Assembly (NCBI RefSeq): GCF_049969415.1
Contig: NZ_JBMFOX010000005.1
Span: 1 to 53,640, forward strand
From: Candidatus Hadarchaeum sp.
GTDB lineage: Archaea; Hadarchaeota; Hadarchaeia; Hadarchaeales; Hadarchaeaceae
Direction of reading: 5' to 3'
Length of the DNA stretch: 53,640 bases
The notes under the pieces are model-generated. The model made no database searches. It saw only the letters and a list, made by a program, of their open reading frames with translations, and was not told the DNA's origin. The position numbers and the translations under genes were made by a program. Of the stretch, positions 1 to 53,640 are shown piece after piece; position 1 is the stretch's first letter, and each line of letters begins with the position of its first letter.

Positions 1-79
1 AATCGCGGTGGCTTCTTGAACCAAGCTCAAGGACCTCATCTGTGTATTCAGCTGGATAAATCACCTTATCCCCATACGG

Positions 80-190
80 CTATTGCGGCCACTGCGGTTC
101 CGATAACCTCATAACTAAAATCAAAGCAATGGTCACGAAAACTATGGATATCGCAATCTTCGCCTTTTTGCCCATCCTTTCTACCTTCAT
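80..190 (-). CDS. Short membrane-anchored ORF (36 aa), or the 5' part of a gene interrupted by TAG that continues past the window edge
   Basis: Hand translation: MKVERMGKKAKIAISIVFVTIALILVMRLSEPQWPQ*. Basic N-terminus plus hydrophobic helix; the frame stays open after the TAG to position 1. Confidence 0.35.
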   Translation of the reverse strand: MKVERMGKKAKIAISIVFVTIALILVMRLSEPQWPQ

Positions 191-282
191 CCCTTCTCTT
201 TCCGGTTCACTCACTGAACTTTAGCAATTTTGGCTTTTTAAAACCTTCGAAGAGCGTTCTTACACTTCTCATCCTTTTCGGC

Positions 283-495
283 ATGGAGTACGTCATAGAG
301 ATCACCGAGGAGGACCCGGAGAACGCGGACTTCATGCAGCTGGTCGGTGTCGCACCGAGGATGGGCGTGGCCATGGACATACTCGCGGCCAGTCCCTCGG
401 CCTCCGAAAAGATCTACGAGCTCGTCGGACACGTTTATGAGGACGGGAACGGGGAGGTCGCGCTTCTCGGGTTGATTGGTTCAAGAAAAAAGTGA
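283..495 (+). CDS. Small acidic hypothetical protein (70 aa)
   Basis: ATG-started ORF with host-like codon usage, AT-rich promoter-like stretch at ~235-243, ends just before the convergent TrmB gene. Confidence 0.5.
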   Translation: MEYVIEITEEDPENADFMQLVGVAPRMGVAMDILAASPSASEKIYELVGHVYEDGNGEVALLGLIGSRKK

Positions 496-505
496 GGGGG
501 ATATT

Positions 506-1240
506 CTAAGCAACGCGGGAATCCCTCCACAGATATTCAAAGTATTCCTTGGCGAACCGGGCCAGGCCGATTTCATCCGACCATATCCCGAGAAGTTCGT
601 CCCCGTTCCCAAGGATGAGCAGCACCTCCCGTCCATCGATGACGACACCACCACCGAAGAGGTTTTCCCTTTTTCTGATTTCTAGCTTTCGCGGCAGCTG
701 CAACCCGCGCAGCTTCAGCCTTCGAGGGACCAGAATCCTGACGGGGATATTTTTCGCCTCTAAGAGGTCAAGGTAGGGGGTTAGTCCTGAGATCTCCAGG
801 GGAATGTTCGGTAGCGAGAGCAGGACCTCGATTTCGGCGCGGGCGAGCATCTCTCCAGTTTTGGTGAGGATGTTTTTTCCACCACGGATTACCCAGACAT
901 CGGGCCTCTTCACCTCGGCCCTCTTGGAGTAAAGCGGTTCAAGCTCTTTCAGCAGAGCTTCGCTGATCTCCTTGAGCCTCCTCTCCTCTTCGGCCTTTAC
1001 GATCTTTACCACCTCGGCCGGGTCCCTTGATCGATATCGACTGGGCCTACCCGCCTGAGCTTCCACCCAACCCCGCTCCCCAAGCCGGGACAAAATGTCA
1101 TAGATTCTCGAGTAGGGCACGTTCGCCAGTTTGCTCAATTCTCCAGCGGTTGACGGGCCGTTTGATACCAGGGCGCAGTAGACCCGGGCCTCGTATTCAG
1201 TCAGTCCCAGCTCGCGCAAGAGTTGGTGGGCTTTTTCCAT
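506..1240 (-). CDS. TrmB-family transcriptional regulator
   Basis: LRELGLTEYEARVY...GELSKLANVPYSRIYDILSRL winged HTH and a C-terminal TrmB effector domain; start placed at MEKAH (1240). Confidence 0.92.
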   Translation of the reverse strand: MEKAHQLLRELGLTEYEARVYCALVSNGPSTAGELSKLANVPYSRIYDILSRLGERGWVEAQAGRPSRYRSRDPAEVVKIVKAEEERRLKEISEALLKELEPLYSKRAEVKRPDVWVIRGGKNILTKTGEMLARAEIEVLLSLPNIPLEISGLTPYLDLLEAKNIPVRILVPRRLKLRGLQLPRKLEIRKRENLFGGGVVIDGREVLLILGNGDELLGIWSDEIGLARFAKEYFEYLWRDSRVA

Positions 1241-1246
1241 AGCACC

Positions 1247-1267
1247 ACTTTTCATATTGGGAAAAGT
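1247..1267. promoter_or_regulatory. Palindromic operator candidate between trmB and tes
   Basis: ACTTTTC-N7-GAAAAGT perfect inverted repeat in the short divergent intergenic region. Confidence 0.5.
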
Positions 1268-1313
1268 TCGGCAAGGCTTAAAAGTTACCCCTTTCAGTGG
1301 TAAAATGATGACC

Positions 1314-2909
1314 ATGAAGGAGTTGGCTAGGACCAGTTCCGTCTGCCCGCAGTGCCTTAAGATCCTTCCCGCGGAGGTCTTTGAAAGGGACGGTAAGGTC
1401 TGGATCAGGAAGGAATGTCCCGAGCACGGGTTTTTCGAGGACCTCTACTTCAGTTCTTATGATTGGTATCTGCGCGCGCAGAATTTCGCTCGCGATGGCA
1501 GAGGGGTGCTGAATCCTCAGGTGACCAAGGAGGCCCCGGTCTGCCCGACGGACTGCGGTTTGTGCCGGATGCACAAGAGCCACACCGCGCTGGCGAACAT
1601 TGTGCTCACCAACCGTTGTGATCTTTCCTGCTGGTACTGCTTTTTTTATTCGGGCCGTGTGGGCTATGTCTATGAGCCCACTTTCGAGGAAATAGAGGAA
1701 ATGGTCAAAACTCTAAAGTCGGAGCAGCCGGTGGGATGCAATGCGGTCCAGCTCACCGGCGGCGAGCCCTGCCTCCGTAAAGATTTGATAGATATAATAA
1801 AGATGGTCAAGTCGCACGGGGTGGACCACGTCCAGCTGAACACAAACGGTATCAGGCTGGCGCAGGACCCCACCCTTGTTGAGAAGGTTCGTGCGGCCGG
1901 TGTCAACACCCTTTATCTAAGCTTCGACGGGGTTACTGAGAAGACCAACCCTAAGAACCACTGGGAGGCCCCTCAGCTTATCGAGAACTGCAGGAAGGCG
2001 GGCTTGGGTATCGTCTTGGTGCCCACAGTGATTAAATCGGCAAATGACCATGAGGTTGGAGACATCCTGAAGTTCGGGTTCAAGAACATCGACATCATCC
2101 GCAGCGTGAATTATCAACCCGTCTCCCTCGTGGGCAAGATGCCACGCGAGGAGCGCGAGCGCTATCGCATCACAATTCCGGACGTGATAAAGAACCTTGA
2201 GGAACAGACGGACGGAATTCTCAAGATGGACGATTTTTTCCCCGTCCCGACCGAGTTGATAATCAGCGATTTTGTGGAGGCCTTGACCAAAAAACCGATG
2301 TACCAGATGAGCAGTCATTTTGCCTGCGGTGCCGCCACCTATGTTTTCAACGACAACGGGAAGATGCTGCCGCTGACCCATTTCATCGATGTCCAAGGTC
2401 TGCTTGAATACCTATCTGAGAAGGCGAATGAGCTCCGCGCTGGAAAGAGCAAGCTTTTAGTCGGGGCCAAGTTGCTTTACAGCATTGGCAAGTTTGTAGA
2501 TAAAAAGAAGAAGCCGCGAGGCCTTGACATTGACCGGATAATCTTCAACGCGTTGATAAAGCACGAGTACAACGCGATAGGCCAGTTCCACATGAAGTCC
2601 CTTTTCATTGGGATGATGCACTTCATGGATCTCTACAATTACGACATCGAGCGGGTCAAGAGGTGTTGTATCCATTACGCCATGAGCGACAACCGGATTA
2701 TACCCTTCTGCGCCTTCAACGTCATCCCTGAGTGGTACCGAGATAAGAGCCAGGCGGCGCAGGGCATCTCATTTGAGGAGTGGGAGAAAAAGACGGGGAG
2801 GGCGCTGAAACAGGACCTTTACAAGCGCGATATGGAAAAGTGGAAAGCGTCTGAGGCTTACAAAAATTTTGTCCGACAGGTGGAGGAGATAAAGTCGGGC
2901 AAGCTTTGA
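1314..2909 (+). CDS. tes: Tetraether lipid synthase (Tes / GDGT-macrocyclic archaeol synthase, MJ0619 family radical SAM)
   Basis: N-terminal CPQC...CPEHG rubredoxin-like site, CPTDCGLCxxH, radical-SAM CDLSCWYC, C-terminal CCIHY...PFCAFN. Start may be 1305, 1308 or 1314. Confidence 0.88.
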   Translation: MKELARTSSVCPQCLKILPAEVFERDGKVWIRKECPEHGFFEDLYFSSYDWYLRAQNFARDGRGVLNPQVTKEAPVCPTDCGLCRMHKSHTALANIVLTNRCDLSCWYCFFYSGRVGYVYEPTFEEIEEMVKTLKSEQPVGCNAVQLTGGEPCLRKDLIDIIKMVKSHGVDHVQLNTNGIRLAQDPTLVEKVRAAGVNTLYLSFDGVTEKTNPKNHWEAPQLIENCRKAGLGIVLVPTVIKSANDHEVGDILKFGFKNIDIIRSVNYQPVSLVGKMPREERERYRITIPDVIKNLEEQTDGILKMDDFFPVPTELIISDFVEALTKKPMYQMSSHFACGAATYVFNDNGKMLPLTHFIDVQGLLEYLSEKANELRAGKSKLLVGAKLLYSIGKFVDKKKKPRGLDIDRIIFNALIKHEYNAIGQFHMKSLFIGMMHFMDLYNYDIERVKRCCIHYAMSDNRIIPFCAFNVIPEWYRDKSQAAQGISFEEWEKKTGRALKQDLYKRDMEKWKASEAYKNFVRQVEEIKSGKL

Positions 2910-3042
2910 AGGCGCGGTTCGGACAAAACCTTTGCCTAAAAATTTTAACCCGCCGCTAGCTCGTTTTCACCTCCTCAGCTAACAACCGATGTAAAATCTT
3001 AAGATGCAACCGACCAAATTAGAACATCTCGGTGGTCAGATT

Positions 3043-3900
3043 ATGGACGTACTCTCTATTGCTTTGGCAGTATTAACGGCACTGTTTTGGTCCCTGAGCC
3101 AGATAATGGGTAAAGTTCTGATGAAGGAGATGAATCCCACTTATTATAGCACTTTACGCCTGGTAATTGCGGTAATCGTCTTCACCCCACTGGTGTTAAT
3201 CAACGGCCTGAGGATAACTGCGGATTCCCTGCCAATAGTGGCGTTGGACGGTGTTCTCGGCATGGCGTTGGGAATACTCATTTACTTCTACTGCATGAAG
3301 AGGGCTCCCGCGCACAAAATCATTCCAGTTGGGAACTCGTATCCAATTTGGGCCATGGTCTTAGCGCTGGTCTTGCTGAGGGAACCTTTTTCGATTGTTT
3401 TGCCAATTTCTATCGCTCTGATTATGGCGGGAGTTCTTTTACTGGTCCAGCGGAAAAAAGAAAGGAGATCCAACGGTTGGTGGCTGGCTGTTCCGTTGAC
3501 AACGCTTGTTGCTGCGCTCTACGGTCTGGACCTCGTTTTGAGAAAAATGGCAGTGAACCTGAGAACGGACGTTACCAGCTTTGTTTGGGTCTCGTTAGTT
3601 GTCGCGGCCTCGGTGTTAGTTTTAGCCACCTTATTCACGCGCTCTTGGTCAGGACAAAATCTGGGCCGAAAGAACCTATCGCTTGTCTTTTTCTCCAGCC
3701 TATTTGGCCACATCTTGGGGACCATTGTCTTCATGTGGGCGCTGGAGTCGGAATCCTTGACATCGTTGGCACCTTTTGTCTCGTTGAGCATACCCTTTGG
3801 TTTCATTTTCAGCGTTTTATTTATTGAGGAGAAGCCGAGCCTAAAATCGGTGTTCGGAATGGCCTTAGTGTTTCTTAGCGTGGTCCTAGTCGCCCTCTGA
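3043..3900 (+). CDS. DMT/EamA-family transporter
   Basis: About 10 hydrophobic helices in two EamA-like halves (LLREP, FIEEKP motifs); GGTGGT RBS before ATG 3043. Confidence 0.88.
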   Translation: MDVLSIALAVLTALFWSLSQIMGKVLMKEMNPTYYSTLRLVIAVIVFTPLVLINGLRITADSLPIVALDGVLGMALGILIYFYCMKRAPAHKIIPVGNSYPIWAMVLALVLLREPFSIVLPISIALIMAGVLLLVQRKKERRSNGWWLAVPLTTLVAALYGLDLVLRKMAVNLRTDVTSFVWVSLVVAASVLVLATLFTRSWSGQNLGRKNLSLVFFSSLFGHILGTIVFMWALESESLTSLAPFVSLSIPFGFIFSVLFIEEKPSLKSVFGMALVFLSVVLVAL

Positions 3901-4128
3901 AGTCGAGATTTCACCGCAGATGGTATTGAAAACTATCTGGAGGGAACGTGAGACTGAAGAGAGGAGCAGAAAGATTGGTTGGAAAATCTTGGTCGAGATT
4001 TGCGGGTGATTAAGGCATTAAAATGAGATGCTATTGAAAGGCATCGATTTTTAAAAGGGCAAGGTTTTTATATTCTAAAATTTTCTCATTATAGTAGCGT
4101 AATTGGATAAATTGATGGGGGGGATTTT

Positions 4129-5778
4129 ATGGCGAGTCAGTTAGGAGGACAACCAATACTCATTCTGCCGGAAAAAGTTCAGCGCTACCTGGGCCGAGAC
4201 GCCCAGCGGATGAACATAATGGCCGCGAGGGTCATCGCGGAGTCGGTCCGCACGACCTTGGGCCCGCGCGGAATGGACAAGATGTTGGTTGACAATTTGG
4301 GTGACATCACCATAACTAACGACGGTGTCACCATTCTCGAGGAAATGGACGTTGAGCACCCGGCCGCCAAGATGATGGTGGAGGTCTCCAAGGCGCAGGA
4401 GGACGAGGTCGGGGATGGCACCACGACGGCGGTGGTGTTGGCCGGGGAGCTGCTGAAGAAGTCGGAGGAGCTGCTGGAGCAGGACATCCATCCGACGGTT
4501 ATCGTCAGCGGCTACAGGCTAGCGGCTGAGCAGGCCCAGAGGGTACTGGAGAAGATGGCGACTCCGGTTTCCAAGGACGACGACAAGCTCCTCAAGCAGA
4601 TCGCCAAGACGTCAATGAGCAGCAAGGGCTCGGAGATACACGGAGATAAACTCGCCGAGCTCTGCGTTAAAGCCGTCAAGCAGATAGTTGAGGAAGTCGA
4701 CGGTAAAATCGAGGCCGATATCGACAACATCAAGGTGGAGAAGAAAACCGGAGGCAGCTCTGCGGATACCCAGCTGATCAGAGGGATAGTCCTCGACAAA
4801 GAGGTGGTTCACCCCGGGATGCCAAAGAGGGTGGAAAATGCGAAGATCGCTCTTCTGAACCTCGCCCTCGAAGTCAAGAAGACGGAGACGGATGCCAAGA
4901 TCAACATCACCGATCCGGAGCAACTCAAGAAGTTCATCGACGAGGAGCAGCGCATGCTGAAGGAGATGGTTGACCAGATAAAGAGCGTTGGTGCCAACGT
5001 TGTCTTCTGCCAGAAGGGCATTGACGATGTAGCCCAGCACTACTTGGCGAAGGCCGGTATCTTGGCGGCTCGAAGGGTGAAGGAGTCGGACATGGAGAAG
5101 CTGGCCCGCGCCACCGGAGGCAACTGCGTGACCAACATCAAGGACCTTTCACCTAAGGATCTGGGCGCTGCCGAGCTGGTGGAGGAGCGAAAGATCGCTG
5201 GCGATGAGATGATTTTCGTCGAGGGCTGCAAAGACCCCAGGTCCGTAAGCATCTTGGTCCGGGGTGGCACCGAGCACGTCGTCGATGAGGTCGAACGCGC
5301 GGTGCACGACGCGATTTCAGTGGTCTCAGCGGCCATCGAGGACGGCAAGATAGTCGCCGGCGGTGGGGCCCCTGAGATAGAGGTGGCCAAAGGGCTCAGG
5401 GAGTATTCCGACTCCGTTGGCGGTCGCGAGGCCCTCGCCGTTAATGCCTTCGCCGACGCCATTGAGGTGATACCGAGGACGCTGGCTGAAAATGCAGGCA
5501 TGGATCCCATCGATATCTTAGTGCAGTTAAGGGCGGCTCATGAAAAGAACGGCGGAAAGAACGTGGGCGTGGATGTCATCAGCGGTAAAGTCTTGAACAC
5601 CTTAGAGAAGGGTATCGTGGAGCCGCTGAGGGTCAAGGTCCAAGCGATAAAATCTGCAACCGAAGTCACCGAGATGATTCTCAGAATAGACGACGTTATT
5701 GCTGCCGGAAAGCTGGAGAAGGAAGAGGGGAAAGAAAAGGGAGCAGGCCCTGAGATGGGTGGCATGCCGGAGATGTAG
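4129..5778 (+). CDS. thsA: Thermosome subunit (group II chaperonin)
   Basis: [19 protein letters not shown] and GDGTTT motifs, GGM-type C-terminal tail. Confidence 0.97.
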
Positions 5779-5789
5779 GGGGCCCTCCC

Positions 5790-5993
5790 ATTCTCTACAA
5801 AAAACACACTCGCTTTGAAAAGGCCCGCATTATTGGCGCTAGGGCGCTCCAGATTCAGATGGGAGCTCCGGTCTTAGTTGAACTGCCGGAGAACTTGTCC
5901 GATCCCATCGAAATCGCCATGTACGAGTACGAAAGGGACGCAATTCCGATCACGGTGGTGAGAAGGCTTCCCGGGGAAAACAGAGCGGCGTAG
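5790..5993 (+). CDS. rpoK: DNA-directed RNA polymerase subunit K (Rpo6); absent from the ORF track, non-canonical start
   Basis: Hand translation: (I)[66 protein letters not shown]. The T-R-F-E[12 protein letters not shown] signature is diagnostic. Confidence 0.93.
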
Positions 5994-6073
5994 TTTTCGA
6001 TTGACAACATTTTATAATATTTTTTTACCTGTTCTATTTTAAGTATCCAGCGTGAACTTTAGTTGGTGCCAAG

Positions 6074-7102
6074 ATGGGCGTACAGCTAGGCGACCTAGTT
6101 TCCAAGGAAAGGGTTGAGCTGGAGAGCCTGAGGGGCAGAATAGTCGCCATAGATGCCTTGAACTTCCTTTATCAGTTTCTCTCGATAATCAGGCAGCGGG
6201 ATGGCGAGCTGTTGCGGGACTCCAGGGGCCGCATAACCTCGCACCTCTCCGGAATCTTCTACAGAACGGCCAATTTCATTGAGGTAGGGATCCGGCCGAT
6301 CTATGTATTTGACGGAAAGCCCCCCGCCCTGAAGCGGTTGACGGTCGAGCAGCGCCAGATGGTAAGGGTGGAGGCGGAGAGAGAGTGGAAAAAAGCGCTC
6401 GAGGAGGGAAGGACACAGGACGCCCGTAAGTTCGCCCAGAGGGCGGGTCGCTTGGACGCCGCGATGATAAAGCAGACCCAAGAACTTTTGAGCCGCATGG
6501 GGGTACCCTGGGTACAGGCTCCGGGCGAGGGCGAGGCCCAGGCGGCGCTCATGGTCCAGCGTGGAGATGCTTGGGCGGCGGCGAGCCAGGACTTTGATAG
6601 CCTGCTCTTCGGGGCACCTCGGCTTGTTCGGAACCTAGCCATAACTGGGAGAAGAAAGCTTCCCGGAAAGGACGCTTTCACCGAGGTCTATCCCGAGATC
6701 ATCGAGCTGGGAAGGGTCTTGGCGGAGCTGGGGATAACCCGCGAGCAGCTGGTCGACATCGGAATTTTGGTAGGGACGGATTACAACGAGGGCATCAAGG
6801 GCATAGGACCGAAGAAGGCGCTGGAGCTGGTTAAGAAATACGGGTCGATGGCAGAGATCGTCAAGACGGAACTGGGTAAAAAGTTTGAGGTCGACCCGCT
6901 CGAGGTCCGGGAAATTTTCCTGCGGCCGGAGGTCACCACCGACTATCGTCTGGTCTGGGGTGATCCAGATCCCGAGGCCATCAAAAAGTTCCTCTGCGAT
7001 GAGTTCGATTTTTCTGAGGAGAGGGTGCTGTCGGGCATAGATAAGCTGACCCGCGGTAAATTGGAGCGGGGACAGGCTAGATTGGAGCAGTGGTTCGGCT
7101 AA
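6074..7102 (+). CDS. fen: Flap endonuclease 1
   Basis: MGV start, AIDALN, VFDG, EGEAQAA, SQDFDSLLFG, GTDYN, C-terminal PIP box QARLEQWF. Confidence 0.97.
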   Translation: MGVQLGDLVSKERVELESLRGRIVAIDALNFLYQFLSIIRQRDGELLRDSRGRITSHLSGIFYRTANFIEVGIRPIYVFDGKPPALKRLTVEQRQMVRVEAEREWKKALEEGRTQDARKFAQRAGRLDAAMIKQTQELLSRMGVPWVQAPGEGEAQAALMVQRGDAWAAASQDFDSLLFGAPRLVRNLAITGRRKLPGKDAFTEVYPEIIELGRVLAELGITREQLVDIGILVGTDYNEGIKGIGPKKALELVKKYGSMAEIVKTELGKKFEVDPLEVREIFLRPEVTTDYRLVWGDPDPEAIKKFLCDEFDFSEERVLSGIDKLTRGKLERGQARLEQWFG

Positions 7103-7752
7103 TCCTCCAGCTTCCAGCCGCACCTTCCGATGAGGGGCACAAAGGAACAGCCGCCGTGTTCGGTGATGGAGATTTCCCCCGTTTCGGTCTTTTCCACAAC
7201 GGTCCAAGTCTGGAACATATAGTCCCGGCCAACTGGAGCGCCCAGTTTGCCCCCCGGCTTGAGCTGTTTGACCAGCGGGCGCGGTAGCTCGGGGGCGCAG
7301 GCGGTCACCAGAATCCGATCCCACGGGGCGTCTTCCTCGTAGCCAAGCGAGCCATCACCGACCACCACCTTCACCCAATCATATCCCGTTTTTCTCAGGT
7401 TTTCCCGGGCAAAATCAGCGAGCTCCTTAATCCTTTCCACACTGACCACAAGGCCCTTTCTTCCCACCACCTCGGCGATGAGGGCAGCGTTGTATCCCGA
7501 ACCAGCGCCGATTTCAAGCACGCGCATACCCGGGGCCAGATCGAGCGTTTCCATCATTATCGCTATCATGCTGGGTGCGGAAATGGTCTGGCCTCTTCCG
7601 ATGGGCAGTGGCTGGTCGTGGTAGGCGTAGCTTCTTTCACCGCTCGGCACGAACTCATGCCGTGGAACTTTTCTGAAGGCCGCAATCAAGGCCGGGTTCT
7701 TCAGATAGCCCCATTTAATCAGCCGTTCGACTAATTCCTCTCGCTCCATCAT
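7099..7752 (-). CDS. pcm: Protein-L-isoaspartate O-methyltransferase
   Basis: VPRHEFVP, GQTISAP, VLEIGAGSGY, GDGSLG, FVPLIG. Confidence 0.95.
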   Translation of the reverse strand: MMEREELVERLIKWGYLKNPALIAAFRKVPRHEFVPSGERSYAYHDQPLPIGRGQTISAPSMIAIMMETLDLAPGMRVLEIGAGSGYNAALIAEVVGRKGLVVSVERIKELADFARENLRKTGYDWVKVVVGDGSLGYEEDAPWDRILVTACAPELPRPLVKQLKPGGKLGAPVGRDYMFQTWTVVEKTETGEISITEHGGCSFVPLIGRCGWKLED

Positions 7753-7796
7753 CCAAAGTAATATTTTTCTGATACCTTAAATGAGGTCGTGGTCGA

Positions 7797-8222
7797 ATGA
7801 GATGGGTCATCAGGGCAAGGGGACATCCGATGGTGTCGGCGAAACACCGGACGACCTTCATGATTACCAAAGAGAAAGATCTGGGTCCGAAGGGTGACTG
7901 CGTTATTGGGGTAGGAGCGGAGAAGTCAGCCGCGGAGCTGGACCTAGAGCTGAAAAGGTTGGCAGCGCTGGCGGTTCCGATTGTTATCCGGCTCAGGGCC
8001 GGTGGTTTTGTGGACGAGGTCAGGGCCTGGGGGCATCCGTCTTTGACCCTCAACCACCCCACCGATATCGTGGTGAGGAAAAGTCGGTTCATCTGCGGGC
8101 GGACTTTGGCGGTCGGGGCCGACAAGGCAGCAGCGGATCTTTCCCGAGAACTGGTTGCAGCGCTTCGGAAACCAACCACCCGTCTTGAGATGGAGGTAAT
8201 TTTTGGTGTCAACCGGGAGTAA
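7797..8222 (+). CDS. DUF371-family protein
   Basis: ARGHPMVSAKHRTTFMITKE, GDCVIGV, VVRKSRF, ADKAAADLSRELV. Confidence 0.88.
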   Translation: MRWVIRARGHPMVSAKHRTTFMITKEKDLGPKGDCVIGVGAEKSAAELDLELKRLAALAVPIVIRLRAGGFVDEVRAWGHPSLTLNHPTDIVVRKSRFICGRTLAVGADKAAADLSRELVAALRKPTTRLEMEVIFGVNRE

Positions 8223-8300
8223 TTTTTCGTTTTACCGGATGATGGTGTCAGTAAGCAATATTTAAGCCGTTTCAATTCGTTTTGTTGAAGTGTGAATTTG

Positions 8301-9350
8301 ATGGAAAAAAGGCTTGCTTTTTTCAACAGAAGGTCAATCCTCATCTTCATTCTCCTGTGTTTGATGGTTGTGGCAGCGGCCTTTCTGATTCTCCGGGAAG
8401 ACTTAAGCTCGATGCTGTTGGCGCTGTACCAGGCCAGCCCTTCTTACCTTTTGCTGGCGGTTCTTGCTTATCTCTCCGGTTTGCTGTTTTGGTCGTTAAG
8501 GTGGCGGGTGACCCTTTCTGCTTCAGGGCATCCCATTCCGGTAGGGAGTATCTACGTCGTCATATTGGGGGGGATTTTCATAAACAACATAACTCCATTT
8601 ACCTATGCGGGCGGGGACCCTATCGCAAGGGCCTACATCCTCAAAAAAACCCAAAACGTGCCCTACTCGAGCGGTTTCGCCACCATCCTTTCCGAATACA
8701 TCATGGATCTGCCGGTGTACATTTCCCTGTTAATCTTTGGGCTTTTAATTTCACTTAAACAATTTGAACTTTGGTACGGGGTTTTTGTTTTTCTGATATG
8801 GTTGTCCTTTTTAATTGGCTGGAGCGTTTTTTTCTTCCACGTGTTGTCCAGCGGTACGGGGGCCAAGAGAATAGCCAGGATAACGTCCAAACTGGCCAAA
8901 ATCTTCCACCGCAAAGTAAAGGAGGCCGGCTTGGAGCGCAGCATTAGGCGGTTTTATCGAAGCTCGGAGCGGATTATAAGAAATAGAAAGACGATTACAA
9001 TAATCACCATCCTTACGGTAACGATTATAGCTTTGGCCATTACCCGACAGTACCTCATCTTTCAGGCCTTTGGCTACACACCAACCCTTCCGATGCTTTT
9101 CTTTGCCCTGACCTTGCCGGCGCTGGTGGGGATGATTCCGGCGCTTCCCGGAGGCCTTGGCACAGTCGATGCCACGATTTTGTCCGTTTTTCTGCTGTTC
9201 GGCGTGCCGCTTCAAATAGCGGTCAGCGTCACCTTAATCGAGAGGGCGATAACGCTGGTTTTCAGCACTTTGATTGGTGCCGGCGCAATTTCCTACCTTG
9301 GGATAAGGCAGGGCAACGCTAGAACACTAGGAGCAAAAAGGCGACGATGA
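8301..9350 (+). CDS. UPF0104 / lysylphosphatidylglycerol-synthase TM-domain protein (flippase-like)
   Basis: SLRW, FINNITPFTYAGGDPIARAY and PGGLGTVD motifs; multiple TM helices. Confidence 0.88.
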   Translation: MEKRLAFFNRRSILIFILLCLMVVAAAFLILREDLSSMLLALYQASPSYLLLAVLAYLSGLLFWSLRWRVTLSASGHPIPVGSIYVVILGGIFINNITPFTYAGGDPIARAYILKKTQNVPYSSGFATILSEYIMDLPVYISLLIFGLLISLKQFELWYGVFVFLIWLSFLIGWSVFFFHVLSSGTGAKRIARITSKLAKIFHRKVKEAGLERSIRRFYRSSERIIRNRKTITIITILTVTIIALAITRQYLIFQAFGYTPTLPMLFFALTLPALVGMIPALPGGLGTVDATILSVFLLFGVPLQIAVSVTLIERAITLVFSTLIGAGAISYLGIRQGNARTLGAKRRR

Positions 9351-9786
9351 AGAGTCCGCCCTCGAGGGCCAGCACTTTTTTGTCAGTCAGATAGGTCCAG
9401 AAATCATAAGGTAGCACCCTGATTCCGTAGAACTTTTTGCTCAGCGGATAGAGGAGGCGCCTCCCCTTCTCGTCGAACGATTCGGTCAGGACGTGAATTA
9501 TTCCACCCAAGGAAAAGGACATGGCGATGTTCCAGCTGTCGTTCCAGCCGATGGCGCTTAGCCCTAGGCAGAGGAACGGCAATATTATCACGTAAAGGAA
9601 AATGGTGTGCAGGATGGTGGAGGCGTGGGTCTCATCAATGGGGTTTTTAGGAGTTTTTTTCCTCAAAAGCGTCGGGAAGACATCAAAGTTGGGAAAACCG
9701 CTCCCGATGAGTAAGGCCACCAAGTTGATGTTTCCTGGGAAAAGACCGTAGATTATCAGCGGAATGGAGACGTGTCCTATTAGCGT
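9319..9786 (-). CDS. YdjM/DUF457-like membrane metal-dependent hydrolase (start uncertain, non-canonical)
   Basis: GH near the N-terminus, GSxFPNFD, H-x5-H-T, HVLTESFDEKGRRLLYPL. The upstream part of the listed ORF (9787-9951) is shadowed by the 63-aa gene. Confidence 0.7.
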   Translation of the reverse strand, partial: TLIGHVSIPLIIYGLFPGNINLVALLIGSGFPNFDVFPTLLRKKTPKNPIDETHASTILHTIFLYVIILPFLCLGLSAIGWNDSWNIAMSFSLGGIIHVLTESFDEKGRRLLYPLSKKFYGIRVLPYDFWTYLTDKKVLALEGGLFIVAFLLLVF

Positions 9787-9971
9787 TTTCTCAACTCCTT
9801 GGCCATCTTGACCATGGCTATAATGAACGGCGGTAGGAAGGGGGCGATTACCACCAGCGTGTAAATACCTATCTCCCGTATGACCAGCGCCAGCAGCGTC
9901 AGCCCCATGAAGATCCAGATGGCGACGTATGCCGCATTTTGGCGCATCCATTCCTTTAGCTTTACCCGCAT
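9780..9971 (-). CDS. Small two-TM membrane protein (63 aa)
   Basis: ATG start, two hydrophobic segments with basic termini, stop abuts the hydrolase. Confidence 0.65.
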   Translation of the reverse strand: MRVKLKEWMRQNAAYVAIWIFMGLTLLALVIREIGIYTLVVIAPFLPPFIIAMVKMAKELRKR

Positions 9972-10063
9972 ACTTTATCCAACCGTTTAAGAGGCGGGCA
10001 TTGGTTAAATGGCTTTTTGCGTCATCCCTTTAAGCATCCGTCAAGATGGATTTACTGATGGAG

Positions 10064-11218
10064 ATGAGAATTCTTCATGTTAATCCATTTTACTATCCCT
10101 ATCAAGGCGGCACTGAGAAGTACCTCTACGATTTGTGCCGGCGGCTGGCCCGGAGGAACTCCGTGAGCGTGATCACCTCAAAGTTCGGGGGCAATCCTGA
10201 GTTCGAGGTTATCGAGGGAACCAAGGTCTACCGACTAAAGAGCCTGGTACTGCAGAAGCTTCCCCCGTTCTTGCCGCCGCCACTCGCGATACCCTTCTCG
10301 TTTCGGAGCAACATGATTAAAATCTGTAAAAAGGAAAAGCCCGACGTAATCCATATCCACAACCGGTTCTTTTTGAGTTACTCATCCATGGTCCTGTGGA
10401 AGAAATCGTTGGGCGTGCCCCTTTTCATCACCCTTCACAATGCCAGGCCGGTGGGCATAAACGAGGAGACCGATCTTCTGGGGCAGCTTTTTGATGACTA
10501 TGTGGGGCAGAGGATAATCCGCAGCTGTGACCGGGTGCTCGCCAACAGCAGGTGGACGCTGGAGACCACCCTCCCCAAGGATTACCCTCGGGAGAGGGCG
10601 GAGGTAATCTACAACGGGGTAGACACGCAAAGGTTCAGGCGCGTGAAGTCGAACCTTAAGGACAGGTTTGGCTGCGAGTTTCTCTCCGTGACCGTCTGTA
10701 GACTGCTTCCGCAGAAGGGGGTCAAATATCTCATCGCCGCCGTTAATGAAATCGAGGAAGATTACAAGGCGGTGATCATCGGTCGGGGCCCGTGCCTCGG
10801 GGAGCTAAAATCACTCGTCAAAAAATTAGGTTTAGAAAAGAAAGTTGAATTTATCACCGATTACTTAACGGACGAGGACTTGGTTAAATATTACTCGGCC
10901 AGCGATTTTTCCATCTTGCCCTCGCTTTGGGAGCCCTTTGGCATAACGCTGGTTGAGTCGATGGCCTGCGGCTGCCCCGTCATTGCCACCAATGTCGGCG
11001 GGATTCCCGAGGTCGTTACCAGCGACTGCGGGATTTTGGTTAGTCCCAGAAGTCCAAGTGAAATTGCTGTGGCGGTCAGCAAACTCATCGGGGACAAGAA
11101 CCTCCGAAGAAGGTTGGGTCGGAATGCACGAAAGAGGGTCGAGAGGCACTTCGACTTTGACATCATCGCTGAAAAGGTCGAGCAAAGCTATCAAAGACAC
11201 CTAGAGGGAGCCGGCTAG
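10064..11218 (+). CDS. GT4-family glycosyltransferase
   Basis: MRILHV..GGTE, VIYNGVD, R-L-x-P-Q-KG, EPFGITLVESMACG. Confidence 0.95.
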   Translation: MRILHVNPFYYPYQGGTEKYLYDLCRRLARRNSVSVITSKFGGNPEFEVIEGTKVYRLKSLVLQKLPPFLPPPLAIPFSFRSNMIKICKKEKPDVIHIHNRFFLSYSSMVLWKKSLGVPLFITLHNARPVGINEETDLLGQLFDDYVGQRIIRSCDRVLANSRWTLETTLPKDYPRERAEVIYNGVDTQRFRRVKSNLKDRFGCEFLSVTVCRLLPQKGVKYLIAAVNEIEEDYKAVIIGRGPCLGELKSLVKKLGLEKKVEFITDYLTDEDLVKYYSASDFSILPSLWEPFGITLVESMACGCPVIATNVGGIPEVVTSDCGILVSPRSPSEIAVAVSKLIGDKNLRRRLGRNARKRVERHFDFDIIAEKVEQSYQRHLEGAG

Positions 11219-11239
11219 AGGTTTATCTTTTCTTCACAG

Positions 11240-11953
11240 GTGGTCCCGTTGTATCCGCTGTCCGAAAAACCGAAAATAACGATAGTGGTGCCGGCGCTGA
11301 ATGAGGAGAAGCTGATAAGGAAAACGTTGAAAAATGCCCGCGAGGTGGCACCCGAGGCCGAAATCATCGTGGTCGACAGCGGTTCCACGGACAAAACGGC
11401 CCAAATAGCCGCCGAATACGCCAAGGTCCGCCGCCGTGTGGGCAATGTGGCACAGGCGAGGAACTTTGGCGCCAAAATGGCCACGGGAGAAATCATCATT
11501 TTCTTGGACGCGGATACCCTCATAACCAGGCAATTTGTCGATGAGGTTGTTCGCGCCTTCAGGGATCCTGAGGTTGTCGGTGCCGGGGGTATGATAATGC
11601 CCCATTTTAAAGGAGTTTTGGTCGAAATGATCTTCTACCTTTTCAATTTCATGGTCATGGTCTCTTTCGTTACTCTAGGTCCTTTTCTCGCCGGGACCTG
11701 CGTGGCTTACAAGCGGGATCCCTTTTTTGAGGTGGGGGGATTCAACGAGAGGCTGGTGGCCTCGGAGGACTTCGATCTGTGCCGGAGAATATCGAAGAGG
11801 GGAAGGGTGGTATTTCTCAGGAAGGTTGCGGTGAGAACCTCGCGGAGGAGGCTGGAGCGGCTGGGGCTGATGGGGCTTATCCTCGATTGGGCGAAGGTCA
11901 CGTTACAATATCTGGGCGGCAGAAACCCGATGAAGTACAGCAGTTTCAGATGA
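11240..11953 (+). CDS. GT2-family glycosyltransferase
   Basis: IVVPALNEE, VVDSGSTD, FLDAD, SEDFDL. Confidence 0.93.
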   Translation: MVPLYPLSEKPKITIVVPALNEEKLIRKTLKNAREVAPEAEIIVVDSGSTDKTAQIAAEYAKVRRRVGNVAQARNFGAKMATGEIIIFLDADTLITRQFVDEVVRAFRDPEVVGAGGMIMPHFKGVLVEMIFYLFNFMVMVSFVTLGPFLAGTCVAYKRDPFFEVGGFNERLVASEDFDLCRRISKRGRVVFLRKVAVRTSRRRLERLGLMGLILDWAKVTLQYLGGRNPMKYSSFR

Positions 11954-11963
11954 ATGGGACAGT

Positions 11964-13058
11964 TTAGATGTGTTTTCGGTAGAACCTCTCCAGTTTTTTG
12001 GTACATTCAACGACGGAAAACTTTTTTCCTGTTTTCAGTGCCTGATTTTGCATTTTTTGGGATGGCACATAGGAGTTTAGGATCTCGGCCAGTTGGGCAA
12101 CGTTACCGGGTTCAAAAAGGTAGCCGTTTTTTCCGTCCTTTATAAACTCAGGTATGGCGAGGGAGTTGGCGCCGATTACGGGGCAACCGCAGGCCATGGC
12201 CTCCAACACCACTAGGGCCTGCGTCTCTCCCGTTGATGCGATGATAAAGGCATCCGCGGCCGAATAGTAGAGAGGTTTTAGCTTTTCCGGGACATAGCCG
12301 ACAAAGGAGACCTTTTTCCTGAGCCCGAGCCTGTCCCTTAAATCCCTCAGCTTCTTGGCTGCCGGCCCGCGGCCGGCGATGACCAATTTTCCATCAACCT
12401 CAGCAAAGGCGCGGATGATGACATCTATGTTTTTCTCGTAGCCCAACCGCCCCAAGCTTAAAAAAAATTTTTCCCCTTTCAGCCTGAGAACTTCTCGAGC
12501 GTATTCCCTTTCTTCCGGCTTGAAGAAATTGGTGTCGATCCCTGTGGGGATGATTGAGATGGCCCTTTTTATCTGGTGTGAGCGGAGGACCTCCCTTAGC
12601 GCTCGGCTCGGGGCAATGATCCCGTGTTGTTTATTGTAGAAGATCTCGCAGTATTTCCAGACCACCTTTTCCATTATTTTTTTACCCAGCGTTGCCACGT
12701 AGCACACGTATTCCGAGAGCAGGGTGTGGAAGGTCGTGACGCGGGGAATCTTCTGGAAGTTGGCGACCCTCCATCCGAAGAAGCCCATGGTGAATGGGGA
12801 GTGGCTGTGGACGATGTCGAGCTCGGGCACGGACTCTCTCCCCTGCGGGACGGCGATTTTGAACTCGGGATAGGGCCGGAAGGTCACCGCCGGGTAGGAG
12901 CAAACCTGCATCCCGGCGAACCCCCTGACGTTGGTCTTCGGGCAAAAGATAAAGACCTCATGCCCCCGCCTGACCAGCTCAGGACCGGTGCTCAGCAGGG
13001 AGGTTACGACGCCGTTTTTCTGGGGCAGGAAAGTGTCCGTGAAGAACCCGATTCGCAT
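11964..13058 (-). CDS. GT4-family glycosyltransferase resembling diacylglycerol glucosyltransferases
   Basis: MRIGFFTDTFLPQKNGVVTS, HSHSPF, GRLGYEKN, ETQALVVLEAMACG. Confidence 0.92.
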   Translation of the reverse strand: MRIGFFTDTFLPQKNGVVTSLLSTGPELVRRGHEVFIFCPKTNVRGFAGMQVCSYPAVTFRPYPEFKIAVPQGRESVPELDIVHSHSPFTMGFFGWRVANFQKIPRVTTFHTLLSEYVCYVATLGKKIMEKVVWKYCEIFYNKQHGIIAPSRALREVLRSHQIKRAISIIPTGIDTNFFKPEEREYAREVLRLKGEKFFLSLGRLGYEKNIDVIIRAFAEVDGKLVIAGRGPAAKKLRDLRDRLGLRKKVSFVGYVPEKLKPLYYSAADAFIIASTGETQALVVLEAMACGCPVIGANSLAIPEFIKDGKNGYLFEPGNVAQLAEILNSYVPSQKMQNQALKTGKKFSVVECTKKLERFYRKHI

Positions 13059-13060
13059 TT

Positions 13061-14485
13061 TTACCCACTCCAAAGTTGTCCGATTGATCTCAGCCCAGTT
13101 TCCGACCTTAGATTGGCCAGCAGAATTTTCATTCGGTGCCCGCTCTTTAACGTTTTCAGTATCTGAGAAATCAGGTAGCTTGGCCTTCTGACAAATTCCT
13201 GATAAAAACCGTTTATCATCTCGTTCAGCTCCCCTTCGTTCAAGACGGAGGGAAGAACTTCGACGGCGGGCAGAGCGACATCCCAGTATTTTTCTTCATC
13301 CAGGTATCCTTTCTCCACCGCGTGGTTCCATAGTTCAGTTCCGGGAGACAGGCTGAGGATGTTCATCTGGGGAAAATCCATCTGTCGCAGGCTGAGGGCG
13401 AAATCAAAGGTTTCTCTGATGTCCGCCTTTGTTTCAATCGGCGCCCCAACGATAAAAGATCCGATGACGTTTTCTATATCTGCCTTTTTCGCATTGGTCA
13501 CCGCCCTTCTGCTCATCCCCGGGGTTATGTTTTTTCCGTAGTAGTCGAGTACCTTCTGAGCGGCGCTCTCGATTCCAAAGTAAATGGTCCTGCATCCGGC
13601 GCGGGACAGCTCCCGCAGAGTTTCCGCGGAAGCCTGATCTACCCGCCCCTCGGCCCACAGGTCTAGCTTTACCTTGCGGGCCCTCAAAAGTTCGCAGATT
13701 TTTTCGACACGCTTTCTGTTGAGCAGTAGGTTATCATCCACGAATCCGACCTCCTCATACCCCTGGCTGCAGAGCAGCTCCATCTCGGCGACAACGTTTT
13801 CAGGCGATCGGAACCTCACCTTTCTCCGTGAAAATGCCGAGCAGGCGCAGTACCTGCAGGCGAAGGGGCAGCCCCTAGAAGAGAGTATGGTGGTGAATTT
13901 CCCTGAGGCGCCTAGCAAACCAACCAGCTCTGAGTGGTATTCCTGCTCCAACAGCGATCGGTCAGGGAAGGGCAGCTTGTCTAGGTCTTGGACCAATTCT
14001 TGGGGCGGATTTTTTACCACCTTGCCTCTCCGCCGGAAAGCGATGCCCTTGACCTGTTTTATTTCAGTTCCATTTTCAAGCGCATTGATCAGTTCCGGGA
14101 GAACTATTTCCCCCTCACCAAGGACAACGAAGTCGACGATAGGATATTTCTCCAGCAGCCGCCTGAACTCGAAGGTGGCGTGATAATTTCCAAAGACGAT
14201 CTTGGTCTCAGGGCTTTCTTCCTTCACCAGGGTGGCAATTTTGAGGGCCTGTTTAAAGGTGGGCGTCAAAGCACTTATCCCCACGATATCCGAATTTTCC
14301 CATTTTACTCGTGCAGAGAGCTTTTCCAGCGGCAACCTTTCCCGGGCATTGTCGATGACCTTGACCTCGTGGCCCTCAAGCTGCAGCACCGATCCCAGAT
14401 AGAGCAGGCCTAGTGGAGGCCAGGCCGCCTCGTTTTCGATCCGCTCCTTTTGCCCCATGTTGGCATTTATCAGAACTACTTTCAA
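13061..14485 (-). CDS. Cobalamin-binding (class B) radical SAM protein
   Basis: PPLGLLYLGS B12-binding N-domain, GEGE, SRGCPFACRYC, GIES. Confidence 0.92.
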   Translation of the reverse strand: MKVVLINANMGQKERIENEAAWPPLGLLYLGSVLQLEGHEVKVIDNARERLPLEKLSARVKWENSDIVGISALTPTFKQALKIATLVKEESPETKIVFGNYHATFEFRRLLEKYPIVDFVVLGEGEIVLPELINALENGTEIKQVKGIAFRRRGKVVKNPPQELVQDLDKLPFPDRSLLEQEYHSELVGLLGASGKFTTILSSRGCPFACRYCACSAFSRRKVRFRSPENVVAEMELLCSQGYEEVGFVDDNLLLNRKRVEKICELLRARKVKLDLWAEGRVDQASAETLRELSRAGCRTIYFGIESAAQKVLDYYGKNITPGMSRRAVTNAKKADIENVIGSFIVGAPIETKADIRETFDFALSLRQMDFPQMNILSLSPGTELWNHAVEKGYLDEEKYWDVALPAVEVLPSVLNEGELNEMINGFYQEFVRRPSYLISQILKTLKSGHRMKILLANLRSETGLRSIGQLWSG

Positions 14486-14555
14486 ATGGCCACAACCTGA
14501 ATTAATATTTCCTCATCAGGTTAAATTTATCAGGTGGCAGGGAGAGGTGAGACGG

Positions 14556-15464
14556 ATGACGGTTTTGGTTACTGGCGGTGCGGGGTTCATCGGCTCGAAC
14601 CTGGTGGAGGAGCTGGTCGGGCTTGGGGAAAGGGTCATCGTTGTGGACGATTTTTCCACAGGCTCGCTGGATAATTTGAGAGCGGTGCAGGGCCGGGTGC
14701 AGATCTTGAGAACCCCTTGCCAGCGGCTTTTGGAGCTGGAACTTCCGGAGATAAAGAAAATTTTCCATCTGGGGATACCGTCCAGCTCTCCGATGTATCG
14801 CGACAACCCGGTGCTGGTCGGTGAGGCCATCGGCGGCTTCATGAATGTCTTTGAGCTGGCGAGGAAAAACCGGGCCAGAGTGGTTTACGCCTCTACCTCA
14901 AGCCTTTACCGGGGTTGCCCCACCCCCCACCGGGAGGACATGATTGCGGAGCCGTTTGACTTCTACACCGAGGCCAGAATTGCCATGGAGCGGCTGGCCA
15001 AGGTTTATCACGAGCTTTACGGAGTTTCCTCGGTGGGCCTGAGATTTTTCTCGGTTTACGGTCCGCACGAACGCGCCAAGGGCAGATACGCGAACAACAT
15101 CTCCCAGTTCCTCTGGGCCATGCGTGAGGACGAGCCCCCGGTGGTTTACGGCGACGGGGAACAGACGCGCGATTTCGTTCATGTGAGCGATGTGGTCCGG
15201 GCCTGTCTCAAGGCAGCCGATTCCGATCTGGGCTGTGAGGTGATAAACGTCGGTACCGGCAGGCAGACGACCTTCAACCGAGTGATTGAGTTGCTCAACA
15301 AGGAGCTGGGCAAGTCAGTAAAACCGGTTTACGTGCCGAACCCGGTGAAAAATTACGTCTACCACACGCTCGCCGATCTGACCAAGGCTAGGAAGCTGCT
15401 GGGGTACGAGCCGACGGTAACCGTTGAGGAGGGCATCAGACGGCTGGTTGCGTCGGCAGAGTAA
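14556..15464 (+). CDS. NAD-dependent nucleotide-sugar epimerase/dehydratase
   Basis: VTGGAGFIGS, YxxxR variant of the catalytic motif, LRFFSVYGP, GDGEQTRDFVHV. Confidence 0.93.
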   Translation: MTVLVTGGAGFIGSNLVEELVGLGERVIVVDDFSTGSLDNLRAVQGRVQILRTPCQRLLELELPEIKKIFHLGIPSSSPMYRDNPVLVGEAIGGFMNVFELARKNRARVVYASTSSLYRGCPTPHREDMIAEPFDFYTEARIAMERLAKVYHELYGVSSVGLRFFSVYGPHERAKGRYANNISQFLWAMREDEPPVVYGDGEQTRDFVHVSDVVRACLKAADSDLGCEVINVGTGRQTTFNRVIELLNKELGKSVKPVYVPNPVKNYVYHTLADLTKARKLLGYEPTVTVEEGIRRLVASAE

Positions 15465-15517
15465 AGCGGTCACTTTTGGTGCGGCACCAGGTTTAGAGGT
15501 TAGAAGATTAAGGTAAG

Positions 15518-16192
15518 TTGGGGTCACCGGTGAATGGGAGCTGGTTAAGTCGGCACAGAAAACCGGTTGCGGTATTTGTCGTTGTGGTTCTGGGCCTAGG
15601 GCTTTCGCTGTTGGCCACCTATATCTACAACCTGCCCGGTGATTTCTGGAAAAGCATCGGTTATCCCGGCATCTTTTTGTTAAGTTTTATCGGGACCAGC
15701 TCGATAGTAATCCCCATCCCTTACACGGTGGTGTTGCTGGCAATATCGCCGGCCTTCGACCCCATCCTTTTTACCGTGGCGGCGGGAACGGGCTCGGCCG
15801 TGGGGGAGATGACCGGATATCTTCTCGGGTTCTTGGGCCGAAATGCCCTGGGTGAAAAGCGCCGCAGCCAGATGGACGCAATGCTGAGAATTTTCAGGAA
15901 GTTCGGGTCCGTCGCCGTCTTCGTCTTCGCGCTCACCCCCCTCCCTGATGACCTGATCTTTATCCCGCTGGGCCTCATGCGATACAGCCCGTGGAAGACC
16001 TTGGCCGCGTGTGTCGCCGGCAAGTTCACCATGGTGTTTATCATTGGAGTTGTGGGCAAGGCAGTGGGGGAGTTGTCTGGAGACCTGCTGATCACGGTTT
16101 TGGTATCCGTCCTCTTGATCCTGATTATCCTGGTAATTTTCAAGATTGACTGGGTGAAGCTGGCCGAAAAATACGCTCCGGTAGAGGATTAG
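15518..16192 (+). CDS. DedA/VTT-domain membrane protein
   Basis: IPIPY, GSAVGEMTGYLLG, FALTPLPDD, GK motifs. Confidence 0.87.
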   Translation: MGSPVNGSWLSRHRKPVAVFVVVVLGLGLSLLATYIYNLPGDFWKSIGYPGIFLLSFIGTSSIVIPIPYTVVLLAISPAFDPILFTVAAGTGSAVGEMTGYLLGFLGRNALGEKRRSQMDAMLRIFRKFGSVAVFVFALTPLPDDLIFIPLGLMRYSPWKTLAACVAGKFTMVFIIGVVGKAVGELSGDLLITVLVSVLLILIILVIFKIDWVKLAEKYAPVED

Positions 16193-16219
16193 CACTGACA
16201 GGCTACTTAGTTTGGTCGG

Positions 16220-17317
16220 TCACTTTTTGATGGGTTCAAAGCGCTTCTTCAGCTTTTCAATCACGTCAGGTAGCGTGGTGTACTCCAGTTCTTCCAGGGA
16301 GAGAAGGTGGGGCTCGAATGGCCCGTGCCGGCGCATGTACTCGCTTACCTCGATGGCCCGTTTTCGAGCTAGGTCGAAGGAGGGGTCGCCGAAGAGGTCA
16401 ACCGGACCAATCAGTTCTCCCTCGCAAACTTGGAAGCCGTAGGCCATTACACGCGGTGGACCATCAAAGCGTGTGGGCCGCGCCTCTTCGCGGGAGACCG
16501 GCATCAGGGGGCCGCGGTGGGACCCGCGCATCCACCCGGGCACGAGCTGCGGAAAGGCAAACGCTTCCAGAATTTCCCCCACGGCGGGGAATCCGGACTG
16601 CGCCCGGGCAATCGCGACGGGATCGTCCTTGCCCACGTATTTTCCTGCGATGAATGAGAGCCGTTCTGTGCTGGCCACGGCGGCCACTGCCCCGTCTTTC
16701 CTGAATATCCTTTTGATCACATAGCGGCTGGAGAGGCCGATCAGAGAGAGCAGATCGTAGAGTTCCTCGGGGCAGTTGAGGAAGATCCGTTCACCTTCCT
16801 TGATATTGTGCACCTCAAACCTAAAGCCCTCGTGTATCTTTGAGTCTATTACCAGCCCGGCGGTGTTGAAGGGATCGGCGAAGATCTTGTAGAAGGGAAG
16901 GTTGAAGGCCGAGGGCGAGGTCTTGTCGCACATAAGGACAATGATGGGCTCGCTGGGGCGCTCCTCGATTTCGAATTCAGCCACCCCCGGCCCCATGCCC
17001 CTCACGTTTCCGGAGAAGGCCTCGACCAGCAGGTCCTGACCCGCACCGTAGTATTTGCGCTTTTTCGCCAGCGCCGCAGCTTTCTTAAAAGTTTCCCAAG
17101 CCAGTCCGTGAATCTTAGGGTTGTCCTCTCCCTTGTCGTGGGACATGATAAGCTCTAGGTCATCCCCGCAGTTGGTGACATGATAGCTTTTGATGACGCC
17201 CTTCTGCTGGGCCGCCTTTAAGGATTTTTCTGCAATTTCCAAAAGCTCGTCGGGAACTTTTACGTGACCGGGAATGCTGCCTACGTCGGCTTTTATAACA
17301 CTGATGGTGGTTTTCAT
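16220..17317 (-). CDS. fbp: Fructose-1,6-bisphosphate aldolase/phosphatase (class V)
   Basis: ISVIKADVGS, GDD, YGAGQDLL, GKYVGKDDP, GWMRGSH, ELEYTT. Confidence 0.97.
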   Translation of the reverse strand: MKTTISVIKADVGSIPGHVKVPDELLEIAEKSLKAAQQKGVIKSYHVTNCGDDLELIMSHDKGEDNPKIHGLAWETFKKAAALAKKRKYYGAGQDLLVEAFSGNVRGMGPGVAEFEIEERPSEPIIVLMCDKTSPSAFNLPFYKIFADPFNTAGLVIDSKIHEGFRFEVHNIKEGERIFLNCPEELYDLLSLIGLSSRYVIKRIFRKDGAVAAVASTERLSFIAGKYVGKDDPVAIARAQSGFPAVGEILEAFAFPQLVPGWMRGSHRGPLMPVSREEARPTRFDGPPRVMAYGFQVCEGELIGPVDLFGDPSFDLARKRAIEVSEYMRRHGPFEPHLLSLEELEYTTLPDVIEKLKKRFEPIKK

Positions 17318-17349
17318 ACATCAAGTTTACGGCCGAACGTTTTTAAGTC

Positions 17350-17910
17350 TTACGCGCTGGAGATCGCGAAGGTGGCGGTTAATCCGGCGACCAAGGACAG
17401 CGTCACGATGATGATGAGGCTTGAGATCAGTTCTGGGCCCGCCGCCGGCTTCGTCGGCCTTCCCCGCAGGCGATAGAGCATCCGGACGGACCGCTGTGTG
17501 CCCAGCTGTGCGGCCCACAAGGAGAGTGGCAGATTCACGACTAAGATTATCATGATGAAGAAGAACGACCAAAGCTCCGCCGATGTGATCGAGGTCAACC
17601 TCCAGTTTGAAATGGCGGTCTCTAGGATTGTGATCAAACCGCTGTCGTAAACACCCCGTGCGAAGAGAAAGAACGCGGCCCCAGCCCCGAAGAAGAGCTG
17701 GGATAGCACGAAGGCGGCAACCGGGGTGAGGGTGAAGTATAAAATGGGCTGCCAGAGTTCCAGCCGGCCAGGCAGCGGCACGCTGATGGCCCGCCCGAGC
17801 TCCGAGAAAAGTCCACCGTAACCACCCAACCACTTTCCATAGGCGAAGCCAACTATCCAACTGCCGACGACGACGAGCCAAAAGGAGTAATACCAGTATT
17901 CTTCGCGCAT
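17350..17910 (-). CDS. Conserved-looking membrane protein (5-6 TM), upstream of fbp
   Basis: Hydrophobic ORF with a GGTGGGGAG RBS before the ATG. Confidence 0.7.
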   Translation of the reverse strand: MREEYWYYSFWLVVVGSWIVGFAYGKWLGGYGGLFSELGRAISVPLPGRLELWQPILYFTLTPVAAFVLSQLFFGAGAAFFLFARGVYDSGLITILETAISNWRLTSITSAELWSFFFIMIILVVNLPLSLWAAQLGTQRSVRMLYRLRGRPTKPAAGPELISSLIIIVTLSLVAGLTATFAISSA

Positions 17911-17929
17911 CTCCCCACCGGAGCGTTAT

Positions 17930-18178
17930 CTATTTGTATTTCCGGTCATAGTCGCGCTTGGCCAGATCGATGGCCCGGCTGAGATACTTGTGGTCCAAAT
18001 CCGTCTTTTTCTGGGCGGAGTCGGTCGTTGAATGCGGCGTCTTCGGCGCCAATGGCTTCGGCGGCGTTAGATTGCGCTCCAGGATGGTTATCCTGCGCTC
18101 AAGCTCAGAAATTTTGGCGCGAAGAAAATTCAGCTTCTCCTCCAGCTGCGAGATGCGCAGGTCGTTCTCCATATTCAT
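17930..18178 (-). CDS. Small coiled-coil hypothetical protein
   Basis: Heptad-rich N-half (ISQLEEKLNFLRAKISELERRITILE), GGTGA RBS, co-oriented with the downstream genes. Confidence 0.6.
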   Translation of the reverse strand: MNMENDLRISQLEEKLNFLRAKISELERRITILERNLTPPKPLAPKTPHSTTDSAQKKTDLDHKYLSRAIDLAKRDYDRKYK

Positions 18179-18302
18179 TTCACCGTTAAGATTTTTCTCT
18201 GGTTTCTATTAAGCGTTTGGCGTAATTTTTTTAATAAGCGAGGCAACTAGGCAATTTCACTCGGCAAAACAGTTTTTTGTTGGTGAAGAAAGACATATTT
18301 GA

Positions 18303-18378
18303 GCCGCCGTAGCTCAGCCGGTAGAGCGATCGCCTCGTAAGCGATAGGTCGTGGGTTCAATCCCCACCGGCGGCTCCA
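18303..18378 (+). tRNA. tRNA-Thr(CGT)
   Basis: GCCGCCG/CGGCGGC acceptor stem, ATCGC-CT-CGT-AA-GCGAT anticodon arm, GTTCAA T-loop, encoded CCA, no intron. Confidence 0.97.
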
Positions 18379-19193
18379 CTGGCAAAAGCCGCTTCGCACT
18401 TTATCCCCAGTTCCCGACAAAGAGGGATTATTTTTGAAGAGATTATTTTTTGATAATCGTGCCCATGAGAGATTGTTGGCGGTATCCTCCCAGCCAGCCC
18501 CGGTTTCAGGCTTTCCAGAACCGGCTCCAGCCGTTCCATCACCCACGGCTTCAGGTTGAGCTTATCGTATAGTACTTTGCTTTTGGTTTTTGCTGCGATT
18601 TCAACGATTTTTCTGAGATTTTCTTCATCATCGTTTATTTCAGGAATTATCGGACCCAGAAATATCCAGGTGTCAACTCCGCGGCCAGAGAACTCCTCCA
18701 GCACCTGAGCGCGCGCGTCGGGCGGTGAGGCCTTGGGCTCCAGCAGACGCGCCAGTTCTGGATCTATCGTGGTGATGGTCACGCCGACGTCGAATTTCTT
18801 TGGCACAATTAAATCGGAGTCGCGCAGGACTAGGTCCGATTTGGTCTGGATCGATACTGGAAAATCGTGCTCTAGCAGAACCTCGATGCATTTTCTAGTC
18901 AGCTCTAGGTTCTTCTCGACGGGTTGGTAGGGGTCGGTCACCGTGCTCAGCCCGACCACGCCGCGATCTTTGCGGTGCACCTCCTGCATCAGCGTTTCCA
19001 CAATGTTCCTTTTTATCCTGACGACCTTTCCCCAGCTTTCAGCAATTGACTGGTCCTTAAACACCGAGGGGCTGTAGCAATAGGCGCAGCCGTGCTCGCA
19101 TCCCGTGTAGGGGTTCAGGGAGTAGTTGAGCCCGGGCAGCCTGCTGGGTGAGAGCGCAGTTAGGCAGCTGGTGAAGATGTATTCCACACTCAT
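18357..19193 (-). CDS. Spore-photoproduct-lyase-like radical SAM protein (Rv2578c/MJ0683-like)
   Basis: LNPYTGCEHGCAYCY, STVTDPYQPVE, QTKS, LEP; its ATG overlaps the nreA stop (TGATG). Confidence 0.88.
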   Translation of the reverse strand: MSVEYIFTSCLTALSPSRLPGLNYSLNPYTGCEHGCAYCYSPSVFKDQSIAESWGKVVRIKRNIVETLMQEVHRKDRGVVGLSTVTDPYQPVEKNLELTRKCIEVLLEHDFPVSIQTKSDLVLRDSDLIVPKKFDVGVTITTIDPELARLLEPKASPPDARAQVLEEFSGRGVDTWIFLGPIIPEINDDEENLRKIVEIAAKTKSKVLYDKLNLKPWVMERLEPVLESLKPGLAGRIPPTISHGHDYQKIISSKIIPLCRELGIKCEAAFASGAAGGD

Positions 19194-20512
19194 CAAACGA
19201 ACTCCGTTATTTTTTTCTGATATAAGGATTGCCTCAGGAGCTGACTGTTCCGGATCCAGTTCTTTAGCGGGATAGTGAGCTTGGCCATGGCGCTGTTCAG
19301 TGCCGCGGTGAAGTTGTCGAACTTCTCGGGCTCGCCCTTCAGCATTTGCCTGATCGACTCCCTCACGTTCCAGACGCCCACCGGCAGGATGTAGCCCGGA
19401 TGGATCTCCCTGAGCACCAGCGCCGCCGCCTGTCTCTTTTCTTGGCACAGCTTCTCCGCAACCGCAAGCCTGCAGGAGTAGTAGCAGCCGCCGACATCCG
19501 GGTAGATGTTTCGGCCCCAATAGCTCTCAAAATCACCCATCATCGCCGGTTCGGGACTGCCCCGGTCCGGATTCCAGGTCGTCCCAGGGAACCAGGCCTC
19601 GATCCACTCAAAGCTCCATTTCTCCGGCATCAGAATGGCGACGTAGCGGCTGTCCAGATAGCTGAATGAGTAGACCCGATACTCATCGATGGTGTCGTTC
19701 TCCTTTATCCGGTTGATGAGCTCTTGGGAGACGATTGAGTCCACAGCGGTGATGCTCCAGCGCGTGGGCACGAGTTTCCTGTTTTTCCCTAAGCCGAACA
19801 TCCCGAGGCTGAACGCCCGCTGGATTCTGGTGACGTAAACCCCGTTGTCGTAGAGTTCCACCACCGCCTCGCTGGCCCTGAGGTCCCGGTCGTAAAAGGC
19901 CCGCTCCAGCCGGCGATCGACCGAGACGTTGGAGGCGTTGAAGGATCTGAGCGGGGCGGAAGGACCAAAGGGTTGAATGTCGCTTCCGAGCGTGAGCACC
20001 CCCTGTGGGATCTTTGCTAGGACCACCTCTGCTTCCACGGGGCTTCTTCCCAGCGCCAGCTCCTGAAGCGAGTCCAGAAGCCGCGTGCCGGTACTTGCCT
20101 CGCTGATGTGGGCCACCGCCTTGCCCCGGATCAGTGAGAACCGGTAGTCGATTATTTCCTGAATCCCTTTTCCCATCCAGAGCTCCGGCGTGTCCAGTAT
20201 CTCGGTGTCCCCCGTAAACGGCGGCACCATCGGCCCGATGAAGACCTTGGGGTAGCCGAGGCGCCCGACGAAGACTCCTGGCGGGGTGGATCCCTGGATG
20301 TGCGGAGAGGTGATGCGCAGAGTGGTTTTTGCCAAGGACTGGGCCTTGGCGATTATCGGGCAGCTAATTTTTCCGCAGAGCCTTCGGCCTCCCTTGCAAA
20401 GCAAACAGAGCGAGCTCCCCCTGACGACCTTGATTTCCTGGAAAGTGGTCAGCTCGTTGACCTGCCGGGGAGAAATTATGTCGCTTAACCAACTACCTAG
20501 TGACCGGGGCAT
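19193..20512 (-). CDS. nreA: Nre-family DNA repair protein
   Basis: N-terminal CLLCKGGRRLCGKISCP Zn site, VFVGRLGYPKV, LVPTRWSITAVD, VGVWNVRE, C-terminal PIP box QKKITEF. Confidence 0.93.
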   Translation of the reverse strand: MPRSLGSWLSDIISPRQVNELTTFQEIKVVRGSSLCLLCKGGRRLCGKISCPIIAKAQSLAKTTLRITSPHIQGSTPPGVFVGRLGYPKVFIGPMVPPFTGDTEILDTPELWMGKGIQEIIDYRFSLIRGKAVAHISEASTGTRLLDSLQELALGRSPVEAEVVLAKIPQGVLTLGSDIQPFGPSAPLRSFNASNVSVDRRLERAFYDRDLRASEAVVELYDNGVYVTRIQRAFSLGMFGLGKNRKLVPTRWSITAVDSIVSQELINRIKENDTIDEYRVYSFSYLDSRYVAILMPEKWSFEWIEAWFPGTTWNPDRGSPEPAMMGDFESYWGRNIYPDVGGCYYSCRLAVAEKLCQEKRQAAALVLREIHPGYILPVGVWNVRESIRQMLKGEPEKFDNFTAALNSAMAKLTIPLKNWIRNSQLLRQSLYQKKITEFV

Positions 20513-20653
20513 GTTTTTAACCCAGTTTTTTCGATTGAAATAGAACCTCATTCTCCCTTTAAAACACTTGCCGTCGCCACCACCTGAGTTCCAATTTCCT
20601 TTTTAAGCGTCACGAACATTGTTTTCTTGTAAGAGAAATTTTTGGCGTTTGGG

Positions 20654-21655
20654 ATGTACGATTTTGAGGAAGAGCGGGTCCGGGAATTTTTGCGGAGAAC
20701 CGGGGCCAAAAGAGCGGCTGTGCAGCTACCGGCAGGTCTCGCCCGTTTTTTGCCTGGGATTAGAAGGCCCTTTGACGAGCTCGGCGTAGAAATGGTGGTT
20801 TTAGCTGGCACCTGCTATGGCGCCTGTGATCTGGCGGATGATACTGCCAGAAAACTGGGCTGCGAGGTGCTGGTCCACTATGGACATGCCGACATGGGGC
20901 TCGGGTCAGCGCTGCCCACTCTTTTCGTGGAAGCCCGAATCAAAGTTGACTTGGTTGACTCCCTCAGGCAGGCCCTTCCCGCGCTTGATTTCAAGCGGGC
21001 CGGCTTGGTTGCCACGGTGCAGCATGTGGGGCAGCTAGAGGAGGTGGTCAGGTTTCTCAGTGCTCAGGGGATTGAGGTGGTGCTGGGCGGGCCGTCATCC
21101 AGGACAAGATACCGCGGCCAGATTCTGGGCTGTGATGTGGGCTGTGCCAAGGCCCTGGCCCCGGTGGTCGATGGCTTCGTTTACATCGGCACCGGTGATT
21201 TTCATCCGCTGGGCGTGGCCCTAGCTACGGGTAAGAAAGTTGTCGCGGTCAATCCGGTTTCAGGAGGCTTCAAGGTTTTTTCGCCGCGGCAGGAGGAGTT
21301 CCTCAAATGGAGAAAGGCTGTGGTGGCCCGGGCGGCTCTGGGTAAAAGTTTCGGCGTCATCGTGAGCACCAAGAAAGGCCAATCCCGTTTCAATCTCGGC
21401 AGAAACATCGTTAAACTGCTGAGACAGGAGGGGAGGCAGGCCCACCTCTTGGCGGTCGACGATGTCTCCCCGGAAGCCGTGGAAAACTTTAACTTCGACG
21501 CCTTGGTCTGCGTCGCCTGTCCGCGCATCCCGATAGACGATGCGGAGCGCTTTGAGCGACCGGTGTTGACACCGTTTGAGGTTTTGGTCATGCTGGGCAA
21601 GGCACCAATCGAGCCCTATCAGTTGGATGAGGTGTCCTTGGAGGACAGAGGATAA
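20654..21655 (+). CDS. dph2: Diphthamide biosynthesis enzyme Dph2
   Basis: CYGACD, HYGH, GQILGC, STKKGQ, ACPRIPIDD. Confidence 0.95.
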   Translation: MYDFEEERVREFLRRTGAKRAAVQLPAGLARFLPGIRRPFDELGVEMVVLAGTCYGACDLADDTARKLGCEVLVHYGHADMGLGSALPTLFVEARIKVDLVDSLRQALPALDFKRAGLVATVQHVGQLEEVVRFLSAQGIEVVLGGPSSRTRYRGQILGCDVGCAKALAPVVDGFVYIGTGDFHPLGVALATGKKVVAVNPVSGGFKVFSPRQEEFLKWRKAVVARAALGKSFGVIVSTKKGQSRFNLGRNIVKLLRQEGRQAHLLAVDDVSPEAVENFNFDALVCVACPRIPIDDAERFERPVLTPFEVLVMLGKAPIEPYQLDEVSLEDRG

Positions 21656-21693
21656 ATCGTTTAAGGGGAGCAATATATTGTTGGTGGGATATC

Positions 21694-22272
21694 ATGCCTG
21701 AAGTAAGCACTGGAGACTTTGTCGTTCCGGGAGACCTCTTGGCTACGGCAGAGGAGTTCGTCCCCGGAAACGGCGCTTATGAGGAGAACGGTAAGATATA
21801 TGCCGCCAACACGGGCGTGGTCTTGGTTGACGCGAGGACGAAGCACATCTCCGTGTTCTCGAAGACGGCCGGAGTGCCTACCTTGAAGAGAGGCGACATC
21901 ATCGTGGGCAGAATTGATGAAGTCAGGGACCAGAACGCCACCGTGGTCATCAGTCGTCTGCGGGGCAGGGAGGATCGAGCCCTGCCGCCCCCAAATGTGG
22001 GATCGATTCACATTTCACAGACGGATACCGGTTACGTCAAGGACCTGAGCCGGGAGTTTCGGGTCGGCGACATCGTGCGGGCCAAGGTCATCAATGCCAA
22101 CCGGGAACCCGTGCAGCTGTCCACGGTCGGCGAGGACCTCGGCGTCATCGTTGCCTTCTGCTCGAGATGCCGGACTCCACTGACCCGCCAGGGCAAGAAA
22201 CTGGTGTGTGAGTCCTGCGGCAACGTTGAGACCAGAAAAATGGCCAACGACTACCGTAAAGGAGTGCTGTGA
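21694..22272 (+). CDS. csl4: Exosome RNA-binding protein Csl4
   Basis: VVPGD..EEF, S1 domain, C-terminal CSRC...CESC Zn ribbon, ETRKMA. Confidence 0.95.
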   Translation: MPEVSTGDFVVPGDLLATAEEFVPGNGAYEENGKIYAANTGVVLVDARTKHISVFSKTAGVPTLKRGDIIVGRIDEVRDQNATVVISRLRGREDRALPPPNVGSIHISQTDTGYVKDLSREFRVGDIVRAKVINANREPVQLSTVGEDLGVIVAFCSRCRTPLTRQGKKLVCESCGNVETRKMANDYRKGVL

Positions 22273-22472
22273 TGGCGAGGACGAAGCGGGTTCTTAACGT
22301 GCCCGTCAAGGACACGGCTGAGATGCTGGACCTCATGAAGAAGCTCGGGACGCTGGCGGCTGACCTGGAGGCGGTTTCTCGGCCCGGGATGGTCAGGATC
22401 GTCCTCCACGGGACCGGCGAGGAGATCAAGGAGCTGAAGGAAAAAATTAAAGATTTCACAAAGGCTAAATAA
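22272..22472 (+). CDS. Small protein between csl4 and rpoL (resembles the DUF2067 N-terminal domain)
   Basis: Start overlaps the csl4 stop; beta-alpha-beta-beta-alpha pattern; sits where DUF2067 genes occur in other archaea. Confidence 0.6.
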   Translation: MARTKRVLNVPVKDTAEMLDLMKKLGTLAADLEAVSRPGMVRIVLHGTGEEIKELKEKIKDFTKAK

Positions 22473-22501
22473 AAGGGATTACAGGTAGTCTGGGTGTGCG
22501 G

Positions 22502-22783
22502 ATGGAGCTTGAGTTGGTCGAGAAGGGGGAGGACAGCATCCTGATAAAGATAATCGGCGAGGATCACACCTTTTGCAACCTGCTGCGGGCGGAGCTGATG
22601 AAGGACGACGACGTGGTTTCCGCGGTCTACACGATCGAGCACCCCCTGACCGAACCGCCCAAGTTTTACCTCAAGGTCAAGGGTGGTAGATCGCCCGAGA
22701 AGGTGCTGATGGGGGCGGCAGATCGTTTAGTCGAGCAGCTGGAGGATCTGAAGAAGCAGCTCCAGAAAGAGCTTAAGAAATAA
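22502..22783 (+). CDS. rpoL: RNA polymerase subunit L (Rpo11)
   Basis: GEDHTFCNLL, YTIEHPL. Confidence 0.96.
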   Translation: MELELVEKGEDSILIKIIGEDHTFCNLLRAELMKDDDVVSAVYTIEHPLTEPPKFYLKVKGGRSPEKVLMGAADRLVEQLEDLKKQLQKELKK

Positions 22784-22808
22784 TGCCGATGTTTCCTTAG
22801 GGCTGGCT

Positions 22809-23414
22809 TTGCGCACGGTTAAATTTTGGCAGATAAAGCCGGAGATCAGGATATTGGGCGTTGACGACGGACCTTTTGAGGCGGACCACCAGGGCAAGGT
22901 CCCGCTGGTGGGCGTCGTCTTCCGGGGAGGGCGCTGGCTCGACGGCGTTATGGTCACCGAGATCGAGAAAGACGGGATGGATGTCACCGACCGTTTGATT
23001 GAGATGCTGGTTCGCAGCCGCCATCTGGGCCAGCTCAGGGTCCTGATGGTCGACGGCGTAACCTTTGCTGGGTTCAACGTGCTGGACGTGAGGCGGGTCT
23101 TCAGGAAAACCAGTTTGCCCGTGGTGGTAATCTCCCGGGAAGTCCCGGTGATGGCGGATATCCGCAAGGCGTTGAGGCATCTTCCGCGGTGGAGGGAGAG
23201 GTGGAGGATCATCAAGGCGACGGGCAGGATTTATCCGGTGGCGACGAAGAGCCAAGGCAGGTCGATATACATACAACCGGTTGGGATTAAGCGGGAGGAT
23301 GCCGAAAGGATCGTGAGGTTGAGCTCGACCCGCAGCCTGGTTCCGGAACCGCTACGGGTGGCTCACCTCATAGCCACGGCAATCGTTCGCGGTGAGAGCT
23401 ATGGCCGGGTCTAG
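22809..23414 (+). CDS. DUF99 protein (endonuclease V-like)
   Basis: RILGVDDGPF, DGxD, DGVTFAGFNV, PEPLRVAHLIA. Confidence 0.92.
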   Translation: MRTVKFWQIKPEIRILGVDDGPFEADHQGKVPLVGVVFRGGRWLDGVMVTEIEKDGMDVTDRLIEMLVRSRHLGQLRVLMVDGVTFAGFNVLDVRRVFRKTSLPVVVISREVPVMADIRKALRHLPRWRERWRIIKATGRIYPVATKSQGRSIYIQPVGIKREDAERIVRLSSTRSLVPEPLRVAHLIATAIVRGESYGRV

Positions 23415-23964
23415 GAAAACACGTCGCTTTTTCAAGAGGGCCAAATCCTCGTTGCGGAATTTTTTGAGGCGCCCCGCGGTTAATGGGACCGTTGAGTTCC
23501 TGCTGATGCTGGGCATCCTTTATTTTGCCTTCACCGGGGCCATGATCCTAATCTTCCGAACGGATTCTTTCTGGAGGGGGGTTACCTCCCAGAGCATGAA
23601 GCATGAGGACGACTATTCCTGGCGCCAGTACTACCTCGAGCGGGGCATTGATACCTCTCAGTTTCCGATTCAAGGCGGCTTTGAGCGGGGGGACCTGTTG
23701 ATCATCCAGGGCGTCAGCTCCTTCTCGGAAATAAAGGTGGGCGATGTCGTCGTCCTGGATCAGGGCAGTGGTGTGATACCGCTGGTGCATCGGGTCGTTG
23801 AGATCTGGTATGAAAACGGATCGCCTAGGTTCACGACCAAGGGTGATGCCAACAGCCGGCCCTTGCCCGTTGAGGTGGCCAACCGCCCTGAGCAAATCTT
23901 GGGCAAGGTGATCTTCGTTATCCCCAAGCTGGGCTACATCTCGTTATGGTTCCAGGGGCAGTGA
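23401..23964 (+). CDS. Signal peptidase I (S26, Sec11-type)
   Basis: TM helix, VTSQSM catalytic Ser, GD, VHRV catalytic His, TKGDAN, IPKLG. Confidence 0.9.
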
Positions 23965-23968
23965 GAAG

Positions 23969-24358
23969 ATGACGGGTCCGGCCTTGACCGTGGATGTGGT
24001 GATAAAGTTCCGGGGTGGCGTTGTCTTGGTGAGGAGAAAAAACGAACCTTTTAAGGATAAATGGGCCCTCCCCGGAGGCTTTGTGGAGTACGGGGAAAGG
24101 GTCGAGGCGGCTGCGGTGAGGGAGGCCTGGGAGGAGACTGGGCTTCGGGTGAAATTACTGCGGCTGCTCGGCGTTTACTCGGACCCCGACCGGGACCCCC
24201 GCGGCCACACGGTGAGCATCTGTTTTCTGGCCAAGAGGGCGGGAGGGAGGCTCAGGTCGGGCAGCGATGCTAAGGATGTTGGCGTCTTCAGGAAAATCCC
24301 CTGGGAGGAGCTGGCGTTCGACCATGCGCAAATTTTAAAAGACGCTGGGTTCAAGTGA
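23969..24358 (+). CDS. NUDIX hydrolase (ADP-ribose pyrophosphatase-like)
   Basis: GGFVEYGE...[11 protein letters not shown] Nudix box, RDPRGH, LAFDH. Confidence 0.95.
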
Positions 24359-24363
24359 GCTCT

Positions 24364-24690
24364 ATGCAATTTTGTCCCAAATGCGGACGGCTGCTGCTGC
24401 CCAAGAAGGAGAAGGAGCAGGTGGTCTTGGTCTGCAGTTCCTGCGGCCACGTTGTCAGGGAGGAGAAGGTTGAGGGTTATTCCGTGGTCAAAAAAACCGC
24501 GGCATCAGAAGACGTCGTGGTCGTGGAGGAGGAGGCCAAGACGGGCCTGCCCACGGCCAAGGTCCGTTGTCCCGGCTGCGGGAACGACCGTGCCTACTGG
24601 TGGATGAGGCAGACGCGTTCCGCGGATGAACCGACGACACGCTTTTACCGTTGTACGAAGTGTGGAAAAGTGTGGAGGGAATACGCCTAG
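24364..24690 (+). CDS. tfs: Transcription factor S
   Basis: FCPKCG..CxxC N-terminal ribbon; C-terminal QTRSADEPTTRFYRC with the catalytic DE. Confidence 0.95.
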   Translation: MQFCPKCGRLLLPKKEKEQVVLVCSSCGHVVREEKVEGYSVVKKTAASEDVVVVEEEAKTGLPTAKVRCPGCGNDRAYWWMRQTRSADEPTTRFYRCTKCGKVWREYA

Positions 24691-24699
24691 TGGTTTAGT

Positions 24700-25047
24700 A
24701 TGGAAGAGATTCACCAGCGGAGGATGCCCGCCAGGCCGAGGAAGATCTCTGATATCAGGATAGGTGATGAGAGGGTTAGGGTCGTCGGGCTGGTGGTGGA
24801 CAAGAGGGATTCGGAGTTCACCCTGGATGACGGTTCCGGACTTCTCACGGTGATCTTTGACGATCCCGCCGTTGCCAGTGGCATCGAGATCGGCGCCAAG
24901 GTCAGGGTCTTCGGCTCGCCGCTGCTGGTCTCCGGAGCCAAGGAGCTGCACGCGGACATCGTTCAAAGGGTGGACAAACTGGATTTAAATCTTTACAGAG
25001 AAGTTAGACAGGAGGCGGAAAGGCTGGAACGTGAGCTGGGGAGGTAG
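24700..25047 (+). CDS. Small OB-fold protein (replication protein A small subunit-like)
   Basis: RVRVVGLVV..LDDGSG..VRVFG OB pattern plus a C-terminal helix; directly upstream of PCNA. Confidence 0.8.
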   Translation: MEEIHQRRMPARPRKISDIRIGDERVRVVGLVVDKRDSEFTLDDGSGLLTVIFDDPAVASGIEIGAKVRVFGSPLLVSGAKELHADIVQRVDKLDLNLYREVRQEAERLERELGR

Positions 25048-25050
25048 TGC

Positions 25051-25806
25051 ATGGTCAGCGCTAAGATGTCCGATCCCAAGGTCTGGAAGACCTGTGTTGG
25101 GGCCATGGTTAACCTGATCGAGGAGGCGGCTTTCAAGTTTGCCCCCGATGGCGTCAGGATGAAGGCGATGGACCCCTCCCATGTGGCGCTGGTTGATTTT
25201 GAGCTGCCCGCCGCTGCCTTTTCCGAGTATGCGGTCAAGCAGCCGGTGACGCTGGGGATAAATCTGACCGAGATGGACAAGATACTTTCCCGGGCCAAGG
25301 CGGACGACGAGCTGGTCCTAGAACTGGATGAGAAGACGAACCGTCTGGCCGTCGCCTTCAGGGGTGCCTCGACCAGGCGGCTGAGCCTGCCGCTCATCGA
25401 CGTCCGGGAGGCCGAGCTGCAGGAGCCGAAAATACCGTTCACCGCCTCGGCCGAGATCCTCGCCGGGATTATCCAGGATGGGCTCAAGGACGCCGAGCTG
25501 ATCAGCGACAACGTGAGGTTTGAGATAAACGAGGAAGGATTCTTTATCACCGCCGAGGGGGACCGGGGGTCAACTGAGCTCAAGCTCGGCAAGGGCGACA
25601 AGGGGCTGCTCAAGCTCAGCGTCAAGGAGCGGGCCAGGGCCATGTTCAGCATAAAATACCTCACCGACATGACCAAGGCAGCCGGTTCCGCCGAGGTCAT
25701 CAAGATCAGCCTGGGGACCAACCTGCCGATTCAGCTTGACTACCCCATAGCCGCCGGCGTGGGGAAGCTCAGGTTTTTGCTGGCCCCACGCGTTGAGGCC
25801 GAATGA
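25051..25806 (+). CDS. pcn: DNA polymerase sliding clamp PCNA
   Basis: AMDPSHVALV, YL, FLLAPRVE. Confidence 0.97.
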   Translation: MVSAKMSDPKVWKTCVGAMVNLIEEAAFKFAPDGVRMKAMDPSHVALVDFELPAAAFSEYAVKQPVTLGINLTEMDKILSRAKADDELVLELDEKTNRLAVAFRGASTRRLSLPLIDVREAELQEPKIPFTASAEILAGIIQDGLKDAELISDNVRFEINEEGFFITAEGDRGSTELKLGKGDKGLLKLSVKERARAMFSIKYLTDMTKAAGSAEVIKISLGTNLPIQLDYPIAAGVGKLRFLLAPRVEAE

Positions 25807-25853
25807 ACCTGAAAAGTTAAATCCGAGGATGCTGAAGTTAGCCTCAAAGCTGG

Positions 25854-27134
25854 TTGTTGGGGCTGGACTTGATCGCTCCGGAATATTTGGCCGTGCTGGA
25901 TCCATTTGCGGAAGAGGCTAAGCGGATCGTGGAGACATCACCGCCGCTGGAGGCGCTGCCGCCGGAGATAGCGGAAAGGGCCGTCAGGCGGGTGAAGTGG
26001 ACGACCAAGGAGATGCTGGTCGAGCCGAAACTGGACAGCATCCGGGCGGAGGTCCTCTCCTTTTACCTCATGTGTCAGGCGGTGGCCGCGGTTTCCTTTC
26101 CTGGCTCGCCCGAGGTCCGCCTGATTAGCGAGGCGACCCAGAATACGCTCAGATACCGGATGTACGATCTCTTCAAGAGGGGCCAGGTGGACCCCTGCCT
26201 GAAGGCCGTCAAGCGCTCGATAAACTTGGTGGATCTCGAGGTGGGGGAAAACATCAGGGCGGGTGATTTCACCGTACCCCGCGAAGATTTCTACAAAATT
26301 CGTGACCTGAGACTGGCGGAGGATGGACTGGAGACGGTCGATGACAGAATTCTCCCCCAGTATCTGCCGAGATATGCGGTGAGGTGGACCGACCTCGCCC
26401 CGCTGCTCCGGCACCGGCGGAAGGAGTTGACCAAGCTCTATCTAGTTGGCGGCTGGGCGGTGATCACCCCCCGGGATCTGTGGGACCTCTACGCCAACTT
26501 CATCAGCGTGAGGCTGGAGGAATACGTGCAATCGGTCTATGAGAGAATCCTCGAGTCGGGGGCACAGCCGTCGGGAGTTCTCGCCCGCGTGGGTGAGCGG
26601 ATCTCCGCGCTGGTGCCCCGGGAGGTGGTTCTCCGCGAGGGGTTCACCCGGGGGCCCGCGGGCAGGCTTCAGCCCGAGTTCTTCCCTCCCTGCATGAAGC
26701 TGGCGCTGAACGGCGTCGGGTCCGGACTGAGGAACTACGCCATCATGATGATGCTGACGCCTTTTCTTTCCTATGCCCGGGTGGCGCCATCGGGTAAGGT
26801 GGCCACGCGGATGGCGGATTTCATCAAGGATATTTCCGTTGTCCGTGACGAGATCGCCCCGCTTCTGATTGAGGCGGCGGAGAGGTGCAACCCTCCCCTC
26901 TTCAAGGATCAGCCGCAGGAAAGGGCGGGCATTTTCTACCACATGGGGTTCGGGATGACGACCGAGCCCACCCTAGCTGACTCGGGGAGGTCGAAGTGGT
27001 ACCGGCCGCCCAACTGTTCCAAGATCCAGATGTCGGCGCCCTCCCTCTGCCGGCCCGACGAGTTCTGCCGCAAGGTGAAGAACCCGCTGACCTACTACTT
27101 TAGGAAGAAGTATGAGGGGTCGAGAGGGGGATGA
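25854..27134 (+). CDS. priL: DNA primase large subunit
   Basis: LDPF, FFPPCM, GLRN, Y-x-PPNC...C...C..VKNPLTYY Fe-S domain. Confidence 0.92.
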   Translation: MLGLDLIAPEYLAVLDPFAEEAKRIVETSPPLEALPPEIAERAVRRVKWTTKEMLVEPKLDSIRAEVLSFYLMCQAVAAVSFPGSPEVRLISEATQNTLRYRMYDLFKRGQVDPCLKAVKRSINLVDLEVGENIRAGDFTVPREDFYKIRDLRLAEDGLETVDDRILPQYLPRYAVRWTDLAPLLRHRRKELTKLYLVGGWAVITPRDLWDLYANFISVRLEEYVQSVYERILESGAQPSGVLARVGERISALVPREVVLREGFTRGPAGRLQPEFFPPCMKLALNGVGSGLRNYAIMMMLTPFLSYARVAPSGKVATRMADFIKDISVVRDEIAPLLIEAAERCNPPLFKDQPQERAGIFYHMGFGMTTEPTLADSGRSKWYRPPNCSKIQMSAPSLCRPDEFCRKVKNPLTYYFRKKYEGSRGG

Positions 27135-27135
27135 G

Positions 27136-28101
27136 GTGTCCGGGATGATGATGCGCGAGGCAACTCCTGAGGAGCGGCGGAGGTTTTACCAGGAGGAGTG
27201 GGACAGGCGGGAGGTGCCTGATTTCATCCTCCACACCATTTCGATGAGGGAGTTCGGTTTCGACTTGGACGGCCGAGGGCCCAACAACCGCTACAACCAG
27301 TTTTTAACGGTCGACCAGCTGGGCGATTTCCTGAGGAGCCGGGCGCCCTACTCCGCATACGCCAGCGTGGCGCTCTATGGGAGGCCCTCGGCACGAGAGG
27401 GCTGGCTGGGGGCCGAGCTGGCGCTGGACATCGACGCCAAGGACCTGCCGATCAAACCCTGCGGGTGTCCGCCGGGCAGCGTCTGCGAGAGGTGCCTAGA
27501 TGAAGCGAGGCAGGTGGCCAAGCAGTTTGCCGCGGTCCTGGCAGGGGACCTGGGGCTACGGAAGATAAATTTCGTGTATTCGGGGCGGGGCTTCCACGTT
27601 CGGGTCAACGATGAGTCGGTGATGCCGCTGGAGGGAAATGAGCGGGCGCAGATTGTGGACTACGTGACGGGAGGGGTGCTCCCGTCCGACTTCACCATGG
27701 CGCTGGGCTACTCTAAGGTCTTTCGCGAGAGGCTGGAGAGGACCTTCAGCTCCCTGAAACTGGAGGACCTCCTCCAGGTGAAGGGGGTGAAAAAATCGCT
27801 TGCCCAGCGGCTCATCCTGGAGAAGGATCGCGCCCTCGCGATGATCAGGAGAGGCAGGCTGGATGAACTCTCCAGCTTTGAGGGGCTCGGCCCCAAGACC
27901 CTTCGGAATCTTCTGGAATTTCTGACCAAGCTGAACTCTAGTTTCACCGACGGAAAGGTCACGATTGACACCAAGAGAATCCTACGGCTGCCCTCGAGCC
28001 TGCACTCAGGGGTGAGCATGAAGTGCATGGTGGTTCGGGACATTGATCGGTTCCGGCTGGAGGAGGCGGTCCCTAAGTTTCTGAGGGAGGCATCCGGATG
28101 A
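27136..28101 (+). CDS. priS: DNA primase small (catalytic) subunit
   Basis: REFGFD, ELALDIDAKDL, YSGRGFH, DGKVTIDTKRILRLPSSLH. Start approximate (27112-27151). Confidence 0.95.
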   Translation: MSGMMMREATPEERRRFYQEEWDRREVPDFILHTISMREFGFDLDGRGPNNRYNQFLTVDQLGDFLRSRAPYSAYASVALYGRPSAREGWLGAELALDIDAKDLPIKPCGCPPGSVCERCLDEARQVAKQFAAVLAGDLGLRKINFVYSGRGFHVRVNDESVMPLEGNERAQIVDYVTGGVLPSDFTMALGYSKVFRERLERTFSSLKLEDLLQVKGVKKSLAQRLILEKDRALAMIRRGRLDELSSFEGLGPKTLRNLLEFLTKLNSSFTDGKVTIDTKRILRLPSSLHSGVSMKCMVVRDIDRFRLEEAVPKFLREASG

Positions 28102-28652
28102 TCAACTTCTCCTTGGAAGAGCTGGTGAAGGCTTACCGGGAGGAGAAGTCCTCGCGCGAGCTGGCGGAGATCTCCGACGACTTTTACCAGAGCGTTGGCA
28201 GGCACATCTCCAGCCTGAACGCCGAGCTCAGCCGCGCGGACGCCGTGAGAAAGGAGCTGCTTCGCGGGGAGCTGCGCAGCGTCGTTTTCATGGTCGAGGA
28301 GATTCACTTCACCCGCTTGGTCAAGGCCATGGCGGCCATCGCTCGCGGCGAGGCACCCGCACCGCTGATCGAGCGCGAGCGCGATGCCTTCGGTGAGATC
28401 AGGCGGACACTGGAGAGGCTTTACGCCGAGATGGTTCAGCCTGCCATCTCCGGCAAGGTTGAGGTCACCGCGCCGCAGCGGATCACGAACACGCTTTGCA
28501 TCTTGCTGGCTGACTTCCGGGAAAGGATTGTGGGCGCTGACCTGAGAACATACGGGCCCTTCACCAAAGGGGAGATCGCCAGCCTGCCGGCGCTGAATGC
28601 AGAGATCATGGTTAAACACGGCCTAGCGAGGAGGATAACGGTAAAAGCTTAG
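28098..28652 (+). CDS. GINS complex subunit (Gins51/Gins15)
   Basis: Helical A-domain followed by B-domain IVGADLRTYGPFTKGEIASLP..NA; follows priS. Confidence 0.88.
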   Translation: MINFSLEELVKAYREEKSSRELAEISDDFYQSVGRHISSLNAELSRADAVRKELLRGELRSVVFMVEEIHFTRLVKAMAAIARGEAPAPLIERERDAFGEIRRTLERLYAEMVQPAISGKVEVTAPQRITNTLCILLADFRERIVGADLRTYGPFTKGEIASLPALNAEIMVKHGLARRITVKA

Positions 28653-28702
28653 CGCCGATATCCTTTTTGGGAAGAAGTGCGGATGTTTGCGGGGGAAAAG
28701 AG

Positions 28703-28984
28703 ATGATAATACCCAAGAAAATCAGGACTTACTGTCCTTCTTGTAAAAAGCACACCGAGCACAACGTCAGCCAGCTGAAGAAACGAGCGGCGAGGAAGCT
28801 GAGCTGGGGGCAGCGCCAGTTCGCCCGGGTGACCGCGGGCTATGGCAGCCAGCCCCGTTCCGAGCAGAAGAAGTTCTCCAAGACTTCCAAAAAGGTGGTC
28901 TTGATGCTGAAGTGCACCGAATGCAAGAAATCGCACCCCTACAAGGGCTTCCGGAGCAAAGGGGTGAAGTTTGAGGAGGGATAG
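28703..28984 (+). CDS. rpl44e: 50S ribosomal protein L44e
   Basis: [28 protein letters not shown]. Confidence 0.96.
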
Positions 28985-28985
28985 C

Positions 28986-29165
28986 TTGGCCGAAAAAAGA
29001 CGCTCCAAGTTCTTAGCGGTCCGCTGCAATGAATGCGGCAATGAGCAGGTGATCTTCAGCCACGCCAGCACCACCGTCAGGTGCCACGTCTGCAGCAACA
29101 CTCTTGCGGTCCCCCGGGGCGGAAAGGCCGAGATCAAGGCGACGGTCGTAGGTGCCGTGGAGTAG
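28986..29165 (+). CDS. rps27e: 30S ribosomal protein S27e
   Basis: [28 protein letters not shown]. Confidence 0.96.
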
Positions 29166-29174
29166 GGTCTGATT

Positions 29175-29963
29175 ATGGTCAGGTACCGGTCTGAATGGCC
29201 CTCGGTGGAGGAGCTGGTCATGTGCACGGTGAAGAAGGTCTTCCCGCAGGGGGCCTTCGTGACTCTGGACGAGTACGGTGGCAAGGAGGGGATGGTCCAT
29301 ATCTCCGAGGTCGCCTCAGGCTGGATCAAGAACATCCGGGACCACGTTCGCGAGAATCAAAAGGTGGTCTGCAAGGTCCTCGCGGTCGATCCGGTGAGGC
29401 AGCATATCGACCTCTCCATCCGGCGGGTCAAGGACGGCGAGCGCAGGTGGAAGGCGCAGCGGGTGAAGCTCAACCAGAGGGCCGAGAAGCTGCTGGAGCT
29501 GGCCGCGAGCAAGCTGGGCAAGACGTTGGACCAGGCCTACGAGGAGGTCGGGTTTAAACTGCAGGAAAAGTTTGGAGATCTGTATTCCGCAATGGAGGCG
29601 GCGGTCAGGGACAGCAACAGCTTCTCTGGAATCATTGATGAGAGCTGGGCGAAGGTCATCACCGAACTCGCCAAGGACTCGATTCAGGCCCCATCATACA
29701 AGGTTGCCGGGAACGTGATCCTGAGTTCCACAGCCCCCAACGGCGTGGAGATAATAAAATCGGCGATGATAACCGCCCGAGATGCCGTTAGGGATGAGGA
29801 TGTTAACGTGGAAATCTACTACGTCGGCGCGCCCAGGTATCGGATTGAGGTGACGGCTCCTTCCTACAAGGCCGCCGAAAATGCGATGCAGCGGGCCGTT
29901 GAGCTGATGATCGAGGCAGTGACCAAGGCCGGTGGCAAGGGGGAGTTCCAGAGGGCGGGTTGA
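29175..29963 (+). CDS. eif2a: Translation initiation factor aIF2 alpha
   Basis: S1 domain GAFVTLDEY..HISEVASGWIKNIRD, IDLS, GAPRYRI. Confidence 0.97.
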   Translation: MVRYRSEWPSVEELVMCTVKKVFPQGAFVTLDEYGGKEGMVHISEVASGWIKNIRDHVRENQKVVCKVLAVDPVRQHIDLSIRRVKDGERRWKAQRVKLNQRAEKLLELAASKLGKTLDQAYEEVGFKLQEKFGDLYSAMEAAVRDSNSFSGIIDESWAKVITELAKDSIQAPSYKVAGNVILSSTAPNGVEIIKSAMITARDAVRDEDVNVEIYYVGAPRYRIEVTAPSYKAAENAMQRAVELMIEAVTKAGGKGEFQRAG

Positions 29964-30125
29964 ATGAGGATGAAAAAGTGCAAGTCATGTGGAATCTACA
30001 CCCTGAAGGACATCTGTCCCAGCTGCGGCGGGCAGACGGTCTCACCCCACCCACCTAGGTTTTCACCTCAGGATCCCTACGGTAAGTACCGGAGGTTATT
30101 GAAGAAGCAGGCGGGGGTTCCGTGA
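29964..30125 (+). CDS. nop10: H/ACA RNP protein Nop10 (below the ORF-track cutoff)
   Basis: Hand translation: [53 protein letters not shown]. Confidence 0.95.
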
Positions 30126-30883
30126 AGGAGACGGTGATTGAGGTCCTGAGCAGGCCGCGGCTGGCTCAGCCAGTGTTGATCGGCGGACTTCCAGGGATGG
30201 GTTATGTGGGGAAGCTGGCGGCGGAGCATTTGGTGGCTGAGATTAAGGCCAAGAAGTTCGCCGAGCTTTACTCGCCGCATTTTCCGCACCAAGCCGTGGT
30301 CGAGGAAGGCGGTCTGATCCGGCTCCCCAGAAATGAATTTTACTGGGCCAGGGTGGATGGGAGGAGCCTGGTGATCTGGACCGGCGACGCGCAGTCGGTG
30401 ACCCCGGAGGGGCATTATGAGATTGTGGAGAAGGTGCTGGACTTTGCTGAGGATCTGGGAGTCAGACAGATGTTCACGCTAGGCGGATTCGCGACCGGGA
30501 AGTTCTCAAGGGCGCAGCCCAAGGTGGTGGCCATCGGTGATCTTGAGATGCTCCGGGATCTCGGCCCCCTCGGCGTTTCCATAGAGAAGCGGAGTGGCCC
30601 GATCGTCGGGGCGGTGGGGCTGCTCGTCGGGCTGGGAAAGCTGCGCCGGATGCCGGGTATCAGCCTCTTGGGGGAGACGCACGGTATGCTCGTGGACCAC
30701 CGCGCGGCGCAGGCGGTCCTCCAGGTGGTGCTGAAGGTGCTGGGGCTTAACATCAGCCTGGAGAACCTGCAGCAGCGGGCGAGGGAGACGGAGCAGATGA
30801 TCGAGCGGGTCCAGCGGGAGCTCATGAGCCGCGAGGAGATGATGAAGAAACGTGAGGAGGAAGAGTCCTGGTACATCGGTTGA
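30122..30883 (+). CDS. PAC2-family proteasome assembly chaperone
   Basis: [29 protein letters not shown]-terminal YIG. Confidence 0.92.
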
Positions 30884-30942
30884 TCCCTTTGCCCCGCGTT
30901 CGTTCTTTTTGTTTTTAGACCCGGGAGCAGCGAGGTGATGGC

Positions 30943-32184
30943 TTGGCTGAACTCAGGAGCTATGCCGCGGATTTTCACATCCACTCGAAATATTCCGGCG
31001 CCACCTCCAGTCAGATGGACGTGGAGACGATAGCGGCGCAGGCCAGGCTCAAGGGGCTGACCTTCGTCGGAACCGGTGACGTCTTTCACCCCTCTTGGTT
31101 TCGCAGCCTGAAGGAGGAGCTGGTCGAGGTGGCCGAGGGGACTTTTGAGCACCGGCGCCATGGGACGAGGTTTATCCTGACGGTCGAGGTCGAGGACAGG
31201 AACCGGGTGCACCACCTCATCATCTTGCCCTCATTCGCCACGGCCGAGAGCGTTCGCGAGGAGCTGGCCAAGCATTCCCAGGACATCGGTAGCGATGGCC
31301 GGCCCCGCGTCGAGCTGAGCGGCCAGGAGCTTGCCGAGGTTGTGGTCGCGCAGGACTGCCTGATCGGTCCGGCCCACGCCTTTACGCCTTGGACCAGCGT
31401 TTACAAGGAGTTCGACAGCCTCCGCGACTGCTACGGTGACCGGCTCAGCGCGGTCAGCTTTGTCGAGCTGGGGCTGAGCGCGGACAGCGACATGGCGGAC
31501 CGGATTGCCGAGCTCGCTGACCTCACCTTTCTCTCCAACAGCGATGCCCACTCGCCGTGGCCGGAGAAGCTGGGTCGGGAGTTCAACCGCCTGGGGCTGG
31601 CCGAGCCGACCTATGCTGAGGTTGTCAAGGCGATCAGGCGGGAGGATGGTAGGCGCGTGCTGCTCAACGTCGGCTTTGACCCCCGCCTGGGCAAGTACCA
31701 CGTCACCGCCTGTTCCCGCTGCTTCAAGCAGTTCACGATGGAGGAGGCGGTCAGGTTGAAGTGGAGATGCGATGATTGCCGCGGCTGGATCAAGAAGGGA
31801 GTCATGGACCGGGTGAACGAGCTCGCGGACTATCCTGAGCCAAGGCATCCTCTCCACCGCCCGGGTTACCTGAGGATAGCACCGCTGGCCGAGGTCATCG
31901 GGCTGGCCACCGGAGAGGACCCTCACTCTCCCGGCGTCAAGGCCGAGTGGGAGAAGCTGGTGACGAGCTTCGGTGACGAGATTTCGGTGCTGGTTGATGC
32001 CGTTCCCGAGCTGCTCCTGGAGGTCACGAGCCCGGAAATAGTAGAAGTTATAAAGGCGTTCAGGACAGGAACATTAAGGGTGATTCCGGGCGGAGGCGGG
32101 CGCTATGGCCACCTTGAGATAGGTGTCGGGGTGAACAGGAGGCCGCCGAAGCCGCAGAGAAAGCTAACGGAGTTTGGAATATGA
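30943..32184 (+). CDS. endoQ: Endonuclease Q (TIGR00375, PHP domain)
   Basis: DFHIHSKYS, GTGD, PAHAFTPW, ELGLSAD, SNSDAHS, GKYH..CxxC..CxxC, PIP box QRKLTEF. Confidence 0.92.
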   Translation: MAELRSYAADFHIHSKYSGATSSQMDVETIAAQARLKGLTFVGTGDVFHPSWFRSLKEELVEVAEGTFEHRRHGTRFILTVEVEDRNRVHHLIILPSFATAESVREELAKHSQDIGSDGRPRVELSGQELAEVVVAQDCLIGPAHAFTPWTSVYKEFDSLRDCYGDRLSAVSFVELGLSADSDMADRIAELADLTFLSNSDAHSPWPEKLGREFNRLGLAEPTYAEVVKAIRREDGRRVLLNVGFDPRLGKYHVTACSRCFKQFTMEEAVRLKWRCDDCRGWIKKGVMDRVNELADYPEPRHPLHRPGYLRIAPLAEVIGLATGEDPHSPGVKAEWEKLVTSFGDEISVLVDAVPELLLEVTSPEIVEVIKAFRTGTLRVIPGGGGRYGHLEIGVGVNRRPPKPQRKLTEFGI

Positions 32185-32354
32185 AGGTGGACCAGAACCT
32201 GTGTGTCCGCTGCGGTGGCTGCGTGGGCGTCTGTCCCTTTGACGCCATCGAGGCCACCGACGGCAGCGTAGGGCCGAACGAGAGGTGCACCGATTGCGGC
32301 ATCTGCGAGCGGGTCTGTCCCATGGGGGCGATTAAGGTTGCGAGAAAGCTATGA
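32181..32354 (+). CDS. 2[4Fe-4S] ferredoxin (below the ORF-track cutoff)
   Basis: Hand translation: MKVDQNLCVRCGGCVGVCPFDAI...RCTDCGICERVCPMGAIKVARKL*, with two CxxCxxCxxxCP motifs. Confidence 0.93.
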   Translation: MKVDQNLCVRCGGCVGVCPFDAIEATDGSVGPNERCTDCGICERVCPMGAIKVARKL

Positions 32355-33525
32355 TGTGGTCGTCGTTGGAGCCGGTCCGGCGGGGTCGGTGGCGGCATAC
32401 GCGGCAGCGAAGGGCGGGGCCAGCGTCCTGATGCTCGACCGCCGCCGGGAGATCGGTGTGCCCGTCCAGTGCGGTGAGGCCCTTTCTGAGGATGTTCTCA
32501 ATGAGATGGGGATTAAGCCCGACCCGAGCTGGGCGGTGAACCCCACCAACGCGGTGAAAATAGTCTCGCCTTCAGGCATCGCCGTTCGCATCTCCGAGCG
32601 CCGGGTGACGGGCAAGGTCGGCTACATCCTGAACCGCAAGGTCTTTGACAAATATCTGGCGGTCAGGGCCGCTGAGGCCGGCGCCGACGTCAGGGTCGGG
32701 ACCTACGTCTACGGGTTGATGATGAAGGACGGCGAGGTTCGCGGCGTCAGGGCCCGGGGGGTCGAGGGTGGCCTTGAGGTTGAGGCCAAGGTGGTGATAG
32801 CTGCCGACGGCGTTGGTTCCCGCGTGGCTCGCTGGGCGGGGATGAACACGGCGATAAAGCTGGATGATTTTGAGAGCGGCGTCCAGTTCCAGATGGTGGG
32901 GGTCGATTTTGAGGCGCCGACGATGCTGGAGTTTTACCTCAGCAGCCAGATAGCTCCGGGTGGTTATGCCTGGGTCTTCCCCAAGGGGGAGCACTTGGCC
33001 AACGTTGGCCTGGGCGTGCTGGGCAGCCGCGCCGAGCGCAGGGCGATTGACTATTTGCGCGATTTTGTGGCGCATAATCCAGCGCTGGCGAAGGGCAAGG
33101 TGGTCGAGATAAACGCGGGTGGGATTCCCGTCAGCGGACCGCTTAAAGAGACGGTGAAGGGCAATGTAGTCCTCGTGGGTGATGCCGCCCGCCAGGTCAA
33201 CGCCCTCACCGGTGGAGGCATTGACTCCGCCATGCGCGCGGGACAGATTGCCGGCGAGGTGGTGGCCCGTGCGGTCAGTGAGGATGACGTTTCGGAGAAG
33301 AGGCTGAAGGAGTACGAGAGGCGCTGGCGGGAGAAGATGGGCAAGTCACACGAGAGGTATTTGAAGGCAAAGAATGTGCTGCTGAGCCTGAGCGATCGGG
33401 ACCTCGACCAGCTGGCGGAGACGCTGTCCAAGGTGGACTTCGAGAGGATCAGCCTGACCGACATGCTGAAGGTGTTGATAAAGTCGCACCCGAAGCTGCT
33501 CTGGAAGCTCAAGGGCTTGGTCTAA
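32338..33525 (+). CDS. Digeranylgeranylglycerophospholipid (geranylgeranyl) reductase
   Basis: VVGAGPAGS, PVQCGE, APGGYAWVFPKG, VGDAA..GGGI. Confidence 0.93.
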   Translation: MRESYDVVVVGAGPAGSVAAYAAAKGGASVLMLDRRREIGVPVQCGEALSEDVLNEMGIKPDPSWAVNPTNAVKIVSPSGIAVRISERRVTGKVGYILNRKVFDKYLAVRAAEAGADVRVGTYVYGLMMKDGEVRGVRARGVEGGLEVEAKVVIAADGVGSRVARWAGMNTAIKLDDFESGVQFQMVGVDFEAPTMLEFYLSSQIAPGGYAWVFPKGEHLANVGLGVLGSRAERRAIDYLRDFVAHNPALAKGKVVEINAGGIPVSGPLKETVKGNVVLVGDAARQVNALTGGGIDSAMRAGQIAGEVVARAVSEDDVSEKRLKEYERRWREKMGKSHERYLKAKNVLLSLSDRDLDQLAETLSKVDFERISLTDMLKVLIKSHPKLLWKLKGLV

Positions 33526-33534
33526 ATTAATTTC

Positions 33535-34632
33535 TCATTCCTTTGGCAGCTTTTTCCACAGAATTGCCACCGCGGCTAGGCCTATCAAACCTGAGATCAG
33601 GAATGCTGAGGTCGGGCCAAAGGAGTCGGCGATGGCGCCGCCCAAGCCCGGGAAAACCCCCCAGCCGATTGAGGTCACTAGGTTGAAGATGCCCATCAGG
33701 TAGCCCGCCCCGCCGCCGGATTTTGAAAAGGCACTTAAAACCGAGGGGTACAACAGACCCTCCGCCACTGCGAGCGGGATTAGAAGTACGGTCAGCAGGA
33801 TGGCGTCGGAGGCCAGGTAGAGGAGAAAGAAGGTGAGGGAGACACCGAACAGCCCCACTAAGATGGCCGGGCGGTGGCCCACCCTGTCAGAGAGTGCGCC
33901 GAAGGGGGTGAAGATCACGGCCCGGACCAGGACAAAAAGAGTGATCAGTAATCCGACGTCGAATGCCGACATCCCGAGAGCCGCCGTCGCGTAGACGGGG
34001 ACGATGGTGTTGATTATCGCTATCGTGCCTACGTATATGAGGCCAGCGAAGCAGAGGGCCAGTATTTTGGATAGGTTGGGTTTCTCCGTGGCGGGCTGGG
34101 GCTCGATTTCAGGGATCTTGGTCGCCACCGCGGCGGAGGCCAGTGCTACCATCCCCCAGAGGATAAAGGTCATCTGGGCTCCCGCAATGGAGTAGCAGAA
34201 GCCACCGATTATCGGACCTAGGGCGACACCGAAACCCCACCATCTCCCATAGGACCCCATCGCCCTCCCCCGGGCTTCGGGTCTTGAGCTGTTGATGATG
34301 GCCACCTGGACATTTATCCAGAGGACGGTTTCGGTTAGGCCTTGGAGGAGCCTGAGCGCCAGCAGCCAGGGGATGGACGGGGCGAGGGCATAGAGGGTCA
34401 TCACAATCGCGGTGCTGAGGAAGCCGAAGAAGATGAATTTCTTCTTTCTGTAGTTGTCGCTGGCTCGACCCGCTGGCAGCGAAAAGATCAACCCGAGGAC
34501 CACGTAGGCGACGCCCAGCATCCCGATTTCGGTGTAGCTGGCGCCGAGGCTGCTGGCGTAAAGCGGGAGGGCGATGGCTGAGCCACCCATCGCCATGGAC
34601 ATCAGAAAGACGGCGATCATCAACCAGGACAT
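33535..34632 (-). CDS. MFS transporter
   Basis: About 12 TM helices, GRASD and GALSDRVGHR motif A copies, RGRAMG. Confidence 0.92.
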   Translation of the reverse strand: MSWLMIAVFLMSMAMGGSAIALPLYASSLGASYTEIGMLGVAYVVLGLIFSLPAGRASDNYRKKKFIFFGFLSTAIVMTLYALAPSIPWLLALRLLQGLTETVLWINVQVAIINSSRPEARGRAMGSYGRWWGFGVALGPIIGGFCYSIAGAQMTFILWGMVALASAAVATKIPEIEPQPATEKPNLSKILALCFAGLIYVGTIAIINTIVPVYATAALGMSAFDVGLLITLFVLVRAVIFTPFGALSDRVGHRPAILVGLFGVSLTFFLLYLASDAILLTVLLIPLAVAEGLLYPSVLSAFSKSGGGAGYLMGIFNLVTSIGWGVFPGLGGAIADSFGPTSAFLISGLIGLAAVAILWKKLPKE

Positions 34633-34692
34633 GTTTTGTAGATTGGAGTTTTTCCAAATAAATTTATTAACTCTGCTTCAGAAGGTCGCAGT

Positions 34693-35379
34693 GTGAGGAT
34701 GCTGGAGACCCCGATCGTCATCGTGAACTTCAAGACCTATCCTGAGACCACCGGGGAAGGCGCCGTCAAGCTAGCCCGTCTGATTTTCGAGGCCGGGAAG
34801 GAACACGGGGTTGCGGTGGCCGTGGCGCCGCAGGTTGTAGACATCTACCGGATTGCCTGCAGAGTGGAAGTGCCGGTCCTCGCCCAGCACGTGGATCCGG
34901 TCAAGCCGGGAAAAAACACAGGGTGGATAACCCCCGAGTCGGTGAGGGCGGCCGGAGCCGTGGGCACTTTGGTTAACCATGCGGAGCACAAAATCCCCAT
35001 CGATCGGATTGCTGGAGTTATTGAGAGAGCAAGGGAGGTCGGGTTGTCTACGGTCGCCTGCGCCGCCGACATCGAGGAGAGCCGGGAGATAGCTGGGCTG
35101 GGTCCGGAGATGATTGCGGTTGAGCCTCCAGAGCTGATTGGGACGGGTATTTCGGTTTCCAAGGCCAAGCCGGAGGTGGTGGCTAAATCCGTGAGGGCGG
35201 TGAAGGAAGTTAACTCTGGGGTAAAGGTACTTTGCGGTGCGGGCATAACCAAGGGCGAGGACGTGGCGAGAGCTCTGGAGCTGGGGGCTGAGGGAGTGCT
35301 GCTGGCTTCAGGGATTGTCTGTGCCCAGGATCAGCGGGCGGCGATCGAGGATATCCTCAGAGGCGTGTCTGGGCGTTAA
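34693..35379 (+). CDS. tpiA: Triosephosphate isomerase (archaeal type)
   Basis: VNFKTY, AQHVD, NHAE, AVEPPELIGTG, LCGAGI, GVLLAS. Confidence 0.97.
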   Translation: MRMLETPIVIVNFKTYPETTGEGAVKLARLIFEAGKEHGVAVAVAPQVVDIYRIACRVEVPVLAQHVDPVKPGKNTGWITPESVRAAGAVGTLVNHAEHKIPIDRIAGVIERAREVGLSTVACAADIEESREIAGLGPEMIAVEPPELIGTGISVSKAKPEVVAKSVRAVKEVNSGVKVLCGAGITKGEDVARALELGAEGVLLASGIVCAQDQRAAIEDILRGVSGR

Positions 35380-35433
35380 TTTGCCTTAAGTTTTAGCAAT
35401 GTATTTTTTCTTGGAGATTTACAGGTTGTCGGG

Positions 35434-35509
35434 GCCGCCGTAGCTCAGCCGGCAGAGCGATCGCCTTGTAAGCGATAGGTCGTGGGTTCAATTCCCACCG
35501 GCGGCTCCA
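35434..35509 (+). tRNA. tRNA-Thr(TGT)
   Basis: Same cloverleaf as 18303-18378 with anticodon TGT; encoded CCA. Confidence 0.97.
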
Positions 35510-36763
35510 CTCCTTTTTCAAGCTCCCTAATTTCCCTCGCCATGAATTTGAACGCCGGAACCACAGAAATGGTCTTGCTGGCGACATTATTAGTTTCCTC
35601 CGCATCATGTGTGGTGATATTTCCCTTTCTGACTCCGAACCTTTCCATGAAGGTCAATAGTCCGCCGTAGTCCGGCTTCTTGAGCTTTATCTCGATTGGT
35701 GTGGGTTTGCCGTTGGTCAGCACCACGTCAACCCCGTTCTTGTAGGGGTCTCACCAAAAGAACCCCGCTTTCAATTGGTTGGCGATGGTTCCTTCAAATG
35801 CCGTCGATTTTGAAGTGCTGTCATCGCTGAAGACCAGGTCCGTAGAAATTATTGTCGGGTAAAATTTCTTCAGCTTTCGTTTAATTTTTCTTTTACTGGC
35901 GGGGCAGTTGTAGAGTTTTCTCAGAAGAAAGGACTCCTCAAGGTATTTCAGATAGTTGAAAAGGGTCTGTCTTGGTGTCTTCATCTCACTGGCGAGACCG
36001 GATAGCTCAATGAGTTGCCCCGGTTCCTCCATGATGATGTTCAGCAGCGATTCCATGACTGAGATCTCTTATTCCGAACAGGAGGGCAAGATCTTCGAAG
36101 ACGACCTTCTCCACGATGCTTTCTCGCAGGTACTTCCGCAGCACGGTTTTTTCATTTATCCCCACAAGTTCGGGAAATCCTTGGGTCAGGATGAACTCAT
36201 CGAATAACCGCGACAATTCCTTTTCATAAAGCATGACTGGTCTGAAATCAACGCCCCTAAAGGCAAGATATTCCTTAAAGGAGAGTGGTTCAACACTGAA
36301 CTCAAAGAGACTGCCCGCGAGTGTTTTCTTTGACCTTTCCCTTATGAACAATGATTCTGGGCCGGAGATTAATCTCTTGAGATGGCCCTTGTGCTTCTCA
36401 TAGATGGCTTTCAGTTTGTCCTCCCAACCGGCGACCTTCTGTACCTCGTCGAGAAATATCAGGAATTTTCCCTCATTCAGGTTTCTATCCACCAGTTTTC
36501 GTATTCTGCCAGATTTCCCGCAATTCCACTTTCCGGAATTCGAAGTAGAGAATTTTTTGGGATCGGTACCCTCACTGATGGCGTCCTCCACCATTTTGAG
36601 CATGAGCGTAGCTTTCCCGCTCTTTGTAGACCAGTGGGCGCCAAGATCGGGGGCAGCGGCATGAACTTTTTTATTTGCCCGTAAATTTCCTTCGGATTGT
36701 AGTCGACCTTGAATTCCCCTTCCACCACGGGTTCAGTTCGATTACTTCCCTAATTCGTGCCAT
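35510..36763 (-). pseudogene. Multiply frameshifted AAA_14/DUF4143 ATPase
   Basis: Fragments in different frames: MARIREVIELNPWW, TGLQRAGK (degenerate Walker A), FLDEVQ Walker B, PLSFKEYL, GFPE, YLKYLEESFL, PIEIK. Confidence 0.85.
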
Positions 36764-36949
36764 GTTGTCTTAATTCAAATTATATTTTGTGTTAGGCATT
36801 AATTGGGAGGTAAAACGGCCTCGCTGGGCGGTAAATACAACGAGAAGCAAATGTCTGCTTTGTGTGGAGGTCTCAGGTTTTGATTCATGGCGAAGGTCTT
36901 TGACTGTATCATGTTTAATTCACCGGAAATCAAAATGATGGGGGAGAAA

Positions 36950-37720
36950 ATGGTCGATGGCTTCGTCGGGCAGATCTTCAACTCGATTCAGGGCGAGGGG
37001 CTTTACGTCGGCAGAAGGCAGGTTTTCGTCCGCTTTGCCGGATGCACGCTTAACTGTAACTACTGCGACTCCGCGGATTTCAGGAAGTTTACACCGCCGA
37101 GCTGTGAGGTTGAAACTAGGCCGGGGTCGATGAAGATGAAACGGGTGAAAAATCCCCTGAGCGTTGAACAGGTGCTCCAGCACGTCAAGCGCCTGGCGAC
37201 CCCGGACATCCACAGCGTGTCGTTGACCGGTGGCGAGCCGTTACAGGCGGGCGAGTTCCTCATCGAGATCGCTGGAGGTTGCCGGCGAGCAGGGTTGGCG
37301 ACTTACCTGGAGTCGAACGGAGCCAGCCTCGAGGTGATGAAAAAGGTCGTGGACAGCCTCGACATCGCGGCTCTGGACATCAAGCTGCCCGAGCACCATG
37401 CCGTGCCGGTTGAAAACTGGCCTAGGCTGCTGGAGGAGGAGCTCTCCTGCATCGAGCTGTCGCTTAAAAAAGGCGTGCGGACCTTCGTCAAGATCGTGGT
37501 CCTTCCCGCCACATCGGAGAGGACGATTGCGAAGGCGTGCCGGAGGTTGGCCGAGCTGGGCGATATCCCGCTGGTGCTCCAGCCGGTCTCGCCCGCCCGG
37601 GAGGTGAAGCGGAGCCCGACCATGGCGCAGATGTACCGCCTTTCCCAGGCCGCGTCCCGGGCAGGGGTGAAGGAGATAGCCATAATACCCCAGCTGCACA
37701 AGTTAATTGGGGTTCTCTGA
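36950..37720 (+). CDS. queE: 7-carboxy-7-deazaguanine synthase
   Basis: [41 protein letters not shown]. Confidence 0.93.
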
Positions 37721-38193
37721 TGCGGGTAGAGCTGACCGAGGGAATCGGCTTCTCCGCGGCCCACTTCATCATCGGGCACAAAAAGTGCGAGTTCCTTCAC
37801 GGACACAACTGGCGGGTGGGGCTCACCGTGGAGGGGGAGGAGGACGAGCGCGGGCTCGTCGTTGATTTTCTGGACCTCAGGCGGATGATGGAGAAGATCT
37901 GCAGCGCCTATGACCATCGCCTGCTGCTGCCGTCGCAAAATCCGGCGATAAAGGTTGTCTCCGAGGGAAAGTCCACGCGCATCGCGGTGCATGGCCGGGA
38001 GTTTGAGTTTCCGAGCTCCGATGTCGTCTGGATTCCCGCGGTGAACACGACAGTTGAGGAGTTTGCCCGGGTTCTCGCCGACGAGATCGTCAGGAATCTT
38101 TCCGACCGGCCCAACGTGAGGAGCATCAAGGTTCTTGTCGAAGAGTCTCCGGGACAGAGCGCCACCGAGGAGCGCCTGCTGAGGCCGGGCTAG
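37720..38193 (+). CDS. queD: 6-carboxytetrahydropterin synthase
   Basis: FSAAH, CEFLHGHNW, VVDF, DH, TVE, EE; TGATG overlap with queE. Confidence 0.93.
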   Translation: MRVELTEGIGFSAAHFIIGHKKCEFLHGHNWRVGLTVEGEEDERGLVVDFLDLRRMMEKICSAYDHRLLLPSQNPAIKVVSEGKSTRIAVHGREFEFPSSDVVWIPAVNTTVEEFARVLADEIVRNLSDRPNVRSIKVLVEESPGQSATEERLLRPG

Positions 38194-38207
38194 ACGGGAG
38201 AGTTGCG

Positions 38208-38636
38208 ATGGCGGATCCCGGAATCTACGCGCTTTTGATCTACGTGCCCTATGATCTGTCGCTGAACATCGGACAGCTGGGCGTGGTCGATTTCAAGCGG
38301 GGCTATTACGCCTATGTGGGCTCCGCGCTGGGTGGTATCTCGGCCCGAGTGCGCCGCCACCTGCGGAGCGAGAAGAAGTTACACTGGCACATCGACCATC
38401 TCCTGCTCCACGCCCGCGCCGTCGACGTCGTGGCCGCGCGCGGTCGGGGACGGAAGGAGTGCGCGGTGGCCGCCGAGCTGGCGAAGCGGTTGCCCGGCGT
38501 CAAGGGCTTCGGGTCGAGCGACTGCGACTGCGAGAGTCACCTCTTTTACAGCCCGGATTTCGACGAGCTGCGCCGGGCGGTGGTCGAGGGCTTCAAGGAG
38601 TCCGGGGTGAAGATCTTCAGGTCCGGCGACATCTGA
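38208..38636 (+). CDS. DUF123 / GIY-YIG (Uri superfamily) nuclease
   Basis: GIYAL..GYYAYVGSA..RVRRH..HWHID..EC..GFGSSDCDCESHL. Confidence 0.9.
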   Translation: MADPGIYALLIYVPYDLSLNIGQLGVVDFKRGYYAYVGSALGGISARVRRHLRSEKKLHWHIDHLLLHARAVDVVAARGRGRKECAVAAELAKRLPGVKGFGSSDCDCESHLFYSPDFDELRRAVVEGFKESGVKIFRSGDI

Positions 38637-38694
38637 GGGGTCAGTTTTTAGGAACTCAAAAATGCTTTCAAGGTGAGCTTCGAGAGGGGATGGC

Positions 38695-39306
38695 ATGGGC
38701 CGACGCTGGCAGCTGGAGCGGAGGCGGGATTACTACTATCGGATGGCGAAGCGGGAGAAATACCGGAGCCGAGCCGCCTACAAGCTGAGACAGCTGAACC
38801 ACCGTTATCAGCTGCTGCGGCGCGGTGACGTGGTCGTTGACCTCGGGGCGGCTCCCGGCGGCTGGATGCAGGTCGCTCTTGAGGAGGTGGGTGACGGGGG
38901 CTTCGTGCTGGGGGTCGACTTGCAGCGGATAGCGGACCTGCCCCATAAAAATGCGGCGACCCTCGTGGCCGACATCACCGATCCGGCGACGGCGGAAAAG
39001 ATTAAGGAGAAGCTGCCGCGGCCGGCGGATGTCGTGGTCTCAGATGCTTCACCTTCTATCTCCGGGGTCTGGGATCTGGATCAGGCCCGGTCGGTGGAGC
39101 TGGTGAGGTCGGCCTTGAGGCTGGCGGAGGGGGTGCTGGCGCCCGGGGGCAGATTTCTGGCCAAGGTTTTTCAGGGGGCGATGATGCCCGAACTTTTGCA
39201 ACTAATCCGGGAGAGATTTGAGTTCGTGAAGGTATCCAAGCCATCGGCGTCGAGAAAGGGCAGCGCGGAAGTCTACGTCATCGGGAAGGGGTTCAGGCGC
39301 CCTTGA
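38695..39306 (+). CDS. rlmE: 23S rRNA Um2552 2'-O-methyltransferase
   Basis: YRSRAAYKL, DLGAAPGGW, VSD, KVFQG, KPSASR..S.E.Y. Confidence 0.96.
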   Translation: MGRRWQLERRRDYYYRMAKREKYRSRAAYKLRQLNHRYQLLRRGDVVVDLGAAPGGWMQVALEEVGDGGFVLGVDLQRIADLPHKNAATLVADITDPATAEKIKEKLPRPADVVVSDASPSISGVWDLDQARSVELVRSALRLAEGVLAPGGRFLAKVFQGAMMPELLQLIRERFEFVKVSKPSASRKGSAEVYVIGKGFRRP

Positions 39307-40459
39307 TTATTTTCAGTATCTCTGTTATCGGTGCATCTGTTCTGAAACCGGTGGGGGAAAAGTGGGTGCGGGAGGCGAAGTAGCCGCATTCCCGCAGGGC
39401 TGAGATCACTCGGTCCATCTTAGGTGGAGATTTCTTAACCAGCCCGGCAACTTCATTGAGGTCATAGAATGTGGGCGGTCCATCGGCTTCCTCGGCGCAC
39501 CTCAGCAGCAGCGAAATTTCATGATGTTTTAACCTGAAGTCCCTCGCCGTCAGGTCTTGAATGACTTGTTGAGTAAATGCCTTGTTGGTCAATTTTCCGA
39601 GCCAGAGGGGGCCGGCGTGGGAGAATTTTCCACCGCACTCGCATTCCCTTGGCAGCTCCGGGATCAGGCCCGGGCTGGTGGTCCTGCGCAGACACTCGTT
39701 GCAGTAGGAGATGTATCCCGTTTCCTTGAGCAACTCATCAGCACGCTGGGCGCTCCGCTGTCCCAGAAGATAAACCCGGAAGTAGTGCTGCGTGGCGTGG
39801 GCCAGAACCGGGCTCAGTGCGATCTCGTGTATCCCCCCGATTCTCTGGGCGAAACCGATCAGTATTCTGATGCCGATTTCGTGGCAGGATTCAGTCTTCA
39901 GCGGCTTGGTCCCGTAGCGGCGCAGGCAGGTTTTGGGGTAGGTCCCTGAGAGCGGGGCGGTGTCGGTGGCCGTCAGCGCCAGCATCCCTCTCCGCGACAG
40001 CGAGCTGCAGGCGGCGTCCAGAAATGGCGCCGGCGAGCCGAATGGATCCAGATCAACAAAATTGAACTTCCCCCGGTTTTCCCGGAGGATGACGTTGGCA
40101 TCGACCGAGCTGGCCTCAACCGAGTTGTCCAGCCCGTTCAGCGCGATGTTCCGCTTGATCAGCTCGAAGGCCTCTGTTGATCGGTCGTTGATGAGGCACC
40201 GGGCGACACCGGTTACCTCGTTGGCGTATCGGAGGCCCCTGATGCCGATGCCGGCGAGAGGGTCGCAGAGGTATAGGCCGTTGAAAGTATCGGAGGCCAC
40301 CTGAGCCACTGAAATCGAGATGTCGCGGCAGAGCTCCATGTGCGGGTTGTAGAAGACTTTGGTGAGTGAGGGGGCGTAGTCACCTGCGCTTGTCCTGAAT
40401 TTCGCTGGGTCCGGTGTTTCGAACCTGGTTTTTCCTTCGGTCAACAAAATCGTCTTCAC
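39293..40459 (-). CDS. trm1: tRNA (guanine-26-N2)-dimethyltransferase
   Basis: VFYNPHMELCRD, GIRGLRY, DLDPFGSP, TATD, GPLW, RTHF...RTDA. Confidence 0.96.
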   Translation of the reverse strand: MKTILLTEGKTRFETPDPAKFRTSAGDYAPSLTKVFYNPHMELCRDISISVAQVASDTFNGLYLCDPLAGIGIRGLRYANEVTGVARCLINDRSTEAFELIKRNIALNGLDNSVEASSVDANVILRENRGKFNFVDLDPFGSPAPFLDAACSSLSRRGMLALTATDTAPLSGTYPKTCLRRYGTKPLKTESCHEIGIRILIGFAQRIGGIHEIALSPVLAHATQHYFRVYLLGQRSAQRADELLKETGYISYCNECLRRTTSPGLIPELPRECECGGKFSHAGPLWLGKLTNKAFTQQVIQDLTARDFRLKHHEISLLLRCAEEADGPPTFYDLNEVAGLVKKSPPKMDRVISALRECGYFASRTHFSPTGFRTDAPITEILKIIKGA

Positions 40460-40523
40460 GGGATCACAATGACTTCTGGGGGATTCAACTATAATAATCC
40501 CAAGCGATCTTGGTTTTCGAATT

Positions 40524-40597
40524 CATAATCATAGTAGTAGTTATCAGGGTTTCGATTGTGGTAGTAACTTATTAAAAAGGCATCATCATAGTAGTAG
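40524..40597. repeat. 17-bp direct repeat CAT(A/C)ATCATAGTAGTAG, two copies 57 bp apart
   Basis: Copies at 40524-40540 and 40581-40597 (16/17 identical); a partial GTGGTAGTAAC lies between them. Confidence 0.8.
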
Positions 40598-40600
40598 AAA

Positions 40601-40616
40601 TTACACAGGTTTATAT
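40601..40616 (+). promoter_or_regulatory. TATA box (TTTATAT, 40610-40616) of the Zn-ribbon/secreted protein gene
   Basis: Ends about 25 nt before ATG 40641, the spacing expected for a leaderless or near-leaderless transcript. Confidence 0.6.
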
Positions 40617-40640
40617 CGGCTCTTTTCCATAGTTTTAACC

Positions 40641-41357
40641 ATGAAGTGCTCTCGATGTGGGTATCAGTGGGAACCGAAGGTCCCGAATCCAAAGGAATGC
40701 CCGCGATGCAAGACTAGGCTGGATTACGTTTCTATGCCTGTGGGGGCACCAAAAAGGTTTGAAAAAAGGGAGGTGAGCAAAGCGATGTCTAGCAAACTTC
40801 CCTGGATTGCGGCGATCATCGTCTTAGCAGCAGCGGCTGCAGCTTGGGCGCTTTGGCCAACTGCCGAGGTGCCGGCTACCGTGCCCTCTGCTGGAGCCAG
40901 GATAACTTTGGCTGCAGGATCCGGTACTGTCTTCGCAGCGCCTCCGGAAAACTCGGGAATTGAAAACATATACATCGTTAAAGCAGGTCAGAACTACAAC
41001 GAAAACTTTAGTGGACTAACGGACAACTATCTGGCAGTCATCTCGTCAAATGGATCCTACGTAACGATTCCCTACGACACACCCTTTGCCATAGTCGTTG
41101 CTGTCACCGGCCACAAAGACAACATGGGCAAGCTCGATAAAGCATATCTGAAAGTAGCGCTGGGTGCGACTACGGATTCTAATTCTTGGAGCATTACGTG
41201 GGATAACTCTAACGACACCAATGAGTACATATTCTACTCGGACGCAACCAAGATTCGAGTAAACGTGGTTTGGGACAACAGTGGCAGTTACTACCAGCTC
41301 CAGGCAGACGACAACCTCAACATCCAACACGTGGATCTCTGGATACGCGGTAAATAG
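40641..41357 (+). CDS. Zn-ribbon-leader plus signal-peptide-bearing beta-rich secreted protein; second in-frame start at 40785
   Basis: CSRCGYQW..PKECPRC N-terminus, GGAGGTGA RBS (40769-40776) 8 nt before ATG 40785, hydrophobic LPWIAAIIVLAAAAAAWALW, then an N/D/S/T/Y-rich domain. Confidence 0.8.
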   Translation: MKCSRCGYQWEPKVPNPKECPRCKTRLDYVSMPVGAPKRFEKREVSKAMSSKLPWIAAIIVLAAAAAAWALWPTAEVPATVPSAGARITLAAGSGTVFAAPPENSGIENIYIVKAGQNYNENFSGLTDNYLAVISSNGSYVTIPYDTPFAIVVAVTGHKDNMGKLDKAYLKVALGATTDSNSWSITWDNSNDTNEYIFYSDATKIRVNVVWDNSGSYYQLQADDNLNIQHVDLWIRGK

Positions 41358-41391
41358 ACGGACCGCTTCAAGCGGGCATAAATATGATTTG

Positions 41392-41420
41392 GGGCACGTA
41401 AATGGCACGTGCCCTTTTTT
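41392..41420 (+). terminator. Hairpin plus U-tract terminator
   Basis: GGGCACGT-AAATGGC-ACGTGCCC followed by TTTTTT. Confidence 0.8.
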
Positions 41421-41496
41421 ATCTTTTAACCAATTTAGTTTGGTGCAAACGGCTTATATTTTCCGAGTAACGACAACTTATCCGAAGGGTGTTAGG

Positions 41497-41967
41497 TTGT
41501 TCGACAAAAAAACAGCCGCGATTTTTGTTTTGGTTCTCCTGGTGGCTGTTGTGGGAGTCGGTTGGCGTCTGGCCGAGTCAAGGTACTCAGTGGTCCAGAC
41601 CCTCCCCGAGGATGTGGAGAACTGGACGCATATCTTCCGCGGATACGAGGCCTATCTCGACAAGAAGATTCACTACTCGGTTGTCTCCGGGTCCAGTATG
41701 GAGCCCACCCTTAAAGATGGCGATCTGGTGCTTTGGGTTGAGGTCGATAACACGTTCCAGTTCCGGGTGGGCGATATCATCATTTACCAGCACCCAACTC
41801 GGCCTTATCTTGACAACATTGTCCACAGGATAATCGAGGTGGGGAGCGATTACCGGGAGAACCAGTTCAAGACCAAAGGGGACAATTCACCCGAGGAATA
41901 CTGGGTTCCCCGCGCCAACATCCATGGGCTGGTGATCGGGGTAATTTACCGGAACGGTTCGAGATAG
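41497..41967 (+). CDS. Second signal peptidase I (S26, Ser-His ER/SipW-type)
   Basis: N-terminal TM, VVSGSSMEPTLKDGD, GDIIIY, IVHRI, TKGDN; TTG start at 41497. Confidence 0.9.
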   Translation: MFDKKTAAIFVLVLLVAVVGVGWRLAESRYSVVQTLPEDVENWTHIFRGYEAYLDKKIHYSVVSGSSMEPTLKDGDLVLWVEVDNTFQFRVGDIIIYQHPTRPYLDNIVHRIIEVGSDYRENQFKTKGDNSPEEYWVPRANIHGLVIGVIYRNGSR

Positions 41968-42285
41968 GTCCATTAAAAGCGGGCTCTGACTGGCTAGGTG
42001 ATCTTGGTTCATTTTTGCAGTGACTAGCGTTGAAAAGGAGCCTGGTTGAATTTTAAGCTCAGAAGTGGGGGCGATTGCGGGCAGACAGGGTAATGCGGGT
42101 CTTCATCTTCTTGAACCCTGCTTGGTTTCAGCACCAATGGGCAATTTTGTCGCCCCTATTCGATGGTTTTGATTCCCATTTTTCCGAAAAACTCCCCTTT
42201 TCCTTCATCCCGTCGCAAGTTTCCGGTGAACAAAAAAATGGTCTGGATAAGCGTTTATAATGAATAAGAGTTATTTTTTAAAGGG

Positions 42286-43095
42286 GTGGCGTTGGACCCA
42301 AAGGCTGAGAAAGATAAGAGTAAAAAGTTGCTTTCCTTGCTGAAGCCGGCCAAGGAGCGAGGTATTGAAATCAAGGAAAGGCGGGCGATCATCACCGGTG
42401 TTTTCTCCTGCAAGGGTGGCGTCGGGAAGACGACCACAGTGGCAAACTTGGCCCTGTGTGCCGCGGAGAACTTCAAGGGCAACGTTCTGGCCGTTGACGC
42501 CAACCTCTCCGCCCCTAACTTGGGTCTGCACTTCGGGGAGCTTGACCCCAAGGTCACGATTCACGATGCCCTCGCTGGCGAGATGCCGATCGAGAAGACC
42601 ATCATGGATTATCACGGCCTCGACCTCATCCTGGGTTCGATAGCCTTCGGCGAGGAGGTTCACCTGGTTGACCTCAAGGGACTTTTGGAGCCGCTCAGGT
42701 CGAGATACCGGCTGATACTCATTGACTCCGCCCCGGGCATTGGCGCCGAGGTGATCGCGGCGATGAAGATCTGCGACGAGATAATCATCGTCACCAACCC
42801 CGAGATCCCGACGGTGGCCAGCACCCTCAAGACGTTCCGCGCCGCCGAGAGGCTCAAGATCCCGATTTTGGGGGTGGTGGTGAACAAGGTCAGGAACGAG
42901 CCGTTCGAGCTCACGATCAAGGACGTGAAAAAGGCGTTGGGGTGGCCCATTGTGGCGGTTATTCCTGAGGACGTAAAGGTCAGGGAGGCCACCGCGGCCG
43001 GGATCCCGGTGGTTTCGTATTATCCCAAGTCTCCGGCAGCAGCGGAGTTCCGGAGGCTGGGCGAGTTTATGATCAAGCACGTTGCCAAGAGCTAG
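42286..43095 (+). CDS. minD: MinD/ParA-family ATPase
   Basis: Deviant Walker A KGGVGKTT, VDAN, IDSAPG, GVVVNK, IPED..V. Confidence 0.9.
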   Translation: MALDPKAEKDKSKKLLSLLKPAKERGIEIKERRAIITGVFSCKGGVGKTTTVANLALCAAENFKGNVLAVDANLSAPNLGLHFGELDPKVTIHDALAGEMPIEKTIMDYHGLDLILGSIAFGEEVHLVDLKGLLEPLRSRYRLILIDSAPGIGAEVIAAMKICDEIIIVTNPEIPTVASTLKTFRAAERLKIPILGVVVNKVRNEPFELTIKDVKKALGWPIVAVIPEDVKVREATAAGIPVVSYYPKSPAAAEFRRLGEFMIKHVAKS

Positions 43096-43107
43096 GCAAC
43101 TTTCAGC

Positions 43108-46100
43108 CTAATCTTCTTTCTTTTCTTGCAGTTTTCTCTTTTTCTCGGAGATCTCTTTCAGCCTCTCCAGACCAGCCAGCTCTTTCGGACCTAACTTTTC
43201 CTGCACCGGTGCCTCCTCCGGTTTTCCGATGACGCGGTGCCTCGGAGCGAGAACCGCCCGCCTGATCCTTTTCAGGAGCAAGTAGTACCGCGAGGGCGTG
43301 AGGAGGCTGTAGATGATGGAGAAGGCCGCCAGCCCTCCCGCCATCGCCAGCATGGTGAAGAACTCGTAGGGCACCGAAGGCAGGGTTGGCGTGATTCCCC
43401 CGACCGGCGTGACCGGTTTGATCGGCATTACCGGTTTTCGTTCACCGGCAGCAGCGAACACCGATAGGCCGGGTGAAATCGCTTCGTAGTAGACGCAGGT
43501 GCTGTCCTCGTAGAGGTATTCGGTGGGGAGCCGTTGCCAGCCTCCGGAGAATCTGTAGAGGTAGATGGTTTTCTCATCAACCCCGTTTATTTCCAACCAC
43601 GCTTTTTCCAACCTGAAGCGGATGATCACCGAGGCCAGGAAAAGGTCCGGCGCGTTGGTCTTTATTTCCATAAAGACTGGGTAGACTATTCCAGATGGCG
43701 GTTGGGATGGAACTTTGCCTTCCTTTTGAAGTTCTTGGTACGAAGCTTGTTCCACCGTAACTATCACGTTTTCCAAGTTGGTCGTGAAGATTATCTTCAC
43801 GTCGGTCACGCATATCTTGAACTCGGTGAAGTCGAATTTGGCGAACATGCCGCCGGGTATCGAGGCGATTTTTGCTGTGGCGCCTTTAATTTCCACGGAG
43901 ACGAGCTCTATCGAGTCGCTGGCGGCCGCGGAAATCAGTCCGGCGTTGTCCCTAACTCTGACGTACACCGTCCTCGTGCCGCTTCCCGTTGGCAGTAGGT
44001 ATTGTTTGGCCGGTGAGAAGGGCTCCCACGCCGTCCAGATCACGCCGTCGTTGCTGAACTGCATCTGCGCCACTCCTGAGGCCTGGTCAACCGCGAGGAT
44101 GGTAATCAGCACCGATGTTGAGTTGGTGGTTGTGGCGTTGTTGTTGATGACCACCGCGACTATCGACGGTGGAACGGTGTCGACTCCGCAGGAGGCATCG
44201 GCAGTGGCGGGGGCGAGTTCCACGTTGCCTTTCTCGTCCACCGCTATCGAGTAGAACTGGTAGTAACCGTCGCCGGAGGGTGCCGTGAAGGACCATGAGT
44301 TCGGCCCCGTGTTGTCGCCAAAGTTCTCCCAGGAACCCCAGCTCAGCTTGTCCTTGGAATATCGGTACCACAGTTGAACGGTGGCCACGTAACCACTTGG
44401 GCTTGGATCCGAGGCCGTTGCTGTGATGGTAAATGGTTTTGTGGTTATCCAGAATGGTGTGAGGGCATCGACTTTGGAACTTGGCACTCCCGGAGCCCTG
44501 ACGCTGATATTCCAAGCCTCGACTAGTTTCCAGGCAACAGGCGCCCTGACCACTCCGGTCCAGGTTTCTAGAAGTTTCCAGCTAGATGTGGCCCTGACGG
44601 TAGCAGTCCAGGCGTCGACGAGGTTCCATACCATCGTAGCTCTGACGGTAGCGGTCCAAGATTGGATCAGGCGCCATTCGGCTGTAGTCCTAATCGCTGC
44701 CGTCCAGCTCTCGATCAGCTTCCACTGGGCGGTTGCCTGAACCGTTGCCGTCCAAGACTCAATGAGGTACCACTGGGTTGGGGCCCGAACCGTCGCCGTC
44801 CAGCTCTCGATCAGGTTCCATTTGTATGCTTTTGCAATGACACCTGCGTAATCGATCATGAGGCTCGTCCTGAGATTATCATTGTCGGGCTGCACGTAAC
44901 GTACTCTCACTTCTCCATTTACGTTGTCGATCAGGTTTGTCCCCTCGACGTTGTAGGTGAACACAGTATAGGTGGCCGAGGTCAGATTGCCGATGTTTTC
45001 CCATTGTCCGGTCGAAAAGTTGTAGAGGTAGACGCTCACGGGTTCGGTGTCGCCCGCTAGGTAGTATCCGATTTCCAGACGGTAGCCGTAGTAGTTGTCG
45101 AGCGGTATGCCGGTGATATTGTGCTGGACGTTCTCGCGGTAAGCGGGGGACCGAGGCTTGAATTCGATCCAATCCAACTTCAGGTCAAATCGGGTGCTGG
45201 TCACCTTAACACCAGACACCCTGATCTTCCAGTTTCCCGAGGCGTCCCTGAATTGGGTCGGGTTTGTTGTGATGGTTTGAGTCTGGGTCTGGTCTGTGTT
45301 TGCCGCGCCTGAGGTGTAGCTCAGGTACCCGTCCTCTCCGCTCTCCGCGTATCGCCCAAGGCCATAGTTGTAGAGCTGGAGGACCACGTTCACGCTGTCC
45401 GCCGTCCACTGGCTGTCCACCGTCCAAGTCAAGCTGTCCCACTGTTCCGTGTTCGAGGTGCCGGTGAACTCGACGTTCTCAGTAAAGGCACTGGCCGACG
45501 GCAGGCGCAGTGCAATTAACCTTGCGTTCCTAATGTACACAGCGGTCCCTGCGGTCTGGGTGTAAAAGGAGATGGTGGCCGTCTGACCGCCGGAGAGGTT
45601 GGTGAGTCTTTTGGATATCGTGAAGGTGGGCCACTGGGCGGTTGCGGCGACGTCCACAATCGAGTTTCCGTAGTCCGTGCCATTTATGGTCAGTCTGGCT
45701 CCGACGTAAACGGTGGTGCTTGAGGTGTTGATCTGGCCGGTGGCGAGGAACAGGTAGTCACCGGTCGAGCTCGGCGTGAAACTCAGCGTCGTCTTGGTCG
45801 TGCCCGGGGCGGTCGTTGTCGTGCTGCTCAGGCTGTCGGAATTCTCGGCAAAGACCTCCTGAAAGACGGCGGCGGTCGGTATGGCGTAAAGGTGAACGTT
45901 CTTGTAGGTTAAGGTGCCGGCGCTGGTTTTCATCTGGATTTTTATCGTGTGGCTGGATCCACCGCTGAGGGAGACCACATCGTGAAACCCGGCGCTGAGA
46001 TAGTGGCCTGCGTTTGCTTGCCGGCTCCAGAACTCTCCACGGTTTTCGCCGTCCACGAGGAACAGTACTCCGTTGTAGTTCGCAGCGGCGGAGTTCGTCA

Positions 46101-48054
46101 CGTCGGCATGGGCCAGGATGAGCCAGTTCTCGGTGATATCCGGGGTAAAGGTCAGGGTGGCGATGTCGGTATAAGTGGTCGAGGTCGTCGTACCGTCACT
46201 CGGCTCCGAGAGTTTGAAGTTGTTGCCGATTCTGATGGCTATTATCCTCGCGTTTTTGATGAATGCAGTATTTGAAGCATTGGTCGTGGCGTACTGGATC
46301 CCTATCGTGTGCGACGCCGCTGTCAAATTGGCTACCTTGAAAGCCACGAAGCTGCGGTAGATGTCGGCGTCTGTATCATCCGCCACAAATGTTTCGGCGA
46401 CGCTGGTCCCGTCGATCGTCAGTTGCGCTTTGGTGGTTCGGGCCGCAATTGTACTTATTCTTTTGATTTCCGCTGTGGCGATGATGAGGTAGTTGTCCTC
46501 GAGCGCAGGCGTCCAAGTTAGCGTTACCTTGTCCTGATAGGTGGTGCTCGTGGTTGTCGACTGGGCCTCGCTCTCGGCGACCTGCACATCTCCTGAGAAA
46601 GCCGAGGGATAGCTTTTGAAGGTCATGTAGGTGCTGTTGTCGTTGCTCTGCAGATTTCCGACCGTACCGCCGACGAATTTCGTGTTGCCCAAGAGGTTGT
46701 AGCCTGAGGGGTAGTAGTATCTAAAGCTCCCAATGTTATTCTCAAAGATGTTCTCGTAATTTCCATCGCTGTAGGTTTGCGCCGCCGCGAAGTTGCTCGT
46801 CCCCCCCTCATAGACGGTCTCGGTGGTGACGGGGAAGAAATTTTCATCGCTTTCAAGGGGGTCCTTTATCTGGTCAAATTCAAGGTAGGCCGTTTCCGGG
46901 TCGGAGTTCAAGATTTTCAGATCGAAGGTGTCGCTGCGGCCGTTCATGTTGGCCAGATACACCTTGTAGTAGCCCTCACTGGTTATCACTGGGAACTGTG
47001 TGATCTTCTCAGAGCTGTCGGGATAATAGACCTCAATCCAAGTGTTGAGCCCCTGGGTGTTTCTGACGTAGACGGTGATGTCATTCCAGGGGTTAAGCTC
47101 CTTCTGGAAGGTAACCCGCACCCATTCACCCTCGGAGATTGGTTCCGACCAAACGCCGTCTCTGGTTTTAACCGCCGCTGAGATATCGGAGAGGAAGTTT
47201 CGGTTTTCGTCGAGGTGCACGGCCTGCTCAATCAAAATTTCCACCCAATCCTCGCCGCTGGCGCTTCCGCCGCTGTAGATCAGCTCGGTCCGCAGATGGT
47301 ACTTTTTCGGCTGCAGCGATGCTGGCTTCGGTGATTCAAAAATGTAAGATCTTGTAACCGAGTTATCGACCCTGCCGACCTTCCACTCTATCTTGCTGTA
47401 TCGTTCATCGTGCTCGCTGACGGTCCCCCCGCCAGCGTCGACGATGGTCCACTCCTTGGGGAAATAATCGATTAGGACGGCGTTCTCAACCGGCGCGGAA
47501 ACGTTTGCAGTTATTTCCATCGTTACTGGGGATAGTGCCGGTGCCTTGCGCTGGCCGCCTTGCTCGCCTGAGAGCCGCCGCTCGAAGGTCACGCTGACGC
47601 CGCTGATGGTGACCTGAAACGGCGCGGCCGCGGCCAGAAGCCCCCCAAGGATCTCCAACAGGAAGAATAACGTGATTAGCTTGAGCAGCGACCCTCTGGA
47701 TCTGGTCCAGCCGAAGCCTCGAGGCGATTTTAACTTGCCTGAATTTTCTTTTCCGCAGTTCACTTTCCTCTGCAGTTGTTTTTTACCGGAGCTGAACTTG
47801 TCGCCCGAATTGACTTTCAGTTTTCCCGAGCTTCTTGAGCCGACATCAGGCGCTCGCTTGATTTTTATAAGCTTGGTGCGGGCTCCCGCGGATTCAGGCT
47901 TAGATTTACCCATTAGGTTCGCGAAATTCCTGATTTTATCCAGAAGATGATTGATGAGTTTTGTAGGAAAGAGTCCCCAGGCTGGAGATGGCTCCGTCGC
48001 TAAAAGCCTTCCCTCCGGTGGGGACTCCCCAAATTCCTTGGACGGTCTATGCAA
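43108..48054 (-). CDS. Giant cell-surface glycoprotein with PGF-pre-PGF domain and C-terminal TM anchor (start uncertain, 48054 or 47913)
   Basis: Hydrophobic segment LLKLITLFFLLEILGGLLAAA, many beta-rich Thr/Asn domains, IRFRLEKAWL..LYRF..WQRLPT..YEAISPGLSVFA (PGF-pre-PGF), Pro-rich linker, TM helix, basic tail. Confidence 0.88.
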   Translation of the reverse strand: MHRPSKEFGESPPEGRLLATEPSPAWGLFPTKLINHLLDKIRNFANLMGKSKPESAGARTKLIKIKRAPDVGSRSSGKLKVNSGDKFSSGKKQLQRKVNCGKENSGKLKSPRGFGWTRSRGSLLKLITLFFLLEILGGLLAAAAPFQVTISGVSVTFERRLSGEQGGQRKAPALSPVTMEITANVSAPVENAVLIDYFPKEWTIVDAGGGTVSEHDERYSKIEWKVGRVDNSVTRSYIFESPKPASLQPKKYHLRTELIYSGGSASGEDWVEILIEQAVHLDENRNFLSDISAAVKTRDGVWSEPISEGEWVRVTFQKELNPWNDITVYVRNTQGLNTWIEVYYPDSSEKITQFPVITSEGYYKVYLANMNGRSDTFDLKILNSDPETAYLEFDQIKDPLESDENFFPVTTETVYEGGTSNFAAAQTYSDGNYENIFENNIGSFRYYYPSGYNLLGNTKFVGGTVGNLQSNDNSTYMTFKSYPSAFSGDVQVAESEAQSTTTSTTYQDKVTLTWTPALEDNYLIIATAEIKRISTIAARTTKAQLTIDGTSVAETFVADDTDADIYRSFVAFKVANLTAASHTIGIQYATTNASNTAFIKNARIIAIRIGNNFKLSEPSDGTTTSTTYTDIATLTFTPDITENWLILAHADVTNSAAANYNGVLFLVDGENRGEFWSRQANAGHYLSAGFHDVVSLSGGSSHTIKIQMKTSAGTLTYKNVHLYAIPTAAVFQEVFAENSDSLSSTTTTAPGTTKTTLSFTPSSTGDYLFLATGQINTSSTTVYVGARLTINGTDYGNSIVDVAATAQWPTFTISKRLTNLSGGQTATISFYTQTAGTAVYIRNARLIALRLPSASAFTENVEFTGTSNTEQWDSLTWTVDSQWTADSVNVVLQLYNYGLGRYAESGEDGYLSYTSGAANTDQTQTQTITTNPTQFRDASGNWKIRVSGVKVTSTRFDLKLDWIEFKPRSPAYRENVQHNITGIPLDNYYGYRLEIGYYLAGDTEPVSVYLYNFSTGQWENIGNLTSATYTVFTYNVEGTNLIDNVNGEVRVRYVQPDNDNLRTSLMIDYAGVIAKAYKWNLIESWTATVRAPTQWYLIESWTATVQATAQWKLIESWTAAIRTTAEWRLIQSWTATVRATMVWNLVDAWTATVRATSSWKLLETWTGVVRAPVAWKLVEAWNISVRAPGVPSSKVDALTPFWITTKPFTITATASDPSPSGYVATVQLWYRYSKDKLSWGSWENFGDNTGPNSWSFTAPSGDGYYQFYSIAVDEKGNVELAPATADASCGVDTVPPSIVAVVINNNATTTNSTSVLITILAVDQASGVAQMQFSNDGVIWTAWEPFSPAKQYLLPTGSGTRTVYVRVRDNAGLISAAASDSIELVSVEIKGATAKIASIPGGMFAKFDFTEFKICVTDVKIIFTTNLENVIVTVEQASYQELQKEGKVPSQPPSGIVYPVFMEIKTNAPDLFLASVIIRFRLEKAWLEINGVDEKTIYLYRFSGGWQRLPTEYLYEDSTCVYYEAISPGLSVFAAAGERKPVMPIKPVTPVGGITPTLPSVPYEFFTMLAMAGGLAAFSIIYSLLTPSRYYLLLKRIRRAVLAPRHRVIGKPEEAPVQEKLGPKELAGLERLKEISEKKRKLQEKKED
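44485..44820 (-). repeat. Seven tandem 48-bp (16-aa) repeats, consensus WxLIESWTATVRAxxx
   Basis: WNLIESWTATVRAPTQ / WYLIESWTATVQATAQ / WKLIESWTAAIRTTAE / WRLIQSWTATVRATMV / WNLVDAWTATVRATSS / WKLLETWTGVVRAPVA / WKLVEAWNISVRAPGV. Confidence 0.95.
45499..46587 (-). repeat. Three tandem ~120-aa homologous domains inside the giant surface protein
   Basis: Each has a Thr-rich start, TLT[W/F]TP (TLSFTP in the third), [N/D][Y/W]L[I/F][I/L]A, [I/V][D/N]G, and ends [K/R]N[A/V][R/H]xxAx. Confidence 0.85.
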
Positions 48055-48214
48055 GGGTGCGCACCCTGAGATCCGCTTCCTACGCTGAAAAGCTCGGTGG
48101 CGATTTTTAGGCGGGTTTGGTAGGGGGACATTCTTTCGAGAATAACCGAAAAAATAATAAAGCAGTTCCGGTACCGGTTTAATTCTTTTCTTTCAATTTT
48201 TGAAACTTCGTCTT

Positions 48215-49389
48215 GGGGTTCCTCAGGATTCCTGAGTTGAAAGTAAATTTAACAACTCCGGAGTGTTTCTCGAACCTCATTTAAGTCTGGGACTATGCCG
48301 ACTTCTCTTTTCTCGGACACACCAAAAATTCCTTGGAAGATAGCCCGGACTAAACATATGCCCGACCCCCGTCACCATCTTGAACTACTCTGGGGGGGTC
48401 GAACAAACTCGAATCAGGTCCAGGAGCTTGTTGTTGGCAAGCGCGAGGTCAATTCCAGCGGCTTCAGCGGGTGTTCGATTTATGGTCTGGTAGGTTCTCA
48501 AGTTGTAGATCACGTCCCAGCTTCAAGAATGCCTAGGCCGAGGCAAAGCTCTTGAAGCTGCGCATGACCTTGTACCTCTGTTTGATGTCCTCGTTGTGGC
48601 GCTCGATGGGATTGTTATTGAACTGTAGACCGTACTGCCTACAGGCGATGGGAACGCCGTACACTAGCTTGGCAATTCGGTAGAAGTACCTGTTAAACGC
48701 CGACTTGTACTGTCCGAGCTTATCGCTCACGAATTTCACCAGCTTCCTCTCCTTGGGGGCTTTTGACTCTCCCTCCAGAAAACGACTCTTATTTGGCCTC
48801 CGGCGCGGTTTTTGAGCCCCTTGAAAAACTCGTCGAATTCCTCTAGCCTCCTGCTCTTTACCAGTTTCGTACCGAGGTTGAACTTCGTCACGCTGTCTAC
48901 GGCGTTTATGTTATGTTCCAGCATGTTTTCCCCACTTTGACCTCGACCTCGTCGAGGTGTATCCTCCCTTTGACTCTAGGCTTCGGCATCTGTTCGCGCT
49001 CGAATTTCTCCACTAGGTTCGCGTACTTCCTGACCCAGTTCAAGATGCTTCCATCCGAGATCTGGTAGCCGTGGTGCTGGTACATGTGCTCCTTTATCTT
49101 GGTAAGGGATAACCACTCGACAAAGAGGTGCAGCACCGCAACGATAATTTCCTTTGGGTAGGTCATCCCCTCGAACCCCTCTCGCTCAACGAAGTAGCGC
49201 TTGCAATCCTTACAACGGTGGCCCTGTTTGGTGACGTACTTATTCCTGAGCTTGCCCACCCTGATCACGTTCCCCGATCCGCAGTGGGGACACTTAAAGT
49301 TCAATCACTTTCCGTCCCCCACCTCTCTCAGTCCAGCCTCCAAGCTCTATGAGACTTGGCTGTTTAAATCAACAATCCTGAGGAAAACC
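48215..49389 (-). mobile_element. IS6-like insertion sequence (~1.17 kb) with terminal inverted repeats and target-site duplication
   Basis: Left end GGGGTTCCTCAGGATT (48215-48230); right end reverse complement GGTTTTCCTCAGGATT (49374-49389); flanking direct repeat CGTCTT(GG) at 48209 and 49390. Confidence 0.85.
48385..49304 (-). pseudogene. Inactivated DDE transposase (IS6-like, N-terminal Zn finger)
   Basis: CPHC..CKDC, HTH ..ILNWVRKY, HLDE, VSDK, NNPIERHN, TPAEAAGI; two frameshifts and an in-frame TAG at 48533. Confidence 0.88.
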
Positions 49390-49458
49390 CGTCTTGGGTA
49401 TGGTTTATTTGGATCAAGATTGAATTTAAAGCGGTAAGAGGTCAGGGGGGTGAATAAA

Positions 49459-50292
49459 ATGGCATCAAAACAAACGCCCAAAAGACTGGCGGAGTCTGCC
49501 TCCCCAGAATGGATAAAGCTCGGCATACCCGGATTCAACGATTTGATCGAGAAAGGAATTCCCCGGGGGTCGAACATCCTCGTTTCCGGCGGCCCCGGCA
49601 CCGGCAAGACCATCTTCTGCCTGCAGTCGCTTTATCACGCCTCCCGCGAGGGCCACGACTGTCTTTACATCACCTTTGAGGAGAGGCCCGAGAGGCTGTG
49701 GCGGCACATGGAGAGGTTTGGTTGGAGGGTCAGGGAGGTTGAGGAGAGAAAGGACGGGCTGCTGCTGAAGGTGGGTGATGCCGGAAAGGGCGGCTCGATT
49801 CTGATCCGGATGCTGGATCCCTTCAGCATCACCCGCGCCGTCGAGGGGCTGGTGGAAAAGGCCGCCGGCAGGATCTCCATCGAGCTGAAGGGAATACCCG
49901 ATCTCATCCCGACCGGAATGAGCCCCTATCTCATTGCCATTGATTCCCTCTCCGCGTTGGAGTCGGCGTTCATCCACAAGCCCGAAGGCTACCGCATCTA
50001 TGTGGAGCAGATCTTCAGGGCCTTTGAAAGGGCCGGGGCAACGACTTTCTTGATAACTGAGACTGAGGAGGCGCCATTGAGATACTCGCGGTCCGGCATC
50101 GAGGAGTTCCTCGCCGACGGTGTCATCGTTCTCTACAACAGCAAGGTTAGGGGGCAGCGGGTGCAGGGAATTGAGATCCTTAAGATGAGGGGGGCAAGGC
50201 ACGAGAGGAGGATCGTTCCCGTTCAGATAACTCCTGAGGGCATGAAGGTGTTCCCGAGCGAAACTGTCTACGGGACGGACGAGTCAAAATGA
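49459..50292 (+). CDS. Single-domain KaiC/RAD55-like RecA-superfamily ATPase
   Basis: GIPGFNDLI.KGIPRGS, GGPGTGKT, ITFEE, IDSL, EEFLADGVIVL, ILKMRG. Confidence 0.93.
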   Translation: MASKQTPKRLAESASPEWIKLGIPGFNDLIEKGIPRGSNILVSGGPGTGKTIFCLQSLYHASREGHDCLYITFEERPERLWRHMERFGWRVREVEERKDGLLLKVGDAGKGGSILIRMLDPFSITRAVEGLVEKAAGRISIELKGIPDLIPTGMSPYLIAIDSLSALESAFIHKPEGYRIYVEQIFRAFERAGATTFLITETEEAPLRYSRSGIEEFLADGVIVLYNSKVRGQRVQGIEILKMRGARHERRIVPVQITPEGMKVFPSETVYGTDESK

Positions 50293-50353
50293 AAATTCTG
50301 TCAACTGGCGGCTGGTTGCTTTGAAGCCTGGTCGCGCTCGTGGAGGTGGTAGG

Positions 50354-52384
50354 GTGGGCTGGAACGAGGCGAAGCTGCTCTCGCCAGTAATCGTTGCTTT
50401 AATTGCACTCTCCGTGGCGCTGGTTTGGGCACCGTTAGCGACGGGTGCCTCGTACACAAAATACGCGACCCGCTTTGGCTCCGATGGATGGACCAATCCA
50501 GGAAAGATCACGGGGCACCCTGATGGTCAGGGGGCGGAATCTCCAATCGCAGACAGCCTTAGCATCTGGGGCTATGGTTTTGGAACGGAAACGGGTGAGA
50601 TAACCAGAGTGGTCATTAAAGTTGTTTACCGAGTTGACGTGCCCGCGGTGGACGATAAAATCTATCTGGAATACTCCTTGAATCCCTTGCAGTCCGGCGG
50701 CGCCACCTTCCTCAGCTGGGTTCCAACCGACACCGATTGGACTGAGAAGAGCCTTGATATTACCTCTGATGACTCGGTCAATGGCGGCTCCTGGGACTGG
50801 GGCGATATTCAGTATCTCTACGTCTTTGTGACAAACAGCAGCGAGGGTGATCCGGACAGTTCTGTTGTCTTTGTAGACGCAATATACATCGAGGTGACGA
50901 CCGCCGCGGCACCGGAGACATCTCCGCCGACACCGACAACACCCAGCTTTGATTTTTCCTTGAGCGCAGCGCCGGATATCCTTTCCCTACAGCAGACCGG
51001 ATCGGCTACAACAGCGGTTAACGTTAGGCTGACCACCGGCGTTCCCGTGCCCGTGTTTCTCAGCGGCGGATGGGTTGGGATTGCACCTACCGGAGTCGAG
51101 TCGAGTCTTAATCCTCCATCCGGAACCCCGAACTTCACGAGCAAGTTGACCTTTTCCGCAACCAAGGAGGCGACGCCGGGGTCTTTCGTCTACCAGGTGA
51201 AGGGCATCAGCGGCAACCTTACCCGCACCGTTAATGTTTTTCTAGAGATAACCGAGCTAAAGCCCCCGGCCTCCCCGGAGCTGCTGTTTCCCGACGATGG
51301 CGTCACTCTGGATACCGTGACACCTGCCTTTGATTGGTCTGATGTCGCTGCCTCTGAATACCATCTGGAGATAGCCACCGACCGGGAGTTTTCCCACATC
51401 ATTCTCACCAAGGTAACGATGGAGTCGAGCGCTACCCTGTCCCAGAATGAGGCGCTCTCCTACGGGACGGTTTACTACTGGAGGGTCCGGGGTAGGAATG
51501 CTGCAGGACTTGGAGACTGGTCTCAAGTTAGATCTTTCACGGCAAAAATCGGTGCCCCCAAGGTTCTGGGCTTCGAAATAGCGGCCGGTGCCAAGTATGT
51601 GAATTCGACGACGGTTCAGCTCTCGATAACCGCGCTCAACGCGGCTCAAATGTCCTTCTCCAGCGATGGCATAACCTGGAGCGATTGGGAGGATTTCCAG
51701 CCCGCGAAATCCCTGACCATTTCCCCTCCGGAGGGCACGAAGGACATTTACGTTCGGGTGAGGGATGCCGCGGGGGACGTCGGACAGTCGGTGATGGCCT
51801 CGGTGATTTTCGACCAGACGCCGCCCGTCACTAGGCACTTTCTCTCCGGGAGTCAGGAGGGCGGCGCCTTTCGGGGCTCGGTGGTGGTCTCGCTCGTCGC
51901 CGAGGATCTGACCTCAGGTGTCTGGGAAACCAGGTACCGCGTTGACAACCAGGATTGGGTTGCCGGGAACACCTTCGTCATTGCCGAGGATGGCAAGCAC
52001 GTGGTGGAGTACTACTCGGTGGACCGGGCGGGCAACGTGGAGGCCACCAGGAGTTTTGAGGTCACCGTCTTCACCCCGACCGCCCTGCCCCCGATTATCC
52101 AGCAGTACTGGTGGGCCATGCTGGCGGGCGTCGTGGCCGTAGGAATATTTTCTACGGTGATCTACCGGAGGCTGAGGTTGGCGGGCAGGCTCAAGCAGAT
52201 AAGGAGGGAGAAGGCCGAGCTGCCCAAGCTGAAGCGGCAGGCGGAGATCAGGTACTTCAAGGAGGGGACCATTTCCCGGCAGGAGTACGACAAGCTGGTC
52301 GAGGAGTACGAGCGGCGCCTCGCCGAGCTGGAGAGGGAGGAAAGGCTTCTGCTTAAGAGACTGAAGGGTAAGAAGGCCAAGTGA
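50354..52384 (+). CDS. Membrane-anchored multi-domain surface protein (jelly-roll, Ig/FN3-like domains, TM, cytoplasmic coiled coil)
   Basis: GGAGGTGG RBS before GTG 50354, signal peptide, YYWRVRG..GDWS FN3-like motif, YYSVDRAGNVE Ig-like motif, TM helix, charged helical tail. Confidence 0.85.
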   Translation: MGWNEAKLLSPVIVALIALSVALVWAPLATGASYTKYATRFGSDGWTNPGKITGHPDGQGAESPIADSLSIWGYGFGTETGEITRVVIKVVYRVDVPAVDDKIYLEYSLNPLQSGGATFLSWVPTDTDWTEKSLDITSDDSVNGGSWDWGDIQYLYVFVTNSSEGDPDSSVVFVDAIYIEVTTAAAPETSPPTPTTPSFDFSLSAAPDILSLQQTGSATTAVNVRLTTGVPVPVFLSGGWVGIAPTGVESSLNPPSGTPNFTSKLTFSATKEATPGSFVYQVKGISGNLTRTVNVFLEITELKPPASPELLFPDDGVTLDTVTPAFDWSDVAASEYHLEIATDREFSHIILTKVTMESSATLSQNEALSYGTVYYWRVRGRNAAGLGDWSQVRSFTAKIGAPKVLGFEIAAGAKYVNSTTVQLSITALNAAQMSFSSDGITWSDWEDFQPAKSLTISPPEGTKDIYVRVRDAAGDVGQSVMASVIFDQTPPVTRHFLSGSQEGGAFRGSVVVSLVAEDLTSGVWETRYRVDNQDWVAGNTFVIAEDGKHVVEYYSVDRAGNVEATRSFEVTVFTPTALPPIIQQYWWAMLAGVVAVGIFSTVIYRRLRLAGRLKQIRREKAELPKLKRQAEIRYFKEGTISRQEYDKLVEEYERRLAELEREERLLLKRLKGKKAK

Positions 52385-52809
52385 TCGTGCCTGATGTTTA
52401 AGCAGCCTTAAAGGCGCCATTGATGAGGGATTTCTGAGCAATATAAAGGAGATCTTTCGTATCTATAAAGCTGAATCGCCCCTCGTAAAGTGCATCTATT
52501 TGGCAAAATACCCGCGTTTACAGGGTGTTTTTAGCAGGGCCCCGTTTTCCTCAGTTTCTGATGGTTGGCCTGTTTAGAAAAATGCGATAAAACGCGTCAA
52601 AATGGCTTGAAACATAGAAATTTAGGTCTTTAAATAGTCGGTGGCTTTATAATGCGATCTTTCGATATTTGAAAGTAGAGGAATAAATATTCTTTAAATA
52701 GAGTTGAAATGGTGTAACTCCGAATGAATCCGCCGCGGAAAAGATTAAGGAAATCCCGGTCCAAGGGCTCGGGTTCTGCGGCTTCGAATCTGGTGAAGGG
52801 GGGGGCGGA

Positions 52810-53640
52810 ATAAAAAGCGGCCTGGCCAAAAAGAGGCCGGAAACAAAATCCCTCGGGCAGCTGAAAGAAGAACTCGAGAAAATCGGGCCGGGCGAGCACT
52901 TAGCCTGCGTTTACCGGGGCAAGAGGGAGCGCGATGCCGCCGTTGTCTCCTTTCTCCTCGCCGGACTGGAGAACAACGAGAAGTGCCTCCTGGTTATGGA
53001 TGAGAGCACCAGGGAAGACATCGTTCAGGCCTTCCAGAGGGCGGGTGCGGCTGTTGAGAAGTATCTCAAGTCGGGTCAGCTAGAGTTGCTGCGGGTCGAG
53101 GACACGTACCTCAAGGACGGTTACTTTGACCCGGACAGAACCGTGGCGATGATCGGGCAGGCCGTAGAGGCGGCGATCAGAGAAGGCTATCGGGGCCTTA
53201 GGGGCGCCGCGGAGGCGAGCTGGTCGCTGAGGAAGCTGCCCGGCTCGGAAAGACAGCTGGAGTACGAGGCGAAGATAAATCGGCTCCTGCCCCAGAGCCA
53301 GGTTACCGCGCTTTGCCTTTACGACGAAAGGAAATTCTCCCCAAAGGTTCTGCTTGACGTGATCTACACCCACCCGAAGATCATCCTCCACAATACTGTG
53401 TGCGAGAACCCCAGTTACATCCGGCCGGAGGATTTGGCGACGAGGGAAAAAGGCGAAGTCGCCCGGGCAGTTTACCAAAGGGTCAAGGAGAACATCTTCG
53501 AAGCAAAGTTGCGGGAAGAGGAGTTAGATTTGAGCCGAGAGCTAATGAGACGAAATCAGGAACTACATCAGCTGATGATTAATCGGATGCCAATTGGGAT
53601 GATCCTCTGGGACAGGGATTTTAGGGTCAGGATGTGGAAC
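52810..53640 (+). CDS. MEDS-domain plus PAS sensor protein, partial (runs off the window; start unresolved)
   Basis: Hand translation: GEHLACVY..FLLAGLENNEKCL..YLKSGQL..YLKDGYFDPD..GYRGLR..EYEAKIN..ALCLYDERKF..VIYTHP..ENPSY (MEDS), coiled coil, then MPIGMILWDRDFRVRMWN (PAS start). Confidence 0.88.
   Translation, partial: MKSGLAKKRPETKSLGQLKEELEKIGPGEHLACVYRGKRERDAAVVSFLLAGLENNEKCLLVMDESTREDIVQAFQRAGAAVEKYLKSGQLELLRVEDTYLKDGYFDPDRTVAMIGQAVEAAIREGYRGLRGAAEASWSLRKLPGSERQLEYEAKINRLLPQSQVTALCLYDERKFSPKVLLDVIYTHPKIILHNTVCENPSYIRPEDLATREKGEVARAVYQRVKENIFEAKLREEELDLSRELMRRNQELHQLMINRMPIGMILWDRDFRVRMWN

Follow-up and report, generated by a model that had tools for sequence, protein, structure and literature searches.

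A Hadarchaeota gene with two predicted in-frame starts, proposed to encode zinc-ribbon-tethered and untethered forms of an exported protein next to a type I signal peptidase

Organization of the locus and of the predicted protein

The stretch of DNA considered here (hereafter the window) spans positions 1-53,640 of contig NZ_JBMFOX010000005.1 of Candidatus Hadarchaeum sp. (assembly GCF_049969415.1), whose genome comprises 1.47 Mb. An ORF located at 40641..41357 on the + strand, which also carries the flanking elements and the signal peptidase gene described below, is predicted to encode a long isoform of 238 amino acids (aa) made of a zinc ribbon, a linker, a hydrophobic segment and a beta-sandwich. 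A total of 90 homologues of this 238-aa protein were retrieved at E<=1e-3, and the gene has matches in 43 of 66 Hadarchaeota genomes, spanning 15 of 20 genera. The comparisons reported here rely on 75 unique related loci, from genomes that are related to each other and hence non-independent; 47 of these loci were collected with zinc-ribbon peptide patterns, and the other 28 were retrieved independently of the ribbon. Searching Rfam with positions 40200-41600 gave zero matches at E<=1.

The predicted C4 zinc ribbon occupies residues 1-29 (40641..40727) and is modelled with a pLDDT of 85-92 and short strands. Its four cysteines, Cys3, Cys6, Cys20, and Cys23, are arranged as CxxC-x13-CxxC; the first-pass annotation had correctly recognized both the ribbon and the basic linker that follows, but with an erroneous CxxC-x14-CxxC spacing. 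The two knuckles read CSRCG and CPRCK in the window, the latter being CPRCG in most homologues. The linker (residues 30-48; 40728..40784) is basic and predicted to be disordered (pLDDT of 40-48), and it holds a run of A as well as an internal Shine-Dalgarno (SD) sequence. With respect to frameshifting or slippage on this A-run, the SD is downstream of it, i.e., on the wrong side when compared to known bacterial stimulators.

The signal/anchor sequence corresponds approximately to residues 55-70 (40803..40850), with a predicted helix at 57-70 that ends with Ala-Trp-Ala (68-70), and a putative Ala-x-Ala-type cleavage site (small-Trp-small motif) is present in only 47/75 loci. Residues 71-238 (40851..41354) are then predicted to form an extracytoplasmic beta-sandwich, modelled with a pLDDT >90 over most of its length and including a conserved SGIENIYI stretch. 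The earlier proposal of a signal peptide followed by an extracellular domain of ~165 aa agrees well with this model, in which the hydrophobic segment precedes a predicted 168-aa beta-sandwich. No Pfam family was recognized in the C-terminal domain, whether for the window protein or for the 49 aligned members, and Foldseek returned zero matches for it in the PDB at E<=0.001. A wider comparison with VIA-align gave generic Ig-like domains, with a best Z of 5.6, and the Atlas search yielded no usable match. Modelling three copies of residues 72-238 as a homo-oligomer, with an alignment, gave a score of 0.00, which allows no verdict either way.

Downstream of the stop codon, a terminator-like hairpin is found at 41391..41421, with 9 pairs in a stem-loop at 41391-41415 followed by TTTTTT, as expected from the earlier suggestion that the gene is closed by a hairpin terminator. 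It is followed by a gene starting with TTG (41497..41967) and encoding an archaeal type I signal peptidase (TIGR02228, 71 bits vs a cut-off of 51.85, E 9.5e-20). This peptidase gene directly follows the gene in 22 of 30 loci; among the other eight, five have less than 450 nt of downstream sequence, two have the peptidase in a convergent cluster, and one has none within 1.25 kb. Of note, the window contains a second SPase I gene, at 23392-23964, among housekeeping genes, and some relatives possess a second cassette formed by a paralogue and a peptidase. A MinD/ParA-like gene is located further downstream (42286-43095) and recurs in the closer loci.

Two proposed start sites in one reading frame

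The first ATG of the frame (ATG1, at 40641) is preceded, after a gap of 24 nt, by a TATA-like box, TTTATAT (40610..40616), and no SD-like 5-mer is found upstream of it in the window, as had been noted at first sight. Both features extend to the relatives: 55/74 loci have their best TATA-like 8-mer starting at -33..-30 relative to ATG1, and an SD-like 5-mer is present ahead of ATG1 in only 6/74. The usual spacing between TATA and transcription start site in archaea would place the latter at the ATG. A TATA box ~25-30 nt before the start codon together with the lack of an SD is the arrangement by which leaderless mRNAs are recognized, and this is what the sequence displays; given the ~24 nt that separate TATA and ATG1 and the 68/74 loci without an SD, the first start looks leaderless, or the mRNA appears to carry almost no leader. 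Met32 (ATG at 40734), which is the start of the database protein for the window (P0002), was rejected as a conserved start, as Met is restricted at position 32 to the five closest loci, with one more at position 33 in L020.

That the ribbon extension is translated at all deserves consideration, since only the short form might be functional and the extension could reflect an upstream frame that happens to be open, i.e., an accident of annotation. Several database records do begin at the internal ATG or at Met32, and the internal start has the better ribosome-binding site. Against this, the promoter-like TATA is found at a fixed distance from ATG1 and the frame is unbroken, i.e., devoid of any stop between the ribbon and the internal start, in 75/75 loci, which also answers the question of whether homologues keep the in-frame fusion. 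In addition, the alignments indicate that no part of the protein is better conserved than the ribbon. C3, C6, C20, and C23 are invariant in 75/75 loci, even if this conservation is partly built into the 47 loci for which ribbon patterns were the bait. More generally, 15 of the first 28 residues are invariant across 16 sequences with identities down to 34%, and synonymous codons nonetheless vary freely, Arg22 being encoded by 6 different codons and Pro17 by 4. The absence of stops and the combination of invariant residues with variable codons imply that the fusion of the ribbon to the hydrophobic segment is under selection, and the accident scenario is thus highly improbable.

The second start is the in-frame ATG at 40785..40787 (Met49), from which a short isoform of 190 aa is predicted. 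It is located 8 nt downstream of GGAGGTGA (40769..40776), an SD complementary to the 3' end of the 16S rRNA, which reads GGATCACCTCCT in the 16S sequences of the bin; the strong ribosome-binding site and second in-frame ATG reported previously are hence clearly present. Judging from its genome sequence, this organism employs SD-led starts, since SD-like 5-mers peak at -15..-9 relative to the first ATG in long ORFs (223/1106). However, GGAGGTG is a common heptamer, with 372 copies in this genome, 294 of which are away from usable starts. The count in a single genome is therefore not significant in itself: what places the internal SD beyond chance is its retention in relatives, and the case is carried entirely by conservation among related, non-independent genomes.

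This conservation is extensive. GGAGGTG(A) is retained in 69/75 loci, where it is read in two different codon registers. In the first (45 loci), the codons are xxG-GAG-GTG, the first one encoding K, R, M, V, L, A, or P and always ending with G; in the second (24 loci), they are GGA-GGT-G[AGT]A. For comparison, the background use of the codons concerned in these genes is 0.52 for GAG, 0.32 for GTG, 0.34 for GGA, and 0.17 for GGT. The heptamer is found in both registers across families f1, f4, and f5 of the phylum, and the preservation of one RNA sequence in two codon registers argues that selection acts on the RNA rather than on the protein. As for the start codon, it is ATG in 67/75 loci, GTG in 2/75, and GTG one codon earlier in 3/75, so that an ATG or GTG stands at a fixed spacing in 72/75 loci, the distance to GGAGGTG being 8-9 nt. 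When a Val is encoded at or next to this site, its codon is GTG in 5/5 cases, and GTG is also used in L021 and L030. At the protein level, replacing Met by Val is a conservative change as well. Homologues thus keep the internal ribosome-binding site, with conservation extending to synonymous sites, and two of the features by which dual-start genes are defined, a conserved in-frame internal start and a ribosome-binding site conserved independently of the encoded residues, are both found here. A good internal SD is missing from 6/75 loci and the start from 3/75, which indicates that the short form is dispensable in some lineages.

A hairpin sequestering the SD was also considered, as the minimum-energy fold of the window pairs GGGAGGUG with ACUUCCCU, but it was rejected in view of a z-score of 0.06.

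The same motif could have another meaning if only the long form matters, with GGAGGTG-N8-ATG acting as an elongation pause site or as another mRNA signal; a ribosome held before the hydrophobic segment could leave time for the ribbon to fold or for the chain to be targeted to the membrane. The position of the motif, 8-9 nt ahead of the codons that begin the segment, is compatible with this, as is the tolerance of SD-like heptamers inside many genes of the genome, and the long form is the only product guaranteed by the open frame. Pausing as a result of anti-SD pairing during elongation is disputed even in bacteria. Moreover, a pause does not require a start codon, yet ATG or GTG is kept at constant spacing and Val is always written GTG; SD and start have also decayed together in two (L008 and L043) of the 3 loci that lack the internal start. 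Finally, no conserved RNA structure was detected around the SD, RNAalifold predicting zero pairs for the 37 flanks analyzed out of 74 distinct ones. A pause signal as sole explanation consequently seems improbable, and we consider it likely, on comparative grounds, that both isoforms are made. The core of the first-pass annotation, one gene for two proteins, is in this respect well supported as far as predicted isoforms are concerned, by the uninterrupted frame and the SD and start kept in homologues.

The gene-associated 13-mer and the N-terminal domain

Two 17-nt direct repeats (family D1) precede the promoter. The distal one, CATAATCATAGTAGTAG (40524..40540), contains the 13-mer ATCATAGTAGTAG, and the proximal one, CATCATCATAGTAGTAG (40581..40597), has its 13-mer core starting 56 nt before ATG1 and could serve as an operator or an upstream activating site. 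The pattern CATA[AG]TA[AG]TAG has only 2 matches in the 1.47-Mb genome, which are precisely these two repeats. The distal copy is mainly found in the closest relatives. In contrast to random 130-nt genome windows, of which 68/5000 have the 13-mer on the + strand with <=3 mismatches starting at -70..-40, 69/72 loci do, and the element accompanies 71/72 zinc-ribbon genes. The exact 13-mer occurs 21 times in 66 genomes, and 20 of these copies are just upstream of the gene or inside it. The remaining copy belongs to an unrelated permease-like gene, where it encodes Ile-Ile-Val-Val, showing that coding alone can generate this sequence.

The 13-mer is indeed also found within the gene, in the codons of the hydrophobic segment. 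In the window, this internal copy (ATCATCGTCTTAG, 40815..40827) is decayed, with 3 mismatches, and corresponds to Ile-Ile-Val codons; in relatives, it reads ATC ATA GTA GTA G and has <=1 mismatch in 52/75 loci. Codon choice there is skewed, with ATA for 69/72 Ile and GTA for 54/66 and 45/50 Val, a bias that is somewhat inflated because the site counted was picked as the best match. Inspection by eye of the two 13-mer copies revealed no clear pattern of covariation: L013 and L054 have a matching variant in the two copies, but L014, L051, and L063 do not.

The distribution of the 13-mer only partly follows that of the ribbon. Seven paralogues devoid of the zinc ribbon are also devoid of the 13-mer, and one paralogue type (L091/L191) has the ribbon without the 13-mer. 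Stand-alone mini-genes encoding homologous zinc ribbons were considered as further carriers and rejected, the 13-mer being absent from 8 of the 9 complete ones. A further case is provided by three homologues (L021, P0050, and P0096) in which a CcdA-type RHH domain takes the place of the ribbon, with E of 6e-8 to 4e-7, above the cut-off. Among the 66 genomes, this RHH-fused form was found only in G060, other RHH matches being small free genes; the swap is that of a single lineage, with DNA available for one locus. In this locus (L021), the 13-mer is missing both upstream of and inside the gene, and a perfect 12-nt inverted repeat is present upstream instead.

How the ribbon and the 13-mer are connected can be viewed in two ways. 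In the first, both isoforms are produced, with the ribbon serving to dock proteins and a separate transcription factor occupying the 13-mer; the partner of the ribbon could then be a cytoplasmic protein, the translocon, or the ParA/MinD-type ATPase encoded nearby. The recurrence of this ATPase gene in closer loci and the existence of ribbon homologues and of a ribbon-bearing paralogue without the 13-mer both fit this possibility. No DNA-binding family is detectable for the ribbon either: it scored below every Pfam and NCBIfam cut-off (best PF23470, 15.7 bits vs 26), including that of RpoP (NF001605, 14.2 vs 63), and a profile search of PDB sequences yielded Pf0610 alone (E 0.48), with no resemblance to a known DNA-binding family. 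Archaeal zinc ribbons can, furthermore, mediate protein binding, as described for CdpC of Haloferax, whose zinc-ribbon domains anchor FtsZ1 (bioRxiv 10.64898/2026.07.16.738847). A docking function is more difficult to reconcile with the one lineage where a change of the upstream element accompanies the replacement of the ribbon by an RHH DNA-binding domain. It also leaves aside the near-uniqueness of the 13-mer, since a binder of an element essentially unique to one gene would have a single target, as is typical of autoregulators. We hold docking to be a rather unlikely explanation.

In the second, the N-terminal domain itself acts on the 13-mer. Feedback of this domain on the upstream repeats had been suggested from the window sequence. 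This idea gains indirect support from the repeats, which are conserved throughout the phylum and almost confined to this gene, and from the exchange of the ribbon for an RHH domain together with a palindrome; autoregulation through the ribbon is nonetheless put forward here as a tentative proposal.

Proposed model and relation to known systems

In the model that we favour, translation from the 5'-terminal AUG of a leaderless or nearly leaderless mRNA would give the 238-aa long form, with its ribbon in the cytoplasm, a single membrane pass, and the beta-sandwich outside. Ribosomes recruited at the internal SD would synthesize the short form of 190 aa, a precursor in which the same domain follows a conventional signal peptide. 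Both forms would most likely be cleaved past the hydrophobic segment by the neighbouring peptidase, cleavage of the long form leaving a membrane-held zinc-ribbon stub. The N-terminal module may be a nucleic-acid binder with sequence specificity, its target then being the 13-mer upstream of TATA and within the codons of the membrane segment, and binding there would couple export or processing to gene expression. The core of this model, a Hadarchaeota-specific two-gene module consisting of a dual-start gene and a dedicated type I signal peptidase, is somewhat favoured by the available comparisons. A further step, which we regard as unlikely, is that the N-region of the signal peptide is a regulator of the gene: after the peptidase, an intramembrane protease would free the ribbon, or the RHH domain in one lineage, into the cytoplasm, where it would bind both the promoter copy of the 13-mer and the one in the codons of the hydrophobic segment.

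Genes with two starts in one frame are known, such as that of the lambda holin, whose S105 and S107 products are both membrane proteins. In Archaea, internal in-frame initiation has been described for Cas8b/Cas11b of Haloferax volcanii, and the abstract of this study presents Cas11b as the single archaeal protein for which such initiation is experimentally shown (PMC11899642). Putative in-frame internal starts are also described from ribosome profiling of H. volcanii (PMC7261190). As in Cas8b/Cas11b and lambda S, a single frame with two starts is predicted in the Hadarchaeota gene, the shorter product being devoid of an N-terminal part that changes behaviour; as for lambda S, both predicted products are membrane proteins. 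Unlike in these two cases, two modes of initiation are apparently involved, leaderless at the 5' AUG and SD-led at the internal one, 48 codons separate the starts, the N-terminal extension is predicted to be a folded zinc ribbon, and the evidence is comparative only.

The association with a peptidase is reminiscent of modules of the tapA-sipW-tasA type, known from Bacillus and including the archaeal TasA-like AbpA, in which a secreted matrix or fibre protein is described together with a dedicated archaeal-type signal peptidase (PMC9245690). Here too, a small secreted beta-rich protein is predicted to be encoded beside its own SipW-like peptidase. No match to TasA/camelysin (Peptidase_M73) was obtained at E<=0.05-0.1 in sequence searches, TasA and AbpA are absent among the fold matches listed, and the TasA signal peptide, in contrast to that of the long form, bears no cytoplasmic domain.

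With regard to the possible regulatory function, ToxR/CadC-type one-component regulators are membrane-tethered, and zinc-binding anti-sigma factors are freed by site-1 and site-2 proteases; to our knowledge, Archaea have no sigma factors. The similarity with these circuits is in the arrangement, with a cytoplasmic, possibly DNA-binding domain, one membrane pass, an outside domain, and an adjoining protease gene. The differences are that no homology was found and that the tether would be the signal peptide itself. Moreover, the "sensor" domain would also be produced untethered from the same gene. We know of no case in which direct DNA binding by small CPxCG zinc-finger proteins has been established. 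A protein of this kind is nonetheless described as a regulator of the transcription of its neighbouring gene, namely Brz of Halobacterium salinarum (PMC2253796). By its description, and independently of any homology comparison, Brz is, like the ribbon, a short C4 module that includes a CPxCG-like knuckle; unlike the ribbon, it is a free soluble protein.

Taken together, the comparative signature of this apparent dual-start gene is unusually clean, and leaderless and SD-led modes seem to serve one reading frame. A practical side of this finding is that annotation pipelines currently disagree on the start of its orthologues, which, even at >80% identity, is placed by database annotations at three different positions. 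If the N-terminal module does bind the 13-mer, the long form would be an archaeal membrane-tethered regulator whose tether is a signal peptide, linking export to transcription or translation. And if the ribbon or RHH domain were released by proteolysis as envisaged above, the amount of freed regulator would report on the protein actually exported, with a gain that depends on the balance between leaderless and SD-led initiation; Hadarchaeota would then possess a self-contained archaeal export-sensing feedback loop within one reading frame.

Layout and distribution of a probable two-start gene

The ORF at 40641-41357 (+ strand, 238 aa) combines a zinc ribbon with four cysteines (C3/C6/C20/C23; residues 1-29, pLDDT 85-92 in the AlphaFold2 model), a basic, disordered linker (residues 30-48, pLDDT <50), a hydrophobic helix that spans residues ~55-70 and ends in Ala-Trp-Ala, and a beta-sandwich (residues 71-238, pLDDT >90). 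Its first ATG (ATG1, 40641) lies 24 nt after a TATA-like TTTATAT (40610-40616), in a gap devoid of Shine-Dalgarno (SD)-like sequence. An internal SD, GGAGGTGA (40769-40776), is followed after 8 nt by an in-frame ATG at 40785 (Met49), the start of a predicted 190-aa short form. Two 17-nt direct repeats precede the gene (40524-40540 and 40581-40597), and a 9-pair hairpin with a T-run follows its stop. The window thus contains the layout described in the first-pass annotation, i.e., a TATA-led ATG without ribosome-binding site, an internal site with a second ATG, and a hairpin; the four-cysteine ribbon is there as well, with a spacing of CxxC-x13-CxxC, one residue shorter than the x14 given at the time. 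Public annotations of orthologues with more than 80% identity (P0001, P0002, P0003, P0005 and P0006) use three different starts, Met1, Met32 and Met49.

The next gene (41497-41967, + strand, TTG start) encodes an archaeal type I signal peptidase (TIGR02228, 71 bits versus a cut-off of 51.85). Apart from it, the surroundings are ordinary, with a divergent Trm1, an FtsJ/RlmE methyltransferase and a MinD/ParA-like ATPase. Elsewhere in the window, a 1648-aa ORF (43108-48054, - strand) without any Pfam match has a hydrophobic stretch close to its C-terminal end, as well as some eight tandem repeats resembling W-x-L-[IV]-E-[SA]-W-T-A-x-V-R; its product may be a surface protein.

The gene is single-copy in the window's genome, and its closest homologues carry the database names Candidatus Hadarchaeum or Hadarchaeota. 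Matches were found in 43 of 66 Hadarchaeota genomes, representing 15 of 20 genera, and in 21/26 of those at least 90% complete. A wider scan used zinc-ribbon peptides as seeds, with each prokaryote species represented by one genome. Almost every match spanning most of the protein had a Hadarchaeota-type title, a few bearing just the title 'archaeon', 'Methanobacteriota archaeon' or 'Hodarchaeaceae', and the ribbon without the rest of the protein also occurred in Woesearchaeota, Pacearchaeota, Bathyarchaeota and further groups. Many of the 212 representatives recovered at E<=1e-3 by an all-against-all HMMER search are free zinc-ribbon mini-proteins of 38-70 aa. The C-terminal domain matched no Pfam family in any of 49 aligned members and had no sequence relative among solved structures, and fold comparison returned generic Ig-like matches only (best Z 5.6). 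Some genomes have a second cassette, in which a ribbon-less beta-sandwich paralogue lies beside a second signal peptidase gene (loci L019, L022, L023, L024, L020, L026 and L029).

Conservation of the ribbon fusion and of the internal start codon

Homologues were compared at 75 unique loci with a zinc-ribbon ORF of at least 90 aa, after removal of nine duplicates; 28 came from a whole-protein genome search and 47 from a metagenome scan, in which the ribbon is present by construction because ribbon peptides served as seeds. If ribbon and exported domain were joined by chance in the window, homologues should have a stop between them; none of the 75 loci has one ahead of the hydrophobic segment. 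No other part of the protein is as well conserved as the ribbon: across 16 sequences with identity down to 34%, 15 of the first 28 positions show no variation, while synonymous codons for these residues vary freely (six for Arg22, four for Pro17, six for Leu27). Together with the unbroken frame, this argues that the ribbon is translated in the two-start frame and has been kept as a fusion.

The internal ribosome-binding site proposed in the first-pass annotation is widespread, with GGAGGTG(A) before the internal start in 69/75 loci (24/28 among the genome loci) and an ATG or GTG at the site or one codon before it in 72/75. Of the start codons, 67 are ATG and 2 are GTG, while in 3 loci a GTG stands one codon further upstream; Val at this position is encoded by GTG without exception (L021 and L030 included). 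The start is absent from three loci (L008, L042 and L043), two of which have lost the SD as well. The SD is read in two registers. In 45 loci it is xxG-GAG-GTG, where the first codon (AAG, AGG, ATG, GTG, CGG, TTG, GCG or CCG) specifies differing residues and invariably ends in G; in 24 loci it is GGA-GGT followed by GAA, GGA or GTA. In the rest of these genes, Glu is encoded by GAG in 52% of cases, Val by GTG in 32%, and Gly by GGA and GGT in 34 and 17%, respectively. The peptide differs between registers (Lys-Glu-Val versus Gly-Gly-Glu), yet the heptamer is constant and its distance to the start stays at 8-9 nt, showing selection at the nucleic-acid level.

Within a single genome GGAGGTG means little by itself, since 294 of its 372 copies in the window's genome lie away from starts. 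The 3' ends of 16S in this bin (GGATCACCTCCT) and a peak of SD-like 5-mers at -15..-9 ahead of the first ATG of long ORFs (223/1106) indicate that the organism uses SD-led initiation. A 16S 3' end is found on each of five short contigs of the bin (C69, C73, C74, C85 and C136), in differing flanking sequence, and the bin may contain rRNA fragments of more than one organism.

The first start is of another kind. In 55/74 loci the best TATA-like 8-mer has its first base at -33..-30 relative to ATG1, an SD-like 5-mer precedes ATG1 in only 6/74, and TATA-like hexamers are mildly enriched genome-wide at -41..-28 before first ATGs. As archaeal TATA boxes sit at a usual spacing from the transcription start, the mRNA 5' end should fall at or beside the AUG of ATG1. 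From this promoter and SD geometry, the two starts, possibly on one mRNA, appear to use different initiation modes.

A near-private 13-mer and the N-terminal module

The upstream repeats contain a 13-mer, ATCATAGTAGTAG, whose core CATA[AG]TA[AG]TAG has just two occurrences in the 1.47-Mb genome, each of them at the two-start gene; the proximal copy starts 56 nt before ATG1. A match to the 13-mer with at most three mismatches starts on the + strand at -70..-40, just upstream of the TATA box, in 69/72 loci, compared with 68/5000 random windows. Twenty of the 21 exact copies in 66 genomes are just upstream of or within the two-start gene, the remaining one encoding Ile-Ile-Val-Val in an unrelated permease-like gene. 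A second copy lies in frame within the gene (+172..+196; for instance in L005, L020, L025 and L031), where it encodes Ile-Ile-Val-Val-Ala of the hydrophobic segment, with 0 mismatches in 24 of the 75 loci, 1 in 28, 2 in 9, 3 in 8 and more in 6; that of the window (40815-40827) is decayed, with 3 mismatches. At this site ATA accounts for 69/72 Ile codons (background 0.38) and GTA for 54/66 and 45/50 Val codons (background 0.18), a bias that is partly built in because the site was picked as the best match. The plainest reading of such a repeat, with one copy ahead of the promoter and one among the codons, would be a pair of sites for one sequence-specific factor. The 13-mer is essentially private to the two-start gene, which would most likely be controlled through it.

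Several observations favour a nucleic-acid-binding, self-regulating N-terminal module. Three homologues (L021, P0050 and P0096) have, instead of the ribbon, a CcdA-type ribbon-helix-helix domain, a classical operator-binding fold (E 6e-8 to 4e-7, above the cut-off), and retain the linker, the SD and the remainder of the protein. L021, the one such locus seen as DNA, has no 13-mer with up to three mismatches, either upstream or internally. A TATA-like box there is preceded by an inverted repeat with perfect 12-nt arms, TGTATTTACATT-N18-AATGTAAATACA (1159-1200, genome G060), and its mRNA would be leadered, since its first ATG has its own GGAGG. The 13-mer is likewise absent from seven ribbon-less paralogues found 3' of a second peptidase gene in some genomes. 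In genus g14 (L123-L126; genomes G048, G052, G049 and G050), a homologous ribbon begins a ~735-aa protein, which we take to resemble an anaerobic ribonucleotide reductase by its ATP-cone-like start; a related element, GTAGTAATAGTAATAA, lies at -50..-85 of this gene, and of the 5 places in five genomes that match it with one mismatch or none, 4 are ahead of ribbon genes.

Other data count against self-regulation: eight of nine free ribbon mini-genes lack the 13-mer, as does, in its upstream region, a ribbon-bearing 137-aa paralogue (L191, on G042:C2, and L091) that keeps the SD (GGAGG) and the ATG. This paralogue also has the linker and the hydrophobic segment, followed by only a short outside part. 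The zinc ribbon fitted no DNA-binding family in family and solved-structure profile searches, and zinc ribbons of archaea can also serve in protein binding, as those of CdpC do (bioRxiv 10.64898/2026.07.16.738847). Action of the module on the 13-mer is put forward tentatively, as the less probable reading.

Signal peptidase and overall reading

The peptidase gene directly follows the two-start gene in 22/30 loci, and 5 of the other 8 are cut off by contig ends. A second type I signal peptidase in the window (23392-23964; TIGR02228, 55.4 bits; no Pfam match at E<=0.001) is probably the general enzyme; as it sits among housekeeping genes, the adjoining peptidase is probably dedicated to the two-start gene, much as SipW is described as dedicated to TasA (PMC9245690). 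Cleavage would probably follow the hydrophobic segment, although only 47/75 loci have a small-Trp-small motif at its end.

Internal in-frame initiation is already known in archaea, but rare: Cas11b is presented as its first case (PMC11899642), and 27 putative in-frame internal sites are reported in Haloferax (PMC7261190). Most literature searches turned up nothing on the present family, which is nameless and hence not searchable by name. The secretion-sensing autoregulatory loop of the first-pass annotation is, in its complete form, unlikely. Judging from sequence conservation, a dual-start gene is the most likely reading, and there is good reason to expect that both isoforms are made. In the long form, the signal/anchor segment would bear a cytoplasmic zinc ribbon; the short form would be a normal precursor from which the same exported beta-sandwich derives. 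The gene would have a signal peptidase of its own as partner and be controlled through the near-private 13-mer.
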